From positions 4,751,250 through 4,815,249 of the forward strand of contig OZ252114.1 in the NCBI GenBank assembly GCA_965248635.1: a stretch of 64,000 bases of DNA, written 5' to 3'. The stretch comes from Acidobacteriota bacterium (GTDB taxonomy: Bacteria; Acidobacteriota; UBA6911; RPQK01; CBDAPI01). Shown in pieces: positions 1 through 64,000 of the stretch (positions within the stretch are counted from its first letter, which is position 1; each line of letters begins with the position of its first letter). The notes below the pieces were generated by a model that made no database searches, was not told the origin of the DNA, and was given only the letters and a program-made list of their open reading frames with translations. The position numbers and the translations under genes are program-made.

Positions 1-320
1 TTGATCAGCGGTTGAAAGAAAACGACGTCGCCGTTTGCGATCACCAGGGAACTCATCTGAGGCTCCTCGATTTCCTTGCGAAGAAGGACCTGATCCTTCT
101 CTTTCAGAAAGAGGAATCTGCCAAACTCTCCCTCATCAAACTCCTCAAGGATATCCGTCCACTTCTTCTGCTCGAGTGAAGCAGACATGGACCTGATCGT
201 GGCTCCCTGTTCCTCCAGCTGGTCCAGTAGCTTCTCAAGCGTCATGTTCTGGACCGGCACGGCTCTCAGGGGGGTGCAGGCAAGACAGAAAACAAAAATG
301 GTTCTCCAGATCAATTGCAA
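1..320 (-). CDS. LolA-like outer-membrane lipoprotein carrier protein (5' part; runs off the window)
   Basis: Manual translation from TTG at 320: signal peptide then MTLEKLLDQLEEQGATIRSMSASLEQKKWTDILEEFDEGEFGRFLFLK...SSLVIANGDVVFFQPLI, a LolA-like pattern. Not in the ORF track. Confidence 0.6.
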   Translation of the reverse strand, partial: MQLIWRTIFVFCLACTPLRAVPVQNMTLEKLLDQLEEQGATIRSMSASLEQKKWTDILEEFDEGEFGRFLFLKEKDQVLLRKEIEEPQMSSLVIANGDVVFFQPLI

Positions 321-691
321 TGCAGTTCCCCTCCTGGGGACCGCCTCTTCCAGTGATTCTCTTCGAGGTCGGGAGTTTCAGAATTCTGGACTTGCGACTC
401 CTCTGACGGCCCGCTGTGAGAGGTCTCGGATCGCGCCAGATGTGGGAGTTCTTGTTCTTCTTCTAGAGAGTCTCCACCCGGACCGGTCGTCGAAGTCGCA
501 TCCCGTGGAGCTCCCGGTAGAACCAACTCCTCGACGGAGTTGACGGCCTCCTCGCTCCGGGATCTTTCAAACACCCGGGCGGGAGTCAGAAAAATGAAGA
601 GAATGATCACGATGCAAAACACATCGTACTGCCATGAGCCCCTGGGATAGGTCCAGAACAGCACCCTAGCGAGCGCTTTTCGCATCTTCAA
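311..691 (-). CDS. hypothetical membrane protein
   Basis: 126 aa; N-terminal [12 protein letters not shown] followed by a TM helix; overlaps neighbours in an operon. Confidence 0.65.
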
Positions 692-1434
692 TAGAGGCGC
701 TTCTGCTCCATTGTGTAGTATAGATTCTCGACGCGATTGAGAATCTTTCCATCACGCATCTCCACAATTCTGCCGGCCATGGCGGCCACATCGGGATCGT
801 GCGTGATGAGAAGAATGGTCTGGCCATAGCGAATGTTCAACTCCTGAAGCATTTCCAGCACCCTGCCGGAATTCTCGGAGTCGAGACTTCCCGTCGGCTC
901 GTCTGCCAGGAGGATCTTGGGCCGATTGATAATGGCCCGCGCGATGGCAACTCTCTGCTGTTCTCCACCCGAGAGCTCGGTTGGCTTGTGGTGGATCTTG
1001 TTTTCCAGACCCAGCAGAGCCAGGGTACGGGTTGCGTTCAGATCACTGGACCGGTTTCCGTTTCCACGGATCTGGCAGGCCAGAGTGATGTTGTCTCTGG
1101 CAGTCAAGGAGGGGAGAAGGTTGAAGCGCTGGAACACAAACCCCACCTTGCGGCGACGCACTTCCGTTCTCTGGCCGTCAGAAATGCTGGTCAGTTCAGT
1201 TCCGTCGACTTTGATGCGTCCACGGCTTGGCGACAGGAGCCCGCCCATCAAATGCAGCAGGGTTGACTTGCCGCATCCACTGGGGCCCATTACCGCCACA
1301 AACTCGCCTTCACGGACGGTCATGTCCACACCACTCAAGGCGGGAACGCCCACGCGTCCCACCCGGTAGATCATGTGGACATCGTCCACCACAATGACAT
1401 CGTTGCGTTGCCGAAGCTCTACGGGTTCACTCAT
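688..1434 (-). CDS. ABC transporter ATP-binding protein (LolD/MacB-like)
   Basis: Walker A GPSGCGKS, signature [21 protein letters not shown]. Confidence 0.93.
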
Positions 1435-2515
1435 AACCAAGTGCCTTAATCGGATCTAGGTGGGCAGCTTTGAGGGCAGGATACAATGCACCCAGCGTCC
1501 CTCCCAAAATTGCCATAAAAGCTGCAGCCAACCTCCAGGAACCGGAAATATCCACTGGAAGATTGGGAGCAACACTAAATATTATGTGAATTACCAACCA
1601 AGTCAACAGAAAACCGGTTCCAACCCCAATCCCACAGATCATCAGAGATTCCTTCAGGATCAGAGTCATAATGAAACCCTTGGAAGCACCCAGAGATTTC
1701 AAAATGCCGATTTCGCGGGTCCTCTCCGTGATCGTGCTGTACATGGCCAGCAGGATCATCATGAAACTGATGAGCGCTGACAGCGACACCATGGCTGTAA
1801 TGAACGGCTTCAGGACCGGGGTATTCGTCGCCATCAGTCTCTGGACTTCAGAAGTTCTGGTGATCTTATATCCCTTCAATCGCTCCTGCAAGCGGTCGGC
1901 CACGATCTGGTCCGTCGTTCCGTCGGAAGCCCTGACAATAAACATGGTCGCCTTGCCGGGTGTGCCGTTCATATTCTGCAGAGTCTGCAAAGGCATCAGG
2001 ACCCGGGCCCCGACCCCCTCCTCAAAGATTCCGCTCACTCTGAAGGAAGTTCCCAGTAGCTCCAACCGGTCCCCGAGGTCCAGCTTCTTCGAATCCGAGT
2101 AGACGGTATCGATGATGATTTCATCCAGACTGCCGAAGACCTGACCCTTCACAATTCGAAAACTACGACTGACGTCTTGAAACGTCGTTTTCTCGATCCC
2201 AAAAACCAGGTGGAACTGCTCTCCGAGAAACTTGGTCAGGACCGGGGTGACAGCGGCAACGCCTTCGACCTCCGCGATCTTCTCACCGATCCGGACCGAA
2301 ATCGTCCCGCTGTTGATGGCCGCCATGATCGACCCGTCAGAGGGTTGAACCATCACATCTCCCAGCCGCCGCATACGCGCCGAGAAATCATTCAACTGCC
2401 CGTAGGAGAGCCCCACACTGACCAGTATGAGCGCGACACCCAGAGCCACAGCCAAGACACTCGCCACGGTGCGTGTGGGTCGCAGTTTCAGGTTGGAAAG
2501 AATCAATTTAAACAT
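1427..2515 (-). CDS. ABC transporter permease (FtsX/MacB/LolC-E family)
   Basis: N-terminal TM, periplasmic domain, [14 protein letters not shown] motif, C-terminal [15 protein letters not shown]. Confidence 0.9.
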
Positions 2516-2533
2516 TTCGGTCCAGCCAGGGGT

Positions 2534-3427
2534 CTACAGCCCCTGGTTATTATCCCCCAGCCCGGACCCCTTTACAATTACGAGTTCAGCCCTGGGAGGT
2601 TTCGGTATGTAAAAGGAGCTATCGTCAACGCTCCGGTTCAAACGTACGGATTCTCGTTGGAACTGAAAAGAAATCTGATAATGCTCGGCCACTCGTTCCA
2701 GCGCAATGGAACTCGCAAGAGCTCCTTCTTCTGAAACGACCACATCTCGGTAGCGAATGTCACTGGTCAGCTTCCCACAATCGTAGTACTGCTGCCGGGA
2801 AAGCCGAAAATCCTGTCGCTCCAGCCACACTTTCCGCTGCAAACAGCCCTGTCCGGCCAGCTGATCCACCAGAACCTCATGGATCACATAGTACTTGTTC
2901 TGTCCGTTTCGCTCTTCTTCGAGAAAATGGACGGTTCCTGCCTCCGAGGACCGCACAGGCTCCACCAGTATGGCCTGCATCAAATGCTCGGGTCGCACGC
3001 TGTGGAGGGGCTCGCCTGAATCTGTCTTCACATCGGTCTTACCGGTCAGATATTTGTTTTCCCTGGGAACCCAGATCTGAAACTCACGGCTGTCCGATGC
3101 CATGGTGACAACGGACGAACTGGTCACGGGGTTTAAGATGTTGACGTAGATCCAATGGGGCCTTTTCGTGACCAGATGGCCCTTGGCTGACGGGTACTCT
3201 TTCAGGTAGCCCTGCTCGATGGACCCGCCCGTGAACTTGACCCGAAACCGGCTGACCGAGACGGTTTCAATCTTAGCATACTGGCTGTTGACGAGATTGA
3301 CGAGTTCCTCCAGGGTTGCGCTTTTGGCAGCAGTGTAGCCTACCGGTGTGCGCACGTCCGTGTTCTTGGGTCCACAGCCCGCGAGAACCATCGCAAATAC
3401 CAGGATGCCTGCCCAGAGCCTACTCAT
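2534..3427 (-). CDS. lipoprotein, possibly LolA/LolB-like fold
   Basis: Lipobox LAGC at about residue 18; beta-rich sequence. The fold is inferred. Confidence 0.6.
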   Translation of the reverse strand: MSRLWAGILVFAMVLAGCGPKNTDVRTPVGYTAAKSATLEELVNLVNSQYAKIETVSVSRFRVKFTGGSIEQGYLKEYPSAKGHLVTKRPHWIYVNILNPVTSSSVVTMASDSREFQIWVPRENKYLTGKTDVKTDSGEPLHSVRPEHLMQAILVEPVRSSEAGTVHFLEEERNGQNKYYVIHEVLVDQLAGQGCLQRKVWLERQDFRLSRQQYYDCGKLTSDIRYRDVVVSEEGALASSIALERVAEHYQISFQFQRESVRLNRSVDDSSFYIPKPPRAELVIVKGSGLGDNNQGL

Positions 3428-4070
3428 GCACCGCTCCTGTGTTCCAACGAGGCTTCAACACCAGAAACCAGAGTAGGAAAAGCACTATGAGAATCAGTAC
3501 CAGCAGGCCTACCGAATGAAAGTGTTCCTGAAGAAATACTTTGGCCCACTCTCCGTACAAAACGGCCAGGGCTCCCCAGGAGAAATAGCGGAGACCCCTC
3601 CCAAAAGCCACGGCCAGCAGAAACTGTGGAAAGGCGAGCCCAAAGGCACCCGCCGAAAGAACGAACACTTTGAAAGGCGTGGGCGGCGGCAGGAGCGAGG
3701 GTATGATGACGGCCAGCACGCCGCCGCGTTGGTACAGACTCTGAATTCGGCGCATGCCCGGTCGATGAAGTCGCTTCTCGACATAGCCGCCGCCGCGGGT
3801 TCCGACCCAGTAAAGTAGAGAGCAGCCGATGATGGAGCCCAGAGTGGTCATGGTGGCGTAGTAGGCCATGTTGCTCCAACTCCCTCCCATGGACAGCACA
3901 ATAATCAAGAAATCGTTCCCTTCCGGTACTGAGAGAAAGGAGGAGTCGAGGAGCGCAAGCACCAGCAGTCCGGGTCCGCCCAACCCGAGAACCAGCTGGT
4001 ACAAGGCCAGAAAAGCCAACTTCAAGCGTTCCGGGAAACCGCTCGAAGCGGCAAGAATCAACCAGTCCAT
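3420..4070 (-). CDS. YqaA/DedA (VTT) family membrane protein
   Basis: LDSSFLSVPEG, LLPPPTPFKVFVLSAG and GRGLRYF motifs. Confidence 0.85.
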   Translation of the reverse strand: MDWLILAASSGFPERLKLAFLALYQLVLGLGGPGLLVLALLDSSFLSVPEGNDFLIIVLSMGGSWSNMAYYATMTTLGSIIGCSLLYWVGTRGGGYVEKRLHRPGMRRIQSLYQRGGVLAVIIPSLLPPPTPFKVFVLSAGAFGLAFPQFLLAVAFGRGLRYFSWGALAVLYGEWAKVFLQEHFHSVGLLVLILIVLFLLWFLVLKPRWNTGAVHE

Positions 4071-4243
4071 TTCGGTCCAAAAAGCGTAATGATAACACGG
4101 CTATTCTCTCAGTACTCCCTGTCGCGAGAGAGGACTAAGCAAGAAGAGTGCCAGAACGACCTAAATGGTTCATAGAGGAAATTCTAAAGTCCAGACCCCT
4201 CTCGGGGGACAAAAAGTACTGCACCTGGTGTCGTGCGATTACG

Positions 4244-5974
4244 TCACTCCCAGACGAAGACCTTCCGGCCCTCAGCAGCGTCCCGCGCAGAGGGAGTAAT
4301 GATGGTGCGGGAGCTCACGGCGATTCTTCCTCCGTTACGAAGGGCCTGTCTGACGTCGTCTTCACAGACAAAATCGCGGGGCGGCCCGGGTGGGGCTTTC
4401 TCACGGGGAACCGGACCAGGACTGACCACCGGCACGGGTTCTAGAGGCACCGACTGGGGGGCGGCTTGCTGTTCCCGTACATAGTTTCCAACGACGGCGC
4501 GAACGATCTCCCTCAGACCGGCATCAGGGTCAGTCTGATCTGCCTTCTCGATCACTTCATCCGGTTCTTCGTCAACCCGCCTTGTCGACTCGACGCGATC
4601 GAAATTGATGTCCTCGACACTCCGAGTCTCGTAAGCGAGCCTCTTGATATTGATGAGATGGAGAGGAGTGATGTTGTCGGAAGTGATGTTGCCACCGGGG
4701 GTTCCGCAGCCGAGCGTCATGGAAGGGGGCACCCCCGTGGTCAGGCCGACGGAGCCGAAGGTGGCGGACGTGTTGACACAGATTCGGAAGGCCGGCTTGT
4801 GAAGCCCAAACTCCATGATGATGTCTTCATCGGTGGAGTGGATGGACATGGTATGTCCGAGCCCACCATAGTTGAGGATCTCAATGCATCTCCGACAGCC
4901 GGCTTCCCACCCATCTTCAACGTAAAAGGCCAGGATAGGAGACAGCTTTTCCATCGACAATGGATGTTCTCGACCGACACCATGAGGTCTCCCCACCAGG
5001 CACACCACGTCGTCGGGAACCGTGAAGCCAGCCAGTTCAGCAATGATCTGCGGGGACTTCCCAACAATGGCTGTATTCAGTCCGCCGCGAGGCAGTTGAA
5101 CCACTCTCTCGAGGCGTGCCTGCTCCCGGTCGTCGAGAAGATGGGCGCGGTTCTTCTTCAACTCCTGCAAAACCTCTTCTTCCAGAGGCAGGTCGCACAC
5201 GATTGCCTGCTCGGAAGAGCAAAGCAGGCCGTGGTCAAAGGTCTTTCCGGCCACGACATCACGGACGGCCTTGCCCACATTCGCCGTGCGTTCAATGAAG
5301 GCGGGCACATTGCCCGGACCGACTCCAAAAGCCGGCTTGCCCGAAGAATAGGCAGCCTTGACCAGTCCGGGCCCGCCGGTTGCAAGAATCATCCGCGACT
5401 TGCGATTCTGCATCAACTCGGTGGTTCCCTGCAGAGTCACGTTTCTCACACATCCAATGCAGTCCTCAGGGGCTCCCGCCTTTCTGGCCGCCTCGTACAT
5501 GATACGGGCGGTTTCAGCCGTACACCGCACGGCCTGTGGATGGGGACTCAAAACGACCGGGTTCCGACTCTTAATGGCTGCCAGAATCTTGAAAATAGCA
5601 GTGGAAGTGGGATTGGTCGTGGGCACAATGGCCGCCACGACGCCGACCGGAACCGCAATCTCCACAACTCCCTTCTCTTTGTTCTCCGAGATGACACCAC
5701 AGGTTTTCAAATCCCGCATGTATCCGTAGATGTCGACTGCTGAGAAGAGATTCTTGATCGTCTTATCGGATACCTTGCCGCGACCCGTTTCCTCCACGGC
5801 GAGTTCCGCAAGTCTGCCGGCCTCGGCGCGTGCAGCCTCGGCCATCGCGTCGACCAATCGGTCGACCTGCTCCTGGGTGAACTGGCTGAGCAGGGCGCCC
5901 GCCCGTTCGGCTCGCGTGAGCAGATCACGGGCTTCCTGAACTGAGAGAAGGTCCTTGTCCTTTACTTGAGCCAA
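4244..5974 (-). CDS. CoA-acylating aldehyde dehydrogenase (EutE/AdhE-N type), BMC-associated, with C-terminal extension
   Basis: [24 protein letters not shown], catalytic CSSEQ, EKLSP; adjacent to a BMC-H gene. Confidence 0.9.
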
Positions 5975-6003
5975 GGTTGTTTCTCAGGGCTGCAGAGCCA
6001 AGG

Positions 6004-6300
6004 TTATTTCTTGCGGCTGGTCGGGGCGGACTGGGGAAGGATTTTCTCAACCTCCTGATGAGGACGCGGTATGACGTGGACGCTGACCAGTTCGCCGACA
6101 CGTCGAGCCGCGGCTGCACCAGCGTCAGTGGCAGCTTTGACAGCGCCGACATCACCACGGACCAACACTGTGACAAAACCAGCGCCGATGTATTCCTTGC
6201 CGATAAGGACAACGTTGGCCGCCTTGACCATCGCATCCGCAGCCTCCACTGCTCCGACAAGACCTCGGGTTTCTATCATGCCCAGGGCTTCTAGCGACAT
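6004..6300 (-). CDS. bacterial microcompartment hexameric shell protein (BMC-H, PduA/EutM-like)
   Basis: [26 protein letters not shown]...[14 protein letters not shown]...HVIPRPH. Confidence 0.96.
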
Positions 6301-6382
6301 TCTCAAAAATCTCCCCAAATGGATGCGGCGTAACGCTATCACGGGCCATGGGTGCAGTCAATGGAGCTGGGTTCTGGGTTCC

Positions 6383-6456
6383 GGAAAGTGGGAGGGGCCT
6401 GAGGGCGGAGGACGTTTAAATTCCCGGACGCAGCCCTCAGGCCCCTCCCGCTTTCC
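6383..6456. repeat. REP/REPIN-like hairpin, copy 1
   Basis: GTGGGAGGGGCCTGAGGGC...GACGTTTAAATTCCCG...GCCCTCAGGCCCCTCCCGC inverted repeat. Confidence 0.85.
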
Positions 6457-6504
6457 CCGCCGGACATCCAATTCAAAGCGGGGAACGTGATACCTTGGAG
6501 CGTC

Positions 6505-6906
6505 ATGCGCGATCCCGGAGTTGACCTGGAAATCGAGCGAATCGGTCAGATCTACCACGGAGATGTCGTCGTCCATGCCTGCCGCGATCTGGCACTGCTG
6601 GGACGCAAATGCAAGCCTCAGATCCTCTATACCTTCCTGGGATTCGAGCTCAAGATGGGCCGGACTAGGTTGAGCTGTCCCGACATGGGTACTGCGCGCT
6701 ATTTGAGAGTCTTTGCCGAAATCGGAGTGAAACGGGTCAAGCTTCCGTACGATCCCAGCCGCGTTCAGCTCCTGGCCACGGGTCTGGAGCACTCGTTGGA
6801 CCGGATCAAGGAGCACCTGCTGGAACGGGATCTGGATGCGCGCGGTCACGCCGCGGCCCTGCGCCGGGTCTACGCCCGGATCCGAAAGAGGCTGGCTGAC
6901 GCATAG
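6505..6906 (+). CDS. hypothetical protein
   Basis: About 133-aa ORF filling the gap, divergent from the BMC gene; TGnTACCTT extended -10-like motif just upstream. Confidence 0.7.
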   Translation: MRDPGVDLEIERIGQIYHGDVVVHACRDLALLGRKCKPQILYTFLGFELKMGRTRLSCPDMGTARYLRVFAEIGVKRVKLPYDPSRVQLLATGLEHSLDRIKEHLLERDLDARGHAAALRRVYARIRKRLADA

Positions 6907-7041
6907 CTGGTTGGGGTTGGGAAACCCGGATTGCGGTTTTGAGAATGTGGAAAGGCACCTTGGGGCGGCGACCGAGGGGCTTGGACATCAGAAGAAAGTG
7001 GGAGGCCCCCAACCACATTTGACTTCAGGCAGAAACGTCGA

Positions 7042-7114
7042 GAGAGTGGGAGGAGCCCTGGGGCGGCGCGACGTTTAAATTCCCGAGCGCCGCCCCAGGG
7101 CTCCTCCCACTCTC
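7042..7114. repeat. REP/REPIN-like hairpin, copy 2
   Basis: GAGAGTGGGAGGAGCCCTGGGGCGGCGC GACGTTTAAATTCCCGA GCGCCGCCCCAGGGCTCCTCCCACTCTC. Confidence 0.9.
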
Positions 7115-7299
7115 GTAATCCACCACAAACGTCCTAGCCCGGATAATTCACAAATTTTCTACTGCAGCGTGAGAATCTCCCGCCCTGACTGCGTTACGCT
7201 CGGTCGGCCTCCTCGGCGTACTGCACGAGTACGCCTGCGGGGGCCTCGGTCGCAAGCCTTGTCAGAACGGGTCTTCCCCCGCTTCGCTACGAAAATTTA

Positions 7300-9283
7300 G
7301 TAGAGTCGAGATGTGGCGCGGTGGTTTAGGAAGAGCCTATCCGTTGCCGACCCTTTCGTCTGTCGGTGCCTCACTAGCTCGTCCATGCTCCGTTTCCACA
7401 TCCCGCTCGTCGAACCGGACGTGCGGTTTTCCCGCATCCGGCTCTCGGACAAGGTCTTACGCTTTCGCCCACGGAAGGTCGCGAGTCCGCTCGGTCAGTC
7501 GTACCAGCCCCAACCTTTCGTACAGGAACTGGTCCGGGAACTGCCGCGTTCCCTTGCTGCCTTGCTTCTTGTGTTTTCGTCGCAACCACTGACGAAGCCT
7601 CCATCGGGTGTGGGCATCCACCGCCCGATAGGCTTTGCTGACCCCACCCAAGCAGAAGTAATTGGCCCATCCCACCAACATTCGGTTCAGACGGGCCACC
7701 TCTTGCTCGGCTGACCTGAGCCCACTCCAGGGCCGCGTCTCCCTGTGGATTTCGCGACAGATCTTGCCGATCGACTTCTTCGAAGGTCGAGTCCCCATGT
7801 AGGGAACCCCGCTCCTCGCTCGATGACAGATCCCCAGTGTGTAGCCCAGAAAGTCCAAGCTCTCTTCCGGCAGCCGTCTCACACAGGTCTTGGTCTCGTT
7901 CAGTTTCAGGCCCAGACGCCCCAGTATCTCCCGCGTTGCTCGCAGAGCCTTCCCTGCTTCGCCTTGACAGCAGATCACAAAGTCGTCCGCATAGGACACA
8001 ATCCTGCCCTGACACTGCTTCGGTCCCAGTTTCCTCCACCCCATTATGAAGCGACGAAAGTACAGGTTGGCTAAAAGGGGTGAGATCGGAGACCCTTGTG
8101 TGGTTCCCCTTTTCCCTCCTCCTTTCGGTTCGTCCTTGTCCTTCTTGGAGACCTCCACAACCGGGGTATTCAGCCACATCTTGATCAGCTTTAACATCTG
8201 CCGATCGCAGATACGACGCGCCACCGATTGCATCAGCTCCTTCCGCGGGATACTGTCAAAGTAGCCACTCAAATCTGCATCCACCACCTCTCGGTGGCCT
8301 GTGTTGATCAGAGCGTGCACCGCTTGAACCGCATCCTGCGCGCTTCGTCGGGGGCGGTAGCCATGTTGTTCCGGCTGCAGATCTGCCTCGAAGATCGGCT
8401 CGATGACTAGCATCGCCGCCGTTTGCACCACCCGATCCTTGATCGTCGGCACTCCCAGCGGGCGCTTTCCTCCGTTGGTTTTGTCAATCCACACCCGGCG
8501 CACTGCCGCCGGCCGGTAGCTTTTGCTTTTCAGCTCCCTCGCCAGTTCGCCCAGCCACTTCTCTCGTCCGCGCGCCTCAATGTCTTCGAAGCTCTCTCGG
8601 TCCACCCCCGCTGCTCCGCCATTGGCTTTGCATTTCCGGTAAGCGAACTCCAGAAAGTCTTCTCTCCACACCTTGTCGTACAGCTGATGAAAGCGGCGCT
8701 CGGGCTGCTCCTTCGCTTTGGCGTACAACGTCCTTTGCAGCTTCCCAATCTTTTCCGGAGTTTTCAGCCCCATTCGGGTCAATCTCCGCGCTGTCGCTTC
8801 AGCAGACGTCTGCCTCGAACTCAGGCCCCTTCCCTCCAGCGGGGTTAGCCGCTTTCCTCAGTAATACGAGCCTGTCCGCCACCCCTGCCCGCCCGACCTG
8901 TCCCTCGCGGGTTGCCGGTTGAGGACCGTGCGGCCGTCCTCGCCGACAGGGGCTTCCCGTGTTGCTTGCGATTTCCTCTTAAGTGCGTGCCGTCGCCATT
9001 ACCCCGGCGGAACCAACGGGTGCTGTTGCTCGACTTCCCCGCTGACGGCGGCCTTCCCTGTAATTCAGCCAGGTCGGCTTCCGCATTGCCCTTTTCGAGG
9101 CCTGCTTAGCGTTCACTACTCGTTACGGCCTGCACCTTCGCCAAGTCGCCTAACGCGACCCTCTGCACCGAAGGCTTCAGCAGATTCGTTACCTCCTCTA
9201 CTGCTCCGATTGCTACCGGCTGGAGCGACAGTTGCCGGGTGGGTTTTGCACCCACTGAAAATCGCCGCCTTTTCACGGCGCAC
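7300..9283 (-). mobile_element. group II intron (ribozyme plus intron-encoded RT/maturase)
   Basis: 5' end GTGCG at 9283; domain V GAGCCGGATGCGGGAAAACCGCACGTCCGGTTC (7444-7412) with AGC triad; long domain VI ending CTCGACTCTAC at 7300. Confidence 0.93.
7457..8782 (-). CDS. ltrA: group II intron reverse transcriptase/maturase, no endonuclease domain
   Basis: AAGVD, RPLGVPTIKDRVVQ, QGSPISPLLANLY, YADD, FLGY, domain X GWANYF. Confidence 0.95.
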   Translation of the reverse strand: MTRMGLKTPEKIGKLQRTLYAKAKEQPERRFHQLYDKVWREDFLEFAYRKCKANGGAAGVDRESFEDIEARGREKWLGELARELKSKSYRPAAVRRVWIDKTNGGKRPLGVPTIKDRVVQTAAMLVIEPIFEADLQPEQHGYRPRRSAQDAVQAVHALINTGHREVVDADLSGYFDSIPRKELMQSVARRICDRQMLKLIKMWLNTPVVEVSKKDKDEPKGGGKRGTTQGSPISPLLANLYFRRFIMGWRKLGPKQCQGRIVSYADDFVICCQGEAGKALRATREILGRLGLKLNETKTCVRRLPEESLDFLGYTLGICHRARSGVPYMGTRPSKKSIGKICREIHRETRPWSGLRSAEQEVARLNRMLVGWANYFCLGGVSKAYRAVDAHTRWRLRQWLRRKHKKQGSKGTRQFPDQFLYERLGLVRLTERTRDLPWAKA

Positions 9284-9296
9284 TGAATAATCCGGG

Positions 9297-9707
9297 CTAG
9301 GACCTCACGCGCACCGGTTTTGAAGGCGGCTTTTTCACCAGTCCCTCCATCCGGCCTTCCAACCCATCGGCGCCCAGCTGGCTGCGCAGGAATCCGATCA
9401 ATTCCTCAACCTCTTTTTGCATTGTTTCCATCTTGTTCCGCATGTTGAGGATGACTTCAACTCCGGCCAGATTGACACCCAGTTCCCGGGTGAGATTCAG
9501 GATGACGGCCAGGATTTCGAGATCCTGGTCGGTGTAGAAGCGGGTGTTCCCTGCGCTCCGCGAGGGACTGAGGAGACCCTGCCGCTCCCACGCCCGCAAG
9601 GTTTGAGGATGGAGCTCGTGCATTCTGGCTACCGCTCCGATCGTGTACCCGACTCCTTTTCCAGCCATCTCTCCATCCAATCGCTTCGAGCCGCTGTCCC
9701 CGCTCAT
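9297..9707 (-). CDS. hspR: MerR-family heat-shock repressor HspR
   Basis: YTIGAVARMHELHPQTLRAWERQGLLSPSRSAGNTRFY...LGVNLAGVEVIL; directly follows dnaJ. Confidence 0.85.
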   Translation of the reverse strand: MSGDSGSKRLDGEMAGKGVGYTIGAVARMHELHPQTLRAWERQGLLSPSRSAGNTRFYTDQDLEILAVILNLTRELGVNLAGVEVILNMRNKMETMQKEVEELIGFLRSQLGADGLEGRMEGLVKKPPSKPVRVRS

Positions 9708-10813
9708 CTCAAACCAAGCTGCTCGCGGGGATTCTCGGGATGAAGCTTCGCCAGCTCTTCCAGAAGCTCTTTCGAGCGCCCGCTCGCGGATGCCGGTAGG
9801 ACAATTTTGACACGGACGATCTGATCGCCCCGGGCCCCGCCCTTTGGTCCGGATGCTCCCTTTTTCTTAAGACGGAATTTCTGGCCCCCTTGCGTGCCCC
9901 CAGGAATGTGAAGCCGCGCCTTTCCACTCACCGTCGGCACTTCAATATCGGCGCCCAGGACAGCTTCCGTAACCGTCACCGGGATCTCGCAGTAGATCTG
10001 GTTGCCTTGACGCCAGAATAGGTCGTGAGACTCCACCTCCACGACCAGGTAGAGATCGCCTGCGGAGCCACCCTGCACGCCACTGTTACCCTTTCCTGGA
10101 ATGCGGACGCGGGAGCCGGTATTGACTCCAGCGGGGATCCTCACGGTAAGCGCCTCCGAGACAGCCCGGAAACCGGATCCCTTACAGGCAGAGCAATCTC
10201 CAGCCTGGATCTGACCGGAACCCCCACAACTTCCACAGGTCGTGCCAAAGGTCATGGTCCCATGCCGCTGCTGCGTCTGGCCCGAGCCCCGACACTCGGA
10301 GCAGGATTTCGCGTGTGAACCCGATCGAGATCCCGATCCGTGGCACTTGTCACAGGCCACCTGGCGGTGAAAGTTGAGGCGCTTTTCCACGCCGTTCACC
10401 GCCTCCAGGAAGGGGATCTTGATCTGGTATTCGAGGTCCGGGCCTCTCTTCGGACCGCTGCCCGACTGGCGGGGCCGGCGGCCGAAAAGATCCGAGAATA
10501 TCTCGCCGAAGCTGCTGAAAGGGGATGAGGCCGGCTGGCCGCTTTCGAAGCCCTGAAAGTCAAAACCCCGGGCGCCACCTCCCGGAAACCAGCCGCTGGC
10601 ATCCGCCTGCCCGTAGCGATCGTACGCTTTTCGCTTTTCCGAGTCCCCCAATACTGAATAGGCCTCCTGAATGTCCTTGAAGCGATCTTCGGCGCCCTTG
10701 TCACCCGGGTTGATGTCCGGATGATACTTGCGGGCCAATCGCCGGTAGGCTTTCTTGACCTCTTTGTCGGAAATCCCTTTCTCGAGGCCCAGGGTCTTGT
10801 AGTAGTCGCTCAC
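9704..10813 (-). CDS. dnaJ: chaperone DnaJ
   Basis: J-domain HPD, G/F-rich region, four CxxCxGxG repeats. Confidence 0.96.
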
Positions 10814-12726
10814 TTGTTCTCTTCAACGTCCACATACTCGGCATCGATCACGTCCTCATCCGACTGGGCTTCGCCGGTCTCGGATGGGCCGCTGTCCGAG
10901 GGTTCAGCATCCGGGCCGGAGTCCGACGCCTGGGCCTGGTACATTGCCTCAGCCAGTTTGTGTGACGCCTGAGTCAGCTTCTCAGCGGCCGCCTGAATTT
11001 GATCCAGATCCTCAGCCTCAATGGCCTTCCTGGTTTCAGCGATGGCCTCTTCGATGTTCGCGGCGTCTGCGGCGGCGATCTTGTCCCGATTCTCACCGAG
11101 CATTTTCTCCGTGCTGTAGACCAGATTGTCTGCTCGGTTCCGGGCCTCGATCAGGTCTTTCTTGCGACGATCCTCGCCGGCATGAGACTCAGCATCGTCC
11201 ACCATCTTATTGATCTCGGAATGGTCAAGGCCGCTGGAGCCTGTAATTGTGATTTTCTGTTCCTTGCCGGTTCCCTTGTCTTGGGCACTCACATTCAGGA
11301 TGCCATTGGCGTCGATGTCAAAGGTCACCTCGATCTGCGGGATACCTCTGGGAGCCGTTGGGATGCCCATCAAGTGGAATTTCCCCAGCGACTTGTTGTC
11401 GCCGGCCATGGGTCTTTCGCCCTGCAGCACGTGAATCTCCACCGAAGTCTGGTTATCCGCCGCCGTGGAAAAGGTCTCGCTCTTACGGGTCGGAATCGTC
11501 GTGTTCCGGGAAATCAGAGCGGTAGACACAGAACCCAGGGTCTCAATTCCCAGAGAGAGAGGAGTCACGTCCAGAAGGAGAACGTCCTTCACATCTCCTC
11601 CCAGAACACCCGCCTGGACCGCCGCTCCAATTGCCACAACCTCATCCGGGTTGACTCCCTTGTGAGGATCCTTTCCAAAGAATTCCCGAACCAGTTCCTG
11701 AACCTTCGGGATCCGAGTGGAGCCTCCCACCAGCACTGCCTCGTCGATCTGGCTCGCCTGCAGATCAGCGTCTTTGAGGGCCAGCCGGCAGGGCTCGAGG
11801 GTGCGACGAAGAATCTCATCCACAAGCTGTTCAAACTTGGAGCGAGTCAGGCTCAGGGTCAGGTGCTTGGGCCCGCTGGCGTCGGCGGTAATAAAGGGCA
11901 AGTTGATGTCGGTCTCCTGCGCCGAAGACAGCTCCATTTTGGCCTTCTCAGCTGCCTCGCGGAGCCGCTGCAGCGCCATGTTGTCCTGCGACAGATCAAT
12001 CCCCTGGTCCTTTTTGAACTCTTTCACAATCCAGTCAATCAGTCGCTGGTCGATGTTGTCCCCGCCCAGGTGGCCGTCACCATTCGTGGACTTGACCTCC
12101 ACGACACCTTCGCCAACTTCCAGAATGGAGATATCAAAGGTACCGCCGCCGAAGTCGAAGACAGCGATCGTTTCGTCTTTCTTCGCGTCCAGGCCATAGG
12201 CGAGTGCTGCCGCGGTCGGCTCGTTGACCAGGCGTTTGACCTCCAGCCCGGCGATCTTGCCGGCATCCTTGGTTGCCTGTCTCTGCGAATCATTGAAATA
12301 GGCCGGAACCGTGATGACCGCCTCTGTAATGCTTTCGCCCAGGTACTCCTCGGCTGCCGACTTCAGTTTCTGCAGAATGTTGGCTGAGATTTCGGGGGGA
12401 GCCTGTTGTTTGCCATTCAGTTCCACCCACGCATCCCCGTTCGCCGCTTTGAATACTTTGTAAGGCACCATCGACATCTCTTCAGGGACTTCTTCGAACT
12501 TGCGGCCCATAAAGCGCTTGATCGAATAGATCGTGTTCTGGGGGTTTGTCACAGCCTGCCGTTTTGCCACCTGGCCAACCAGTCGCTCTCCGTTCTTGGT
12601 CATAGCCACAACAGAGGGCGTCACTCGACCGCCCTCCGGATTCGTAATGACCGTCGGCTCCCCACCCTCCATAACAGCGACCACCGAATTGGTAGTCCCC
12701 AGGTCAATCCCAATAATCTTTCCCAT
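10810..12726 (-). CDS. dnaK: chaperone DnaK (Hsp70)
   Basis: [27 protein letters not shown]. Confidence 0.99.
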
Positions 12727-12805
12727 TCGTAGGAACCTCCTTAGTAAGCTCTCTAGTTATTCCTTCGAGCTGTAAATCTACAGCTCCGATGCCTGTTGAT
12801 CACAC

Positions 12806-12850
12806 CTTGAGTTCGATCGAAATATAAGATATGAGTCGGGAGGTGTCAAG
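12806..12850 (-). promoter_or_regulatory. dnaK sigma70 promoter with HAIR-like HspR operator
   Basis: Minus strand TTGACA (12849-12844)-17 bp-TATATT; TATGAGT-N7-TGTCAAG at 12830-12850 versus HAIR CTTGAGT-N7-ACTCAAG; perfect half-site CTTGAGT at 12806-12812. Confidence 0.7.
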
Positions 12851-15800
12851 GTGAGTCAGCGTTTTTCGGAAAAGACCCTAACATGTTGATTATTAAGGAT
12901 TTTTACCGCTGACCGTTGAGAGTTTACGCGAAACGTGGACCGTGGAACGTGGAACTATTCATCCCCGACCTGGGCCAGAAGATACAGATCAAGCCCGCTC
13001 TGGCAGAGAATGATGCCGCCGTCTGTGATACCGATCGCAGACTCCAGGACCACTGGAGAGTTGTCAACTCGACTGTTCAAGTCGATCATCTCACCCTCGG
13101 ACCAGAGAAAAGCGTGCTGGGCTGCCTCGGAGGTGAAAGAACTTCCCACGACCTGCCCCGGGTTATTCAGCCCGAGAGCCTGACTGGCGAATCCACCCAG
13201 AGTTCCCAGATCGGTGGCAGTCCCGTTTTCCCACAGGAACGCTCTAGGGCCCATCTTCGTGAACCCGGTGTAGGCGACCTGCACAGAGTCGTTGATGTCC
13301 ATAGCAAAACCACCCTCGCCAATCACCTGACCCGATCCTGGGCCGGACAGCCAGACAGCGGCGAGGGCCGACTCACCGATACCGGCCGGTTGCCCTCCAC
13401 CGCTCGGCGCTATTCCTCCAGCAACCTGTCCCAGGTTGTTCAAGCCGAATCCGCCGGCTTCGAATTCTCCGAGCGGGGATCCGAGATCGACGAGTGATCC
13501 GCCAGTCAGCAGAAAGGCCCGGCTCAAGCCAGAAGGCCCTATGTCGGCAAAGCCGGTGACCTGACCCTGGTTGTTGATGCCGGTTGGAAAGGGCTCCTCA
13601 ATTTCGGAGAACGCGGACAGGAGCTGAAAGACTCCATTCTGCCAGAGCTGGAAGCCGGGCTCTAGAATGCCGAGCACCTGACCTGAATCGTTGATGGCCA
13701 GCGGGATAAAACTTACGGCTCCAGCCAAACCTCCAAAGGGATTCAAGCCGGCCGGTAGCCCATATTTCGGGATTGCCAACCAGATATACCCCTGTCCGAG
13801 TGCACCTGCGAAGACAACTTCGCCATGATTGTTCATATCAGTGAAATCGAAGAATGCCCCAGCGGGATTCAAAACCCCACCGATGTATGTCACCTGGTAG
13901 GTTCCGGGCGAAGGTGGCCCGCCGACGTCAGGGAGGTCGAGGGCTATTAGAACCCGCATCTGATCCTGTCCACCTGCGGCTTCGGCACTGAAATCGAGCC
14001 GGGCCTGATCGTCCGAGATCTCAGCGGTGTCCGGCGGCTCTTCAAACGGACCCCAGTGACGAGCCTCAGTTCCGCTGTAGTCCGTGGCAGGGGAACCCAG
14101 CAGGGCATCCGTCCCGTCCAGTGTCTCCGTCTGGTTAATGACTCCCAGAATCGGATCATCGAAACGAACAAAGCCCGGATCCAGAATTCCTCCCTCTGTC
14201 CCCGGTGGATCGTAGTGGAAAAAGTAGCTGCGAATTCTCGATCCCGCCTGGATCACCTCTCCCGTGTCCGGTGCCAGATCCCGAGCCAGCGTGACGACCT
14301 TCTCCAGAAACACGTGTACGTGATCCGGATCCGTCAGATCCTCGTCACCCACCGCCGGAGGAGGAGAGGAGAGCAGCCGAACATTCGACGAATAACTCAC
14401 GATGCCGGTCAGAAGTTGCTTGGCGGCCACCGGGTTGATGGCGTCACCCTCGTACAGATCCACCGGAACCACGGCCACCTGGCCGACTTCTCCGATGACT
14501 TCGCCGAGCAGGATTCCAGGCTCGGGAATCAGTGTACCGGCCGGGACCGCTGCACGGGAGGTGTCCCTGAGAGCCAGGTCCCGAATCCCTGGAGAGGATA
14601 TCCAGGTCTGGAGTCCGATACTGGCGGTCAATATCGATACCCGATCGGCTCCCCTTTCCGTGAGCAGCAAGTGAAAACTCTCCCGACAACTGATTCCGCT
14701 CCGGTACAGACCCAGTAACTGTCCGGGATCCGCCAGATCATCGGCCACCACCACCGCTACTCCCGAGAGTCGCTCGAGCTTCCGGATCTCTCGCCTGGCA
14801 CTGTCACTGACGTAAATGTCTCCACTGCACCGGTCCACTGCCAATCCTGCCGGAGTCAACCCCTCGATCACGTCTCCCAACGGTCTGCGGCCCACTCCCG
14901 CCGGGGCTCCTGCCAGTCCCTGATTCAACTCGGCCCCCGCCACTCTCGTGACCCTGTCTCTCTCCGCCACCAGCAGATCTCCATTGACGGGATCGAGCAC
15001 CAGTGACACCAGCTCATCCAACCCCGTCACCACCGTCGTCGTCTGCTCGGTCTGGGGACTGAACCGGATCACTCTTCCTGTTGTCTTTGCAGCCAGCAGC
15101 AGATGCTCCTTCCCGTCACTTCCCGCAAAGGCAATCATCTTGGGGATATCCTCTCCGGCAAACTGGGCCACCTGGGCCGGCGATCCTGCCGTCACATCGA
15201 AGATCGTCGAACTCTGACTCACCCCGGCCACACTCTTGCCGGGCCCTGCTCCCAGACTCAACTCGGCTGTGTAGACTCTGGCCAGCCCCGACAGATACGC
15301 CACCGACTGCACGACTCCCAGATCTCCTGCCAGCACTTCTCTGCTGAGCACATCTGTCGAGGCCCCGGCCGTGTCTTCTCCAATGCGTGCCGTCACCACC
15401 ACCGGCAACGCCCCGGGAACCTGCGCCGGACCCGTGTAGCGCCCTGTCCCGTCTACCGTGCCTTGTAGCGCTCCGCCTCCCTTTTCCCCGTTCACACTCC
15501 AGGTCGTTTCCCCATCCGGTCCCATCACCTCGAACTGCTGCATCCCCGCCACCGGCACAATCGCCAGCGGTGGACTCACTTCGATCGGTTCCGTCCCCGT
15601 CTCCACTTCAAACTCCTCGGGTGCCGGTTGCGGTGGTACGTTTGAGAGCACTCGGCCGTCCAGGGTCCCGAACACATTTGTCAGAAACACGGGCACATCG
15701 CTCTTGATCAGAATGAATCCCCCCGCCTGATCGGCTGCCGTCGGGATCATCTCCGTCAGTGTGCGACTCAGTCTCTGACCCGGGGCCAGGGTGGTCCGAA

Positions 15801-17012
15801 AGCTCCCCAGTACCGTCCCATCCTGCTTGACTGCCACCACCTGGACATTCGCCACCAGCTTCCCACCGTTCAAGATCGCCACTCCCGTGAAGAAGTTAAA
15901 GGTCGTCGCAATGTGGGAAAACACCGCCGAGCCGGTTCCCGAGGCCACGCTGGCTACCGAGGCAATCGATCCCAGGGCCGGTATCGAGTAGCTGATCGCT
16001 CCATGAATCGCTTCCGAGGTCGATTCCACTCGCAGCCATCCATCCAGGGTCGACTTCCCCGCAAAGCCGAACATCTCCTCCAGATCCTCACGCAGGACCC
16101 GCGTCACCGGATTCGTCTGCACATCCCCCGCTCCAAACGGAACTCCATCCGGCTGATAAGCCGTGACCGTCAAGATCACCGGCCCTTCTTCGGCCAGACT
16201 CACCACCGTCAACTCCGTCTCGAATAGTCCCAGTACGGCCAGTTGCGGAAAAAACAGTCCGTTGAGTAACTCTGTTGCGGGACGTGCGTTGAGTCCCAGT
16301 AGATCGCTCCCCGGCTGCACGAACCCAAACCCGGCCAGTTCCTGGTCCGATTCCACCACCACATAGACCGGATCATCCATCAGCACTCCGGCCGGGGCCG
16401 CCTGCTCGGAAAAGAACTCCTCCACATCCAGGCGCGCTGCTCCCCGCGGCGCCAGGTTTACGATTCTCGACGCCGAATCCTCATTCGACACCAGTTTCAC
16501 CTCGGCCGTGACTGCCTGACCGGTCGGGTTGATCAGGTTCAGTTCAGTTCTCTCCCCTTCGCCCACCCGAACGTCACTGAAGACCAGCCGGGAAGAAAGC
16601 GGCGGAAGATCGGCTCCATCCAGAAAGCTGGAGGTCGTATCCAGGAACAAGAAGAATCCCGTCAGGTCGTCCGTCTCACTGACCGCCTGAAACCAGGCGG
16701 CTTCCCCCAGTTCTGGTCCCGATCCAAACAGAGAGACGGTGATGGTTCCACTCTGAGTGCCGGCTTTGACCTCGAGCTGCACCGGGTTTCAATCCCCTGT
16801 CCCTGCAGCAACCCACCGCCGGAGAGGTAGGCTGTCACCTCGACCTGGGCATCTTCTTCACCCAGGTTCACGATCGCCACTCCCGTGATCGTGTCCTTCT
16901 GAAACGTCAAAAAGGGAAAGTTCAGTATGCTGCGGGCCTGAAAGAGGTGGACCCGGAAAACTGGACCATTTGCTAAGGTGGCTCCGACCTGAATCAGAAA
17001 GGATGAGGAGTC

Positions 17013-17294
17013 ATGGAAAAACGAAGGAATTTTTCAGCTCAGTTTAAAGCGAAGGTGGCACTGGAAGCGCTGCGAGGCGAGCACACCCTGAGCGAGCTGG
17101 CGGCTCGCTACGAGATCCACCCGAATATGATCACGAATTGGAAAAAGCGGGCCCGAGAGGGCCTGGTCGATGTGTTCGCGGGCAAAGTTGAGAAGCGTCA
17201 GAGAGGAAGCGAGGCGAAGACCAAAGAGCAGTACGCCAAGATCGGCGAACTGACGGTGGAAAAGGATTTTTTGTCCAAAGTGCTCGATCGCTGA
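17013..17294 (+). CDS. IS3 transposase OrfA (HTH)
   Basis: RRNFSAQFKAKVALEAL...LAARYEIHPNMITNWKK; slippery GGATTTTTTG at about 17264-17273. Confidence 0.92.
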   Translation: MEKRRNFSAQFKAKVALEALRGEHTLSELAARYEIHPNMITNWKKRAREGLVDVFAGKVEKRQRGSEAKTKEQYAKIGELTVEKDFLSKVLDR

Positions 17295-17344
17295 GTGTCA
17301 AGGCCAGAAAGGCCGCGATCGAGCCGGAGCACCCGAGACTGAGC

Positions 17345-18214
17345 ATGCGCAGACAATGCAGGCTGATGAGTCTGAACCGCTCGACTTTGTACTATGAGCC
17401 CAAAGGTGAGAGCGAAGAAAACCTGCAACTGATGAGACGACTGGACGAGCAGTTCTTAGAGACTCCCTACTACGGATCCCGGCAGATGGTCTATCACTTG
17501 AAACGGCAAGGCTACCAGGTGGGCCGCAAACGGGTTCGTCGCCTGATGGACAAAATGGGCCTGGCGGTCATCTATCCAAAGCCGCGGACCTCACAGCCGC
17601 ACCCGGAGAATCGAGTGTATCCGTATCTTCTTCGAGGCTTGGCGGTCAGCCGGCCCGATCAGGTGTGGTGTGCGGATGTCACCTACATCCCGATGCGTCG
17701 AGGTTTTTTGTACCTGGTGGCGATCATGGACTGGTACAGCCGCCGGGTTCTGTCCTGGAGGCTGTCGAACACGCTGGAGCCGTTCTCTTGTTGCGAGGCA
17801 CTCGAGGAGGCGCTCAACAGGTACGATCCCCCGGAGATCTTCAATACCGACCAGGGGAGTCAGTTCACCAGTGCGGAGTTCACGGGACTACTCAAAGAGG
17901 CCGGGGTGCGTATCTCGATGGACGGCCGGGGCCGCTGGATGGACAACATCTTCATCGAGCGGCTGTGGCGTTCACTCAAGTACGAATGCGTTTATCTGAA
18001 CGCTTTCGAAACCGGGTCGGAGGCCCGCCGAGGGATCGGCCACTGGATCAATCTATACAACAGCCAGAGACCTCACTCGGCACACAACGGAGCGACGCCC
18101 GAAGAGGTGTACACTGGCTTGGACAAAAATTCTGAGAGGGGCCTCGCCCTCGGGCTCATCCCCTCTCAGAATTTCCCTGACTGGCGGCAACAAGAACTAC
18201 GGAGTCCACCTTAG
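17345..18214 (+). CDS. IS3 transposase OrfB (DDE integrase-like), probably fused to OrfA by -1 frameshift
   Basis: WCADVTYI, FNTDQGSQFTS, DNIFIERLWRSLKYE. Confidence 0.93.
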   Translation: MRRQCRLMSLNRSTLYYEPKGESEENLQLMRRLDEQFLETPYYGSRQMVYHLKRQGYQVGRKRVRRLMDKMGLAVIYPKPRTSQPHPENRVYPYLLRGLAVSRPDQVWCADVTYIPMRRGFLYLVAIMDWYSRRVLSWRLSNTLEPFSCCEALEEALNRYDPPEIFNTDQGSQFTSAEFTGLLKEAGVRISMDGRGRWMDNIFIERLWRSLKYECVYLNAFETGSEARRGIGHWINLYNSQRPHSAHNGATPEEVYTGLDKNSERGLALGLIPSQNFPDWRQQELRSPP

Positions 18215-18468
18215 AAATGCCGCCGAGTGGTCCAGCCAATGGCGTCCACCTCTGAAGGACCCCGCCTGCCAGCGGGAAAAGAGTTAGGAAACAGAGAAAG
18301 CCGCGCACTAAATCCTTCATTCGGAACACCTAGCCTCCTTCTAAGACCGATGGCTCAAGCCTACTCCAGAGTAGTGTGTGGAAGCGAAAGTTGAAAGTTG
18401 AAAGTCGCAATGTTGTTTGCAGGTCTCCAAGAGACCACAGAACCGCGGACGGCCGCGGCGGGAGTGGT

Positions 18469-18527
18469 GTAGGAGGACCCTCCGTGATCCGATCAGATCG
18501 CTCGGCACACCAGATGGCGTGCCCTAC
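18469..18527. repeat. GTAG-type REP doublet
   Basis: GTAGGAGGACCCTCCGTGATCCGAT facing the inverted GTAGGGCACGCCATCTGGTGTGCC. Confidence 0.55.
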
Positions 18528-18556
18528 CAAACACCCCACGTCCCGGATTGCGAACC

Positions 18557-18588
18557 TTGGAACGTTGGAACGTTGGAACATTGGAACG
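18557..18588. repeat. short tandem repeat (TTGGAACR)x4
   Basis: Direct reading; a (TTGAAAG)n tract lies nearby at 18386-18404. Confidence 0.8.
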
Positions 18589-18590
18589 TC

Positions 18591-19520
18591 TCAGTACACC
18601 AGCGTCTTGCGGTGCTGCACTTTGATCTTCTCTCGGGCCACTTCGAGCTGAACCGGGCGGGTGCACCGGCGGGAACCCGGCTGTACGTAGAAACCGACCG
18701 TGTAGCTGTTGGTGAGGGTCGACATCAGGTCGTTCATGAACTCTTCGGGGAACACATACTCGGCCGAGAGGTAAACCTTCCCTCCCGTCTCGGAAACCAG
18801 CTTTCTGAAGTAATAGGGATTAAAGCGCGCGGCGCTGCTGGAGGCGGGGGATGTGCCCCTCGGTCCGAATGAAACGACATAAAGGTCAATGTCGCTGATC
18901 CTCAACATGTCGCGATATTCGTCCAGGTTTTTCAGCGACTCGCGGTCGGCCGTTGCCGTGACGAGCAGGAGAACTTTCCGCTTTTCCGGGCGTGCCTTCA
19001 AGATGTCCACTCCGCGACCCAGAAATCGCCCCACCGGAATGCGCTCCAGATCCAGGCCCTGAGGCCGGGGCTTCATGTCGTGGATCGCCTGGATCAGCTC
19101 CCAATCCTGATTCGTGAAGCTGTGGACCGTCTCGAGTTCCTGGTAAAACTGGCCGATCCACACCTCGCCCAGTTCGGCAATAGCAGGAATGGTTTCGTCG
19201 ACCAGGAAGTAGCGCACAATGTCGACGATGTTGACTTCTCCGTACTGCGGCCGGCTCACGTTGTAGCGAGCTGTACGAGGGATGTTCTCGATCAAAATGG
19301 CAAAGGCGGTGTCGACGTTCTGGTACCCGAAGTAGCGAATCTCCACCGGCTCCTCGTCGAGGTAAAGCTTGACTTCTTCCCGCTTCAGATCGCGTACATA
19401 GATCCCGTTTTTCTGTTTCACCGAAAAGTTGAGGAAGCGGGCCTGCCGGTCACTAGCCAGCAGCTGCAAGGAGATGCCCGCCAGATACGACACAAGTAGG
19501 ATCAGCGAAAGCCGTTTCAC
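18591..19520 (-). CDS. secreted VWA-related domain protein (Acidobacteria-type)
   Basis: Signal peptide, G.YVRDLKREEV, KRKVLLLVT, LVSETGG, YTVGFY; MIDAS motif degenerate. Confidence 0.7.
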   Translation of the reverse strand: MKRLSLILLVSYLAGISLQLLASDRQARFLNFSVKQKNGIYVRDLKREEVKLYLDEEPVEIRYFGYQNVDTAFAILIENIPRTARYNVSRPQYGEVNIVDIVRYFLVDETIPAIAELGEVWIGQFYQELETVHSFTNQDWELIQAIHDMKPRPQGLDLERIPVGRFLGRGVDILKARPEKRKVLLLVTATADRESLKNLDEYRDMLRISDIDLYVVSFGPRGTSPASSSAARFNPYYFRKLVSETGGKVYLSAEYVFPEEFMNDLMSTLTNSYTVGFYVQPGSRRCTRPVQLEVAREKIKVQHRKTLVY

Positions 19521-19554
19521 GGTCCCATTATACCGGGCCCGGCCAGGGCTCTAG

Positions 19555-21205
19555 CCCGGATTATGCAAGAACCGTAATCGGGTATTGAAAAAGACTTGAG
19601 AAGTGGCCCAAATCGGAAGCGGGCACGTGTGACCGGTGGATTTGCGAAGAATATCGGTTGGCGAGGGGGTTGAAATGCTTGGGGGAGTGAATTTCAGACA
19701 GATCTGGGCCTCGATGTGTGTAGGAAGCGGTTTTTTGGGGAGCTGGGAGAGGCTAGCTGGAGTTGAGGCGACTCAAGACGAGGTGGAAGAGGGGTTGTTC
19801 GGGAAAGGCTGAGGAAAGATGGACCCAGATGCGTCGAGTGGTTTGTCGGATCCGGGCCCCAATCTTGAGGACCCGACGACGTAAGGTTTCGATTTCGAGC
19901 TTGTGCCAGGGGGTTCCGTGCAGATAGTCGCGCAGGCGCACGAACATCTGGTAAGCCAGTGCATGCAGGAGGAGTCGAAACTGGTTGGCCAGAAATCGAT
20001 GACAGCTGAGTCGGTCCATGCTCAGATGATTCTTAAAGGCCTTGATGAAGTTCTCGGTCTGCCCTCGGTTTGTGTAGTGGTCATAAAGTGATTGGGAGCA
20101 GAGATCGTCCCGGTTGGTGACTACAAAGCGACGGTTGATCCCACGCTGATCGACCTCCACTTTGACAATGACGCGACGGGATCGATCCCAGCTGTGGGCT
20201 CGATAAAGAAACTCGTCAAACTGACGCTGTTTTTCCTCCAGCTCAACGAACCTCAGCCGAGTCGAATCCAGCAGCGGCTCGACCACTCGCTGCAGGCGAG
20301 GGTTTCGACTTAACCCAATGACATATTGGAGTTTATTCTCTTCACCTTCACAGAACTCGTAGAGCCGAGGCGTGGCAAAGCCGCTGTCGGCCCGAATCTC
20401 AATCTCGACATCCGTCCCCACTCCTTGTCGGATGGCCTCCACGACGCGCTTCAAAACGGGCACGATGTGAGAGGCAGCCCCCTTGTTGCCAGGTCTCAAC
20501 ATGGCACACACCAGGTCTCCCGTGGCGGCATCGAAGATCAGCAAAGGATGCAGAATGTGGTTTCGGTAATACCCGTGGTAGAAGGAGAACTCCTGTTGGC
20601 CGTGAGTGTGGTCATCGGTACTGTCCAGATCCAGGATGATCTTGCTGGGGCGTCTCTTCTTCAGGGAGCGCACATAACGGCCTAGCAGCCACCGGCTCAG
20701 ACGCATCAGATCCTTCTTGGTGACGGAGTTCTCCAAACGGGAGAAAGTCGGCTGGGTGGCCAAGTCGGGATCGCTCTCGGGCAACTGATCACAGACTGTC
20801 TTGAGCATCGGATCCGAGCGCAGCGTATCGGCGTCGTTACAGTCTTCGTAGCCGGCCACGATCTGCAAGACTCGTTGTCGGATCAACTTCAACAGGTCAT
20901 GACGAATGTAGCGTTGGTCTCGACTTTCCGAAATACAGGAACTGAAGCCCTCGCACAATCGATGTTGACGATCCAGCGATCCAAACAACAACCATCCTGC
21001 GTCGGAAGTGAGGCTCCCCCCATCAAAACGAGCCGTGATGTTTCTGTGGCTATGAAATGGCAGGGTATTCTGGCAGACTGTTTTTGACATTGCCGTAGCT
21101 CCTGTTTAGGGTCTTTGTTTCTCTAAACCCTTTTATATCAGAGAGCTACGGCCTTTTTTCTGGGCCCAAATCTCACTTGAATTTAGATCTCCTGCATAAT
21201 CCGGG
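19555..21205 (-). mobile_element. IS1380-family insertion sequence (1651 bp)
   Basis: Terminal IR CCCGGATTATGCA(A/G)GA; CTAG direct repeats at 19551-19554 and 21206-21209. Confidence 0.95.
19753..21090 (-). CDS. IS1380-family DDE transposase
   Basis: FDGGSLTSDAG, LDLDSTDD..HG.QE, RADSGF, YTNRGQTENFIK. Confidence 0.95.
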   Translation of the reverse strand: MSKTVCQNTLPFHSHRNITARFDGGSLTSDAGWLLFGSLDRQHRLCEGFSSCISESRDQRYIRHDLLKLIRQRVLQIVAGYEDCNDADTLRSDPMLKTVCDQLPESDPDLATQPTFSRLENSVTKKDLMRLSRWLLGRYVRSLKKRRPSKIILDLDSTDDHTHGQQEFSFYHGYYRNHILHPLLIFDAATGDLVCAMLRPGNKGAASHIVPVLKRVVEAIRQGVGTDVEIEIRADSGFATPRLYEFCEGEENKLQYVIGLSRNPRLQRVVEPLLDSTRLRFVELEEKQRQFDEFLYRAHSWDRSRRVIVKVEVDQRGINRRFVVTNRDDLCSQSLYDHYTNRGQTENFIKAFKNHLSMDRLSCHRFLANQFRLLLHALAYQMFVRLRDYLHGTPWHKLEIETLRRRVLKIGARIRQTTRRIWVHLSSAFPEQPLFHLVLSRLNSS

Positions 21206-21272
21206 CTAGGGATGTTGGAGGGGGCTCCCACTCTCGGCTTCTCCGACAAAGAGACGGGCCGGAGGCCGCCTC

Positions 21273-21416
21273 TCACTTCTCAGACGAGTTTTCTTCCCGG
21301 GAATGGGCGAGGCTTTCCAGTCGAGCCTGGACTTCCTGCTGGCGCCTGTGTATGAAAACGAGAAAGACAAACAGGAGCGTCCAGATCACAGTGTAGGCCG
21401 CAAAAAGGTAGCTCAT
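21273..21416 (-). CDS. ccmD: heme exporter CcmD-like small membrane protein (47 aa)
   Basis: Manual translation MSYLFAAYTVIWTLLFVFLVFIHRRQQEVQARLESL; ATGA overlap with the ccmC stop. Confidence 0.8.
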   Translation of the reverse strand: MSYLFAAYTVIWTLLFVFLVFIHRRQQEVQARLESLAHSREENSSEK

Positions 21417-22168
21417 TTTCCCTCCAACTCGAGATGAGCGTAGACTAGTTCCTCAGTCACGTGCTTCTGAAGGCGGGTTCCCATGCGGAGCAAGATCAAT
21501 ACAGCGGTCAGAAGAAGGAAAGCGAGTATTGCGACCAACCAGGCGTGCTGCATACGTGGATCGAGCTTGATCTCACTGGGAGTAATCACAATGGGGTGGA
21601 AAGTATCCCACAGGTGTATCGACAGGTAGACGATCGGTACGTCCAGGAAACCGATGATGCCAAAGACCGAACAGATTGCAGACTTGCGGTGTCCTTCAGG
21701 CAGGGCGGAACGAAGGATCAGGTAGGCCACGAACATCATGAGAAGAATCATTTCGGTCAGAACCCGAGGATCATCCCATTTGAGCCACAGAAAATAGTCC
21801 CCCACGTTCCACGCCGGTCTCGACCATATGGGTCCCGTAGTCAGCACGATTACCGTCAGAAAGACTCCCACTTCCACCGCAGACGCCGCCATCGTGTCCC
21901 AGAACCGGTTGCGGGTGGCCAGGTAGGCAATTCCTCCCACGAAGACGACAGCGAAGGCCACAAACGAGATCATGGCCGCGCTGACGTGGAAGTAGAAGAT
22001 GCGCTGGACTTCTTTCATGATCTGTTCAGTCGGCGCGTAAAGGAAAGCCCCGTAAATCGCCGCCACCATGAAGATATAGAGCGGGATGAGCAGTGCGCGG
22101 CTGAAGCGAATGCAGGTGGTCGCCTGTTGCAGCTCGAATCCCACTTGAAGACTATTCTGCGACGACAT
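21413..22168 (-). CDS. ccmC: heme exporter CcmC
   Basis: QRIFYFHV, TGPIWSRPAW..WDDPR (WWD domain), W.T.HP. Confidence 0.92.
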   Translation of the reverse strand: MSSQNSLQVGFELQQATTCIRFSRALLIPLYIFMVAAIYGAFLYAPTEQIMKEVQRIFYFHVSAAMISFVAFAVVFVGGIAYLATRNRFWDTMAASAVEVGVFLTVIVLTTGPIWSRPAWNVGDYFLWLKWDDPRVLTEMILLMMFVAYLILRSALPEGHRKSAICSVFGIIGFLDVPIVYLSIHLWDTFHPIVITPSEIKLDPRMQHAWLVAILAFLLLTAVLILLRMGTRLQKHVTEELVYAHLELEGK

Positions 22169-22829
22169 ATTCAAACAGGAGAAAGCCAGCCGACAAGAAG
22201 AGAACATCAAATCCTGCCAGTATTCGCATCCAGTGACCAAAGGCCTCCAGCCCGGTGGCAGCCAAAAGTTCCTGGGTAGCGCTGACAGCGGCGAGAATTA
22301 TAGGGATGATGATCGGAAAAAGCAAAACGGGAAGCAGGACGTCCTGGGTTCTCAGTGTGGTCACCATGGCAGCGAAGAGGGTTCCCACTGCCGCAAAACC
22401 GACCGTTGCCAGGAAAAGCATGGGAAGCAGCAACCAGGAGCTTCCCGTGAGAGGTGGATTAAAGAGCACCACAAAGATCAACACGATGAACACATCAATC
22501 GCCATCAGGAAGATCAAATTGGCGAGAGTCTTCCCCAGGAACAGCACGCCTCGATCGACCGGAGCCAGGAGCAGAGCCTGCAGGGTTCCTTGCTCCTGTT
22601 CGATCTGAAAGGAACGGTTGAGCTGGATGACGCCCGGGAACAGGAGAGCCACCCACAGGATTCCGGGGAGAGATTCTCGAGTCGCCTGGCTGCCCGGCTC
22701 GAAGGCGAAATTGAACACGACCAGGATGAGGACGGCAAAGAACATGGTGGTCAGGAAAGAGTGCAGCGACCTCGACGTTAGCTTCAGATCTTTGAGAGCC
22801 AGGCCCCAGACCAGGTCCAGTGAATTCAT
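22152..22829 (-). CDS. ccmB: heme exporter CcmB
   Basis: Hydrophobic; E.EQGTL..LLLAP, LLPVLLFP; lies between ccmA and ccmC. Confidence 0.92.
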   Translation of the reverse strand: MNSLDLVWGLALKDLKLTSRSLHSFLTTMFFAVLILVVFNFAFEPGSQATRESLPGILWVALLFPGVIQLNRSFQIEQEQGTLQALLLAPVDRGVLFLGKTLANLIFLMAIDVFIVLIFVVLFNPPLTGSSWLLLPMLFLATVGFAAVGTLFAAMVTTLRTQDVLLPVLLFPIIIPIILAAVSATQELLAATGLEAFGHWMRILAGFDVLFLSAGFLLFEYVVAE

Positions 22830-23542
22830 TTCACCTCTACCGACTTGCCGCCCACGGATTCGAAATAACGGTGCTCCAGATCCTCGAAAGCCAGGGATTC
22901 CTTCCCCTGCTCGGAAGCGATCCGGCCCCGATTGAGAATCAGGAACCGGGAGGCCAGCTGATAGCCCTCGCGGAGGTTGTGAGTCGCCATCAGCACGGTT
23001 CGATGTTTCGAGCTGATCTCCCCCAGCACCTCAGCGAAGGTCTGGCTGCCGTGCTGGTCCAGACCGGTAAAGGGTTCGTCCAACAGCAGCAGGGCGGGTT
23101 CATGGAGCAGGGCTCTGGCCAGCGTGAGCCTCTGTCGCATCCCCCGAGAGTAGGCCCCGGAAGGCAGGTCAATAAAAGATCGAAGGCCCATGCGCTCGCT
23201 GAGTTTCTCCGTGACCCGCATACTCTCCCCGAGACCATAGAGCCGGGCATAAAAGAGCAGGTTCTCCCGGCCGGTCAGCTGGTCGTAAAGCATCGTCTGG
23301 TGTGAGACGAGGCCGATCATCCTCCGATCCCAGGCACCGCTGCCCCAGCGGACCTCCCCGCGTGTCGGCTTCATGAGAGTTGAGATGATCTTCAGGAGAG
23401 TGCTCTTGCCGGCACCGTTGGGCCCAAAAACACAACAGAAGTCTCCCTCACAGAGAGTCAGGTTGACTTCTCTCAATGCTGTGATCGGTCCGTATCGATG
23501 GGTGACACCTTGCAGTTGGAGCAGGGGCGGTGGTGTCAACAT
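22826..23542 (-). CDS. ccmA: heme ABC exporter ATP-binding protein CcmA
   Basis: GPNGAGKS, YSRGMRQR, LLDEPFTGLD. Confidence 0.9.
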   Translation of the reverse strand: MLTPPPLLQLQGVTHRYGPITALREVNLTLCEGDFCCVFGPNGAGKSTLLKIISTLMKPTRGEVRWGSGAWDRRMIGLVSHQTMLYDQLTGRENLLFYARLYGLGESMRVTEKLSERMGLRSFIDLPSGAYSRGMRQRLTLARALLHEPALLLLDEPFTGLDQHGSQTFAEVLGEISSKHRTVLMATHNLREGYQLASRFLILNRGRIASEQGKESLAFEDLEHRYFESVGGKSVEVK

Positions 23543-23845
23543 TCAGGAGGTTTTCTTGGAAGCTCGTTTCTTGTTCAGACGATCGACCTCGTCGAAAGCC
23601 TCAATCGCCCGCTCCTCGAATTCGACTCTCAAAAGCTGATAGTCGTCTTCCGAGAGCTTGCCCATATGGTAGTCCATCTCAATGTCTTTCAAGGTGGTGA
23701 AGACCTCGTTCTTGGCGCGGACTGCCTTCTCCCGGCGGGTCAGCTTTCTTTCCTTTTTCTGTTCTTGTTGGACATCCATGAGAAACGGATGGGCGACATA
23801 GAGAATCACCAGGATGAACAGGACAGGAGCGACATAAGGCCACAT
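23543..23845 (-). CDS. small TM/coiled-coil protein of the ccm operon (CcmI N-terminal-like)
   Basis: TM helix then LKDIEMDYHMGKLSEDDYQ.LR. Confidence 0.7.
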   Translation of the reverse strand: MWPYVAPVLFILVILYVAHPFLMDVQQEQKKERKLTRREKAVRAKNEVFTTLKDIEMDYHMGKLSEDDYQLLRVEFEERAIEAFDEVDRLNKKRASKKTS

Positions 23846-23858
23846 ATTAAAACCGCCT

Positions 23859-24338
23859 TCAGTCCAGATCAGCGAGTTCTCTTTTGATTCTCTCCTGCAC
23901 TCGCGGGTCGACCGTCCTCTCCACCTGCGATCCGGACGAAACCTGAACACCCCCCCCTCGCAAACGCCGGTAGGTGGCAACGACTACTCCCGCACCCAGA
24001 CCCAGCACAACGAAGGGAAGGATCCAGCCGAGGAGATTGAAACCCTCCGCTCTGGGGGCCGCCAGCACCTGAGCACCAAACTGAGCTACGTAGAAGTCGT
24101 AGATTTCCTCATCCGATTCGCCCCCTTCCAACTTTCCTCGGACTTCACGGTTCATTTCTCCAGCTCTTCCGCAGGAACAGGCACTGACCACCGTGGGGGG
24201 ACATCCACAGGTGCAGACAATGTTGTCGGTGACCCGCAGAACATCTTCCCATTCGACCTCGCCGAGCAGCACCGGGGAAGCCAGCAAGGCTACCGCTGTG
24301 CAGAGGATCGGGGCAAAAACCGGGCTAGGCTGCTTCAT
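23859..24338 (-). CDS. ccmH: cytochrome c biogenesis protein CcmH
   Basis: Signal peptide, CTCGC...CSC, FVAQFG-like segment, VLAAP, TM helix. Confidence 0.8.
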   Translation of the reverse strand: MKQPSPVFAPILCTAVALLASPVLLGEVEWEDVLRVTDNIVCTCGCPPTVVSACSCGRAGEMNREVRGKLEGGESDEEIYDFYVAQFGAQVLAAPRAEGFNLLGWILPFVVLGLGAGVVVATYRRLRGGGVQVSSGSQVERTVDPRVQERIKRELADLD

Positions 24339-26319
24339 CCCGAATTTCCCCGGCAGCCGGCCGCTTCAGGACACGGGCAACTGCCTTTCTCTGGTTCGGA
24401 ATCAGCACGAAAAGCCCGCCCAGAACCATCACCGCCACCCCGATCCAGATCAGCATCACCAGGGGTTTCACGAACACATGAAAGGTAGCGGTCTCCTCAT
24501 CCCAGGTAGAAAGTGCGACGTAAAGGTCGTCCCTGGGCGTGGAGCGGATGGCGACTTCCGTTTGCGGCTGATCCTGGTTCGTATGGTGGATGTGCTTTTC
24601 GGGCCTGAGCCCGCCCAGAATGTTTCCCTCAGCCGAGACATCCAGGCGAGCCGAAAAAACGTCCTTTTCCGGATCCCTCCGGTCCGACATCCCCTTGTAG
24701 ACCATGGTGTATCGGCCCAGGGAAAAGCTCTCTCCCTCTCGAACTGTAAAGAACTGATCCAGGTCGAAGAAGGAACTGGCTGTAATCCCCACGAACACGA
24801 GCACGATTCCGCCATGAATGACAAAGCCTCCATAGCGCCGCTTGTTCATAACGGTCAAATCCACCAGAGCCGGGATAAAGGAGCTGGGGCGAATGGCCTG
24901 CCGCGCTCTGGCTCCTTTATAAAACTCAAAGAAGATGGTCATCGCGACAAAGCCGGCTGAGGAAAACAGAATCAGCGGAAGCGCAGCTCGAATTCCGAGG
25001 CCCAGGCAGACCAGGCCGGCGACCACGCCTCCGACAATGGGATACACGAAGTTGCGCTGGAAATTCTTCGAAGAAGCCTTCCGCCAGGCGATCAGGGGAC
25101 AGATCCCCGTCAGGATGAGGAGAGCCAGCCACAACGGGGCCGTGACCTTATTGAAGAAGGGAGCCCCGACCGTGATTTTTTCACCCGTAACCCACTCGGA
25201 TAGGACCGGAAACACGCTGCCCCAGAAAACGGCGAAGCAGATGGAGACAAACAGCCAGTTGTTCAGGAGAAAAGTGAATTCCCGAGAGAGAAACGACTGC
25301 ATTTTCTTGCCACTTTGCATCTCCCCGGATCGATAGAAAATCATGAACATGCCGAAAAGGCTCGAGATGGCCAGGAAGACCACAAAGAAGGGGCCGATGT
25401 TCGAGAGAGCAAAGGAGTGAACCGACTCGATGACCCCGCTCCTGGTCAAAAACGTACCGAAGATGGTCAGTTCGAAAGCCAGCAGGATGAGCACGAAGTT
25501 CCAGGCCTTCAGCATTCCCTTCTTCTCGGTGATCATGATCGAGTGCAGGAAGGCGGTTGCCACCAGCCAGGGCATGAAGGAAGCGTTTTCCACCGGATCC
25601 CAGGCCCAGTAGCCGCCCCAGCCAAGCTCCTCGTAAGCCCACATCCCTCCCAGGGCAATCCCAAAAGTCAAAAAACACCACCCAATGAGGCCCCACTTGC
25701 GAGTGGAGGCGACCCAGGTTGTGTTCAGTTCCCCGCTCAGCAGCGCTCCCATGGCAATCGCGAAGGGGATGTTCAGGCAGATGAACCCGAGATAAAGCGC
25801 CGGGGGATGGATGACCATGTAGGAGTTCTGGAGCAGGGGGTTGAGCCCGACACCGTCTGCAACAATCCGGGGCGCCAGCTGGAAGGGAGTGGCGGCAAAG
25901 TTGAGCAGAATCAGGAAAAAAAGTGAGCTACCCAGCAACACTCCATTTGCATAGGGAACGAGTGCCCGGTTTCGCTTCCGATTCTGGAGGACAAAAATGG
26001 AACTGAACAAGGCCAGAATCAGGGACCAGAAGAGCAGACTCCCGCTCTGCTGACCCCACAGGGAAGTAAACTTGTAAAGAGCCGGCTGGTTGCGCGAGCT
26101 GACCATGGCGACGTACCGAACCTGGAACTGATCCTGGAAAATCAAGACCCACAGACAGGTGGCGGCCACCAGACAGAGAACAAAGTTGGCTATGACTGCG
26201 TGCTCCGAGCTGCGAATGAACGGAAGCTGTTTCCGGTAACCACCCCAGAAGGCAGCCACAAAGCCATAGGCACAAAGAATAAGTGCGGCGACGAGACAGT
26301 AACGACCCAGTTCAATCAT
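24325..26319 (-). CDS. ccmF: heme lyase CcmF
   Basis: HPP, WAYEELGWGGYWAWDPVENASFMPWL, SVHSF. Confidence 0.97.
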   Translation of the reverse strand: MIELGRYCLVAALILCAYGFVAAFWGGYRKQLPFIRSSEHAVIANFVLCLVAATCLWVLIFQDQFQVRYVAMVSSRNQPALYKFTSLWGQQSGSLLFWSLILALFSSIFVLQNRKRNRALVPYANGVLLGSSLFFLILLNFAATPFQLAPRIVADGVGLNPLLQNSYMVIHPPALYLGFICLNIPFAIAMGALLSGELNTTWVASTRKWGLIGWCFLTFGIALGGMWAYEELGWGGYWAWDPVENASFMPWLVATAFLHSIMITEKKGMLKAWNFVLILLAFELTIFGTFLTRSGVIESVHSFALSNIGPFFVVFLAISSLFGMFMIFYRSGEMQSGKKMQSFLSREFTFLLNNWLFVSICFAVFWGSVFPVLSEWVTGEKITVGAPFFNKVTAPLWLALLILTGICPLIAWRKASSKNFQRNFVYPIVGGVVAGLVCLGLGIRAALPLILFSSAGFVAMTIFFEFYKGARARQAIRPSSFIPALVDLTVMNKRRYGGFVIHGGIVLVFVGITASSFFDLDQFFTVREGESFSLGRYTMVYKGMSDRRDPEKDVFSARLDVSAEGNILGGLRPEKHIHHTNQDQPQTEVAIRSTPRDDLYVALSTWDEETATFHVFVKPLVMLIWIGVAVMVLGGLFVLIPNQRKAVARVLKRPAAGEIRDEAA

Positions 26320-26334
26320 TGCGCTTGGTACTAC

Positions 26335-26766
26335 TCAGTCAGTGCTGCTGGCGTCTACAGGTCGGTCAATTTGGTCCTGTTGCTCGTACTTGGAGGGACA
26401 TTTCGCGAGCAGCACGTTGGCGTGAAAGACCTGCTCGTCCGGATCATATCGCCCCTCCACAACCACTTCCGCTCGCTCCTGAAAGGTGTCCGGAATATCT
26501 CCCTGGTAGGTCACGGGAATGCTCAGGGTGCTGGCCTGATCGTAGACCAGAAATTCCACTCTGGACTGGTTGCGATGAAGGTTGATGCTGCCCGGCTTCA
26601 CCTGACCGGTCAATCGCACGCCCCGTTTCTCCAGTCGGGTGGATTTCTCCAGAAGTTGAGGAATGTCATAGTAGGTCACCATCGAATCGCTCATTCCGGT
26701 GTACATCAGAAAGCCGATGGAGCCCAGAATCAAGGCTCCCGCAATCAAGAACTTGGGCTGTGTCAT
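26335..26766 (-). CDS. ccmE: heme chaperone CcmE, CxxxY variant
   Basis: Y.G.IPDTF.E...VVVEG and LAKCPSKY. Confidence 0.92.
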   Translation of the reverse strand: MTQPKFLIAGALILGSIGFLMYTGMSDSMVTYYDIPQLLEKSTRLEKRGVRLTGQVKPGSINLHRNQSRVEFLVYDQASTLSIPVTYQGDIPDTFQERAEVVVEGRYDPDEQVFHANVLLAKCPSKYEQQDQIDRPVDASSTD

Positions 26767-27001
26767 TTATCTCTCTCCATTTCTCAAATCCTGATCAGAG
26801 AGCTCGGATCCCTGGGGGTCGCTCTCGCTATTCTATCAAGCAATTCAGGAGCCAAGAAAGGCCAGCACACCGGATTCGGACCGCATGGTCCCGAGTTGTT
26901 CGTTTTCTGTTCATAGAAAAGTCCGCAAATTTCCTTCCAAGAGCGTTATTGAGAAAGGGCACCAGCCCCTTCACATGGCACGTTCGTCCTGCCGCGAGTT
27001 C

Positions 27002-27298
27002 TTAGAAGCCGGCGACGTAAACGAAGGTCAGCAAGGCCAGAAACTCAATAAAGGCCAGACCCAGGATGATAAAAAACCGAATCGTATCGGTGGAGCCGGG
27101 ATTCCGCGAGACCCCCTCACATCCCCCTCGCAAGGCGATCGATTGAGCAATTCCACAGCCGGCCGCGGCGAGCCCCATACCAATGGCCGTCAAATCGAGC
27201 ACACCTCCAGCCGAGGTTCCTCCTTCTTGAGCAAAGACGGGCCCGACAAAGACGGTTAAGAACACCAGCATGAACACCAAGAACACAAGCATCTTCAT
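27002..27298 (-). CDS. atpE: ATP synthase F0 subunit c
   Basis: Gly-rich helix, RNP loop, carboxylate in LAFIEFLAL. Confidence 0.93.
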   Translation of the reverse strand: MKMLVFLVFMLVFLTVFVGPVFAQEGGTSAGGVLDLTAIGMGLAAAGCGIAQSIALRGGCEGVSRNPGSTDTIRFFIILGLAFIEFLALLTFVYVAGF

Positions 27299-27378
27299 TT
27301 TGGAAACTCTCCTATATCCTCTCTAGAAAACAGGTGTTTGACATTGGCATGTTGCCCTAGTGCACTGTCCGGATGTCC

Positions 27379-28134
27379 TCAATGGTGTGACTGCTCCACG
27401 GCACTGCCGACATAGACCATCGTGAGCACAATAAAGATAAAGGCCTGAACCGTACTGGCAAAGAGAGCCAGCATCATGACCGGAAGAGCTATGAGAAAGG
27501 GAAATATCCCGTTCAGACTCCCGATGATCAGCTCCTCAGCAAAGATATTCCCAAACAGGCGAACCGACAGCGAAAACGGTCTCGCCATATGGCTGATGAT
27601 CTCGATCACGAACAGGAGCGGGGCGAGCACCAGTGAAGGGCCGGCAAAGTGCGCCATGTACTTCGCGAACCCGTGCGTTTTCAAACCGTGAAAGTTGTAG
27701 TACACGAACACGATGATGGCACAGCCGGCAGTCACGTTGATGTTACTCGTCGGTGACATGAAACCCGGAAACAACCCCAGAAGATTACAGGTCAGAATGA
27801 ACAGAAAGAGCGAGCCGATAATAGGGAAAAAGGCCTTGTGGCGGGCGCCAATGAGATTCTTCATGAAGTCCAGAATGGCTTCAAAGGTCAATTCCAGGCC
27901 CTGCTGTACGACTCCCGGGTCGTCGACGCTCAGCCGACTCCTCATCCAGATTGCAAACACCGTGAGGCCCAGGCTGACAAGAATGATCATGACCAGGTGG
28001 GGAGGCAGGACAGCGTGACCCGGCTGGTAGTCGATCCACTCTCCCAGCTGCGGGACAGAAGGCATCACCCGTTCCGCGATCGGGTTCGCAATGTATTCGT
28101 TGAAGATGGTGGAAACAAAAAACTCTTCGTGCAT
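27379..28134 (-). CDS. atpB: ATP synthase F0 subunit a
   Basis: PTSNIN, RPFSLSVRLFGNIFA, QAFIF..LT.VY. Confidence 0.96.
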   Translation of the reverse strand: MHEEFFVSTIFNEYIANPIAERVMPSVPQLGEWIDYQPGHAVLPPHLVMIILVSLGLTVFAIWMRSRLSVDDPGVVQQGLELTFEAILDFMKNLIGARHKAFFPIIGSLFLFILTCNLLGLFPGFMSPTSNINVTAGCAIIVFVYYNFHGLKTHGFAKYMAHFAGPSLVLAPLLFVIEIISHMARPFSLSVRLFGNIFAEELIIGSLNGIFPFLIALPVMMLALFASTVQAFIFIVLTMVYVGSAVEQSHH

Positions 28135-28137
28135 GAC

Positions 28138-28515
28138 TCAGTGACTTCGCTTCAACTGTTCGATGAGCTGAATAAGGGCTTCCAGCATGCCTGCAAGTAC
28201 GAAGATCGAGAGCCCGACGATTCCCCCCAGGAGGCTCAAAAAAGAAAAATGGATCATAGCAAACAAAGTGCCCAAAATCAATAACAGCCGGAGCAGGTAT
28301 TTGAGCATTGCCTGCTTGCGTCCCGCGGGGGTCGGAGTCCCCAGCATGGTATCAATTCCAGCCACCATCCAGCGGTGATTGAGCAGGGCCAGCAACCCTC
28401 CGATCAGGATCGAGAGGGCAGTGCCCGGGCCCTGGTAGAAAAACCCGATCAGCACCAGAACAATGAGAATCCATACTGTGTTGGCTTGCACTCGTTTCAG
28501 GCCCGGATCATTCAT
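28138..28515 (-). CDS. atpI: ATP synthase protein I
   Basis: Four-TM protein upstream of atpB. Confidence 0.75.
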   Translation of the reverse strand: MNDPGLKRVQANTVWILIVLVLIGFFYQGPGTALSILIGGLLALLNHRWMVAGIDTMLGTPTPAGRKQAMLKYLLRLLLILGTLFAMIHFSFLSLLGGIVGLSIFVLAGMLEALIQLIEQLKRSH

Positions 28516-28548
28516 GAGTCTTCGAAAACCATTTATGAATGATCCGGA

Positions 28549-28752
28549 TCAAGGCTTCTGAAGGAGTCTGAACACCTGGAAAAGTCCCGCGCCCGAACCC
28601 AGCAATATGCCGACCAGCGCCAGTTTGGGTTCAGTTCTCCATCTTTCGTCGAACCAGTTACCGATGAAGTAGCCAACCAGCATGCAAGAGGGCAGGAGGA
28701 AGATGATTCCACTGTAGCGCGCTACCATTCGGGATACGCCGGGCTTTTTCAT
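28549..28752 (-). CDS. atpZ: AtpZ/AtpI family protein
   Basis: G..IG.WFD..W.T.P...LVG..LG..AG motif. Confidence 0.8.
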   Translation of the reverse strand: MKKPGVSRMVARYSGIIFLLPSCMLVGYFIGNWFDERWRTEPKLALVGILLGSGAGLFQVFRLLQKP

Positions 28753-28934
28753 TTTCTTGCTGTCCCAGGATTCGGCCGCACTGGTCCTGCACGAGAATGT
28801 GTCCCAGGGTTAGTTGGCCTCCCCGGCGCTTCCGCACCGGGCTCTGACTGCCGCCAGTAGAACTGATCAGAGCCGCTGGCGGAAGCCAGCGGCAAGCATT
28901 CTGGCCTCTGTGATCCCATTCTTGCCACACCTTC

Positions 28935-30443
28935 CTACAGGAACGCGGCGGCGGCTTGGGCCAGGTCAATCAACGGCTGGGGATAGATTCCCGTCAAGAC
29001 AGTCAGAAGCCCGGTCACCACCAGAGTGATGACGACACCCGCTGAAAAGGCCAACCGGGCCGGGACAGGGTCCTGCTCGAAGAACATCAGAACGACAATT
29101 CGGAGGTAGTAGAAAAGGGAGACAACGGCATTCAGGGCACCCACCACGGCGAGTACCACAAGCAAGGTGGCCTGAGGACCGGTACTGGCGAACGCAGCCT
29201 GGATCACCGCTCCAAACACAAAGTATTTGGCGATGAATCCACCCATCGGTGGAATCCCTGCCAGGGAAAGTAAAAAGAGCACCATCAGGACTGCAATAGC
29301 AGGCCGCTTCGCCAGCAGGCCGCGGAAGGACTCGATGTCCTCCCCCTGGATGTCCTCCCGCCGCAGGAGGATGAGAACGGCCCAGACCCCAAGATTCATA
29401 AATGTGTACACAAAGAGATACACAGCGGCTGCGGTGACACCATACTCGGTTCCCGCTACATACGCGGCTCCCGCTACCAACGCCATAAGGACATAGCCGG
29501 CATGGGAAATGCTGGAGTATGCAAGCAGTCGCTTCACGTTTTTCTGGGTCACTGCGGCGACGTTGCCCCATGTCATCGTGAGCATCGAGATCAGAGCCAG
29601 GATGACGACATAGGCCTCTCGAACATCGCCCAGTGCGACAAAACAAATCCGGAAAAATACGGCAAAGGCGGCTGCCTTGACACCAACGGATATGAACGCG
29701 GTGATGGCAGTTGGTGCTCCTTCATAGGCGTCGGGGGCCCACATGTGAAAGGGAGCGGCGGCAACTTTGAAACAGAGGCCGATAATGATCAAGAAGACAG
29801 CCAGGGCCACCAGGGGGCTCAACTCCTGGCGGGCCAGGGAGTTGCCGATGTCCACCAGGTTGGTGCTCCCGGTCATGCCGTAGAGGAGGGACATCCCATA
29901 CAAAATGATGCCCGTGGAAAACGCCCCCAGCAGAAAGTACTTCATGGAAGCTTCGTTGGAGCGCCTGCTTCCCCTCAGAAAGCCCACCAGAATGTAAGTC
30001 GAGACCGACATCAACTCGAGCCCGACCAGGATCGTGATCAACTCGAGAGCGCCGGCCACGAACATCATTCCGGCAGTGGCAAAAAGAATCAGGGCATAGT
30101 ACTCCCCGTGATGCTCGTCCTCGATCTCCAGGTAACGATAGGAAAGGAGCACCGAAAGGGCGGCAGTCGCGATGAAAAGAAAGTGAAAGTAGCGGGTGAA
30201 GTAGTCAAAGGAGATCATCCCGTTGAAGGCCGGTCCTGCCTCGCTCCCCCACCAGACGTCGAAGCCTGCAATGAGCAGGCCCAGCAGCGAATAGCGAATC
30301 GGCCAGCTGGTGGGGTTGGAGCGCAGGAGGGGGACTACGCAAAGGATGGCAAGTCCCCACAGGATCAAAACCAGCTGCGGCCGGATGATCACCGAGTTTT
30401 CTCTCAGATAGGAGAGAACCTCCTGCCCGGCCAAGAAATCCAT
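28935..30443 (-). CDS. nuoN: NADH-quinone oxidoreductase subunit N
   Basis: EASMKYFLLG, FKVAAAPFHMWAPDAYEGAPT, KRLLAYSSISHAGY. Confidence 0.95.
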   Translation of the reverse strand: MDFLAGQEVLSYLRENSVIIRPQLVLILWGLAILCVVPLLRSNPTSWPIRYSLLGLLIAGFDVWWGSEAGPAFNGMISFDYFTRYFHFLFIATAALSVLLSYRYLEIEDEHHGEYYALILFATAGMMFVAGALELITILVGLELMSVSTYILVGFLRGSRRSNEASMKYFLLGAFSTGIILYGMSLLYGMTGSTNLVDIGNSLARQELSPLVALAVFLIIIGLCFKVAAAPFHMWAPDAYEGAPTAITAFISVGVKAAAFAVFFRICFVALGDVREAYVVILALISMLTMTWGNVAAVTQKNVKRLLAYSSISHAGYVLMALVAGAAYVAGTEYGVTAAAVYLFVYTFMNLGVWAVLILLRREDIQGEDIESFRGLLAKRPAIAVLMVLFLLSLAGIPPMGGFIAKYFVFGAVIQAAFASTGPQATLLVVLAVVGALNAVVSLFYYLRIVVLMFFEQDPVPARLAFSAGVVITLVVTGLLTVLTGIYPQPLIDLAQAAAAFL

Positions 30444-30444
30444 G

Positions 30445-32007
30445 TTACTCCCTCGCCGCCCGCTGCTCGGTCACCGGCTCAAACTCCCCGGGGCGGACAA
30501 TCTCGACGATTTCGTTGACCGGCTCGTGGAGATACTGCAGAAACGTCCGCGGATACAGCCCAATCCAGAAGGCCAGGATGATCAAGGGGATGAAGGTCGC
30601 CAGCTCTCTGAGACTTAAGTCCGTCAAGGACTGATTCTTAGGATTGTCGTTGCTGCCTAACATGACCCTCTGGTACAGCCACAGCATGTAGGCAGCCCCC
30701 AGCACAATTCCGGTGGCTCCGGCCACGGCCCAGCGCCAATTGATCGGATCGGCAAAGACTCCCTGCAGAATCATGAACTCTCCGATGAATCCGTTGAGTG
30801 TGGGCAGACCGATCGAAGACATGGTCATGATCAGAAATACCGTGGCATACACAGGCATGACGTGTGACAGTCCGCCATATTCCGAAATCAGCCGCGTGTG
30901 GCGCCTTTCGTAGACGACGCCCACGATCAGGAAGAGGGCTCCGGTAGAGATGCCGTGGTTGATCATCTGCAGAATCCCACCTTCCAGCGCCACGGGCGTC
31001 ACGACGAACACGCCCAGCATGCAGAAACCCAGATGGCTGACCGAGGAATAGGCAACCAGCTTCTTCATGTCTTTCTGCATCATCGCCACCAGAGCTCCAT
31101 AGATGATGCCGACCGCAGACAGGCCCAGCAGCCAGGGCAAGAGCTGCAGGGTCGCCTCGGGAAGAATCGGAAGACTGAAGCGGACAAAACCATAGGTGCC
31201 CATTTTCAGCAGAACTGCCGCCAGGATGACCGATCCCGCCGTGGGCGCTTCCACGTGTGCATCGGGGAGCCAGGTGTGAAAGGGGAACATGGGAACCTTG
31301 ATGGCGAATCCCACGAAGAAGGTGATGAAAATCCACCACTGGAGGTCGATCGGCAGGTCGAGACTGCGCATGGCCAGCACATCAAAGGACCAGATCCCCG
31401 TCTGCTGATACTGGTAGAAATAGAGAGCCAGGATTCCGAGCAGGAGCAGGACCGATCCTGTCAGAGTGTAGAGAAAGAACTTGATCGCCGCGTAAAGTTT
31501 CCGGGGGCCGCCCCAGACTCCGATGATGAAGTACATCGGAACCAGCATGACTTCCCAGAACACGTAGAAAAGCACGAAATCGAGAGCCATGAACACGCCC
31601 AGCATCCCGGTCTGCAGAAGCAGGAAGTAGCAGTAGTATTCGCGCACCCGTTCGTTGATGGCGGTCCAGGAGGAGAGAATCGAAATGAAACCGAGCAGCG
31701 TCGTCAACAGAATGAGCAGCAGGCTGATCCCGTCAATCCCCAGGTAGAACTCAGCCCCGATCGCGTTGATCCATTCTTTGCGAACGACAAAGCGCATTCT
31801 GGTTTCTGCATCAATGAATTCGGGCCGATTGAACAGGGTGATCAGGGGAAGGGAGATCAGGAAACCGAAGAAAGCGACCCCATTGGCGACCCATCTGACC
31901 TTCTCGTCGCTCCCCTTCCCCCTCGGGATGAGCAAGATAATGGGGATCCCGAGCAGGGGAAAAAGGCAGACCAGCACCAGTATGTTCCGCATCAAGAAAT
32001 CCATCAC
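30445..32007 (-). CDS. nuoM: NADH-quinone oxidoreductase subunit M
   Basis: PFHTWLPDAHVEAPTAGS, KKLVAYSSVSHLG. Confidence 0.96.
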   Translation of the reverse strand: MMDFLMRNILVLVCLFPLLGIPIILLIPRGKGSDEKVRWVANGVAFFGFLISLPLITLFNRPEFIDAETRMRFVVRKEWINAIGAEFYLGIDGISLLLILLTTLLGFISILSSWTAINERVREYYCYFLLLQTGMLGVFMALDFVLFYVFWEVMLVPMYFIIGVWGGPRKLYAAIKFFLYTLTGSVLLLLGILALYFYQYQQTGIWSFDVLAMRSLDLPIDLQWWIFITFFVGFAIKVPMFPFHTWLPDAHVEAPTAGSVILAAVLLKMGTYGFVRFSLPILPEATLQLLPWLLGLSAVGIIYGALVAMMQKDMKKLVAYSSVSHLGFCMLGVFVVTPVALEGGILQMINHGISTGALFLIVGVVYERRHTRLISEYGGLSHVMPVYATVFLIMTMSSIGLPTLNGFIGEFMILQGVFADPINWRWAVAGATGIVLGAAYMLWLYQRVMLGSNDNPKNQSLTDLSLRELATFIPLIILAFWIGLYPRTFLQYLHEPVNEIVEIVRPGEFEPVTEQRAARE

Positions 32008-34065
32008 TTACACTCCCGCTAGATACAGTGTGATCACGGCAATCACCCCGAGCACAAAAAACAGCGCATAGCGCTGCATCAAGCCGGTCTGGAGCTTTCG
32101 GAAAGCAGCACTGAAAAACTCCACTATTTCGGCAATCAGGTTCACCATTCGATCCACCACCTCGAGGTCGAAGAGCCCGGAGACCCAGGCAGTCATCCGT
32201 GTAAGGGTTGCGGATCCGTTGACCAGACCGTCCACAATATGGTTGTCGAACCAGGTCAACACATTCCCCAGGTCTTTGGTCCGGTTCACGACCAGCGCAT
32301 CGTAAGCTTCGTCGACGTAGTACTTGTTGTAGATCCAGCGGTGGACTGTGGCGAGGCCCCCTCGAGGCTCGGGGAGCTTGCGTCGGAGCAGGAACTGGAC
32401 GGCCAGGTAGATTCCCGCCACCGCCACCGCCACGGACAGAATGGCCAGCCCGAACTCGAGTGACAAATGCGCCTCGTGCCCGTCTCCGTGGTAAGCATGC
32501 TTGAACGCCGGTTCCAGAAAATGCGCGAACACGTTGCTGCCAAATGCCGCCGTGATCCAGGCCGGGAGGCCGAGCAACCCGACCAGGGCCGAACCGCCGG
32601 CCAGGATCACCAGTGGAATGGTCATTGACCTGGGAGATTCGTGGACATGGCGCGCCGTCTCCTCGTCAAAGCGCTCTTCGCCAAAGAAGGTCAACAGCAT
32701 AAGGCGCGTCATATAGAAGGCCGTCATTCCAGCCACCAGGACCCCGATCAGCCACATCAGATAGTTCTGGCTTTCGAAGACCTTCCAGAGGATCTCATCC
32801 TTGGAGAAAAAACCGGCCAGCGGAGGCACTCCGGCAATGGCAAGGGTTCCAACCGCCATGGTCCAGAAAGTAATGGGGATGCGTTTCCTGAGCCCTCCCA
32901 TCCGGGTCATGTCCTGCTCGTGGTGCATGGCACGGATTACTGATCCGGATCCCAGGAAGAGCAGAGCCTTGAAGAAGGCGTGGGTAAACACATGAAAGAT
33001 GGCTGCCACGACAGCTCCCACTCCCAGCGCCGCGAACATGTAGCCCAGCTGACTCACCGTCGAATAGGCCAGAACCCGCTTGATGTCACGCTGGAAAAGC
33101 CCCATCGAAGCCGCCAGGAGAGCCGTGAAAATCCCAACAGCAGCAACAATCGCCATGACGTCCGGCGCGCGACTGTAAATGGCCGTGGAGCGGGCCACCA
33201 TGTAAACCCCTGCTGTCACCATCGTGGCCGCGTGGATCAGGGCGCTGACTGGAGTGGGGCCCTCCATCGCGTCTGGCAGCCACACATAAAGGGGGACCTG
33301 CGCACTCTTTCCACAGGCACCGATGAAGAGCAGCAGAGCGATCCAGCTGAGGACGCCCCAGGCCATCTCCGGTTCCGGAAACATGACGGCAACTTTTTCG
33401 AACAGATCCGTGAAATCGACGGTGCCGAAGAGGGAAAAGAGAAAGAAGATTCCCAGGAGAAAGCCGAAGTCACCAATCCGGTTGACAACGAAGGCTTTCT
33501 TGGCGGCATCACCCGCACTCTTCTTGTGACCGTAGTAGCCAATCAGTAAATAGGAACAGAGCCCCACACCCTCCCAGCCCACAAACAGGCCCAGATAGTT
33601 GTTGGAGAGGACGAGAGTCAGCATCATGAACATGAACAGGTTCAAGTGGGCAAAGAAACGCCAGAAACCGTCCTCTTCCCACATGTACCCGATGGAATAG
33701 ACGTGGATCAGGAAGCCGATCCCCGTGACGAAGAGGAGAAAAATGGCGGAGAGAGGATCAAGCTGGTATCCCCAGCTCACCTGAAGTCCGACTGACTCGC
33801 CGGCAGCGGTCTGGATGACATTCCCCGGAATCCAGGTAAAGAGATCGGATTCGTAGACTCGATGCTCCGGGTCCATCCCTACCAGCTCGACGAAGCAGAC
33901 GACCGAGACCAGAAAAGCCAGACCGACTACGCCGCACCCGATCCAGTAGACCAGGGGACGGGGCAAGCGCCGGCCGGTTCGATAGAGCCGCCACAGGCCA
34001 AGCAGGCCGATGGTCAGGAAGCCGGCCAGCGGGAGGGCTGGAATGATCCAGATATGAGAAAGCAT
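32008..34065 (-). CDS. nuoL: NADH-quinone oxidoreductase subunit L
   Basis: WLPDAMEGPTPVSALIHAATMVTAG. Confidence 0.97.
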   Translation of the reverse strand: MLSHIWIIPALPLAGFLTIGLLGLWRLYRTGRRLPRPLVYWIGCGVVGLAFLVSVVCFVELVGMDPEHRVYESDLFTWIPGNVIQTAAGESVGLQVSWGYQLDPLSAIFLLFVTGIGFLIHVYSIGYMWEEDGFWRFFAHLNLFMFMMLTLVLSNNYLGLFVGWEGVGLCSYLLIGYYGHKKSAGDAAKKAFVVNRIGDFGFLLGIFFLFSLFGTVDFTDLFEKVAVMFPEPEMAWGVLSWIALLLFIGACGKSAQVPLYVWLPDAMEGPTPVSALIHAATMVTAGVYMVARSTAIYSRAPDVMAIVAAVGIFTALLAASMGLFQRDIKRVLAYSTVSQLGYMFAALGVGAVVAAIFHVFTHAFFKALLFLGSGSVIRAMHHEQDMTRMGGLRKRIPITFWTMAVGTLAIAGVPPLAGFFSKDEILWKVFESQNYLMWLIGVLVAGMTAFYMTRLMLLTFFGEERFDEETARHVHESPRSMTIPLVILAGGSALVGLLGLPAWITAAFGSNVFAHFLEPAFKHAYHGDGHEAHLSLEFGLAILSVAVAVAGIYLAVQFLLRRKLPEPRGGLATVHRWIYNKYYVDEAYDALVVNRTKDLGNVLTWFDNHIVDGLVNGSATLTRMTAWVSGLFDLEVVDRMVNLIAEIVEFFSAAFRKLQTGLMQRYALFFVLGVIAVITLYLAGV

Positions 34066-34072
34066 GTTCAGA

Positions 34073-34375
34073 TCACCACTTCATCTGATCAACCTCGTCG
34101 ATGTTGATCGTCTCCTTATTTCTGAACAACGCGATAACGATTCCCAGACCGACCGCAGCCTCGGCGACGGCCACAGTGATCACGAATATGGCAAAGACCT
34201 GCCCGTCCAGAGCCTGCCACCGTTCTCCAAAGGCCACCAGATTGAGGTTGACTGCATTCAGCATCAGCTCGATCGACATGAAAATGACGATGATGTTGCG
34301 ACGAGTCAGGACTCCGATCACTCCGATCGAGAAGACGATCGAGCTCAGCACCAGGTAATGAGTGGTTTCGATCAT
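34073..34375 (-). CDS. nuoK: NADH-quinone oxidoreductase subunit K
   Basis: [24 protein letters not shown]. Confidence 0.96.
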
Positions 34376-34908
34376 TGCTGCAAATCTTTCTTGGCCAGAA
34401 CGACCGCGCCCACCATGGCCACCAGAAGCAGCACCGAAGCGATTTCAAAGGGAAGCAGATACTCGGTAAAGAGCGCTTTGCCCACTAGCTCTGTGTTCTG
34501 GGTACGGCCTTGAATCAGAATCACTTCTCGGGCGGGCGTCGCTTCGAAAACCTGGCCCCCCCGTACAATCAGGAAAGTCAGTTCAAGCGTTAGAACGACA
34601 CCCAGAACGACCCCGGTTTTCCATTGACGACTCGTCTTACGTTCCCGTTCTGCCACCTCCACATTGACCAGGAGAATGACAAACAGAAAAAGGACCATGA
34701 TTCCGCCGACGTAAACCAGGATCTGGACGGCTCCCACAAATTCGGCCCCCAACAGAAAAAAGAGACCGGCCATGGAGAGTAGTGCCGAGATCAGGTACAC
34801 GGCACTTCTCACGGGATTGCGGGCCATCACCGTAAGGATTGCGAAGACAATCAGGACAGTAGCCAGGGAGTAAAACAGCAAGGCTTCTATAAGCGCCTGG
34901 TCTACCAA
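34372..34908 (-). CDS. nuoJ: NADH-quinone oxidoreductase subunit J
   Basis: [31 protein letters not shown]; likely TTG start at 34908. Confidence 0.94.
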
Positions 34909-35366
34909 TAGTTCTTCCCCTCTCCCGAGTCGGTTCGCTTCCAGCCCTTTTCCAGCCGGCTGCGATCCCACAACATGGTTCTCCGATCGTAGGTAGCCAG
35001 CTCAAAGTCCTGGGTCAGCTCAATCGCATTGGTTGGACAGACTTCCTGGCAGAGCCCGCAGAACAGACAGCGAGAGGTGTCAAAAGTGTAAGTGGTGAGA
35101 ACTTTCTTCCTGCTTTCCGGATCGCGCTGGGCCCCGACGACGATCAGATCTTCGGGACAGATCAGAGCACACAGGTCGCAAGCGATACAGAGTGTCTCGC
35201 CTGTCTCGGGATCATTGTTCAAGCGCGGAGCGCCTTTGTAACGAGCTGCCAGCTTGGGCCGTTCGGTCGGATACTGTTCGGTGTAAACGGGTTTGTAGGT
35301 GTACTGAAGAGTCAACCACAGGCCCTTCAGAAGATCGATTAACAGGATTCTTTTCAGAAACTCCAT
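34902..35366 (-). CDS. nuoI: NADH-quinone oxidoreductase subunit I
   Basis: Two CxxCxxCxxxCP ferredoxin motifs. Confidence 0.95.
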   Translation of the reverse strand: MEFLKRILLIDLLKGLWLTLQYTYKPVYTEQYPTERPKLAARYKGAPRLNNDPETGETLCIACDLCALICPEDLIVVGAQRDPESRKKVLTTYTFDTSRCLFCGLCQEVCPTNAIELTQDFELATYDRRTMLWDRSRLEKGWKRTDSGEGKNYW

Positions 35367-35430
35367 GGGTTCCTTCCCATATAAGCCCGTGGTGGAAGTC
35401 CCACGGAATGTCTGAACTCACGCACCCTGT

Positions 35431-36531
35431 TCACATCCACAACCAGATCAGACAAGCCGACACCATGACATTGGCCAGGGCGAGGGGGAGGAAAATTTTC
35501 CACCCGTATTGCATCAACTGGTCAAAGCGGAAGCGAGGGAGAGTTCCCCGAATCCAGATAAATACATAGAGAATGATGAAAACCTTGACGCAGAACCACA
35601 AAACGGCCGGAACCAGGTCCAGAAAGCCCAGCCAGGCAACGTTGGGGAAAGGCCTCAACCATCCACCGAAAAAGAGGGTTACCGCCAGCGCCGCAACCGT
35701 GATCATGCTGGCATACTCTGCCAGAAAATAAAGCGAGAACCGAAATCCGCTGTACTCGGTGTGGAATCCCCCGACCAGTTCGGTTTCGGCCTCGGGAAGA
35801 TCGAACGGTAGACGGTTCGTCTCGGCCAGGCCGCAGATAAAGAAGAGCACCGCGGCGACAGGCTGAAGGGCAAAATACCAGACTCCGGCTTCCTGCTGGT
35901 GCTCGACGATTTCGACTAGACTCAAGGAGCGAGCCACCAGCAGCACTCCGATGATGGAGAAACCCAGGGCCACTTCGTAGCTGACCATTTGCGCCGCCGA
36001 GCGCAGAGCTCCCAGGATCGGGTACTTGCTGTTGGAGGCCCAGCCACCCAGGATGACCCCCAGGATTCCGACGGAAGAGACCGACAGAATGAACAGCAGT
36101 CCAATATTCAGATCGGTAACGAAGCCTCCGCTGACGATGCTTTTCTGGACAACTCTCTGAACCGCCTGCGGCTCCAGGATCCATCCCAGGATCATGGTCA
36201 AGGGACCCTCCAGCATATCGGGCGGCCCGAAGGGAACCACGGCGAACACCAGGAATGCCGGTATCAGAGAGATGATGGGCCCAAGGGTAAAAATGAGGGC
36301 GTCCGATCGGCTGGGAATGATGTCTTCCTTGGCAACGAACTTGAGGCCGTCGGCGATTGGCTGGAGCAGCCCGTGCCAGCCCACCCGCATGGGGCCGAGT
36401 CGTACCTGGATGTGCGCAATCAGCTTGCGCTCGAGCAGAGTCAGGTAGGCAATCGCTCCCGAAAGAATCAAAACGACCACACCGATTTTGATCCCGGGGA
36501 TGAGCAAATAGGTGAGCAGGGACTCCATCAT
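35431..36531 (-). CDS. nuoH: NADH-quinone oxidoreductase subunit H
   Basis: [33 protein letters not shown]. Confidence 0.97.
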
Positions 36532-37640
36532 CGATCAATCTCTCCCAGCACAATGTCGAGAGTTCCGATGATGGCAACTACATCGGCGACCAGATGCCCC
36601 CGAACCAGTCGACGCAGAGCCTGCAGACTGATAAAGGTCGGGGGGCGAATCCGGACACGGAAAGGCAGGGCCGAACCGTCACTGACGATGTAGTAGCCCA
36701 ATTCACCGCGGGGGCCCTCTATGGCCGAGTAGAACTCGCCGACAGGAGGCTTGACTATCTTGGGCACCTTGCCGCGAACCGCGCCTTCGGGCAGATTGTC
36801 GAGCCCTTGGCGGATGATTCGACAGCTCTGACGCATTTCTGCCAGGCGGATCACATACCGATCATAGGTATCACCGTTCTCACCCAGGGGGACATCGAAG
36901 TCAAACTGCTCGTACCCCCCGTAGGGATGAGCTTTTCTCAAGTCATGATCCACGCCGGAGCCGCGAAGTGGTGGCCCGCTGAGACCATAGTTAATGGCCT
37001 CTTCCGCCGAGATGACACCGATACCCGTGGTCCGGTCGATCCAGATCCGGTTATTGGTCAGCAACTGCTCGTACTCGTTCACTTTGGTCGGGAAGTCGGC
37101 GATGAACTTTCTGGCCGCCGCCTCGAAACCGCCGGGCAGATCCTTCCATAGCCCGCCGATGCGGAAAGCGTGGGTGGTGAGCCGGGCCCCGAAAAGGGCC
37201 TCGAAGAGCTTAAGAATCTCCTCGCGCTCTCGAAAGCAGTAGAGAAAAACAGTCATGGCGCCGATATCAATAGCGTGAGTCGCCAGCCACAGAAGGTGAC
37301 TGGCAATGCGATTGAATTCGGTCATGATGATCCGGATCTGACGGGCCCGCTCCGGAACCTCGATTCCCATGAGGGCCTCGACGCCCAGAACGTAGCCGTA
37401 AACATTGGAAACGGCCGCGATGTAATCGGTCCTGTCGTAGTAGGGGACACACTTGATGTAAGAACGGTTCTCGCTGATCTTTTCGACACCCCGGTGCAGG
37501 TAGCCGATAATGCACTCGCAGTCCTGAACTCTCTCCCCGTCCAGGTACAGCTTCACCCTCAAGACTCCGTGGGTGGAGGGATGCTGCGGCCCCATGTTGA
37601 TTTCGAGTTCTTTGGTATCCAGGATGGTTTCGCGCAGCAT
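36528..37640 (-). CDS. nuoD: NADH-quinone oxidoreductase subunit D
   Basis: [23 protein letters not shown]-terminal GEIDR; no NiFe CxxC motifs. Confidence 0.97.
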
Positions 37641-37655
37641 ACTAACTTACTTGCA

Positions 37656-38369
37656 CTAGTCTGGGACCTTGCGGATTCTGAGATGTTTTTTGATCCAGGA
37701 CTGATCCTGAAGCTTGATGTCGTAGTCTTTTCTCAAGGGGTACCCGTGCCAGTCTTCCGGCAGCAGGATGCGCCTCAGGTCGGGATGGCCGGCGAACTCA
37801 ATGCCGAACATGTCGAACACCTCGCGTTCCATCCAGTCCGCCGATTTCCAGATCGGACTCACGGAGGGGGCTACCTCACCTTCTCCCAAACGTGACTTGA
37901 CTCGGACCAGGAGCTGGCTGGAATGGCTGAACAGGTGATAGACGAGACACCAACGGTCTTCGTCTCCCAGGTAGTCGAGGGCGGTCAAGTCCACCAGATA
38001 ATCAAACTCGCGATCCTCTTTCAAGAACACCATGGTCTCCAGAAGTCGCTTCCGATTGACCGTGTAGATGTTCTGTTTCAGGAAAGACTGGGCGGAGAGC
38101 AAGTCTTCTCCCACGTATTCTTTGAGAGCCTCGGCCAAATCATCTTCTTCCAGGTCTTCATAGACAGGTCCTTTTTTCCTGGGTGGTCGAGCGGGGCGCT
38201 TGAGCGGGGCCTGGCCTTTGGCAGGGGGCTGAGGTTTGTCGGTGGCGGCCTCGGCCGGAGGGGACTCCTCTGTGGATGACTCCCCGGCCGCCGGCTCGGA
38301 AGCCGGCGTTTCTTTTCCCTGGTTCTCATCCCCCGAATCGGGTGGCGTGGGCTTTTTTTCTTCGTCCAT
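37656..38369 (-). CDS. nuoC: NADH-quinone oxidoreductase subunit C (N-terminal low-complexity extension)
   Basis: [24 protein letters not shown]. Confidence 0.95.
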
Positions 38370-38399
38370 GACTGCCGAGTGCGGAAGTGTGACTCGCTT

Positions 38400-38900
38400 T
38401 CAGGGCTGAACCAAAGTGCGTCTGTCGTCGAGAATGCTCATCTGGTCGATCTTATCCTGCAGCTTCATCAGGCCATAGAGGAGCGCCTCAGGCCTGGGGG
38501 GGCAACCGGGAATGTAGACGTCCACCGGAATGACTTTGTCGACTCCCTGGAGCGTGGAATAGGTATCAAAGGGACCACCTACACTGGAGCAGGCTCCCAT
38601 GGAAATGACCCATTTCGGGTCCGGCATCTGATCGTACAGACGCTGGATCACCTCGGCCATTTTCAGAGTGACGGTACCCGCAATGATGATCAGATCGGAC
38701 TGGCGCGGAGAAGGACGAAAAATGCCTGCCCCGAAGCGGTCCATATCGAAGCGGGATGCACCCGTTGCCATCATCTCGATGGCGCAACAGGCCAGCCCGA
38801 AGGTCATCGGCCAGAGCGAAGATTTTCTGGCCCAGTTCACAACCGAATCCACGGTCGTGATAGCAATGTTCCTCTCGAAACTGCTTTCTGCTACGTCCAC
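38400..38900 (-). CDS. nuoB: NADH-quinone oxidoreductase subunit B
   Basis: [25 protein letters not shown]. Confidence 0.97.
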
Positions 38901-39247
38901 TCCAGGGCTCCCTTCTTCCACACGTAAAAATAGCCAACGATGAGGATTCCCAGGAAGATGAACATCTCGATCAGGCCGAAAAGAGCAAGTTCACCGTAGA
39001 TGATCGCCCAGGGAAAGAGAAAGATCGTTTCCACGTCAAAGATCACGAAAAGGATGGCAATAATGTAATAGCGGACCGAAATTCGGCTTCTGGCATCGGT
39101 CTCAGGGTCGATGCCACATTCATAAGGACTCAGTTTGCTCGAGGATGGCCGGAAGGGACGAATCAACCTCCCCACGCCCAGACCCACGATGGGCAATGAA
39201 ATCGCGATCACCAGAAAAATCAGAACCGGCAGGTAGGCTACTAACAC
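38891..39247 (-). CDS. nuoA: NADH-quinone oxidoreductase subunit A
   Basis: K..PYECG, FVIFDVE, KKGALEW. Confidence 0.96.
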
Positions 39248-39322
39248 ACTTCTTTTTTATCTCTACTGCTCCCGTAATCGGGGGCGTATTCTAACAGACC
39301 TCCCGGCCACTTCCCACTCAGC

Positions 39323-40252
39323 TCAAGAAAGACGCTCATCGAAGTGCGCAATTGTCTGTTCGAGTCCTTCAGAAAGACTGACTTGCGGCTCCCAACCAAG
39401 TTGCTCTGCGGCCAGACTCACATCGGGCTTGCGCCTTGTCGGGTCATCTACCGGAAGGCCTGCAAAAACAATCTCTGATCCAGTTCCAACCATGTCCCGA
39501 ACCGTTTCTGCCAGCTCGATTACGGAAATCTCAGTGGGGTTTCCGAGGTTCACCGGGTGGAAAAGATCGGGGGTTTCCATCAGAGCCAGGAGACCTGCGA
39601 CCAGATCGGAGACATAGCAGAAGGAGCGGGTCTGGGAACCATCTCCGTAGACCGTGATCGGTTTTCCGCGGAGTGCCTGGACGATAAAGTTACTGACGAC
39701 TCGCCCGTCCTCCACAGACATTCGAGGACCGTAGGTATTGAAAATCCTGGCGATCCGAATGTCGACCCCATTCTGCCGGTGGTAGTCCACCATCAGCGTT
39801 TCAGCAACCCGTTTTCCTTCATCGTAACAACTGCGTGGCCCAACCGGGTTCACGTGACCCCAGTAGTCTTCCGACTGAGGGTGGACATGGGGGTCCCCGT
39901 AGACCTCTGACGTGCTCGCCTGCAGAATCCGCGCTCCAACTCTCTTGGCAATCCCCAGGCAGTTGAGAGTTCCAATCACATTGGCCTTGACGGTCTTGAC
40001 CGGATTTCGCTGGTAGTGAACGGGGGAGGCCGGGCAGGCCAGATTGTAGATCTGGTCAACCTCCAGGAGTATCGGCTGGACGATGTCATGTCGGATGAAC
40101 TCGAAAGCAGGCCGCTGCAGGAAAGGCTCGATATTCCGCTTGGAGCTCGAGAACAGATTATCCAGGCACAGTACCCTGGTCCCGCGCTCCAGCAGAGAAT
40201 CACAGAGATGACTGCCGATGAAGCCGGCGCCTCCCGTTACAAGTGCTCTCAA
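39323..40252 (-). CDS. UDP-glucuronate decarboxylase family SDR
   Basis: [37 protein letters not shown]. Confidence 0.92.
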
Positions 40253-40321
40253 AATCCAGGTTCTCGTGAAATCGCCACGTTAGCAGCCCGTGGTGGAAGT
40301 CCCGCGACTTTCACCACCGAC

Positions 40322-41677
40322 TTAATTGATGTAGCCAAGGCTCTTCAGCCGCTGCGATTGTTCGGGCGTCATTTTGAAATCAGTGAACTGCAGGTCCGCG
40401 TGGGTTTCCCACCACCGATCAATCTCCTCGCGCCAGGATATCCTATCAGCCTCAGGCGGCCTGTCGTTGATGAGGTTCACCAGTTCCCCGGGATCATCAG
40501 CGATGTTAAAAAGAGCATTCCGTTCCGGGTCCTCGAATTCGATGAACTTGTGATCCCCAAAGACCATGGTTCGGCGGATGGGAGTCTTCGAGAACAGCTT
40601 GACCGCCACGGAATAGCGTTTTCGCGGTTCGTTCTCCGGGAACTTGAAGAGATCGCCGCCCTGAAAGGAGGTGGGGAGGTAGGGAATCTCGAGAAGGGTG
40701 AGAAGGGTGGGAAGAACATCGATCGACATCGCCCTGGTCGCCAGCCTCTTGCCCTCGGGCAGGATCCGCGGCATCCGGAAAATCAGAGGAACCCGAACCA
40801 CGTTTTCGTAGACATTCTGCCGGTGGCCGCGGTATTGGTGCTCGCCCAGGCTTTCGCCGTGGTCAGCCGTAAACAAGGTCAGCGTTTGGTCGGCCAGCCC
40901 CAGCCGGTCGAGATGATCGAGAACCTTACCCAGTTGGTAGTCGGCAAACTCGATTTCACTCAGATAGGCCGCCTCGTCCTCTCCAAACCGGTTCGGGCCG
41001 GGACTCTCGACAACTACCTGGGGCCGATCAAAGTTTTCGCGAAAACGGTAGGGCTCGTGAGGGTCAAAGAAATGAACCCACAGGAAAAAGGGGCGCTTTG
41101 ATCTGCTCACCCTGTCCAGCCAATGGATCGCCAGCCTGGCGACCGCATCACCTCGCCTCTCACTTGGCAAATTGATCCTGTTGCCCGAGAACAGACGCAT
41201 GAAAGCCTTGAAATAGCCCACGCCATCCTGGCTCTCGAATTCGTCGTCATAGTGGCCGAAGCCCTGGTTCAAATTGAACACCTTGATCAACGGAGCCGCC
41301 GCCACTACGGCTCCCGTCTTATAGCCCGAGCCGGACAGGATCTCAGCCAGCGTTACAGCCGGATCCTCCAGTTTCTGCCCGTTACTCAAGACGTTGTGCG
41401 TAATCGTGTACAGCCCCGTGAAGATCGAGGAGTGGTTGGGCAGCGTCTGCGGTGCCTGAGCGTAGACATTCTCGAAAAGAACCCCTTCCCGGGCAAGACG
41501 GTCGATGGAAGGCGTTCGAATTCCTTTGAAACCGTAGCAACCCAGTCGGTCCGCCCGCGTGGTGTCGAAAGTCACGACAAGGAGATTTGGCTTCTTGCCG
41601 ACAGAGGGTTGTCCCCAGAGAGGCAATAATTGCGCAAGCAAGGCAAGAAATGCGGTAAAGGCGAGTCTCTTCTTCAC
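40322..41677 (-). CDS. secreted sulfatase-like hydrolase (alkaline phosphatase superfamily) with Thr at the nucleophile position
   Basis: PNLL..TFDTTRAD, TLPNH.SIFTG, FDPHEPY, TADHGE. Confidence 0.85.
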   Translation of the reverse strand: MKKRLAFTAFLALLAQLLPLWGQPSVGKKPNLLVVTFDTTRADRLGCYGFKGIRTPSIDRLAREGVLFENVYAQAPQTLPNHSSIFTGLYTITHNVLSNGQKLEDPAVTLAEILSGSGYKTGAVVAAAPLIKVFNLNQGFGHYDDEFESQDGVGYFKAFMRLFSGNRINLPSERRGDAVARLAIHWLDRVSRSKRPFFLWVHFFDPHEPYRFRENFDRPQVVVESPGPNRFGEDEAAYLSEIEFADYQLGKVLDHLDRLGLADQTLTLFTADHGESLGEHQYRGHRQNVYENVVRVPLIFRMPRILPEGKRLATRAMSIDVLPTLLTLLEIPYLPTSFQGGDLFKFPENEPRKRYSVAVKLFSKTPIRRTMVFGDHKFIEFEDPERNALFNIADDPGELVNLINDRPPEADRISWREEIDRWWETHADLQFTDFKMTPEQSQRLKSLGYIN

Positions 41678-41690
41678 GGTCTCACTTTAC

Positions 41691-41795
41691 ACGTTCCACG
41701 TTTCACGTTCCACGTTCCACGTTCCAGGTTCCACGTTTCCATCAACCTTCAACCTTCAACTTTCAACCAGTAACCAGTGACCAGTAACCAGTAAC
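41691..41795. repeat. composite heptamer tandem repeats (ACGTTCC)n-(TCAACCT)n-(AACCAGT)n
   Basis: Direct reading; intergenic between the sulfatase-like gene and uvrB. Confidence 0.85.
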
Positions 41796-41812
41796 GATAT
41801 AATCCCCCTGTC

Positions 41813-43903
41813 GTGTCGCAACCCGAAGAACTGTCTTACAAAGGAGTCGCTTATGGTGAGGCTCTCTCGGAGTCCGGGGAGTTTCACCTTCACAGCCCCT
41901 TCGAGACCTCACCCGACCAGAAAAGAGCCATTCCGGAACTCACGAAAGGGATCCGGGATGGACAACCCGACCAGGTCCTTCTGGGAGTGACCGGTTCTGG
42001 AAAGACTTTCACCATGGCCAAGGTGATCGAAGCCCTCCAGCGTCCGACCCTGATTCTCTGCCACAACAAGACCCTGGCGGCTCAACTCTATCAGGAGTTC
42101 AAGACTTTCTTCCCGGAGAACGCCGTCGAGTATTTCGTCAGTTATTACGACTACTACCAGCCCGAGGCCTACATTGCCTCGACTGACACCTACATCGAAA
42201 AAGAAGCACTCATCAACGAAGAGATCGATCGCCTGCGCCACTCAGCGACCCGTTCTCTCTTCGAGCGGCGTGACTGCATCATCGTCAGCAGCGTGAGCTG
42301 CATCTACGGTCTCGGATCGCCCGAGGCCTATTACGGTATGCTGTTGATGATCAATCGGGGCGCTCGAATCAGCCGCAGAGAAATCCTCAACAAACTCGTC
42401 GAGATCCAGTACGAAAGGCGGAACCACACACTGGAGCGCGGCACCTTTCGGGTGCGGGGTGATGTCATTGAGGTCGTACCCTCTTACGACGACTATGCCA
42501 TCCGAATCGAGCTGTTCGGAAACGAAGTCGAGGGAATCTCTCAATTCGATCCTCTCACCGGAAAGCTTCTTCGAGAGCACGACCGGATTCCCATCTACCC
42601 GAAGTCTCATTACGTCATTCCCAAGGAGCGCTGGAACCTGGCGGTTGACAGCATCAAGGCGGAGCTGGAGGAGACCCGCCCCCGCTGGGAAGAGGAAGGC
42701 AAGCTGGTGGAGGCCCAGCGCGTGCATCAGCGCACCATGTTTGACCTGGAGATGATCAAGACCGTCGGCTACTGCCGTGGAATTGAGAACTACTCCCGGC
42801 ACTTGACGGGCCGGCGACCCGGCGAGCCTCCCCCGACTCTGCTCGACTACTTTCCCGACGCTTCGCTGATGTTCATCGACGAGAGCCACGTCACAACACC
42901 TCAGGTTCGCGGGATGTACAAGGGAGATCGCTCCCGAAAACTGAACCTGATCGAATTCGGCTTCCGGCTCCCGTCGGCACTCGACAACCGGCCTCTCAAC
43001 TTCGAGGAGTTCGAGGCTAGGATCCCTCAGACTGTCTATGTCTCAGCGACACCCGGACCCTACGAGCTCTCGAAAACGGGGGGCGCATTTGTCGAGCAAG
43101 TCATCAGACCCACTGGACTGATGGACCCGATCATCGAGGTTCGGCCCGTCAAGGGGCAGGTGGACGATCTGCTGGGGGAGATTCGGCAGCGGGCTGCGAG
43201 CAAGGAGCGAGTCCTGGTAACGACTCTCACCAAACGGATGGCAGAAGAACTGACGGAGTACTATACGGAAGTGGGCGTGGCCGTTCGCTACCTCCACTCG
43301 GAAATCGACACTCTCGACCGGGTCAAAATCCTTCGCGATCTGAGACTGGGGAAATTCGACGTCCTGATCGGAGTCAACCTGCTGCGGGAGGGCCTTGATC
43401 TTCCCGAGGTTTCGCTGGTCGCAATTCTGGACGCCGACAAGGAGGGGTTTCTGCGCAGTGACACCTCGCTGATCCAGACGGTGGGCAGGGCTGCTCGAAA
43501 CATCAACGGAATGGCAATCATGTACGCCGACCGGACGACCGGGTCTATGCACCGAGCCATCCGAGAGACGACCCGGCGCCGAGAGATCCAGCAGGCCTAT
43601 AACAGGGAACACGACATTGCCCCGGAGTCGATCCTCAAGCCTGTCAATGCCTCGCTCCTGGAGATGGCGAAGATGGACTATCACGATGTCCTGATGGTTT
43701 CGGAAGAGGTGGCGGCTTTTCAGTCAGCTGCGGAAATTGAGGAAAAAATCGAAGAACTCCGCCACCAGATGACTCACGCTGCCAGCGAGTTTCGCTTTGA
43801 GGAGGCGGCCCGCTACAGGGATCGTGTCAGACACCTTCGCGAACTCCTGATGGAGATCGGCGAACACCAGCCAAACGCCGGCACCGGGGACGAGTCAAAA
43901 TGA
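41813..43903 (+). CDS. uvrB: excinuclease ABC subunit B
   Basis: [31 protein letters not shown]-terminal UVR domain. Confidence 0.98.
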
Positions 43904-45216
43904 GCCGGGCTCTCGACAATCCAGTCCGACAGACCATCGAACCAGCCCATTCTCTAAGAGGTGAGGTTGTGCTTCCCGGGGACAAATCCATTTCCCATCG
44001 CACGGCCATACTGGCCGCTCTGGCCAGGGGACGGTCTGTGATTCGGAACTATTCCTCGAGTGAAGACTGCACCAGGACCCTGGAGTGTCTCCAGCAAATG
44101 GATGTCGAGATCCTTCGAAAGGCGGCGAGTGTAGAGATCCTGGGGCGCGGTGGGAGTGGCCTTCGGGAGCCTCGAGAGGCGCTCTATGCCGGTAATTCCG
44201 GGACTTCGATGCGGCTGCTGGCCGGAGTTCTTGCCGGCCTTCCCTTCAGAAGCCGCCTGGAGGGGGATGACTCGTTGAACAGCCGGCCGATGGCCCGAAT
44301 CATCACTCCTCTGAGGCAGATGGGCGGCCGGGTTCAAGCTCGCCAGGACCGCTTTCCCCCGCTCGATCTGAGTGGCCGCTGTCTGGAGGGAATTGAATAC
44401 GAGCTGCCGGTGGGCAGTGCTCAAGTCAAGTCCTGCGTCCTGCTGGCAGGCCTGCTGGCCCGAGGCCGGACGACCGTCGTGGAACCCGCCTCAACCCGAA
44501 ACCACACCGAACTTCTGCTCCCTGCCTTCGGGGGTAGAATCAGAAAGACGGGCTTTAGAATCTCGGTGGAGGGAGGCCAGGACCTGGAGGCGGCAGAGAT
44601 GGAAGTTCCGGGCGACATTTCTGCAGCGTCGTTTTTTCTGGTTGCCGCCAGCCTCCTACCCGACTCGCAAATCGAACTCCGGAGAGTCGGCTTGAATCCG
44701 ACAAGAAATGCTCTTCTTCGCCTTCTGATCAAACACGGCGGCAAGATCGAAATCTCCAGCCCGGACGTCTCGGGAGGTGAGCCCGTAGGCGATCTGTGCG
44801 TTTCTTACTCTCCCCGGCTTGTGGAGAGCTTCCCGACTCGTATCGGCGGACCTCAAATCCCGCTCCTCATTGACGAGATACCGGTTCTCGCCATTCTGGG
44901 ATCCCGACTAAAGTCGGGCTTCGAAGTAACCGATGCGACCGAATTGAGAGCCAAGGAATCTGACCGCATCCGGGCGATCGTCCATAACCTCCGTTCCCTG
45001 GGTGTAGCAGCGGAGGAGAGAAAGGATGGTTTTCAGATCCCGCCGGGACAGACTTTCCGGGGTGGAGAAGTGAGAACCTGGGGCGATCATCGGATTGCCA
45101 TGGCCTTCGCCATTGCCGCACTGATTTCCGAGCAACCGGTGGTTTTGGATGACGCCCGCTGCTGCGGAGTCTCTTTCCCAGGGTTCTTTGAACAGCTGAC
45201 AGCAGTGAACCCATGA
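43900..45216 (+). CDS. aroA: EPSP synthase
   Basis: [40 protein letters not shown]. Confidence 0.97.
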
Positions 45217-45761
45217 GGCGAGAGCATGTTTTTCTGATCGGCTTCATGGGGTCGGGCAAAACCACCGTCGGGGCCCTGCTGGGACCTGCCCTTTCTCTCC
45301 CTTTCATTGATCTGGATGAACTGATCGTCAGTGCCGAAGGCAGGAGTATCACGTCTATCTTTGCTGCCGAGGGAGAGGCCAGTTTCCGCAAAGTAGAGGC
45401 GCGAGTGCTCGGGGAAGTACTGGATTCACCCCCCGCGGTATTGTCTCTGGGAGGAGGAGCCTTCCTGCCACTCGAGAACCGACGCAGGATCCGGGAAAGA
45501 GGCACCTCCATCTGGCTGGCGGTCTCTCTTGATGAGGCGCTGGAGCGTTGTCGCAGAGAGCAGGGTCGGCCTCTGGCTCTCGACCAATTGGAGTTCTCGA
45601 AGCTTTACGAGCAAAGGCAGCCGATCTACCAGGAGTGTGACGTCAAGGTCGAAACTGACCGGAAATCAGCTCCCACCATCTGTCGGGAAATCATGATGCG
45701 CCTGGAGGAAAAGGAAAATGCCCTGGATTGTCACGATCGAATACGAAAAAGCTACGGGTGA
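45213..45761 (+). CDS. aroK: shikimate kinase
   Basis: GFMGSGKTTVG, GE..FR..E, GGG, RPL. Confidence 0.95.
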   Translation: MRREHVFLIGFMGSGKTTVGALLGPALSLPFIDLDELIVSAEGRSITSIFAAEGEASFRKVEARVLGEVLDSPPAVLSLGGGAFLPLENRRRIRERGTSIWLAVSLDEALERCRREQGRPLALDQLEFSKLYEQRQPIYQECDVKVETDRKSAPTICREIMMRLEEKENALDCHDRIRKSYG

Positions 45762-46281
45762 CCTGCTGTGTGAATACGATGCAGGACTGCGGCGGGCGGG
45801 AAAGATCTATAACATCGTGAAAATCTCCAGCCTCACCCCCAGCCTTCTCCGCACCTCGATGAGATTCTACTGGGCCTTGATGCATGAAGGCGGAGAACTC
45901 AGCCGCACTCAACGGGAAATGATCGCAGTCGTGGTTTCCAGGGCGAATGACTGCTTTTACTGAATCGAAGCTCATGGGGAGGATCTCCATAACACAGGTG
46001 TGGAGCTGGATCAGGTCGAGAAGATCAAAGCTGATTACCGAGTCGCCGGACTCTCCGCGACGGACACTGCGGTTCTGGATTTCGCGGTCAAGTTGACTCT
46101 CCACCCTTCGAGAATGGAGACATCTGACCTGGACGTGCTGAGGAAGGAAGGCTTCTCGGACGTAGCGCTTCTTGAGATCGTTCACATCACCGGCTATTTC
46201 AACTACATCAATCGCGTAGCGGATGCCCTGGGAGTGGATCCCGAGCGGGAAGGGGGGGACCTTCAACCTTCAACCAAGTAA
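45718..46281 (+). CDS. AhpD/CMD-family peroxidase-related selenoprotein (CxxU), in-frame UGA at 45961
   Basis: Two in-frame ORFs join as REMIAVVVS..NDCFY-U-IEAH...FAVKLT..P...FNYINR; hairpin starts 11 nt after the UGA. Confidence 0.82.
45974..45990 (+). promoter_or_regulatory. putative bacterial SECIS element
   Basis: ATGGGGA-GGA-TCTCCAT stem-loop with an apical G about 18 nt downstream of the in-frame UGA. Confidence 0.6.
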
Positions 46282-46350
46282 CCAGAATCAATACACGATC
46301 AGTAGTATCGCTAAGGTCTGCTATCATGCTGACAGCTTTATTGATCATTT

Positions 46351-47724
46351 TTGCCAGTGGGTTGGTGTGTGAAAGTTCTTCAGCGATTGGGGCCCAACCT
46401 CATTCCCCTGCTTTCTCTCTGCGCGATTTGCTTCGCCGCAGAAACGGGCACTTCCTTCAAACTCGCAGACATCGCCGATCAGTTTCCTTCCAAAGGATTT
46501 GAGGTGGAGATCGCTTTCTGGAAAAAGATGTTCACCGAATACCGGGAAACCCAGGTTATCTTTCACGATCGCGGTGACCTTCGAGTGGTATACGAGGTGG
46601 TCGAATTCACCCGCGGCGTTCGCGATGACAAAGAAGAGGCAAAGCGGCAGAGCAAGATCCTGCAAAAGAAAAGGGATCACTTCAGAGAACTGCTGCTCGA
46701 TATGGGCAGACGCGAGCCCCGTTCCCAGGAAGAGAATCGGATCGTCACGCATCTTGAAGAGCTGGGGCACAAACCGACTGCCTCTCTTTACCGACGACTG
46801 GCTAGAGATCTCCGATATCAGCGGGGACTCCGCGAGCAGTTTGCAGAGGGGATTTCACGGTCAGCCCGGTATCTGGAGGCCATCCAGGAGATTTTGCGAG
46901 AGGAGGGAGTTCCCGGGGAATTGGCCCTGCTTCCCCATGTTGAGTCAGCCTTCCAGTGGTCCGCTGTCTCCAAGGCCGGCGCTGTAGGCCTCTGGCAATT
47001 CGTGAGGGGCACGGCGCGAAGCTACATGACGGTCAACCGATACGTGGATGAGAGGTTGGATCCGCTTAAATCAACACGGGCTGCCGCCAGACTTCTGCAC
47101 GACAATTACGAATCCCTGGGAACATGGCCACTGGCAATCACAGCCTACAACTACGGGCGCTCCGGGATCATGAGGGCAAAGAGGCGCCACGGCCCCGACA
47201 TGCTTGTCATCGCGCGTCACTACAAGGCTCGCCGTTTCGAGTTCGCCAGTCGCAATTTCTATCCTGAATTCCTTGCCGCTGTAGAGGTCGTGAGGAACCA
47301 GCTCCTCTACTTCAGCGACATTCAACCAAGCACGGTCCTGGAGTACGAACTCCTGGTTCTCCCAAAGAGCTATCGAGTGACTGTGTTTGAACAAGTGGAG
47401 GGGCTGGACCGGACTCTACTGAAGGAATACAACCCCTTTCTCACCTCACTTGTCTGGAGAGAAGGAGTGCTCCCCGCCGGGGTCGATTTGCGCCTCCCCC
47501 CGACCACCCTGGAAGCGGTCCGGGATGTCCTGAGCAAGGCCCGGCCCGTCACGTCGAGCTTTGAACTGGCCTCCGACGGGGTGATGATTTACCGGGTCCG
47601 CGGCGGTGACACCGTCGGGAAGATTGCGGCCCGCTTCGGTTCATCCATCGGCGCCATCCAGCGCTCCAATGGATTGAGTGATGCCAACCTGATCGTTCCC
47701 GGGCAGCGACTCCGGATTCCCTGA
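46351..47724 (+). CDS. lytic transglycosylase with LysM domain (MltD-like)
   Basis: LPHVESAF, AGAVGLWQF, AITAYNYG, C-terminal LysM YRVRGGDTV..IA. Confidence 0.9.
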   Translation: MPVGWCVKVLQRLGPNLIPLLSLCAICFAAETGTSFKLADIADQFPSKGFEVEIAFWKKMFTEYRETQVIFHDRGDLRVVYEVVEFTRGVRDDKEEAKRQSKILQKKRDHFRELLLDMGRREPRSQEENRIVTHLEELGHKPTASLYRRLARDLRYQRGLREQFAEGISRSARYLEAIQEILREEGVPGELALLPHVESAFQWSAVSKAGAVGLWQFVRGTARSYMTVNRYVDERLDPLKSTRAAARLLHDNYESLGTWPLAITAYNYGRSGIMRAKRRHGPDMLVIARHYKARRFEFASRNFYPEFLAAVEVVRNQLLYFSDIQPSTVLEYELLVLPKSYRVTVFEQVEGLDRTLLKEYNPFLTSLVWREGVLPAGVDLRLPPTTLEAVRDVLSKARPVTSSFELASDGVMIYRVRGGDTVGKIAARFGSSIGAIQRSNGLSDANLIVPGQRLRIP

Positions 47725-47726
47725 CC

Positions 47727-50375
47727 CTAGACCGCCACGGACTCTTCCAGTTCCGGTTGGCTGGACTGGGTCACGACCAGAGACAACGCCTGTGCTTCCT
47801 CGTGATAGTCCGCCTGCACGGAGTGACCTTCCTTCAACTCGCCGCGCACGATGAGAAGACCCAGGGGGTTCTCCAGTTCTTTGCGAATGGCTCGTTTGAG
47901 TGGCCTGGCGCCGTAGCTCGGGTCATAGCCGGCCCGGACCAGAAACCGCCGCGCCGACTCACCTAGGGAGAGCTCGATCTGCTTCTCGGCCAGCCTCCTC
48001 TGCAGTCCCCTGAGCTGGATCTCCACAATTCTCTCCAGGTGTTCTTCACTCAGGGCGTGGAAAACAATCGTCTCGTCGACACGGTTCAGAAACTCGGGTC
48101 GAAACCGCTCACGCAGTTCCCCCAGGACCGTTTCCTTCATTCGCTCGTAGTCGCTCCCCCCAAAAGCGCCGCGGTATTCCAAAATTCTGTAGCTCCCAAG
48201 ATTGGACGTCATGATGACGATGGTGTTCTTGAAGTCCACGGTCCGCCCTTTGCCATCCGTCAACCGTCCCTCATCGAGAAGCTGCAGGAGCATGTTGAAA
48301 ACATCCGGGTGAGCTTTCTCAATCTCATCAAAGAGAATCACGGAATAGGGACGCCGGCGAACGGCTTCCGTCAACTGGCCCCCTTCGTCGTAGCCGATAT
48401 ATCCCGGAGGCGCTCCCAACAGTCGTGCCACCGTGTGCTTCTCCTGGTACTCGGACATATCGATTCGGATCATGGCGCGCTCGTCGTCAAAGAGCGATTC
48501 GGCCAGAGCCCTGGCTAGTTCTGTCTTCCCGACCCCTGTAGGACCCAGGAAGATGAAGCTTCCGATGGGGCGGGCCGGATCCTTTAATCCCGAGCGGGCC
48601 CGGATGACTGCTTCACTCACGGACGTCACGGCCTCGTCCTGACCCACAACGCGCCTGTGCAGATCCTCGCCGAGACTGACCAGTTTCTGCATCTCCCCTT
48701 CCAGCAATCTGGAAACGGGAACTCCGGTCCAGCGGCTCACAACAGCCGCGATGTCTCCTTCTGAAACTTCTTCTTTGAGCAATCTCGCTTCGCCCTGTTT
48801 TCGATTCAGAGCCTGCTCTTCCTGGGTCAGTTCGTTCTCGAGTCTGGCCAATACCCCATACTTGAGTTCCGCTGCTCGATTCAGATCGTAGTTCCGCTCT
48901 GCCTGCTCGATCTCAATCTTCGTTTGTTCGATCTCTTCCCGCAGCGCTCTCAGTTTGGACACGGTTTCCTTCTCGGCCTGCCATTGAGCCTGCAGCGCGT
49001 CACTCTGGGATTTCAAATCGGCGAGGGTCCTCTCCAACTTTCCCAGTCTCTCCCTGGCGGCTTGATCCTTTTCGTTCTTCAGGGCTTGCCGCTCGATTTC
49101 CAGCTGCATGACCCGTCGTAGGATCTCATCCAGCTCGGAAGGCATCGAATCGATTTCCGTTCTCAATTTGGCTGCCGCCTCATCCATGAGGTCGATCGCT
49201 TTGTCAGGGAGAAATCGATCTGAGATGTAGCGGTTTGACAAAGCTGCTGCTGCGATAAGGGCCGCGTCCTGGATTCTGACACCGTGGTGGACTTCGTACC
49301 GCTCCTTCAGACCCCGCAGGATTGAAATCGTGTCTTCAACCCCAGGTTGATCCACCAGCAGCGGCTGAAATCGACGTTCGAGAGCCCCATCTCGTTCCAC
49401 ATGCTTGCGGTACTCATCCAGTGTCGTGGCTCCAACGCAGTGCAGCTCGCCCCGCGCCAGCATCGGCTTCAGAAGGTTCCCGGCATCCATTGCACCCTCG
49501 ACCTTCCCGGCACCGACCACGGTGTGCAGTTCATCGATAAACAGGATGATTTGGCCCTGCGCCGATGCCACTTCCTTCAACACAGCCTTGAGGCGCTCCT
49601 CGAATTCGCCACGATACTTGGCTCCGGCGATCAGGGCACCCATGTCCAGGGTGACGACCCGCTTGTGCTTCAGTCCCTCGGGTACATCACCCCGGACGAT
49701 CCTCTGGGCCAGGCCCTCGACGATGGCCGTCTTGCCTACTCCCGGCTCACCGATTAAGACCGGGTTGTTCTTGCGTCGACGAGACAGTACCTGCATGATT
49801 CGTCGGATCTCGTCGTCCCTGCCGATGACTGGGTCCAGTTTCCCCTGGCTGGCGAGTTCGGTTAAGTCGCGACCGTACTGCTGGAGAGCCTGATAGGTGG
49901 ATTCGGGATCTCGCGAAGTCACCTTCTGGCCTCCTCTCACCTCCCGAAGAGCCCTTTCCAGCCTTTCGCGCGTCACCCCGAAGATTCCAAACGTCTCGCC
50001 CGTTTTGCCTTTGTCGAGGGTCATGGCCAAGAGCAGATGCTCTACCGATACAAACTGGTCCTGGAGGTTGCCAGCTTCTTTCTCCGCCCTGGACAATAGT
50101 GCATTCAGCCTCTGCGTCACGTAGAGCGAATCAACGGCCCCGGACGGGCTCTCGACCTCAGGCAGACCTCCAAGGTGCTGCTCTACGGATTGACGCAGGC
50201 CCTCCACCTGAATCTCGGCTTTGTTGAGAATTGATGGGGCCAGGCCTCTCTCTTGAAGAAGTAGAGCCATCAGCAGGTGCTCTACGTCCACCTGTTGATG
50301 ACCTCGCTCGAAAGTCTGGGTCTGAGCCGCGGCCAGTCCTTCTCTTGCTTTTTCAGTGAACCGATTCAAATCCAT
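47727..50375 (-). CDS. clpB: ATP-dependent disaggregase ClpB
   Basis: Two AAA+ domains ([16 protein letters not shown]) and a coiled-coil middle domain. Confidence 0.98.
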
Positions 50376-50628
50376 ATAATGAGTCTCCTGATTGCTCTGG
50401 TGCGCTCCACAAGTTCATAAGATCGGAACCCGGGAGTCGCAAGATGGCAGGGAGTACTCAGTTTGCATTGGCAGACGCGGCGTCTTATGTGAATGGCTGC
50501 AAATGGACAGACAACATCCGAATCAGAACCGTTGGCGCGAGGCCGCGGCTACAACTCGGCCCTCGCTGACGCTCAGGTTCTGAGAGGCTCGGTAAGGATC
50601 AAAGGAAGATTTGAGAACAAACAAAACG

Positions 50629-51228
50629 ATGACCAAGCAGAGCAAGAAAAGCGAAGCCGAAGAAAAGAGAACCACGTTTCAGGTGACAGATAGGAGATTC
50701 TGGGTGGGCGATGAAAGCAGCATCGACCGGGCTGAGCCCGCGGAAAAAAAGTTCCCTTCCTTCATTGAGGAGCTGAAAGCCCGAACCGAGCTTGCGGAAT
50801 CCCGCCTGAAGGAGAAGCTGGAATCACTGGAGCGGGACAACGAAGCCCTGCGCGCCAGGCTGCGGAGGGACATGGAGCAGCGTCTCGAACGCGAGAAACT
50901 TGGCCTGGTGAGAACTTTCCTCGAAGTGGCCGATAATTTTGAGAGAGCTCTCGCAGCCAGCGTCGACTCAGACAATTTCCCGGCGCTCCGTGAGGGTGTC
51001 GACATGAACCTTCGACTCTTCCGCCAGAAACTGGAGCTTCTGGGGCTAGAGCCGATTGAGCCATTGGGAGAGGAATTTGACCCTGAAGTGGCCGAGGCCG
51101 TAGCCATGGTCCCGGTTCAGGACCCGGACCAGAGTCAGAAGGTGGTCGCCGTCGTCCAAAGAGGCTACCGCAAAGGAGAGCACCTGCTCAGACCGGCCCA
51201 GGTCCACGTGGGACGGTTTGAGCCCTAG
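50629..51228 (+). CDS. grpE: nucleotide exchange factor GrpE
   Basis: DNFERAL, GEEFDP...EAV, QRGY...LLRPA.V.V. Confidence 0.92.
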   Translation: MTKQSKKSEAEEKRTTFQVTDRRFWVGDESSIDRAEPAEKKFPSFIEELKARTELAESRLKEKLESLERDNEALRARLRRDMEQRLEREKLGLVRTFLEVADNFERALAASVDSDNFPALREGVDMNLRLFRQKLELLGLEPIEPLGEEFDPEVAEAVAMVPVQDPDQSQKVVAVVQRGYRKGEHLLRPAQVHVGRFEP

Positions 51229-51887
51229 CGAGTGCCCGACCGGTATTCCACTTTCACCTTCTTGATCCACATGGCGGTGGCGGGCCGCTGCTTGAGCCTT
51301 GGATCCTTGGATCTCGGAGTGTTGGAGATGCGCTCAGCTACTTCGATGCCTTCGACGACTCGACCGAAAACCGTGTACTCCCCATCCCACTGAGACACTC
51401 GCTCCAGGCAGATAAAGAATTGACAGCTGGCAGAATTGGGATTATGCGCCTGTCGGGCCATTGCCACGGTCCCGCGGGCAAATTTTTCCCGGCTGAACTC
51501 AGCTGTCAGAAAGCTCTCACTGTTGCCCTGGCCATCGTTGTACGGGTTGTTGTCCTTGGAATTTGGATCGCCTCCCTGAATCATCCGTCCAGGCATGATG
51601 CGATGAAAGAGGCTGTTGTAGTAAAAACCGCTTTCCGCCAGCTCCAGAAAACGCTCCACAGTCTGGGGGGCCAAATCCCGTCGCAGCTCGATTACGATGT
51701 CCCCCCGCTTTGTCGTCATCGTGACAAAAGGAGTTCCGGTGGGAGCCGGCTCGGGTTCGGCCGTAGCCATCTCAGATTCCAGGGCAGGTTCGTCCGTCTC
51801 TCGAGGAGTCTCAGCCGTTCCCCCGCACCCGACCAGCAGCAGGGCCAGCAAAGACGGGGCAAGATTGATCAAGGCGATCCTTCTCAT
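51225..51887 (-). CDS. cyclophilin-type peptidyl-prolyl isomerase (lipoprotein)
   Basis: Lipobox LVGC, FHRIMPG.MIQGGD, AMAR..SASCQFFI, YTVFGRV. Confidence 0.92.
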   Translation of the reverse strand: MRRIALINLAPSLLALLLVGCGGTAETPRETDEPALESEMATAEPEPAPTGTPFVTMTTKRGDIVIELRRDLAPQTVERFLELAESGFYYNSLFHRIMPGRMIQGGDPNSKDNNPYNDGQGNSESFLTAEFSREKFARGTVAMARQAHNPNSASCQFFICLERVSQWDGEYTVFGRVVEGIEVAERISNTPRSKDPRLKQRPATAMWIKKVKVEYRSGTR

Positions 51888-51984
51888 GGGTGAGATTATG
51901 GCTAAGTCCGTTCCAGATTCCAAATGGGTCAGGCACCTGCCTGACGCGAATGTGGGAGGCGGCTCAGGGGCACCGGAACGTAAA

Positions 51985-52056
51985 GAGAGTGGGAGGGGCC
52001 GCAGGGAGGCGGACGTTTAAATTCCCGGACGCAGCCCTGCGGACCCTCCCACTCTC
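51985..52056. repeat. REP/REPIN-like hairpin, copy 3
   Basis: GAGAGTGGGAGGGGCCGCAGGG..GACGTTTAAATTCCCG..CCCTGCGGACCCTCCCACTCTC. Confidence 0.88.
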
Positions 52057-52090
52057 GCGTCTACCACCAAGGGTCCCCCGACCTGCAAGC

Positions 52091-52153
52091 TGGGAGACGG
52101 CTCGGGGCCGCGGCCGTTTCAATCTCCCGGCCGCGGCCCCGAGCCCCCTCCCA
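52091..52153. repeat. REP/REPIN-like hairpin, copy 4 (variant loop, overlaps the ruvC 3' end)
   Basis: TGGGAG..GGCTCGGGGCCGCGGCCG TTTCAATCTCC CGGCCGCGGCCCCGAGCC..CTCCCA. Confidence 0.8.
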
Positions 52154-52634
52154 CTTTCGAACACCTCAGGGCGTGGCAGATGGCAACGGCCAGAGCGTCA
52201 GCGGCATCGTGTGGTTCAGGCTTCTCGCCGAGATGGAGCAGCACGGACACCATCAATTGGACCTGCTGCTTGTCCGCCCGTCCATAGCCGACCACCGACT
52301 TCTTCACCTGCAGCGGTGAGTATTCGAAGACCGCGGCTCCCGATTCCGCGGCAGCCAGCAGGGCCACGCCGCGAGCCTGGCCCAATTTGAGTGCGGTTCG
52401 GGCGTTGACGGCGTGGAACACCTCCTCCAGCGCAACTACTTCAGGACGGTGTTTTTGCAGAGACAAAGACAGCTGCCGGTAGATCCGTCGAAGGCGACTG
52501 GGGAAATCGTTCTCTCCGCCCCGGCGAACCCCCCTGGCGGCTCCATAGTCGAGGCATTGAAACCTGTTCCCTTCCACATCTATGACTCCAAAACCCGTCG
52601 TGCGGCTCCCGGGGTCGATGCCAAACACTACCAT
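52119..52634 (-). CDS. ruvC: Holliday junction resolvase RuvC
   Basis: GIDPGS..TGFG, LGQARG, VKKSVVGYGRADK.QV, DAADALAVAICH. Confidence 0.97.
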   Translation of the reverse strand: MVVFGIDPGSRTTGFGVIDVEGNRFQCLDYGAARGVRRGGENDFPSRLRRIYRQLSLSLQKHRPEVVALEEVFHAVNARTALKLGQARGVALLAAAESGAAVFEYSPLQVKKSVVGYGRADKQQVQLMVSVLLHLGEKPEPHDAADALAVAICHALRCSKVGGGSGPRPGD

Positions 52635-52664
52635 CAGGACGAGGCTGAAGATGAAAGAGAGCGG

Positions 52665-53417
52665 TCAGGTACCGGCAAGGGCTTCCAGTTCCGACCCTTC
52701 AATGTCGAAGTTGGCGTAGGCGTGCTGAACGTCATCGTGGTCCTCGAGCATCTCCATCAGATTGAGCATCCGGGCAGCCACTTTTCCTTCCGACTTCACC
52801 TCGGTGTTGGGGACCATTGTCAGTTCGCTGATCGCCGGCTCCACCTCAGCTGTCTCCAGCGCCTGCCGGACCGTTTCAAACTGCTCCAGTGAAGTGTAGA
52901 CCTCATAACTGTCACCCTCGGACTGCAGATCCTCGGCTCCAGCCTCCAGAACAATCTCCAACAGATCATCCTCCGAAGCAGCGTCTTTGGGAACGGAGAT
53001 GTAACCCTTTCGATCGAACATCCAGTTCACGCTGCCAGCCTCTCCGAGGTTTCCCCCGTGCTTGGCGAAGAGGTGACGGATATCAGCCACGGTTCGGTTC
53101 TTGTTGTCGGTCAGGCATTCCACGAAGACAGCGACGCCGCCGGGCCCATAACCTTCATAGATGGCCGACTCGTAGTTGACTCCGGGAAGCTCTCCGGTTC
53201 CCTTCATGATGGCTCGTTTAATGTTGTTCTGCGGCATGTTTGCACTCTTTGCCGCCTGAACTGCCGTTCGCAGCCGTGAGTTGGATTCGATGTCCCCCCC
53301 GCCGAGGCGGGCAGCCACAGTGACCTCTTTGATCAGCTTGGTGAATATCTTTCCACGCTTGGCGTCGACAATTGCCTTCTTGTGCCGGATGGAGTGCCAT
53401 TTTGAATGTCCGGACAT
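52665..53417 (-). CDS. yebC: YebC/PmpR family protein
   Basis: [22 protein letters not shown]. Confidence 0.96.
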
Positions 53418-53460
53418 GTAGGAATCCTTCCCAAATCGGACCGGGGGTATTCTAACATTA

Positions 53461-53588
53461 TCAGTTATTGGTTTCTGGTTGCTGGTTACTGATTACTGGT
53501 TACTGGTTAGAAGTTGAAAGTTAAAAGTAGAAGGTTGAAAGTTTAAAGTTCATGGAACCAGGAACCAGGAACCGGTAACCAGTAACCG
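53461..53588. repeat. composite heptamer tandem repeats (CTGGTTA)n-(AAGTTGA)n-(GGAACCA)n
   Basis: Direct reading; reverse-complement counterpart of 41691-41795. Confidence 0.85.
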
Positions 53589-53619
53589 CACGAGCGACAG
53601 CGAGTGCCAGCGAGTCCCA

Positions 53620-54354
53620 ATGCAAAAATATCGACTGTTGATCCATTACCGCGGAACCCAATACGCGGGCTGGCAGGTCCAACCCGACCGCAGAACGATT
53701 CAAGGTGAACTCCAGAAGGCAATCCTCAAAGTCTGCGGCCAGCAGCGTTCAGTCGTCGGGTCCGGGCGCACCGATGCTGGAGTCCACGCGAGGGGACAGG
53801 TCGCTCATTTCAGACTCTCTGAGATGCGGGCACCTGGTAAACTGAGAGCTTCTCTCAATGCGATCCTGCCGGGAGATATTCGGATCATGGGTCTTAGACC
53901 GGCACACGAAGGATTTCACGCCCAGAAAGATGCCCGGCGAAAAGGCTATGAATACAGGATCTACAATGGTCCGGTTCTGTCGCCGTTCCTCTCCGAATGC
54001 GTGCTTCACTTGCGACGGAATCTTGACGTAGGGAGCATGCAGGAGGCCAGCCGCTTGCTGATCGGGCGGCACGATTTTTCAGGACTGACTTCTTCCCGCA
54101 GCACGGTTTCTTCAAAGGTCAGGACTTTGAGCCGTTCGGAGCTTTCGAGGAGAGGGTTCTTCCTGTCCTATCGAGTTGAGGGCGACGGATTCCTTCATCA
54201 CCAGATCCGCAACATAGTCGGAACCCTGCTGGAGGTAGGCACCGGAAAACGGCCGGCCGCAGGCATGGGGCAGATTCTCCACAGCCGCGACCGGAAAACG
54301 GCTGGACCGACTGCCCCGGCCCACGGGCTGTCCCTCGTGAAGGTATGGTATTGA
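53620..54354 (+). CDS. truA: tRNA pseudouridine(38-40) synthase
   Basis: GWQ.Q, GRTDAGVHARGQ, GFL..QIRNIVG, TAPAHGL. Confidence 0.96.
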   Translation: MQKYRLLIHYRGTQYAGWQVQPDRRTIQGELQKAILKVCGQQRSVVGSGRTDAGVHARGQVAHFRLSEMRAPGKLRASLNAILPGDIRIMGLRPAHEGFHAQKDARRKGYEYRIYNGPVLSPFLSECVLHLRRNLDVGSMQEASRLLIGRHDFSGLTSSRSTVSSKVRTLSRSELSRRGFFLSYRVEGDGFLHHQIRNIVGTLLEVGTGKRPAAGMGQILHSRDRKTAGPTAPAHGLSLVKVWY

Positions 54355-54418
54355 CCCTTGGATGAAAGGGAGCGCCTGCGAAAGTCGCCCGGCACCATGA
54401 TAGATTAGGCGTCTCATC

Positions 54419-55207
54419 ATGAATCCCTTAATGGAAGGATTTGAAGGTCTCCTCGACCCCGAAAGTCCTGAAGCGCGACTCATCGAGAGCCTGAGCCCCG
54501 GCCGGCTGCCCGAGCATGTTGCCATCATCATGGACGGCAATGGTCGCTGGGCAGAGCAGCGCCAGTTACCTCGCATCGAAGGGCACCGAGCCGGAGTCAA
54601 GGCCGTCAAGGCCACTGTCGAGTACGCGGCCAGACTTACCATTCCGGTACTCACTCTTTATGCCTTCTCGTCGGAGAACTGGAAACGGCCGGAGAAGGAG
54701 GTGAATACCCTGTGGGGGCTGCTGCGACAGTATCTTCGGTCCGACCTCGCGACCCTGCAGAAGAACAACATCCGTTTTGACACGATCGGACGTACTGGAG
54801 AACTTCCGAGAACGGTAGGGGAACAGCTCAAGTACGTGGCCAGAAAGACCTCTTCCAACACTGGAACCAGGTTGTTTCTGGCTCTCAGCTACGGTGGCCG
54901 CACCGAGCTTGTTGATGCCTTCAATCAACTTCTTCAGAGCGGACTCACAGCTCCAGTAGAGTCTGGAGATATTGAGGCCCACCTCTATACGAGGGGACTT
55001 CCAGATCCCGACCTGTTGATAAGAACCAGTGGCGAAATGCGGATCAGCAACTTTCTTCTCTGGCAGATTGCCTACTCCGAGATCTATGTGACGGATGTGT
55101 TGTGGCCTGATTTCCGAGGGATTCATTTCCTCCAGGCCGTCCAGGAATTTCAGCAGCGGGAGCGCCGTTACGGGGAGGTTACCTCGCCTGCGCTTCAAAA
55201 CGGCTGA
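54419..55207 (+). CDS. uppS: undecaprenyl diphosphate synthase
   Basis: HVAIIMDGNGRWA, FSSENWKRP, RTSGEMRISNFLLWQ. Confidence 0.97.
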   Translation: MNPLMEGFEGLLDPESPEARLIESLSPGRLPEHVAIIMDGNGRWAEQRQLPRIEGHRAGVKAVKATVEYAARLTIPVLTLYAFSSENWKRPEKEVNTLWGLLRQYLRSDLATLQKNNIRFDTIGRTGELPRTVGEQLKYVARKTSSNTGTRLFLALSYGGRTELVDAFNQLLQSGLTAPVESGDIEAHLYTRGLPDPDLLIRTSGEMRISNFLLWQIAYSEIYVTDVLWPDFRGIHFLQAVQEFQQRERRYGEVTSPALQNG

Positions 55208-56004
55208 TGGGTGTTCGACTGGCAGTAGCGGTCGTGCTGATCCCGACGGTTCTGCTAACGCTGTGCCTGGGCCCGCTCTGGTTGTGGATCCTTCTGCTGG
55301 AGGTCTTTCTGGTTGCATCTCTGTGGGAGTTCTTCCGGCTTCTGGACAGCTATTCTCTTGGTGGCTTTGAAATCACTGCCGTGGCAACTGCAGTATCGCC
55401 GATTGTGTGGGCCGTTTTCAGTCCCTACCTTCTGGTTTTCCTGCTGGCTGTCCCAGTTCTCCTCCTGGCAAGGTCCTCTTGGGAAGGCACAGCCGAGGGG
55501 CGTCTGCTGCCTCGGGCCGGGGCCAACATTCTCTGCTTTTTCTACCTGGGGATTCCCTTCTCGCTGCCGATCTTGCTGCGCGAATCGGAGCGCGCGACCG
55601 GCCAGTGCCAGGAACTGGTTTTTGTCCTGTTCTGTGTGTGGCTGTCCGACAGTGCCGGATTCTTTGTAGGCCGTAAGATCGGCCGTCACAAGGTGATCCC
55701 TGGAATCTCTGCGAACAAGTCGATGGAGGGTTTCGCCGCGGCTCTGATCGCACCTTGCCTGGGCGCGGTCCTCCTGTATCCGCTGCTCCTTTCCGGCCAG
55801 CCCACCGTGCCAGCCGCCATTCTTGGCAGCCTGATTGGCGCCGCCGCGATCGCGGGAGACCTCTTCGAGTCTTTTCTCAAGAGAAGAGCTGGAATCAAGG
55901 ATTCTTCCGCCCTCATACCTGGGCATGGGGGCGTCCTGGACAGGATGGACAGCTTGCTCTTTGCCCTACCCTGCTATTACTTTCTCCAAAGAGTGCTGGC
56001 CTAG
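55207..56004 (+). CDS. cdsA: phosphatidate cytidylyltransferase
   Basis: GDLFESFLKRRAGIKDS..LIPGHGGVLDRMDS. Confidence 0.95.
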   Translation: MGVRLAVAVVLIPTVLLTLCLGPLWLWILLLEVFLVASLWEFFRLLDSYSLGGFEITAVATAVSPIVWAVFSPYLLVFLLAVPVLLLARSSWEGTAEGRLLPRAGANILCFFYLGIPFSLPILLRESERATGQCQELVFVLFCVWLSDSAGFFVGRKIGRHKVIPGISANKSMEGFAAALIAPCLGAVLLYPLLLSGQPTVPAAILGSLIGAAAIAGDLFESFLKRRAGIKDSSALIPGHGGVLDRMDSLLFALPCYYFLQRVLA

Positions 56005-56015
56005 TTGGGGCAATC

Positions 56016-57173
56016 ATGAAAAGTCTCTCCATTCTGGGTTCGACCGGGTCCATCGGCCAAAGCACCCTCAGTCTTGTCGATCTCTACCCGGAGCGATTTC
56101 GGGTCGCGGCTCTGACAGCCGGGCGTAACAGCCGGTTGCTTCTCCAACAAATCGAGAGGTATCGTCCGGGCCTGGTCGCAGTGGATGACGCTGCAGCCGC
56201 GGAGGAGGTGCGGCGGGAACTGACCGGTGTTGAAGTCCTGGAAGGAGTGGAAGGTGTCTCCCGAGCGGCCACTCTGGATGAAACGGATACGGTCGTGGCC
56301 GCCATTTCGGGTTTCTCCGGTCTGGTGCCCACCTGCAGGGCCCTGGAGTCTGGAAAACAGGTGGCTCTGGCAAACAAAGAGACACTGGTGGCGGCCGGAG
56401 ACTTCATGCAGGAAGTGATGTCCAGCAGCGGAGGCAACATCATCCCTGTGGACAGCGAACACAATGCACTGCATCAATGCCTCCGCGGCGCTCGTTCTAA
56501 GACTGAGATTGCGAGACTGGTTCTCACCGCATCCGGAGGCCCATTCCTGCACCGGCCCAGAGAGTCCTTCCAGGAGATCACGAGGAATGAGGCTCTGGAT
56601 CATCCTACCTGGCAAATGGGGCCCAAGATCACCGTTGACTCCGCCACTATGATGAACAAGGGGCTGGAAGTGATTGAAGCCCATCATCTCTTTGGAATTG
56701 ACGCTGATCAGATCGCTGTCGCTGTCCATCCCCAATCCGTTGTTCATTCGATGGTCGAGTTCATCGATGGGACCCTGGTCGCTCAACTGAGCATAACCGA
56801 CATGAGATCGGCTCTTCTGTACGCTCTCTCCTATCCGGAACGCTGGGAATCGCGACTCCCTCGCATGGATCTGTTTTCCCTCCCGAAGCTGGAGTTCCTG
56901 GAGCCCGACCTGGAAAGGTTCCCGTGCATCAGGCTCGCCTATGAGGCCCTCAGGCAAGGAGCAAGCTATCCGGCAGCATTGAACGCCGCCAATGAAATCG
57001 CAGTGGAAGGTTTTCTGGGCGACCGCCTTGGTTTCTCTCAAATTCCGGAAGTCTCCAGGCGGGTCCTTCAATCTCACCGGCCCCGCCCCATCGATGGCAT
57101 CGGGATCGTCCTGGAAGTTGACGGAGATTCGCGGGAAGAAGCCCGGCGCGTGGTGGATACTCTGCTAGAATGA
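56016..57173 (+). CDS. dxr: 1-deoxy-D-xylulose-5-phosphate reductoisomerase
   Basis: LGSTGSIG, LANKE, PVDSEH, HPTWQMGPKITVDSATMMNKGLE. Confidence 0.97.
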   Translation: MKSLSILGSTGSIGQSTLSLVDLYPERFRVAALTAGRNSRLLLQQIERYRPGLVAVDDAAAAEEVRRELTGVEVLEGVEGVSRAATLDETDTVVAAISGFSGLVPTCRALESGKQVALANKETLVAAGDFMQEVMSSSGGNIIPVDSEHNALHQCLRGARSKTEIARLVLTASGGPFLHRPRESFQEITRNEALDHPTWQMGPKITVDSATMMNKGLEVIEAHHLFGIDADQIAVAVHPQSVVHSMVEFIDGTLVAQLSITDMRSALLYALSYPERWESRLPRMDLFSLPKLEFLEPDLERFPCIRLAYEALRQGASYPAALNAANEIAVEGFLGDRLGFSQIPEVSRRVLQSHRPRPIDGIGIVLEVDGDSREEARRVVDTLLE

Positions 57174-57250
57174 ATTGAAACATCAGGGGTTCTCTTGACG
57201 TCCACCCTGGCAGAAAAGATTGAATCGGTGACTATTGAGGAGTTGAACTG

Positions 57251-58570
57251 GTGACCATTTCGTCACTTGCCATCTATGTTCTGGCGTTCATGTTTGTGCT
57301 GGGAGTCCTGATCTTCATCCACGAACTGGGACATTTCCTGGTGGCCCGTTTCTTCGGAATTGGGGTCCATGTTTTCTCACTGGGATTCGGTAAGCGGCTG
57401 GTCGGATTTCGCCGTGGAGACACTGACTACCGGCTCAGCATGATTCCACTGGGCGGGTACGTCAAGATGGCCGGGGAAAACCCTGATGAAGAGCTCACCG
57501 GTTCGCCCGAGGAGTTCCTTTCCCGACCCAAGATGGAACGGTTCTGGGTCGCCGTGGCTGGTCCTGTCATGAATCTGGTGATGGCTGTCGTTCTGTTGGC
57601 GGTCACGTTCATGATTGGCCAGGAGGTCCTCGAGTACCTGGGCCACGCTCCGACCATTGCAGCCGTTGCTCCCGATTCCCCGGCCCTGCTGGCCGGCCTT
57701 CAGGCCGGCGACACGATCGCTTCGGTGGACGGAAAGAAGACACCGACCTGGAAGGAAGCAGAGTTCCGCATCGCTATCAATCCCAAGCGGACGCTTGACA
57801 TAGAGTTCGTGCGCGATGGCGCTGAGATGCGCACCAGTGTGACAACCGAAGGGACCTCCGACGGGCGCGGATGGATCGGCGTCAGCCCCTTCCTTCCCTA
57901 TCTCGTGAGCGATGTCATCACTGACTCTGCTGCTGAAAAAGCCGGCGTCCGCCAGGGCGATGAGATTGTTGCCGTCTATGATAACGGGGAGCGTCACGAA
58001 GGATTTTCAGCTATCGCCAAGGTAGTCAGGGCTTCTCAGGGAGCTCCCCTGGTCTTTGACATCCGCAGGGATGGAGCAGTGACCTCCCAGACGATTGCAC
58101 CCGAAATCACCAGCGAGGGACCCCGGCTCGGAGCATACGTCCAATACGAGACCCGCGAGCAACAACTGGGTCCGGTTGAGGCTTTCCAGCGGTCCCTCGG
58201 GGACAACTTCGAAATGGCGGTCCTGACCTTCGTCACTGTGGGCCGGCTCGTTACCGGGAACTCTTCCATGAAGCAGCTTTCCGGACCCATCGAGATCGCC
58301 AAGTTTTCAGGCAGGGCGGCGATCCTGGGCCTGGTTCCACTGCTCGGTCTGATGGCCGTGATCTCTCTGCAACTGGGACTTTTGAACCTGCTTCCGATCC
58401 CGATCCTGGATGGTGGCCTGATCGCGCTACTGGCCGTGGAGGGTTTGATGGGACGAGACCTCAGCCTGGAAATGAAGGAGCGAATCTTCAAAGTAGGGTT
58501 CGTTTTCATCGTCCTGCTGATGGGAGTTGTGCTGTTCAACGATCTGGCCAAGAACCTGTCCGGGTTCTAG
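57251..58570 (+). CDS. rseP: RIP metalloprotease RseP
   Basis: HELGH, two PDZ domains, NLLPIPILDGG. Confidence 0.96.
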   Translation: MTISSLAIYVLAFMFVLGVLIFIHELGHFLVARFFGIGVHVFSLGFGKRLVGFRRGDTDYRLSMIPLGGYVKMAGENPDEELTGSPEEFLSRPKMERFWVAVAGPVMNLVMAVVLLAVTFMIGQEVLEYLGHAPTIAAVAPDSPALLAGLQAGDTIASVDGKKTPTWKEAEFRIAINPKRTLDIEFVRDGAEMRTSVTTEGTSDGRGWIGVSPFLPYLVSDVITDSAAEKAGVRQGDEIVAVYDNGERHEGFSAIAKVVRASQGAPLVFDIRRDGAVTSQTIAPEITSEGPRLGAYVQYETREQQLGPVEAFQRSLGDNFEMAVLTFVTVGRLVTGNSSMKQLSGPIEIAKFSGRAAILGLVPLLGLMAVISLQLGLLNLLPIPILDGGLIALLAVEGLMGRDLSLEMKERIFKVGFVFIVLLMGVVLFNDLAKNLSGF

Positions 58571-58576
58571 ATCCCC

Positions 58577-58646
58577 AGAGCGGGAGAGGGCTCAGGGCTA
58601 CGGCCGGGAATTTAAACGTTCTCCGCCCTGAGCCCTCTCCCGCTCT
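58577..58646. repeat. REP/REPIN-like hairpin, copy 5 (inverted orientation)
   Basis: AGAGCGGGAGAGGGCTCAGGGC..CGGGAATTTAAACGT..GCCCTGAGCCCTCTCCCGCTCT. Confidence 0.88.
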
Positions 58647-58713
58647 TCATACTTGCTACCGGAACCACGAAACACGAAAGTGGGTCTCAACTCGGAGGCT
58701 CAGGAAACGTCAA

Positions 58714-58786
58714 GAGAGTGGGAGGAGTCCTGGGGCGGCGCGACGTTTAAATTCCCGAGCGCCGCCCCAGGGCTCCTCCCACTCTC
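58714..58786. repeat. REP/REPIN-like hairpin, copy 6
   Basis: Nearly identical to copy 2, including flanks GAAACGTC and AATCCACCACAA. Confidence 0.9.
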
Positions 58787-58807
58787 GGAATCCACCACAA
58801 CAGTCTC

Positions 58808-60079
58808 CTACTTTGAGACGTCCGGGACGGCAGGAGCACTTCCTTGCGGGCATAGCTGTTCGAACACCAGCTTCAGATACTCCTCGCATTCGATCTGTAA
58901 CAGCGAACCTCGCCCGCACGCCCGCTCACCGTAGGCGTCCACATCGTCCTGCTCGATCGAGTCATGGGCGAGAACAACTGGGAAAAGATCGTGAGAGTGC
59001 TCGCGAACCGCGCAGGGAGTCGAATGATCGGCCGCCAGTCCGATGATCAGAGCAGGAGCCGTTTTCCTTGCCTCTTCCAGGATTGGACCCAGCATCCGGT
59101 CTGTCCTTTCGATGAACGCGCTCTTGGCCTGAGCGTCCCCGGCGTGCCCGGCGATGTCACAACCCTTGAGGTGCAGGAAAGTGAGATCGTTCCGCCGGAT
59201 CGAGTCGAGAGTCAGCCCCGCTTTTACTTCCAGATCCGTATCCAGATTGGCGGTGAGCTGTGGGCCCGTGATGGCCTCCAGTCCTGAGAGTCGAGCCATT
59301 CCGATAACCGTAGATTCCCCGCTCACAGCGGCGATTCTCAGGCCTGTCTCCGACCGCATATTCTTGAACGGTAGTCGGTTACCGGCTGCGCGAGTCAGGA
59401 TCCCGTTCGCTTGAGGCAATCCCTGCCGGATTCTCGTGACATTGACGGGATGATCCGAGAGAACAGGGCGGGCTTCTTCGCTGAGCCGATTCAAAACAAG
59501 GGCCGTTCTCACGGCTCCCGGTGTATCCTCGGTCGGTCTCACCACCTGGATCTCCGCTCCTCCACCACCACCCGGATCGGAATCGCTGACTCCAGAAGAC
59601 AGCCCTGCACCGCGCATCACCAGGACGCCTCGGTGTTCCGTGGCCGCAAAAAACCGGAGCTTGACCGAACCGATGGCCCCGATGCCATTCAGGGAAGCCA
59701 CCAGTTGATCGGTTCCCTCTCGAATCCGGCCGGCACGTCGGTCCACAATCTGACCTTCCCTACCCAGAGTGGAGAAATTGAACCTGAGGGCAATCTCGTT
59801 GGCCTCCAGTTCGACCCCGACGCCGGCGGCCTCTGCGGGCCCGCGCGCGTACTGATTGTCCCTGAAGTCCTGGCCAAACCAGCCCAGATGTCCCACGTCC
59901 GTTCCAATGCGACCGTCCGGACCGAAGATGCCCATCATTCCGGTACGCCCCCGCCAAGCGAGGAGGTCCATGACCGGAGTCGTGGCCGCCTCCAGCGGAG
60001 TCCTTCCCTGCAGCTCAGCCAGCGGCCGGTCTCCCAGTCCATCCTGGATCAGGATCAGAGCCCGCGCACTCCCTGTCAT
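58808..60079 (-). CDS. apgM: ApgM-family cofactor-independent phosphoglycerate mutase (archaeal type)
   Basis: DGLGDRP...TPLEAA.TP.MD, VDRRAGRI, EHRG, SDSDP, HLKGCDIAGH, ADHSTP...HS. Confidence 0.85.
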   Translation of the reverse strand: MTGSARALILIQDGLGDRPLAELQGRTPLEAATTPVMDLLAWRGRTGMMGIFGPDGRIGTDVGHLGWFGQDFRDNQYARGPAEAAGVGVELEANEIALRFNFSTLGREGQIVDRRAGRIREGTDQLVASLNGIGAIGSVKLRFFAATEHRGVLVMRGAGLSSGVSDSDPGGGGGAEIQVVRPTEDTPGAVRTALVLNRLSEEARPVLSDHPVNVTRIRQGLPQANGILTRAAGNRLPFKNMRSETGLRIAAVSGESTVIGMARLSGLEAITGPQLTANLDTDLEVKAGLTLDSIRRNDLTFLHLKGCDIAGHAGDAQAKSAFIERTDRMLGPILEEARKTAPALIIGLAADHSTPCAVREHSHDLFPVVLAHDSIEQDDVDAYGERACGRGSLLQIECEEYLKLVFEQLCPQGSAPAVPDVSK

Positions 60080-60195
60080 GAGTCAGATACCCTCCACAGA
60101 CGGGTCTCAGGAGATAGCATCACAGAGGGGGGGGGCAACAAACATCAGCGTAGCGATGGAAGGATCCGTGGGACTTCCGCCACGGGCTGCTAGTA

Positions 60196-61359
60196 CTAGA
60201 GGGCTCGCTCGACAAGTTTCTCTCCTTCCAAATCGAGCTGCACCCGCAAGTCGTCCGTGATGGTCTTGATGAGTTCCGGAACAGATCGCTCCGGATCCTC
60301 GTTCTCGATGATCGAAATGTCGTGACCGTGGGCCATCTCCAGGAAGTAGTCTTGAATCTGAAGAATGGCGTCGATGTTCTCGAGATACTTGTCGGGTGAG
60401 CGGTTCTTTTGCCGAGAGGAGCGCAGGGGGAATCTTTGCGCATATGCATCGGGGTCCAGATTGGCCAGAACTACATGAACACAGTAGGCCCTGGTCCGAA
60501 GGCGCTCATAGTTGAGAAGACCAGGAACCAGGTGGACTCCCTCAATGACCAGGTTATGATTCTCTTTCGCCGCCCGATCTACCAGAGCGGTGACTCCCAC
60601 ATTGACCCGATGACTCTGTTCTACGAAAGCACCAATCACGGCTTCGGAAGAAGTCTCGCCCGTCCAGCCCTTCCATGCCTCGTACGACGAGTAGTGGAGA
60701 GTGGGAAGCAGGTCGCGCGAAAACATCATTCTCATGATCTCACGAACACTGTCCGTCGTTACCACTCGCTCAATTCCAAGAAGGTGGGCAACTTCCGAGC
60801 CCAGAGATGTCTTTCCGGCTCCACTCGACCCACCAAACAGCAGCACCACGGGTTTGTTGGAGAAACGGGCGTAGCGCCACACCAGATACCGCTCCGAAGG
60901 CTCCTGGCCGTGGGCCTCGAGCAACTGCGAGTAGACGATTCTTCTCAGCTTCTTGCAACTGATCGTCTTCTTCTTTTCGCTCAGTAGCCTTTCTTGAATC
61001 TCGAGTGCAGTCGAGTAACCGACTGAAGGATCGAGGCCGGCCGCACTAAGAGAGCGAGACAGGATGCCCTTACTGAAGGGGACGTTCTCCTCGCCCTCGA
61101 CGAAAATCACATCCGGGAGTACCGACGGCCGGGCAGACGAGGCCGCACCGTATTTCTCTTCGAGAATCGAGTCGACTGTCTCGCGAAGTTGCTTACGAGA
61201 CACCTCACCTTCCTTTTGGAAGCGGTCCCGAACTGTGTTTGCGATTCCGTACGCGTCCTTGAAGCTCAGTCCGCGCTTGAGAAGCGAATGGGTCAACACG
61301 CCCCGGAGAAAAGGTGCTCGCGCTTCGCCTTCGACCACCTGTAGGGAGTACTTGGCCAT
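60196..61359 (-). CDS. 2-phosphoglycerate kinase-like protein with two ATP-cone domains
   Basis: Tandem PF.RG.L..SL cones, P-loop GGSSGAGKT, TDSVREIMR, LH.SSY.AW, IEGVHLVPG. Confidence 0.82.
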   Translation of the reverse strand: MAKYSLQVVEGEARAPFLRGVLTHSLLKRGLSFKDAYGIANTVRDRFQKEGEVSRKQLRETVDSILEEKYGAASSARPSVLPDVIFVEGEENVPFSKGILSRSLSAAGLDPSVGYSTALEIQERLLSEKKKTISCKKLRRIVYSQLLEAHGQEPSERYLVWRYARFSNKPVVLLFGGSSGAGKTSLGSEVAHLLGIERVVTTDSVREIMRMMFSRDLLPTLHYSSYEAWKGWTGETSSEAVIGAFVEQSHRVNVGVTALVDRAAKENHNLVIEGVHLVPGLLNYERLRTRAYCVHVVLANLDPDAYAQRFPLRSSRQKNRSPDKYLENIDAILQIQDYFLEMAHGHDISIIENEDPERSVPELIKTITDDLRVQLDLEGEKLVERAL

Positions 61360-61463
61360 GCTAAGTTCCTGCTCTGCGGGAAAGAGGTCACGGATGGAGT
61401 GGAAGCGAGAACAGAGAGGTCAGGATCGATTCATCGATCCTGACCTCCGCGAGTTGAACTTCT

Positions 61464-61805
61464 TCACCCTGAACAGGACGCGAGAGCGTCCTGTTCGTTC
61501 TCGTAGGAATCGAAAACGGTCAGCAGTTTCGTGATGGCGAGGAGTTCATTCAGCTTCTTTGTAAGACTCAGAAGCTTCAGCTGCCCTCCCTGATTGGAAA
61601 CTGTTGTAAAGGAACTCACGAGTTCTCCGATCCCCGAACTGTCAACGTAGCTCACATCGCCCAGATTCAGCAGTATGTCCTTTTTCCCTGCCTGGAGAAG
61701 CTCACGCACCATGTTTCGGACTTCAGCGCTTCCCTCGCCGATCGTTATCTTGCCGTGAATGTCAAGAATCGTGACAGGACCCGACGTGCGCGTCTCAATG
61801 GTCAT
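61464..61805 (-). CDS. STAS-domain anti-sigma factor antagonist
   Basis: [17 protein letters not shown]. Confidence 0.92.
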
Positions 61806-62238
61806 TTGAATCTCCTTTTGTGTGGTTTAGCCGCTTTTCCATACGCATTTCCCAACCGCCTTCAGGCAAGCGTCGGTATCTCACATCGTCCATGAAAGAC
61901 CGCACATAGAAGATGCCTCGCCCGCTCGGCTTGAGAATGTTGCCAGGCTCCAGTGGATCCGGAAGCTGACCTTCGTCAAAGCCCCCTCCCTCGTCCTGAA
62001 CGCATATAATCAGGCGATCATTCGAGATCTTGAACCGAACCCCAACCCTCTTGGCTGCATCCCGGCTATTGCCGTGCATGATGGCATTCGTCACGGACTC
62101 TCGGACGGACAGGCTCACCCAATAGCGCCCATCCTCGTCGAAGCCGACCATGCGGCTGATGCTCTCGGAAATGTCCTGAACCAGCTCCAAGAAGCAAAGT
62201 TCACTTCCAAAGGACAGTTCTATTTTGCCTGATCGCAA
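61795..62238 (-). CDS. anti-sigma factor Ser/Thr kinase (RsbW-like HATPase)
   Basis: [30 protein letters not shown]. Confidence 0.9.
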
Positions 62239-62281
62239 TCCGATGCCGATCTTTCAAGCCTCCGAAAGTCCATGAATCATA

Positions 62282-62616
62282 CTAGAACAGCTTCCTGCTG
62301 TCGATCAGTATAGTCAAGGGTCCCCGGTTTACCGACTCAACCGTCATGTTGGCACCGAACACGCCGGTCCGAACCTCCAGACCGGAAGCTCGCAGCATCT
62401 CCAGGGTCTGGGCAAAGAGCTCGGCCCCCCGGGGAGGCTTCTCCGCATCAATGAAACTCGGGCGGTGGCCCCGGCGACAGTCTCCGTGCAGCGTGAATTG
62501 AGATATCACCAGCAGGGCACCTCCGGTGTCACATACGGAACGATTCATCTCCCCTTGTCGTCCTCGAAGATCCTCAGGTTCAGAATCTTGCGAGTCAAGT
62601 ACTCAGTGTAGCTCAT
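62282..62616 (-). pseudogene. dtd: D-aminoacyl-tRNA deacylase remnant (5'-truncated and frameshifted)
   Basis: YLTRKILNLRIFEDDKG / MNRSV...SQFTL.GD.R.G.RPSF...GVFGA.M.V..N.GP; 1-nt loss near 62550; N-terminal QRV segment absent. Confidence 0.75.
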
Positions 62617-62682
62617 TCGAGTAAAGGGCCTTGCTCTCTTCCCCCGGGCTCCCGCCAGGGGGGTTACGGCACTACGTCTTAT

Positions 62683-62736
62683 GTTCACTCTTTCTTCACT
62701 TTTTTTCTTGACTTTTCACCTTTGTTTCACCATAGT
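62683..62736 (+). promoter_or_regulatory. lexA promoter with two candidate LexA boxes (TTCAC-N6-TTCAC)
   Basis: TTGACT (62708)-17 bp-CATAGT (62731); direct repeats at 62684-62699 and 62715-62730. Confidence 0.65.
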
Positions 62737-62777
62737 GGTGCGGTGGGTTCCACCGTTGGGGCCCCGGGAGGACGAGA

Positions 62778-63377
62778 ATGCCACTCACTCGCAGGCAGCG
62801 CCAGATCCTGGATTATATCCGGGCCTATATCGAGGAGAAAGACTACTCACCTTCGTTTGAAGAGATCGCCAGGCACCTGAATGTCGCCTCTCTGAATGGA
62901 GTGTACAAACATCTTCGCGCTCTGGAGGAGCGAGGCTTTATCCGGAGACTCTCCAACCAGGCTCGCTCAATCCAGCTCCGCAACCCGGAGCACGATGCCG
63001 GGCTCACTCTGCCGGTGCTGGGAACCATTGCGGCCGGGCAGCCAATCGAGGCGATCGCCGACCAGGAGGAGATTTCGGTTCCGGAGGACTTTCTAGGGAA
63101 AGGACGCCATTTTGGGCTGCGGGTAAGCGGAGACTCCATGATTGACGAACAGATCCGGGATGGCGACATGGTCATTGTCCGGGAGCGGTCGGAGGCTCAG
63201 AACGGAGAAACCGTCGTGGCACTGATCGACGGAGAAGATGTGACCCTGAAGAAGTACTATCGGGAAGGCTCCCGGATCCGTTTGCAACCCGCCAACGAGA
63301 GCCTGGACCCCATTTACGTTTCAGAAGAGAGGATCAAGATCCAAGGAGTCGTCCGAGGCGTTATGAGGCGCTACTGA
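62778..63377 (+). CDS. lexA: SOS repressor LexA
   Basis: LT.RQ..IL, PS..EIA, cleavage site IAAGQP, catalytic GDSM and TLKK. Confidence 0.96.
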   Translation: MPLTRRQRQILDYIRAYIEEKDYSPSFEEIARHLNVASLNGVYKHLRALEERGFIRRLSNQARSIQLRNPEHDAGLTLPVLGTIAAGQPIEAIADQEEISVPEDFLGKGRHFGLRVSGDSMIDEQIRDGDMVIVRERSEAQNGETVVALIDGEDVTLKKYYREGSRIRLQPANESLDPIYVSEERIKIQGVVRGVMRRY

Positions 63378-63394
63378 AAGGGGAGGAGAAAAAC

Positions 63395-63547
63395 ATGCGC
63401 TATAAAGTCAAAGTCGCCGGCAAGATCTTTGAGGGAAGCGACACTAGGACCTTGATCCGACTGGCGGTTGCAGCGCGGCGAGAGGCGATGAAACAGACCG
63501 GCGGCAACCTGCGCACTGCGGTGGAAACCGCTCAGCGACGAGGGTGA
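63395..63547 (+). CDS. small basic hypothetical protein (50 aa)
   Basis: Strong RBS GGGGAGGAG upstream of ATG; MRYKVKVAGKIFEGSDTRTLIRLAVAARREAMKQTGGNLRTAVETAQRRG. Confidence 0.6.
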   Translation: MRYKVKVAGKIFEGSDTRTLIRLAVAARREAMKQTGGNLRTAVETAQRRG

Positions 63548-63734
63548 GGTCCAAGGTTCCAACGTTCAAGGTTCCCAACGTGCCACGTTGAGCTCCAACG
63601 TTTTCACGGGATCAGTTTCCACTATCTCTGTGAAAAACGGGTGGAAATCCTCTCGAAAATCAGGTGGGGCAAACGGCAGTTGCACCTTCCTCATCGAGTT
63701 GCATAGAAAATGTGCAGCGCGACGGGGGCTTTAA

Positions 63735-64000
63735 TTACTTCCCTGGGAACGGGACGTCCCGAGAATCAGAGCCGGACCGAGGCCCCTTTCCTCTCCCGCT
63801 TTTTCTTCGTCAGGTCGACCGTGACAGTCTGCACCCGCTGGTGCCGAACGATTCCCAGTTTCACCAAGCCGTCTTCCAGTTGCTGCGAGAGGTCACTCAC
63901 CGAAGCCACTCCAGTTCCATTGACGGAGATGATCACGTCGCCGGCCTTGAGACCTGCTTTTTCCGCCGGAGTTCCTGCGATGACCTCGGCGATCAGGACC
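63735..64000 (-). CDS. PDZ-domain protein, 3' end (HtrA-like; starts outside the window)
   Basis: Manual translation VLIAEVIAGTPAEKAGLKAGDVIISVNG...PFPGK*. Confidence 0.8.

Follow-up and report, generated by a model that had tools for sequence, protein, structure and literature searches.

The closest precedent for the locus described here is RmInt2 of Sinorhizobium meliloti GR4, a group II intron of class D that occupies the ISRm17 inverted repeats (Martinez-Rodriguez et al. 2014, PMC4615759; Toro et al. 2018, PMC5894124). RmInt2 is endonuclease-less and retrohomes into both ISRm17 inverted repeats with a lagging-strand bias; the class D C-terminal motif is given in the same source as LX3AX3PXLF[V/A]HW (PMC4615759). 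Other group II introns that target insertion sequences include RmInt1, found in ISRm2011-2, and E.c.I4, found in IS3-family transposase genes (PMC1802570; PMC3522654). Class C (IIC) introns target attC sites or the DNA just downstream of terminator hairpins (Zimmerly & Semper 2015, PMC4424553), and IStrons are chimeras of a group I intron and an IS (PMC4227781).

Here, we analyse a 64,000-nucleotide stretch of a bacterial genome (hereafter, the window) in which a group II intron lies within the terminal inverted repeat (TIR) of an IS1380-type MITE, an arrangement that a sequence-only reading of the window had noticed and that our analysis confirms. As far as RmInt2 is described in the sources cited, the two systems have much in common: an endonuclease-less RT/maturase, the placement of every copy inside transposon terminal inverted repeats, the targeting of both ends, which yields one site on each strand, target recognition through EBS1 and EBS2 pairing, and an upstream CTAG, whose positions -16 to -13 were experimentally selected for RmInt2 and which occupies -17 to -14 here. 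They differ in the host, which is an autonomous IS for RmInt2 and a 175-bp non-autonomous MITE (together with IR-only and solo remnants) for the present intron. The lineage also differs, given that the present RT lacks the class D C-terminal motif as published, and relatives of the present intron that share this habit are found in MAGs whose labels span several phyla. Moreover, the mobility of RmInt2 has been demonstrated experimentally, whereas that of the present intron is predicted from sequence.

The other systems resemble the locus in single features. RmInt1 and E.c.I4 likewise home to multi-copy transposons, where insertion does no harm and new sites keep arising, and can saturate these sites within a genome; as described, however, they sit in a transposase gene or IS body, and the present intron in a non-coding terminal repeat. 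Class C introns also lack an endonuclease domain and target a structural or generic feature of other elements rather than a gene. In the accounts consulted that feature is a terminator or attC stem-loop, whereas all nine 5' exons examined here consist of a 4-bp duplication and a 13-nt repeat end, read by sequence via EBS1 and probably EBS2. An IStron, as described, also joins a self-splicing intron physically to a DNA transposon, but it is one mobile unit; here the intron belongs to group II and the evidence opposes joint movement. In the limited literature collection that we searched, we found no paper that reports either a MITE or an IS1380 end as the site of a group II intron.

Anatomy of the locus

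The conserved ribozyme domains of a group II intron are present at both ends of the insertion (Table 1). Specifically, RF02003 (D1-D4-4) matches 9118-9257 on the minus strand with 106.3 bits (gathering score 49), and RF00029 (D5/D6) matches 7300-7446 on the same strand with 45 bits (gathering score 40). The intron termini, 5' GUGCG and CUAC 3', fit the 5' GUGYG and 3' AY boundaries. Excision restores an uninterrupted target, and intron-free MITEs of relatives read straight through the junction, which corroborates the exact boundaries. The intron-encoded ORF, an RT plus maturase (X) in domain IV, contains RVT_1 (112 bits) and GIIM (57.7 bits) and scores 335 bits against TIGR04416 (cut-off 300). 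It stops 31 residues beyond GIIM, these two domains are the only ones that Pfam gives, and no D/En (HNH) domain follows domain X, as in endonuclease-less introns. The class D motif was sought in the C-terminus of the RT (...QFPDQFLYERLGLVRLTERTRDLPWAKA) and is not present.

Removal of the intron joins 7138-7299 to 9284-9296 and leaves an element of 175 bp with CTAG on either side. The intron splits the right 22-bp TIR between positions 13 and 14, i.e. into 13 and 9 nt, and the two TIRs differ from one another at two positions. Around the composite, both 13-nt outer ends remain intact, as does the 4-bp duplication, in line with the sequence-only reading. Bases 9297-9299 within the right CTAG double as the TAG stop codon of a MerR-family ORF (9297-9707, minus strand). 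The element holds no ORF of at least 60 aa, and no Rfam family was found in its body, where the sole match is CRISPR-DR8 (E = 0.89). It is a genuine MITE: a short element without coding capacity, bounded by terminal inverted repeats and target-site duplications, that is dispersed in many copies and whose orthologous sites in relatives are empty. Its assignment to the IS1380 family, also proposed earlier, holds because it and an autonomous IS of the window agree at 12 of 13 outer bases and have the same 4-bp CTAG duplication.

Table 1. Features of the intron-MITE composite and of related elements, in window positions.
Feature	Position	Strand	Basis or remark
Left target-site duplication, CTAG	7134..7137	.	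sequence
MITE positions 1-162	7138..7299	+	left TIR intact, plus inner 9 nt of right TIR
Intact left 22-nt TIR	7138-7159	+	sequence
Inner 9 nt of right TIR (start of intron 3' exon)	7291-7299	+	sequence
Full-length group II intron, 1984 nt	7300..9283	-	Rfam matches and copy comparison
Domain V	7412..7445	-	Rfam alignments
Intron-encoded RT/maturase, 441 aa	7457..8782	-	RVT_1 and GIIM; YADD present; no D/En domain
EBS1 loop, UGAAU(U), intron nt 216-221	9063..9068	-	covariation
Proposed EBS2, GGGC, intron nt 193-196	9088..9091	-	weaker covariation
Outer 13 nt of right TIR (5' exon end)	9284..9296	-	junction pattern
IBS1	9284-9288	-	within outer 13 nt of right TIR
IBS2	9294-9297	-	extends into target-site duplication
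Right target-site duplication, CTAG	9297..9300	.	sequence
Autonomous IS1380-family element, 1651 bp	19555..21205	-	candidate trans-acting partner of the MITE; ends unused by intron
IS1380 transposase	19753-21090	-	NF033539, PF13701
47-bp element of two MITE-type repeats only	28502..28548	.	both ends unoccupied

Intron copies in the source genome

A survey of the whole 5.43-Mb genome found six full-length intron copies, one 5'-truncated copy, one split copy and two short 5' fragments, with near-identical copies at eight or more loci, which is indirect evidence of splicing and retrohoming. The six full-length introns vary at only 3 of 1986 alignment columns. Gene conversion among copies is another process that could maintain such likeness. 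Two further intron-like BLAST matches in the genome are weak, covering 399-504 with 74.5% identity and 1848-1897 with 80%.

All nine intact 5' junctions read CC(C/T)GG-NNN-AT(T/G)CA|GUGCG; that is, the intron always begins after a 13-nt IS1380-like end. The repeat is preceded by YTAR at eight of these junctions and by CCAG at the ninth, and TAARTTT follows the intron at each of the seven intact 3' junctions. The target is thus a non-coding transposon end, as had been claimed, and the same junction recurs at different loci, which was the check proposed for that claim. Two findings had been named in advance as speaking against it (unrelated flanks around other copies, or no intron-free element anywhere), and neither was obtained.

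The sequence-only reading went further and suggested that an IS1380 transposase could move the 2.16-kb composite of MITE and intron as a whole, which would thereby spread the copies. Such movement would suit the intact outer 13-nt ends and 4-bp duplication, as well as the fact that all five full-length MITEs of the source genome carry the intron and none is empty; the IS1380 elements, moreover, are abundant and nearly identical between copies and hence probably active. The copies themselves argue otherwise. No MITE haplotype is common to two composites, with position -6 being T, C, G or A and position +4 being A or G. The intron occupies the right repeat in four copies (c2, c3, c6 and c8) and the left in two (c4 and c5), it also sits within a solo repeat remnant (c1), and its insertion cuts the 22-nt repeat in two. 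In pairwise comparisons, the introns differ at 6 of 19,843 positions (0.03%) and their host MITEs at 17 of 1,074 (1.6%), a roughly 50-fold greater similarity among the introns than among their hosts. This disparity points to recent independent retrohoming, and the use of both repeat ends fits repeated retrohoming into MITEs that would have been dispersed beforehand. Movement of the composite as a unit is therefore unsupported, and we consider it unlikely.

Target recognition by base pairing

We computed EBS-IBS covariation across 58 intron homologues. In the IBS1-EBS1 helix, 89.6% of cells are paired and all six pairs vary on both sides. Pairing is weaker in the EBS2 helix, at 59.9% of cells under a fixed register, because the register moves by one base in some lineages. 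Taken jointly, the two helices are 76% paired, compared to 50.1% in shuffles, none of 500 of which attained 76%, and to 30-52% when the partner is slid. Both pairings expected between a group II intron and its 5' exon, EBS1-IBS1 and EBS2-IBS2, are thus seen, the EBS2 part less strongly. The covariation shows that EBS1 reads IR positions 8-13 and, more weakly, that EBS2 reads the last duplicated base and IR positions 1-3.

A change at a single base of EBS1 accompanies a change of target. EBS1 UGAAU is found with ATTCA exons (genomes G000, G002 and G023), and UGUAU with ATGCA exons (G001 and G004); the one-base variant of these sister genomes matches the ATGCA end of the autonomous IS. In the source genome, none of the 113 IS1380 ends with ATGCA is occupied by the intron, which discriminates against the ends of the autonomous element. 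These would be immune because they carry G at -3 and A or G at +1. The tiers of IS, MITE and intron proposed by the earlier reading hence exist, but the intron is found on the MITE tier only. For EBS3 there is a tentative candidate at column 210 of alignment A1, where the G000 lineage, which carries T at +1, has A and the others have G. Of 34 cases, 27 allow pairing and 19 are Watson-Crick, a fit too weak to claim.

The base pairing also bears on a rival to retrohoming, in which DNA-level exchange between MITE copies (homologous recombination or gene conversion) would have spread the intron. MITE copies do offer some 160 bp of homology and the intron copies are nearly identical. Yet each copy has just 13 nt of 5' homology, the intron points one way along the MITE body in left repeats and the other way in right repeats, it also sits in a solo 22-nt repeat without any MITE body, and the covariation across lineages shows that the site is chosen under RNA guidance. 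We regard spread at the DNA level as very improbable.

The MITE, its relatives and the autonomous IS1380 element

Intron-free MITEs with both repeats were present at all 11 loci taken from relatives, with identical 4-bp flanks in seven. The expectation of intron-free copies was thus borne out in relatives and failed in the source genome. The sister genome G002 holds 165 unoccupied repeat matches (ends) and a single intron 5' end, and this sole intron copy is broken at about nt 1608. At the locus itself, the seven same-genus genomes that have it all lack both MITE and intron. The copy number of the MITE ranges from 0 to about 80 among sister genomes, and its identity stays at 80-87% throughout an order.

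Elements of the IS1380 family have ends that begin with CC and generate duplications of 4-5 bp. The transposase of the autonomous element in the window belongs to this family (378 bits against NF033539, cut-off 180; 482.7 bits against PF13701). Its ends, CCCGGATTATGCA, equal the outer 13 nt of the MITE, CCCGGATTATTCA, at 12 of 13 positions, a likeness that is limited to these 13 nt since the repeats diverge beyond position 13. With at most one mismatch allowed, the 13-nt end pattern has six matches in the window, compared to 0.23 expected, and none of 100 shuffles attained six. Identical 4-bp flanks surround 45 of the 51 full-length IS1380 copies, and in 35 of them the flank is CTAG.

A search for an autonomous IS1380 with the full 22-nt repeat of the MITE found none. 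Among the repeat pairs of G002 and G003, four with wide spacing were considered as autonomous parents, and all four proved to be MITEs with nested IS256-, IS21- or IS3-type insertions. The IS1380-like genes of G002 have other ends, apart from one degenerate copy whose end, CCCGGATTATGCA+TAAAGTTTG, lies between the IS type and the MITE type. MITE and IS1380 transposase are loosely associated: of 61 genomes, 25 have both, 18 the MITE alone, 6 the transposase alone and 12 neither; the query used found no IS1380 transposase in 18 of the 43 MITE-bearing genomes, many of them fragmented assemblies.

We give almost no credence to the idea that the 175-bp element is a palindromic repeat of the host whose resemblance to IS1380 ends is incidental: its fold into a single long imperfect hairpin (7138-7299, z = -4.7), its conserved identity over an order and the missing parent IS with the same 22-nt repeat would suit such a repeat, but copies at different loci with IS-like 4-bp YTAR duplications, the empty orthologous sites, the uneven copy number among sister genomes, the shared outer bases and the intermediate end in G002 all mark a transposon derivative.

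Proposed mechanism

We conclude that an endonuclease-less mobile group II intron has very probably retrohomed into the TIR of an IS1380-type MITE. Direct computation shows the anatomy, the pattern of copies, the covariation, and the empty MITEs and empty orthologous sites of relatives; the steps that may connect them are as follows. The intron RNA would recognise the transposon end through base pairing, in which EBS1 (UGAAU) is predicted to pair with repeat positions 9-13 (ATTCA) and EBS2 (GGGC) probably pairs with the last CTAG base and repeat positions 1-3 (GCCC). Pairing with the repeat end in this way would always place reverse splicing between repeat positions 13 and 14. Each MITE would thus offer two inverted homing sites, and in the source genome all suitably oriented MITE-type ends with T at +1 appear to have been filled, recently and independently. 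The autonomous IS1380, which has the same CTAG duplication, presumably spread the MITE, its transposase acting in trans. By analogy with RmInt1 and RmInt2, the intron may reverse-splice into DNA when a replication fork passes, with a nascent strand as primer. Its expression may come from read-through of the upstream dnaJ-merR operon. It may also affect the mobility of the MITE.

From a broader perspective, YTAR-duplicating transposon termini, chiefly those of IS1380 elements and MITEs, may be the speciality of an endonuclease-less intron clade, with EBS2 reading the junction of duplication and repeat, EBS1 reading repeat positions 8-13, and single EBS1 substitutions switching between IS-type and MITE-type ends. 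We see this full reading as evenly balanced between right and wrong. If true, it would add a fourth general class of bacterial group II targets to gene homing sites, terminators and attC sites, and would make the introns of this clade a natural brake on transposon ends. Since the homing site spans the junction of target duplication and transposon end, it arises only when a transposon inserts.

With this locus, the range of the one characterised example (RmInt2/ISRm17) widens to include non-autonomous elements, another intron lineage and many MAGs. The locus also provides a clean natural example of layered parasitism (autonomous IS, then MITE, then intron) whose recognition rules can be read directly from covariation, together with natural retargeting pairs that can be tested (EBS1 UGAAU versus UGUAU and, tentatively, EBS3 A versus G). 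If insertion at 13|14 disables the end, introns could restrict the spread of MITEs and IS elements; if it leaves the end working, MITEs could carry introns between sites. Sister genomes additionally form a before/after pair for site saturation, with about 165 empty sites and a dead intron in one, and a live intron and essentially no suitable empty site in the other.

Strand orientation and RNA contigs

Six occupied sites lie in the lagging orientation and four in the leading one, and the unoccupied good sites number zero and three, respectively, a bias that is not significant and is reckoned from an uncertain origin (dnaA and the skew minimum lie at 0.56 and 5.2 Mb, respectively). For RNA, Logan contigs from three metatranscriptome runs (X1-X3) and from X14, a run of unknown kind, were compared with window positions 6800-9800. 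The contigs listed covered parts of intron and MITE and none held the spliced joint 7299|9284; as those of the RNA runs lack the unique flanks of the locus, they derive from other copies or relatives and are uninformative on splicing here. One X14 contig joins 7183 to 9284 via 17 other letters, and we read it as a shorter intron-free MITE variant located elsewhere.

The intron and its host element

The sequence-only reading placed a group II intron within the terminal repeat of an IS1380-type MITE at 7134-9300, and its coordinates and description proved correct with respect to domain models, ends, the 175-bp element and the CTAG flanks. Judged by these features, 7300-9283 (minus strand) is a complete group II intron. 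Its RNA begins with GUGCG and ends with CUAC, and the ORF in domain IV carries a YADD motif and scores 335 bits against the NCBIfam group II RT/maturase model (cut-off 300). The ORF terminates 31 residues past the maturase domain, and no DNA-binding or endonuclease domain was found in its 441 aa. Excising the intron in silico joins 7138-7299 to 9284-9296 and restores a 175-bp element with CTAG at either side; its terminal 22 nt form inverted repeats with two mismatches. The insertion point is in the right end, between repeat positions 13 and 14.

Directly upstream of the MITE lie dnaJ (ORF 9704-10813) and a MerR-family gene (ORF 9297-9707), both on the minus strand, and the TAG stop codon of the latter falls within the right CTAG. 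Since the intron and these two genes are oriented alike, upstream read-through could supply intron RNA. Just left of the MITE, 7040-7125 forms an almost perfect palindrome with arms of ~25 bp (gggaggagccctggggcggcgc...gcgccgccccagggctcctccc). Similar sequence occupies the orthologous position at two loci from other genomes (L035 and L038), and the palindrome possibly serves as a terminator in the dnaK-dnaJ-merR operon region or represents a REP-like repeat there.

Features of the window and its genome (positions below 64,000 refer to the window, unoccupied ends to the genome contig)
Feature	Position or number	Strand	Basis
IS1380-family element, 1651 bp, encoding the transposase	19555-21205		NF033539, 378 bits vs 180; PF13701, 482.7 bits
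Intron D1-D4 (RF02003)	9118-9257	minus	Rfam, 106.3 bits vs gathering score 49
Intron D5/D6 (RF00029)	7300-7446	minus	Rfam, 45 bits vs gathering score 40
RT/maturase ORF, 441 aa, in domain IV	7457-8782	minus	RVT_1 + GIIM
Full-length intron copies	6		BLAST, own genome
Copy without first 53 nt	1		BLAST, own genome
Split copy, nt 1-1610 and 1606-1898, parts ~34 kb apart	1		BLAST, own genome
Intron fragments of ~80 nt	2		BLAST, own genome
Weak partial intron matches	2		BLAST, own genome
Unoccupied repeat ends, C not T at +1	696915, 4758387, 5152020		Own genome
Unoccupied repeat ends, apparently good sites	2490769, 3725284, 4779751		Own genome
Unoccupied repeat end, mismatch in proposed IBS2	4779797		Own genome
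Unoccupied repeat end, different IBS1	5357048		Own genome

The MITE and its IS1380 partner

The 175-bp element is a real MITE. Of 61 genomes from this order, 43 have a match to its 162-nt part, a tally that counts the own genome and, like the other order-wide tallies, the unpublished G012, on which no other claim depends. It is predicted to fold into one long hairpin, and no Rfam family matched within it. Intron-free copies, on which the sequence-only reading had partly hung its case, exist in relatives: all 11 loci fetched from other genomes have the MITE without the intron and with both repeats, flanked by identical 4-bp sequences in seven (CTAG in five, TTAA and CTAA in one each) and unequal ones in four. 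None of full length was found in the 5.43 Mb of the own genome. A pattern search within the genus returned uninterrupted 22-nt ends in G002 (165), G003 (16), G004 (11), G001 (3), G007 (2) and the own genome (5), and none in three further genomes; a reversed-pattern control also gave zero. At the orthologous locus, the flanks abut with neither MITE nor intron in 7/7 same-genus genomes having it (eight relatives checked, one without any match).

The own genome, a single contig, holds 51 full-length copies of the autonomous IS. Identical 4-bp sequences flank 45 of these, and in 35 of the 45 they are CTAG. The IS ends read CCCGGATTATGCA, beyond which they diverge from one another and from the MITE, so that the two elements have in common the duplication and 12 of the 13 outer bases, whereas the remaining, inner 9 nt of the repeat in the MITE are not shared. 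Transposases 97% identical to that of the window occur in two other families of the order (G022, family f14; G041, family f3), which suggests that the IS recently spread horizontally.

Neither four widely spaced repeat pairs nor the IS1380-like copies in G002 revealed an autonomous parent element carrying the complete 22-nt repeat. The four pairs are actually MITEs with nested insertions, as seen at L169-L172 (G002 and G003), where the interrupting elements are of IS256 type (Transposase_mut), IS21 type (rve + Mu-transpos_C_2) or IS3 type (HTH_Tnp_1 + rve). One degenerate IS1380 copy in G002 ends in ATGCA followed by TAAAGTTTG, intermediate between the IS and MITE types. Shorter forms also occur: repeat pairs 54 nt apart are frequent in G002, implying 76-bp elements, and mini-elements made of two MITE-type repeats alone lie at 28502-28548 of the window (47 bp, with an apparently good but unoccupied plus-strand intron site) and at C1:5357020-5357048 of the own genome, adjoining intron copy c7.

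Intron copies and their movement

BLAST of the intron against its own genome gave 13 matches. All nine 5' junctions with an intact end read CC(C/T)GG-NNN-AT(T/G)CA followed by GUGCG, preceded by YTAR in eight and by CCAG in one, and TAARTTT directly follows the intron at all seven intact 3' ends. The repeat-end context proposed for the window copy thus recurs genome-wide. Flanks outside the repeat are unrelated between copies, which are therefore separate loci. The right MITE repeat holds c2 (the window copy), c3, c6 and c8, the left repeat c4 and c5, and c1 sits in a solo 22-nt repeat beside an aminoacyl-tRNA-synthetase-like gene. None of the 113 IS-type ends of the genome (58 + 55) is occupied.

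Aligned over 1986 columns, the six full-length copies vary in 3. Pairwise comparison of c2-c6 gives 6 differences in 19,843 for introns vs 17 in 1,074 for the MITE bodies around them; as these counts are not independent, the associated P value makes the contrast look too strong. The repeat halves beside the intron vary as well (T, C, G or A at -6; A or G at +4). This is the pattern that recent, independent retrohoming into older, dispersed MITEs would predict. Gene conversion among introns could also account for the likeness between copies. Copying of MITE and intron as one unit, the joint mobilisation by an IS1380 transposase that the sequence-only reading envisaged, is wrong or at least unsupported, as it does not predict near-identical introns in more divergent MITEs with varied repeat halves, and both MITE ends serve as intron sites. 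Repeated retrohoming has a complementary picture in G002, with a single intron 5' end (3/3 candidates scored), in a copy interrupted near nt 1608, vs 165 empty ends.

Outside the window, an insert of ~34 kb interrupts copy c8 at nt 1606-1610 (C1:5115499-5117109 and 5151471-5151763). The insert has TTGGT on both sides, ends resembling imperfect inverted repeats (TGATCAACGAC... / ...GTCGTTGAACAA) and IstB-like ATPase matches inside, and possibly represents a large transposon or Mu-like element.

Recognition of the transposon end

Of an initial 60 intron homologues, we aligned 58 non-redundant ones together with 17 nt of their 5' exons (L043, with a mislocated start, and L079, with a large insertion, were left out). 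EBS1 corresponds to intron nt 216-221 (window 9063-9068), a loop whose pairing with exon positions -6 to -1 holds in 89.6% of cells, and all six pairs vary on both sides, in 24-26 sequences (exon/EBS1 examples are ATTCA/UGAAU, ATGCA/UGUAU, TCTCA/UGAGA, GCTTGCG/CGUAAGC and CCCTTT/AAAGGG). The proposed EBS2 is the loop GGGC at nt 193-196 (window 9088-9091), with positions -14 to -11, that is, the last duplication base and CCC, as its partner. At a fixed register just 59.9% of its cells are paired because the linker varies by one base in some lineages; the central two pairs form in 44/58 and 45/57 sequences. Jointly, 76.0% of EBS1 and EBS2 cells are paired vs 50.1% in shuffles (0/500 as high) and 30-52% with the partner slid by 1-3 columns, although the structure was proposed from the same sequences, which favours it over the slid controls. 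Through this pairing, the intron reads the transposon end itself and, probably, its boundary with the duplication. The sequence-only reading named the target correctly, and its tiered parasitism of IS, MITE and intron we likewise judge to be right. An EBS3 candidate had support too weak to claim.

Natural retargeting is visible between sister genomes. G001 and G004 carry a 97%-identical intron with the EBS1 loop UGUAU. Its six 5' junctions follow CCCGGAT(T/C)ATGCA, an IS-type end, in three cases, ...ATTTA in two and an ectopic sequence ending ATGCA in one; all six copies are truncated, with no IS body beyond them in the loci examined. The own genome, G002 and G023 combine a UGAAU loop with exons ending ATTCA. 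A single EBS1 base thus distinguishes introns that fit the IS-type end from introns that fit the MITE-type end.

Relation to known introns

Zimmerly and Semper, in their review (PMC4424553), distinguish three target specificities of group II introns, namely homing sites, terminators and attC sites. RmInt2 comes closest to the present case. According to PMC4615759 and PMC5894124, all its copies lie within ISRm17 inverted repeats, with both ends targeted, and it retrohomes experimentally with a lagging-strand bias, CTAGTTC being selected at -16 to -10. The present intron seems to work like RmInt2. Unlike RmInt2, it is not class D by the C-terminal motif given in PMC4615759, its host is a MITE and not ISRm17, and its habit extends over many lineages. 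The observation is real and reproducible, and would belong with the known homing of endonuclease-less group II introns into transposon terminal repeats. What is new is the MITE host, recognition that extends across the boundary between duplication and repeat, and natural retargeting by one base; in the literature searched, no group II intron was reported from a MITE or from an IS1380 end.

Spread of the habit

Outside the own genome, 16 intron loci of the order have a 5' junction: ten sit 12-13 nt inside a CC-starting end after TA(A/G), and six elsewhere. An RT scan of one genome per species returned 80 loci (54-98% protein identity) in MAGs labelled Acidobacteriota, Terriglobia, Thermoanaerobaculia, Planctomycetota, Thermoleophilia, Spirochaetota, Proteobacteria and others. 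For 72 of the 80, the 5' exon was available over 18 nt or more, giving 53 distinct exons; YTAR lies 12-13 nt upstream in 21 of these, vs ~5% expected on a rough estimate, and 14 of the 21 start CC. Among 26 loci where both junctions are present and the exon is of NTAR type, 7 (L015, L020, L042, L046, L050, L059 and L083) have a partner repeat (at most one mismatch) 117-227 nt downstream and are therefore introns in MITEs. At L057 and at L063, a transposase gene of the IS1380 family (44% and 38% identity, respectively) begins just 3' of the intron, which places the intron within an autonomous element, at its left end. On a midpoint-rooted FastTree of 55 RTs, read descriptively, CC-type targets occur across most subclades, with nine changes, and in 6/7 rows of the window intron's own.

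Related introns show further arrangements. In a Planctomycetaceae MAG (L104), the 3' exon of one copy opens with GTGCGCCGTG, the start of a further copy, a head-to-tail tandem comparable to the reported double insertion of RmInt2. This MAG also contains >20 related-intron copies in a repeated context, ...ACCYGACCCCTTT before the junction and TTCGGATAGGCTCT... after it. In Acidobacteriota MAGs (L067, L072-L076), a related lineage with a 7-bp EBS1 match sits 12 nt into another kind of end, (Y)TAG+CACAAGCTTGCG. A search over 700 nt revealed no partner repeat to this end, which may be the terminus of another YTAR-duplicating transposon family.

Follow-up and report, generated by a model that had tools for sequence, protein, structure and literature searches.

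The minus strand of the window (the whole stretch of 64,000 nucleotides from an Acidobacteriota genome that was analysed) carries a complete group II intron, which interrupts one terminal inverted repeat of a MITE of IS1380 type, ~190 bp long. The insertion point is 17 nt inside the repeat, and an autonomous element of the same insertion sequence family lies further along the window.

7300..9283, minus strand: complete group II intron of 1984 nt, with the 5' end (GUGCG) at 9283 and the 3' end (..UCGACUCUAC) at 7300
7457..8782, minus strand: reverse transcriptase/maturase ORF, 441 aa from a TTG, with a likely ATG start at 8773
9284..9304, minus strand: occupied MITE terminal inverted repeat, GGTCCTAGCCCGGATTATTCA, read inward
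7131..7299, no strand: remainder of the ~190-bp MITE, with the unoccupied left repeat GTCCTAGCCCGGATAATTCA at 7131-7150 and then C at 7151
19550..21210, minus strand: autonomous IS1380-family element, with ends ..CCCGGATTATGCA and repeats at 19550 and 21210

Two Rfam ribozyme families match the intron, D1D4-4 at 9257-9118 (RF02003, 106.3 bits against a cut-off of 49) and DV/DVI at 7446-7300 (RF00029, 45 bits against a cut-off of 40). The GUGCG at 9283 agrees with the conserved GUGYG start, the UCGACUCUAC terminus is kept in homologs, and a candidate branch-point A, its bulge assessed by eye, is found 7 nt from the 3' end within CGACUCUAC. Without its ORF the ribozyme measures ~660 nt. The encoded protein matches TIGR04416 over residues 40-401 of 438 (335.3 bits, cut-off 300), and its nearest solved structure is the GsI-IIC RT (E 1.1e-49). 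Since the ORF spans 438-441 aa and the family model ends at residue 401, only ~37 residues follow the model, and on these grounds the protein is judged to be without an endonuclease domain. Six full-length copies of the intron occur in the host genome, all printed at 100% identity (two of 1984 nt with full score and four of 1985 nt with a slightly lower score), together with truncated ones, and the near-identity of the full-length copies points to recent mobility.

The interrupted repeat has an inverted-repeat partner of 93% identity over 29 nt, and elsewhere in the host genome the body of the MITE is found again at four intron sites and three unoccupied ends. Inspection by eye found neither a clean target-site duplication at the MITE nor a strong hairpin in the 5' exon. 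The transposase ORF of the autonomous element (19753-21090) belongs to the IS1380 family (NF033539, 378 bits, cut-off 180), and this element, of which 59 left and 56 right ends are present in the host genome, has CCTAGCCCGGAT.AT.CA in common with the MITE repeats.

The junction between intron and 5' exon can be compared directly with a hairpin in domain I.

9073->9057, minus strand: Id3-like hairpin CCUG-GCUGAAUUA-CAGG, intron nt 211-227, from sequence and covariation
9067->9061, minus strand: EBS1 UGAAUUA, intron nt 217-223, with the core UGAAU
9284..9290, minus strand: IBS1 UUAUUCA, the final 7 nt of the 5' exon, junction read directly

The first-pass annotation had proposed a hairpin about 215 nt from the intron 5' end with EBS1 in its loop. 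The hairpin is present, and the pairing counts given for the loop were correct on recounting: UGAAUUA pairs 7/7 with TAATTCA of the unoccupied left repeat (7144-7150), 6/7 with UUAUUCA, which is the actual 5' exon (9290->9284, minus strand; U.U at -6), and 5/7 with UUAUGCA of the autonomous IS (19550-21210; mismatches at -6 and -3). In a single sequence, such a match might be coincidental, with the true EBS1 elsewhere in domain I. When nt 1-510 are shuffled by mononucleotide, 181 of 2000 sequences have a 7/7 partner for TAATTCA (Watson-Crick plus G.U), so the loop match alone is not beyond chance; of the 655 7-mers of the ribozyme, 12 reach at least 6/7 against the real exon. The hairpin is part of the MFE fold of nt 1-494, a fold of unremarkable stability (z -1.30). 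The homologs argue strongly the other way. The first-pass annotation had suggested looking for EBS1-IBS1 covariation among them, and in 68 unique intron/site combinations with 35 distinct loop sequences, placed by nhmmer alignment, the loops covary in register with their own 5' exons. Across all sites the mean cognate pairing is 6.04/7, and that of non-cognate pairs 3.19; counted per loop type, the cognate value is 5.8/7 against 3.03 +/- 0.21 for shuffled pairs, a value that 0 of 10,000 shuffles reach, although the mutual relatedness of the homologs means that shuffle tests of this kind overstate independence. Loop and exon have switched together, as in CGCAAGC/GCUUGCG, ACUAAAU/AUUUAGU, CAGAGAU/GUCUCUG and UUUGAGA/UCUCAAA. 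The stem is conserved through compensatory changes (in 36 sequences, the third pair is CG in 20 and UA in 12, the fourth GC in 27 and AU in 3), and no second UGAAU exists in intron nt 1-510. We therefore regard coincidence as scarcely credible and identify the loop, as first suggested, with EBS1.

The strength of this pairing is unevenly distributed. In 52 intron/site pairs, 94-98% show pairing at exon positions -1 to -5 and 73% at position -6, giving EBS1 a core of 5 bp that extends to 7. Position -6, which accounts for the difference between the 7/7 and 6/7 matches, is loosely constrained and can be T, C, G or A at occupied sites.

An EBS2 had escaped the first-pass annotation. Such an element exists, as does a one-base EBS3.

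9091-9088, minus strand: EBS2 GGGC, intron nt 193-196, single-stranded between two conserved helices
9294..9297, minus strand: IBS2 GCCC, exon -14..-11, inside the repeat core TAGCCCGG
8999, minus strand: EBS3 A, intron nt 285 (A285) in GGGGUA[A]UGGCG, in an internal loop of stem Id, on its unpaired 3' side
7299, minus strand: IBS3 U, the first 3'-exon base, which pairs with EBS3

In the homologs, EBS2 is a variable patch of 4-6 nt within conserved CUCGAAA..AUGYGG that complements exon -14 to -10 in most lineages (AGGC/GCCU, CCGAC/GUCGG, GUGC/GCAC and GACC/GGUC are examples). Over 37 distinct patches, the pairing score is 3.82 against 3.07 +/- 0.12 for shuffled sets, and 0 of 2000 shuffles reach it. 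The EBS2-IBS2 helix comprises only 4 bp in the window intron, with 3 nt separating IBS2 from IBS1, and one lineage (G039/G069) shows a weak pairing with an ambiguous partner, 2.5-3 bp at -10 to -8. A local GCCU/GGGC hairpin, which would occupy the same letters, appears in the MFE fold, yet its pairing is not kept in two homologs (G110 and G106) and it was rejected. The EBS3 column is unpaired in the consensus fold. Of 38 lineages, 33 have a base there that is Watson-Crick complementary to the first 3'-exon base, compared with 18.6 +/- 2.3 in shuffled sets (0 of 10,000 reach the observed number); the other five comprise two G.U, two U/C and one C/U. For this count, homolog 3' ends were set by the nhmmer profile and eight rows ending one profile position short were included. 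The window intron and its close relative G015 illustrate the switch, with A and G at EBS3 and 3' exons that begin with U and C, respectively. A second candidate for EBS3 was alignment column 203 (nt 194), which tracks the +1 base too; it lies inside the EBS2 patch, and its behaviour is explained by IBS2.

From the anatomy, the three covariations, the census of insertion sites presented below and the near-identity of the copies, we conclude that the loop is very probably the EBS1 of an active, IIB-like, endonuclease-less intron that retrohomes into the terminal repeats of IS1380-type MITEs through EBS1, EBS2 and EBS3. The excised intron RNA, with its bound reverse transcriptase/maturase, would recognise the DNA target by three contacts: UGAAUUA with exon -1 to -7, GGGC with GCCC at -14 to -11, and A285 with U at +1. 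Together these would read GCCC-GGA-UNAUUCA/U (the slash marks the insertion point), which is nearly the whole outer 17 nt of the MITE repeat plus the next base. Reverse splicing into the repeat, with endonuclease-free priming, would then be followed by copying to DNA, and the same EBS-IBS pairings would set the splice sites in RNA, if the intron splices as its structure predicts. Since EBS2-IBS2 pairing is dispensable in vitro for the self-splicing of IIE and IIF introns (PMC3753933), we infer that EBS2 serves here in DNA targeting. Autonomous IS ends, which read ..AUGCA with A or G as the next base, pair neither with the EBS1 core at -3 nor with EBS3 at +1 and would go unused by the window intron. 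The predicted order of preference is ..ATTCA/T, well ahead of ..ATTCA/C, which in turn precedes ..ATGCA (site forms ..GGATAATTCA/T, ..GGATAATTCA/C, ..GGATTATTCA/T, ..GGATTATGCA/A and ..GGATTATGCA/G). The left repeat of the window MITE, for which the first-pass annotation counted a 7/7 match, falls short of the best site, since EBS3 would meet a C at +1 there rather than the U that would pair.

The distribution of the introns in the host genome is consistent with this order. All nine 5' junctions follow a repeat end of the (T/C)AGCCCGG.. type, and the IS encodes an IS1380-family transposase, which bears out, for this intron, the earlier proposal of a ribozyme specialised for IS1380-family ends. 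The further proposal that the -TGCA variant is a poorer target receives indirect support, as none of the 115 autonomous IS ends is occupied compared with 8 of 13 ..ATTCA ends. All seven readable 3' junctions start with T, and three of the five empty ..ATTCA ends have C at +1; the two best-matching empty sites with T at this position, at C1:2490772 and C1:3725281, are unoccupied without explanation. The sister introns of related genomes (L143, L064 and L067, ~98% identical) offer a complementary case. They differ from the window intron at 7-12 of 330 domain-I positions, among them nt 219, where A>U produces an EBS1 (UGUAU..) that pairs with G-3 of ATGCA, and all three are located in ..ATGCA ends. 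Near-identical introns whose EBS1 differs in one base, in step with a single base that distinguishes two kinds of transposon end, amount to a natural experiment.

The same distribution might have arisen if the copies spread mainly as an intron-bearing MITE moved by the IS1380 transposase, with the EBS-IBS pairings serving splicing and not site choice. Of the eight occupied ..ATTCA ends, six are part of the window MITE family or lack a readable 3' exon, any one MITE has the intron at one end only, and the ~56-59 autonomous IS copies in the genome could act in trans. However, introns are present in either arm of the MITE, and two copies (L002 and L007) reside in different short IS1380-type elements. 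Although the introns are nearly identical, their 5' exons vary, both at -6 (T, C, G or A) and in the outer flanks, and the 3' exons read ..TTTTCGTAGCGAAG in L001, L003 and L004 and ..TTTTCTACTGCAGCG in L005 and L006. The use of both arms, the different elements and the differing 5' exons require at least five separate insertions into pre-existing ends, and we therefore consider transport by the MITE an unlikely account of the pattern as a whole. Replication might be imagined to leave a strand bias; only ~4-5 of 8 copies are co-oriented with it, and the cumulative GC skew of the host genome is noisy (minimum ~5.2 Mb, maximum ~3.06 Mb), so no conclusion was drawn.

Whether retrohoming into IS1380-type ends extends to the whole clade is a separate question. 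Introns of this clade are found in Acidobacteriota, Planctomycetota, several proteobacterial groups, Thermoleophilia and others. We put forward, as a tentative and on balance doubtful proposal, that D1D4-4-type endonuclease-less IIB-like introns are clade-wide dedicated parasites of IS1380-family termini. Beyond the close relatives of the window intron, (C)TAG at about -17 to -14 might instead be a distal target motif read by the intron protein, as distal 5'-exon bases are in known systems (PMC4075523), in which case the wider clade would be no IS1380 specialist; we give this a little under an even chance. At 35 of 46 sites no inverted-repeat partner was found in the 200-1340 nt of 3' flank searched, IS1380-transposase similarity is seen in only three 3' exons, and in several lineages the similarity between sites is limited to about -17 to +12, as expected from target recognition alone. 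Against this, introns with at least six EBS1 types (UGAAUUA, UGAGAAA, UGAGAUU, UGCCACA, UGGAAUU and AGUAUUU) are accompanied by MITE-type repeat partners or IS1380 transposase genes; 52 of 68 distinct exon ends have TA(G/N) at -16 to -14 (+/- one base); and between-site similarity begins at about -17, with 75% at -17 to -1 compared with 33% at -45 to -18. If the clade-wide reading is true, EBS1, EBS2 and EBS3 would co-evolve with the variants of the IS repeat, with sister introns partitioning ..ATTCA and ..ATGCA ends, and the introns would ride on IS and MITEs for their spread. A repeat split 17 nt from its tip might also modulate transposition. Such a tie would represent a clear case of one mobile element specialised on the recognition ends of another and would bear on the avoidance of harm to the host and on the spread of introns with transposons.

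Among the closest known systems is RmInt1 of Sinorhizobium meliloti. Both introns encode a reverse transcriptase/maturase without an endonuclease domain, combine EBS1 and EBS2 with a one-base EBS3, and have another mobile element as home. The RmInt1 home, ISRm2011-2, is an IS630-family element, and to our knowledge the site within it is not in a terminal repeat, whereas the site used by the window intron is within the terminal inverted repeat of IS1380-type elements and MITEs, 17 nt in. In published descriptions, IIB introns recognise their exons by EBS1, EBS2 and a one-base EBS3, and RmInt1, a class D, IIB-like and endonuclease-less intron whose native target lies inside ISRm2011-2, needed Watson-Crick EBS3/IBS3 pairing in every retrohoming event selected (PMC4075523). 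RmInt1-related introns diverge in target specificity (PMC4075523, PMC4615759, PMC4181065).

Group IIE and IIF introns (Cl.be.I2, Pe.th.I2 and Ge.ur.I1, and the class F So.us.I2 from an acidobacterium) have a compact ribozyme, reported as 450-700 nt, and ORFs without an endonuclease domain (PMC3753933, PMC3552965). The window intron resembles them in its compact ribozyme, IIB-like layout, EBS1 and EBS2 in domain Id and lack of an endonuclease domain, a kinship drawn from published descriptions and not from sequences, and thus only a lead. Unlike the window intron, they are not linked to IS ends in the descriptions seen in part here (PMC3753933, PMC3552965). In IIC introns (O.i.I1, B.h.I1 and GsI-IIC), EBS2 is absent and EBS1 is short, and their insertion sites come after terminator or attC hairpins (PMC3753933, PMC4075523). 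They are likewise small and endonuclease-less, and GsI-IIC provides the nearest solved protein, but the window intron has an EBS2, an EBS1 of 5-7 bp and a defined sequence target and does not qualify as IIC. A search of titles found no group II intron tied to IS1380; in titles and abstracts, terminal-repeat targeting by EBS1 yielded only the RmInt1 work. Tables S1 and S2 of PMC3552965 might hold related acidobacterial introns.

The proposed mechanism is textbook IIB-type retrohoming, and it is the unusual target and the possible clade-wide tie to IS1380 that are modestly new. A complete natural target code of EBS1, EBS2 and EBS3 has been mapped for a little-studied, compact, endonuclease-less lineage, and a small intron with so simple a code may be of interest for gene-targeting tools. 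In Logan contigs of public runs, which say nothing on expression, no ligated-exon junction was seen. In run X1, a single low-depth contig (depth 3.99) joins 7183 to 9284 via 17 other letters and looks like an intron-less variant of the MITE, represented by that one contig only.

The first-pass annotation proposed that a hairpin loop in domain I of the window's minus-strand group II intron is EBS1, the guide segment that pairs with IBS1 in the 5' exon. The ends of this intron were set by sequence (GUGCG begins at 9283 and ..UCGACUCUAC stops at 7300, a length of 1984 nt), and its ribozyme measures ~660 nt without the ORF. Its parts are as follows.

9257-9118, minus strand: group II intron domain I (Rfam RF02003, D1D4-4, 106.3 bits)
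9073->9057, minus strand: hairpin CCUG-GCUGAAUUA-CAGG, intron nt 211-227 (from the sequence)
8782/8773->7457, minus strand: intron ORF of 438-441 aa in domain IV (ORF call and TIGR04416)
7446-7300, minus strand: group II intron domains V/VI (Rfam RF00029, 45 bits)

The ORF scores 335.3 bits against the group II reverse transcriptase/maturase model TIGR04416 (cut-off 300), and the GsI-IIC RT is the closest solved relative of its product (E 1.1e-49). Since only ~37 residues lie beyond the model, the protein has no endonuclease domain.

The three pairing counts given earlier for the loop UGAAUUA (7/7 with TAATTCA of the unoccupied left repeat, 6/7 with the occupied repeat, 5/7 with the -TGCA variant) are all correct. 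Taken on its own, such complementarity in a single sequence would be weak evidence: a 7/7 partner for TAATTCA is present in 181/2000 shuffles of nt 1-510, 12/655 ribozyme 7-mers pair with the real exon at 6/7 or better, and the MFE fold of the ribozyme is not unusually stable (z -1.30). All 84 homologous hits aligned by the domain I profile have, at the corresponding position, the hairpin GCCGA-CCNG-(9 nt)-CNGG-GAAGGC. RNAalifold predicts it from 36 sequences, with compensatory changes at the third (CG 20, UA 12) and fourth (GC 27, AU 3) stem pairs and double changes in 23 of the 32 predicted pairs overall. In-register pairs between loop nt 3-9 and exon -1..-7 average 6.04/7 over 68 unique intron/site combinations, against 3.19 for non-cognate ones. 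The identity of the loop as EBS1 is borne out by this covariation when each of 35 distinct loops is represented once (mean 5.8 vs 3.03 +/- 0.21; 0/10,000 shuffles as high). Pairing across 52 pairs is found at -1..-5 in 94-98%, at -6 in 73% and at -7 in 58%; this gives EBS1 a core of 5 bp, with little cost for a mismatch at -6 such as that of the 6/7 case. At window 9072, contig matches end exactly at the EBS1 loop, with other loops beyond, in 4/4 runs (X1, X5, X15, X16; contigs only). Such breaks would be expected in assemblies if this intron were present in communities with many different EBS1 loops. The host genome also has a second, distinct group II intron (L014, C1:~4905600-4907556, minus strand, outside the window; RF02003 123.5 bits), which begins GUGUGUCCAG; its loop at the homologous position, UGUCUCC, is complementary at 7/7 positions to the exon of L014 itself, ..GGAGACA.

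Two further guide segments can be added. The single-stranded stretch CUCGAAA-N-NNNN-NAUGYGG, between two conserved helices, has constant flanks and a variable middle that in most lineages is complementary to exon -14..-10. This EBS2/IBS2 pairing is GGGC/GCCC in the window intron, AGGC/GCCU in L070, L103 and L104, and CGGGC/GCCCG, CCGAC/GUCGG, GUGC/GCAC, GACC/GGUC, AACAAU/GUUGUU or CGGCAA/UUGCCG in further lineages; the fit is poor in the G039/G069 lineage. Scored over 37 distinct patches, the pairing reaches 3.82 vs 3.07 +/- 0.12 (0/2000 shuffles as high). GGGGUA[N]UGGCG has a sole variable base, nt 285 (window 8999), which the consensus fold leaves unpaired in an internal loop, the one in which IIB introns usually carry EBS3. 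This base is Watson-Crick to the first 3'-exon base in 33/38 lineages (shuffles 18.6 +/- 2.3; 0/10,000 as high), a count that leaves out one tandem-intron junction and includes 8 rescued rows. The pair is A with U in the window intron and G with C in its close relative in G015. The earlier observation and its interpretation stand; EBS2 and EBS3 are additions to them, and the sites are now ranked more finely.

The exons identify the target. The 5' exon ends ..GGUCCUAGCCCGGAUUAUUCA and the 3' exon begins UAAAUUUUCGUAGCGAAG.., and an inverted copy, ..TGAATTATCCGGGCTAGGAC, is found ~150 nt past the 3' exon start (plus strand 7131-7150, GTCCTAGCCCGGATAATTCA), so that the insertion point is 17 nt into one of the terminal repeats of a MITE, a non-coding element ~190 bp long. 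A 1.66-kb element at 19550-21210 has similar ends (..CCCGGATTATGCA), and its ORF is an IS1380-family transposase (NF033539, 378 bits, cut-off 180). IS1380-family ends, e.g. those of ISEcp1, start CCTAG, as do the ends in this analysis. Upstream lie dnaJ and a MerR-family regulator (PF13411, 67.8 bits), with ORFs at 9704-10813 and 9297-9707, both minus strand. The MerR stop TAG (9299-9297) falls within the MITE repeat, so the MITE inserted at the 3' end of the dnaJ-MerR operon; as the intron is co-oriented with this heat-shock operon, read-through could supply intron RNA.

The host genome (5.43 Mb, a single contig, with a noisy cumulative GC skew) holds six full-length copies of the intron at 100% identity as printed (two of 1984 nt at full score, four of 1985 nt slightly lower), one 5'-truncated copy, one 3'-truncated copy and several fragments. 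The proposed specialisation on IS1380-type ends is supported for this intron, as the readable 5' junctions all follow the repeat end (T/C)A(G/A)CC(C/T)GG.. N ATTCA, save one remnant. That exception (L010, C1:3040249-3040343, minus strand) is 79 nt of intron 5' sequence, 97% identical, after an ..GGATCATGCA end, the target type of a sister intron in related genomes. Every readable 3' exon begins with T, exon -6 is T, C, G or A, and introns lie in either MITE arm and in two other short elements; each intron-bearing MITE has an intron at one end only. Nearly identical introns at such varied positions indicate that at least five pre-existing ends were entered independently.

Among ..ATTCA ends in the host genome, 8 are occupied and 5 empty, 3 of the latter with C at +1, including the left repeat of the window (C at 7151). 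The 7/7 match of that repeat is real, yet it is not the best site because its +1 C is unable to pair with A285; in RmInt1, as described in PMC4075523, EBS3/IBS3 was Watson-Crick in every selected retrohoming event. The IS1380-family element is present in about 56-59 copies, and the window intron follows none of its ends in the host genome (..ATGCA then A or G; 59 left, 56 right). Against these ends the EBS1 core has a mismatch at -3 (A opposite G), as does EBS3 at +1, consistent with 0/115 occupied. Sister introns L143, L064 and L067, from related MAGs, differ from the window intron at 7, 12 and 10 of 330 domain-I positions, each including nt 219 A>U and nt 223 A>U, and follow ..GGATTATGCA, ..GTAAATGCA and ..GGATCATGCA, respectively. 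U219 can form a wobble pair with G-3, and the change at nt 219 is a natural compensatory switch, which, with the empty autonomous ends, supports the suggestion that -TGCA is the poorer target for the window intron.

RF02003 introns occur in 27/151 genomes of the same phylum at E <= 0.001, 15 above cut-off (tallies that take in the host genome and the unpublished G049, whose sequence was unused), and a protein search yielded 80 loci in named MAGs (Acidobacteriota, Planctomycetota, several proteobacterial groups, Thermoleophilia and others). MITE-like repeat partners are present at 11/46 homolog sites (10/50 by a stricter search), and three loci (L081, L135, L097) have IS1380-transposase similarity in their 3' exon, while L071 has it upstream; sites with a partner or transposase carry at least 6 different EBS1 types. 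TA(G/N) stands at -16..-14 (+/- one base) in 52/68 distinct exon ends, and same-lineage sites are 75% identical over -17..-1, 33% over -45..-18 and 42% over +1..+40. This pattern fits element termini and also plain target recognition plus a distal motif read by the protein, so the IS1380 tie may, but need not, extend across the whole clade.

In mechanism the intron follows the standard IIB scheme, with EBS1, EBS2 and a single-base EBS3, as outlined in PMC4075523. It does not belong to IIC, given that it has an EBS2 and a long EBS1 and that its target is no hairpin. Its closest functional analogue is RmInt1, likewise without an endonuclease and resident in an insertion sequence, whose relatives are described as diverging in target specificity (PMC4615759, PMC4181065). 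Ribozyme size and layout are reminiscent of the IIE and IIF lineages as presented in PMC3753933, and the acidobacterial intron So.us.I2 is given as class F in PMC3552965. No published group II intron lineage that targets IS1380 terminal repeats came up in a literature search of listings and abstracts. In kind, this biology is ordinary; what is modestly new is the target, together with the paired variants of intron and repeat.

Three homologous loci showed other arrangements. At L064:2862 (MAG record OZ240092.1), an L014-type intron begins directly after ..GGAAAACCGCACGUCCGGUU, which forms the 3' half of domain V in a window-type intron; the arrangement resembles a twintron, with one intron inserted in the catalytic domain of the other. 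Two introns stand head to tail at L130:~2990 (CAVRAR010000006.1), where the 3' end ..UCGACUCUAC is followed directly by GUGCGCCGUG. Finally, L044 (G069:C7:194900-197500) is an ORF-less derivative of the window intron's family, 1073 nt long with intact ends, and its EBS1 is that of the full-length copies in G039.
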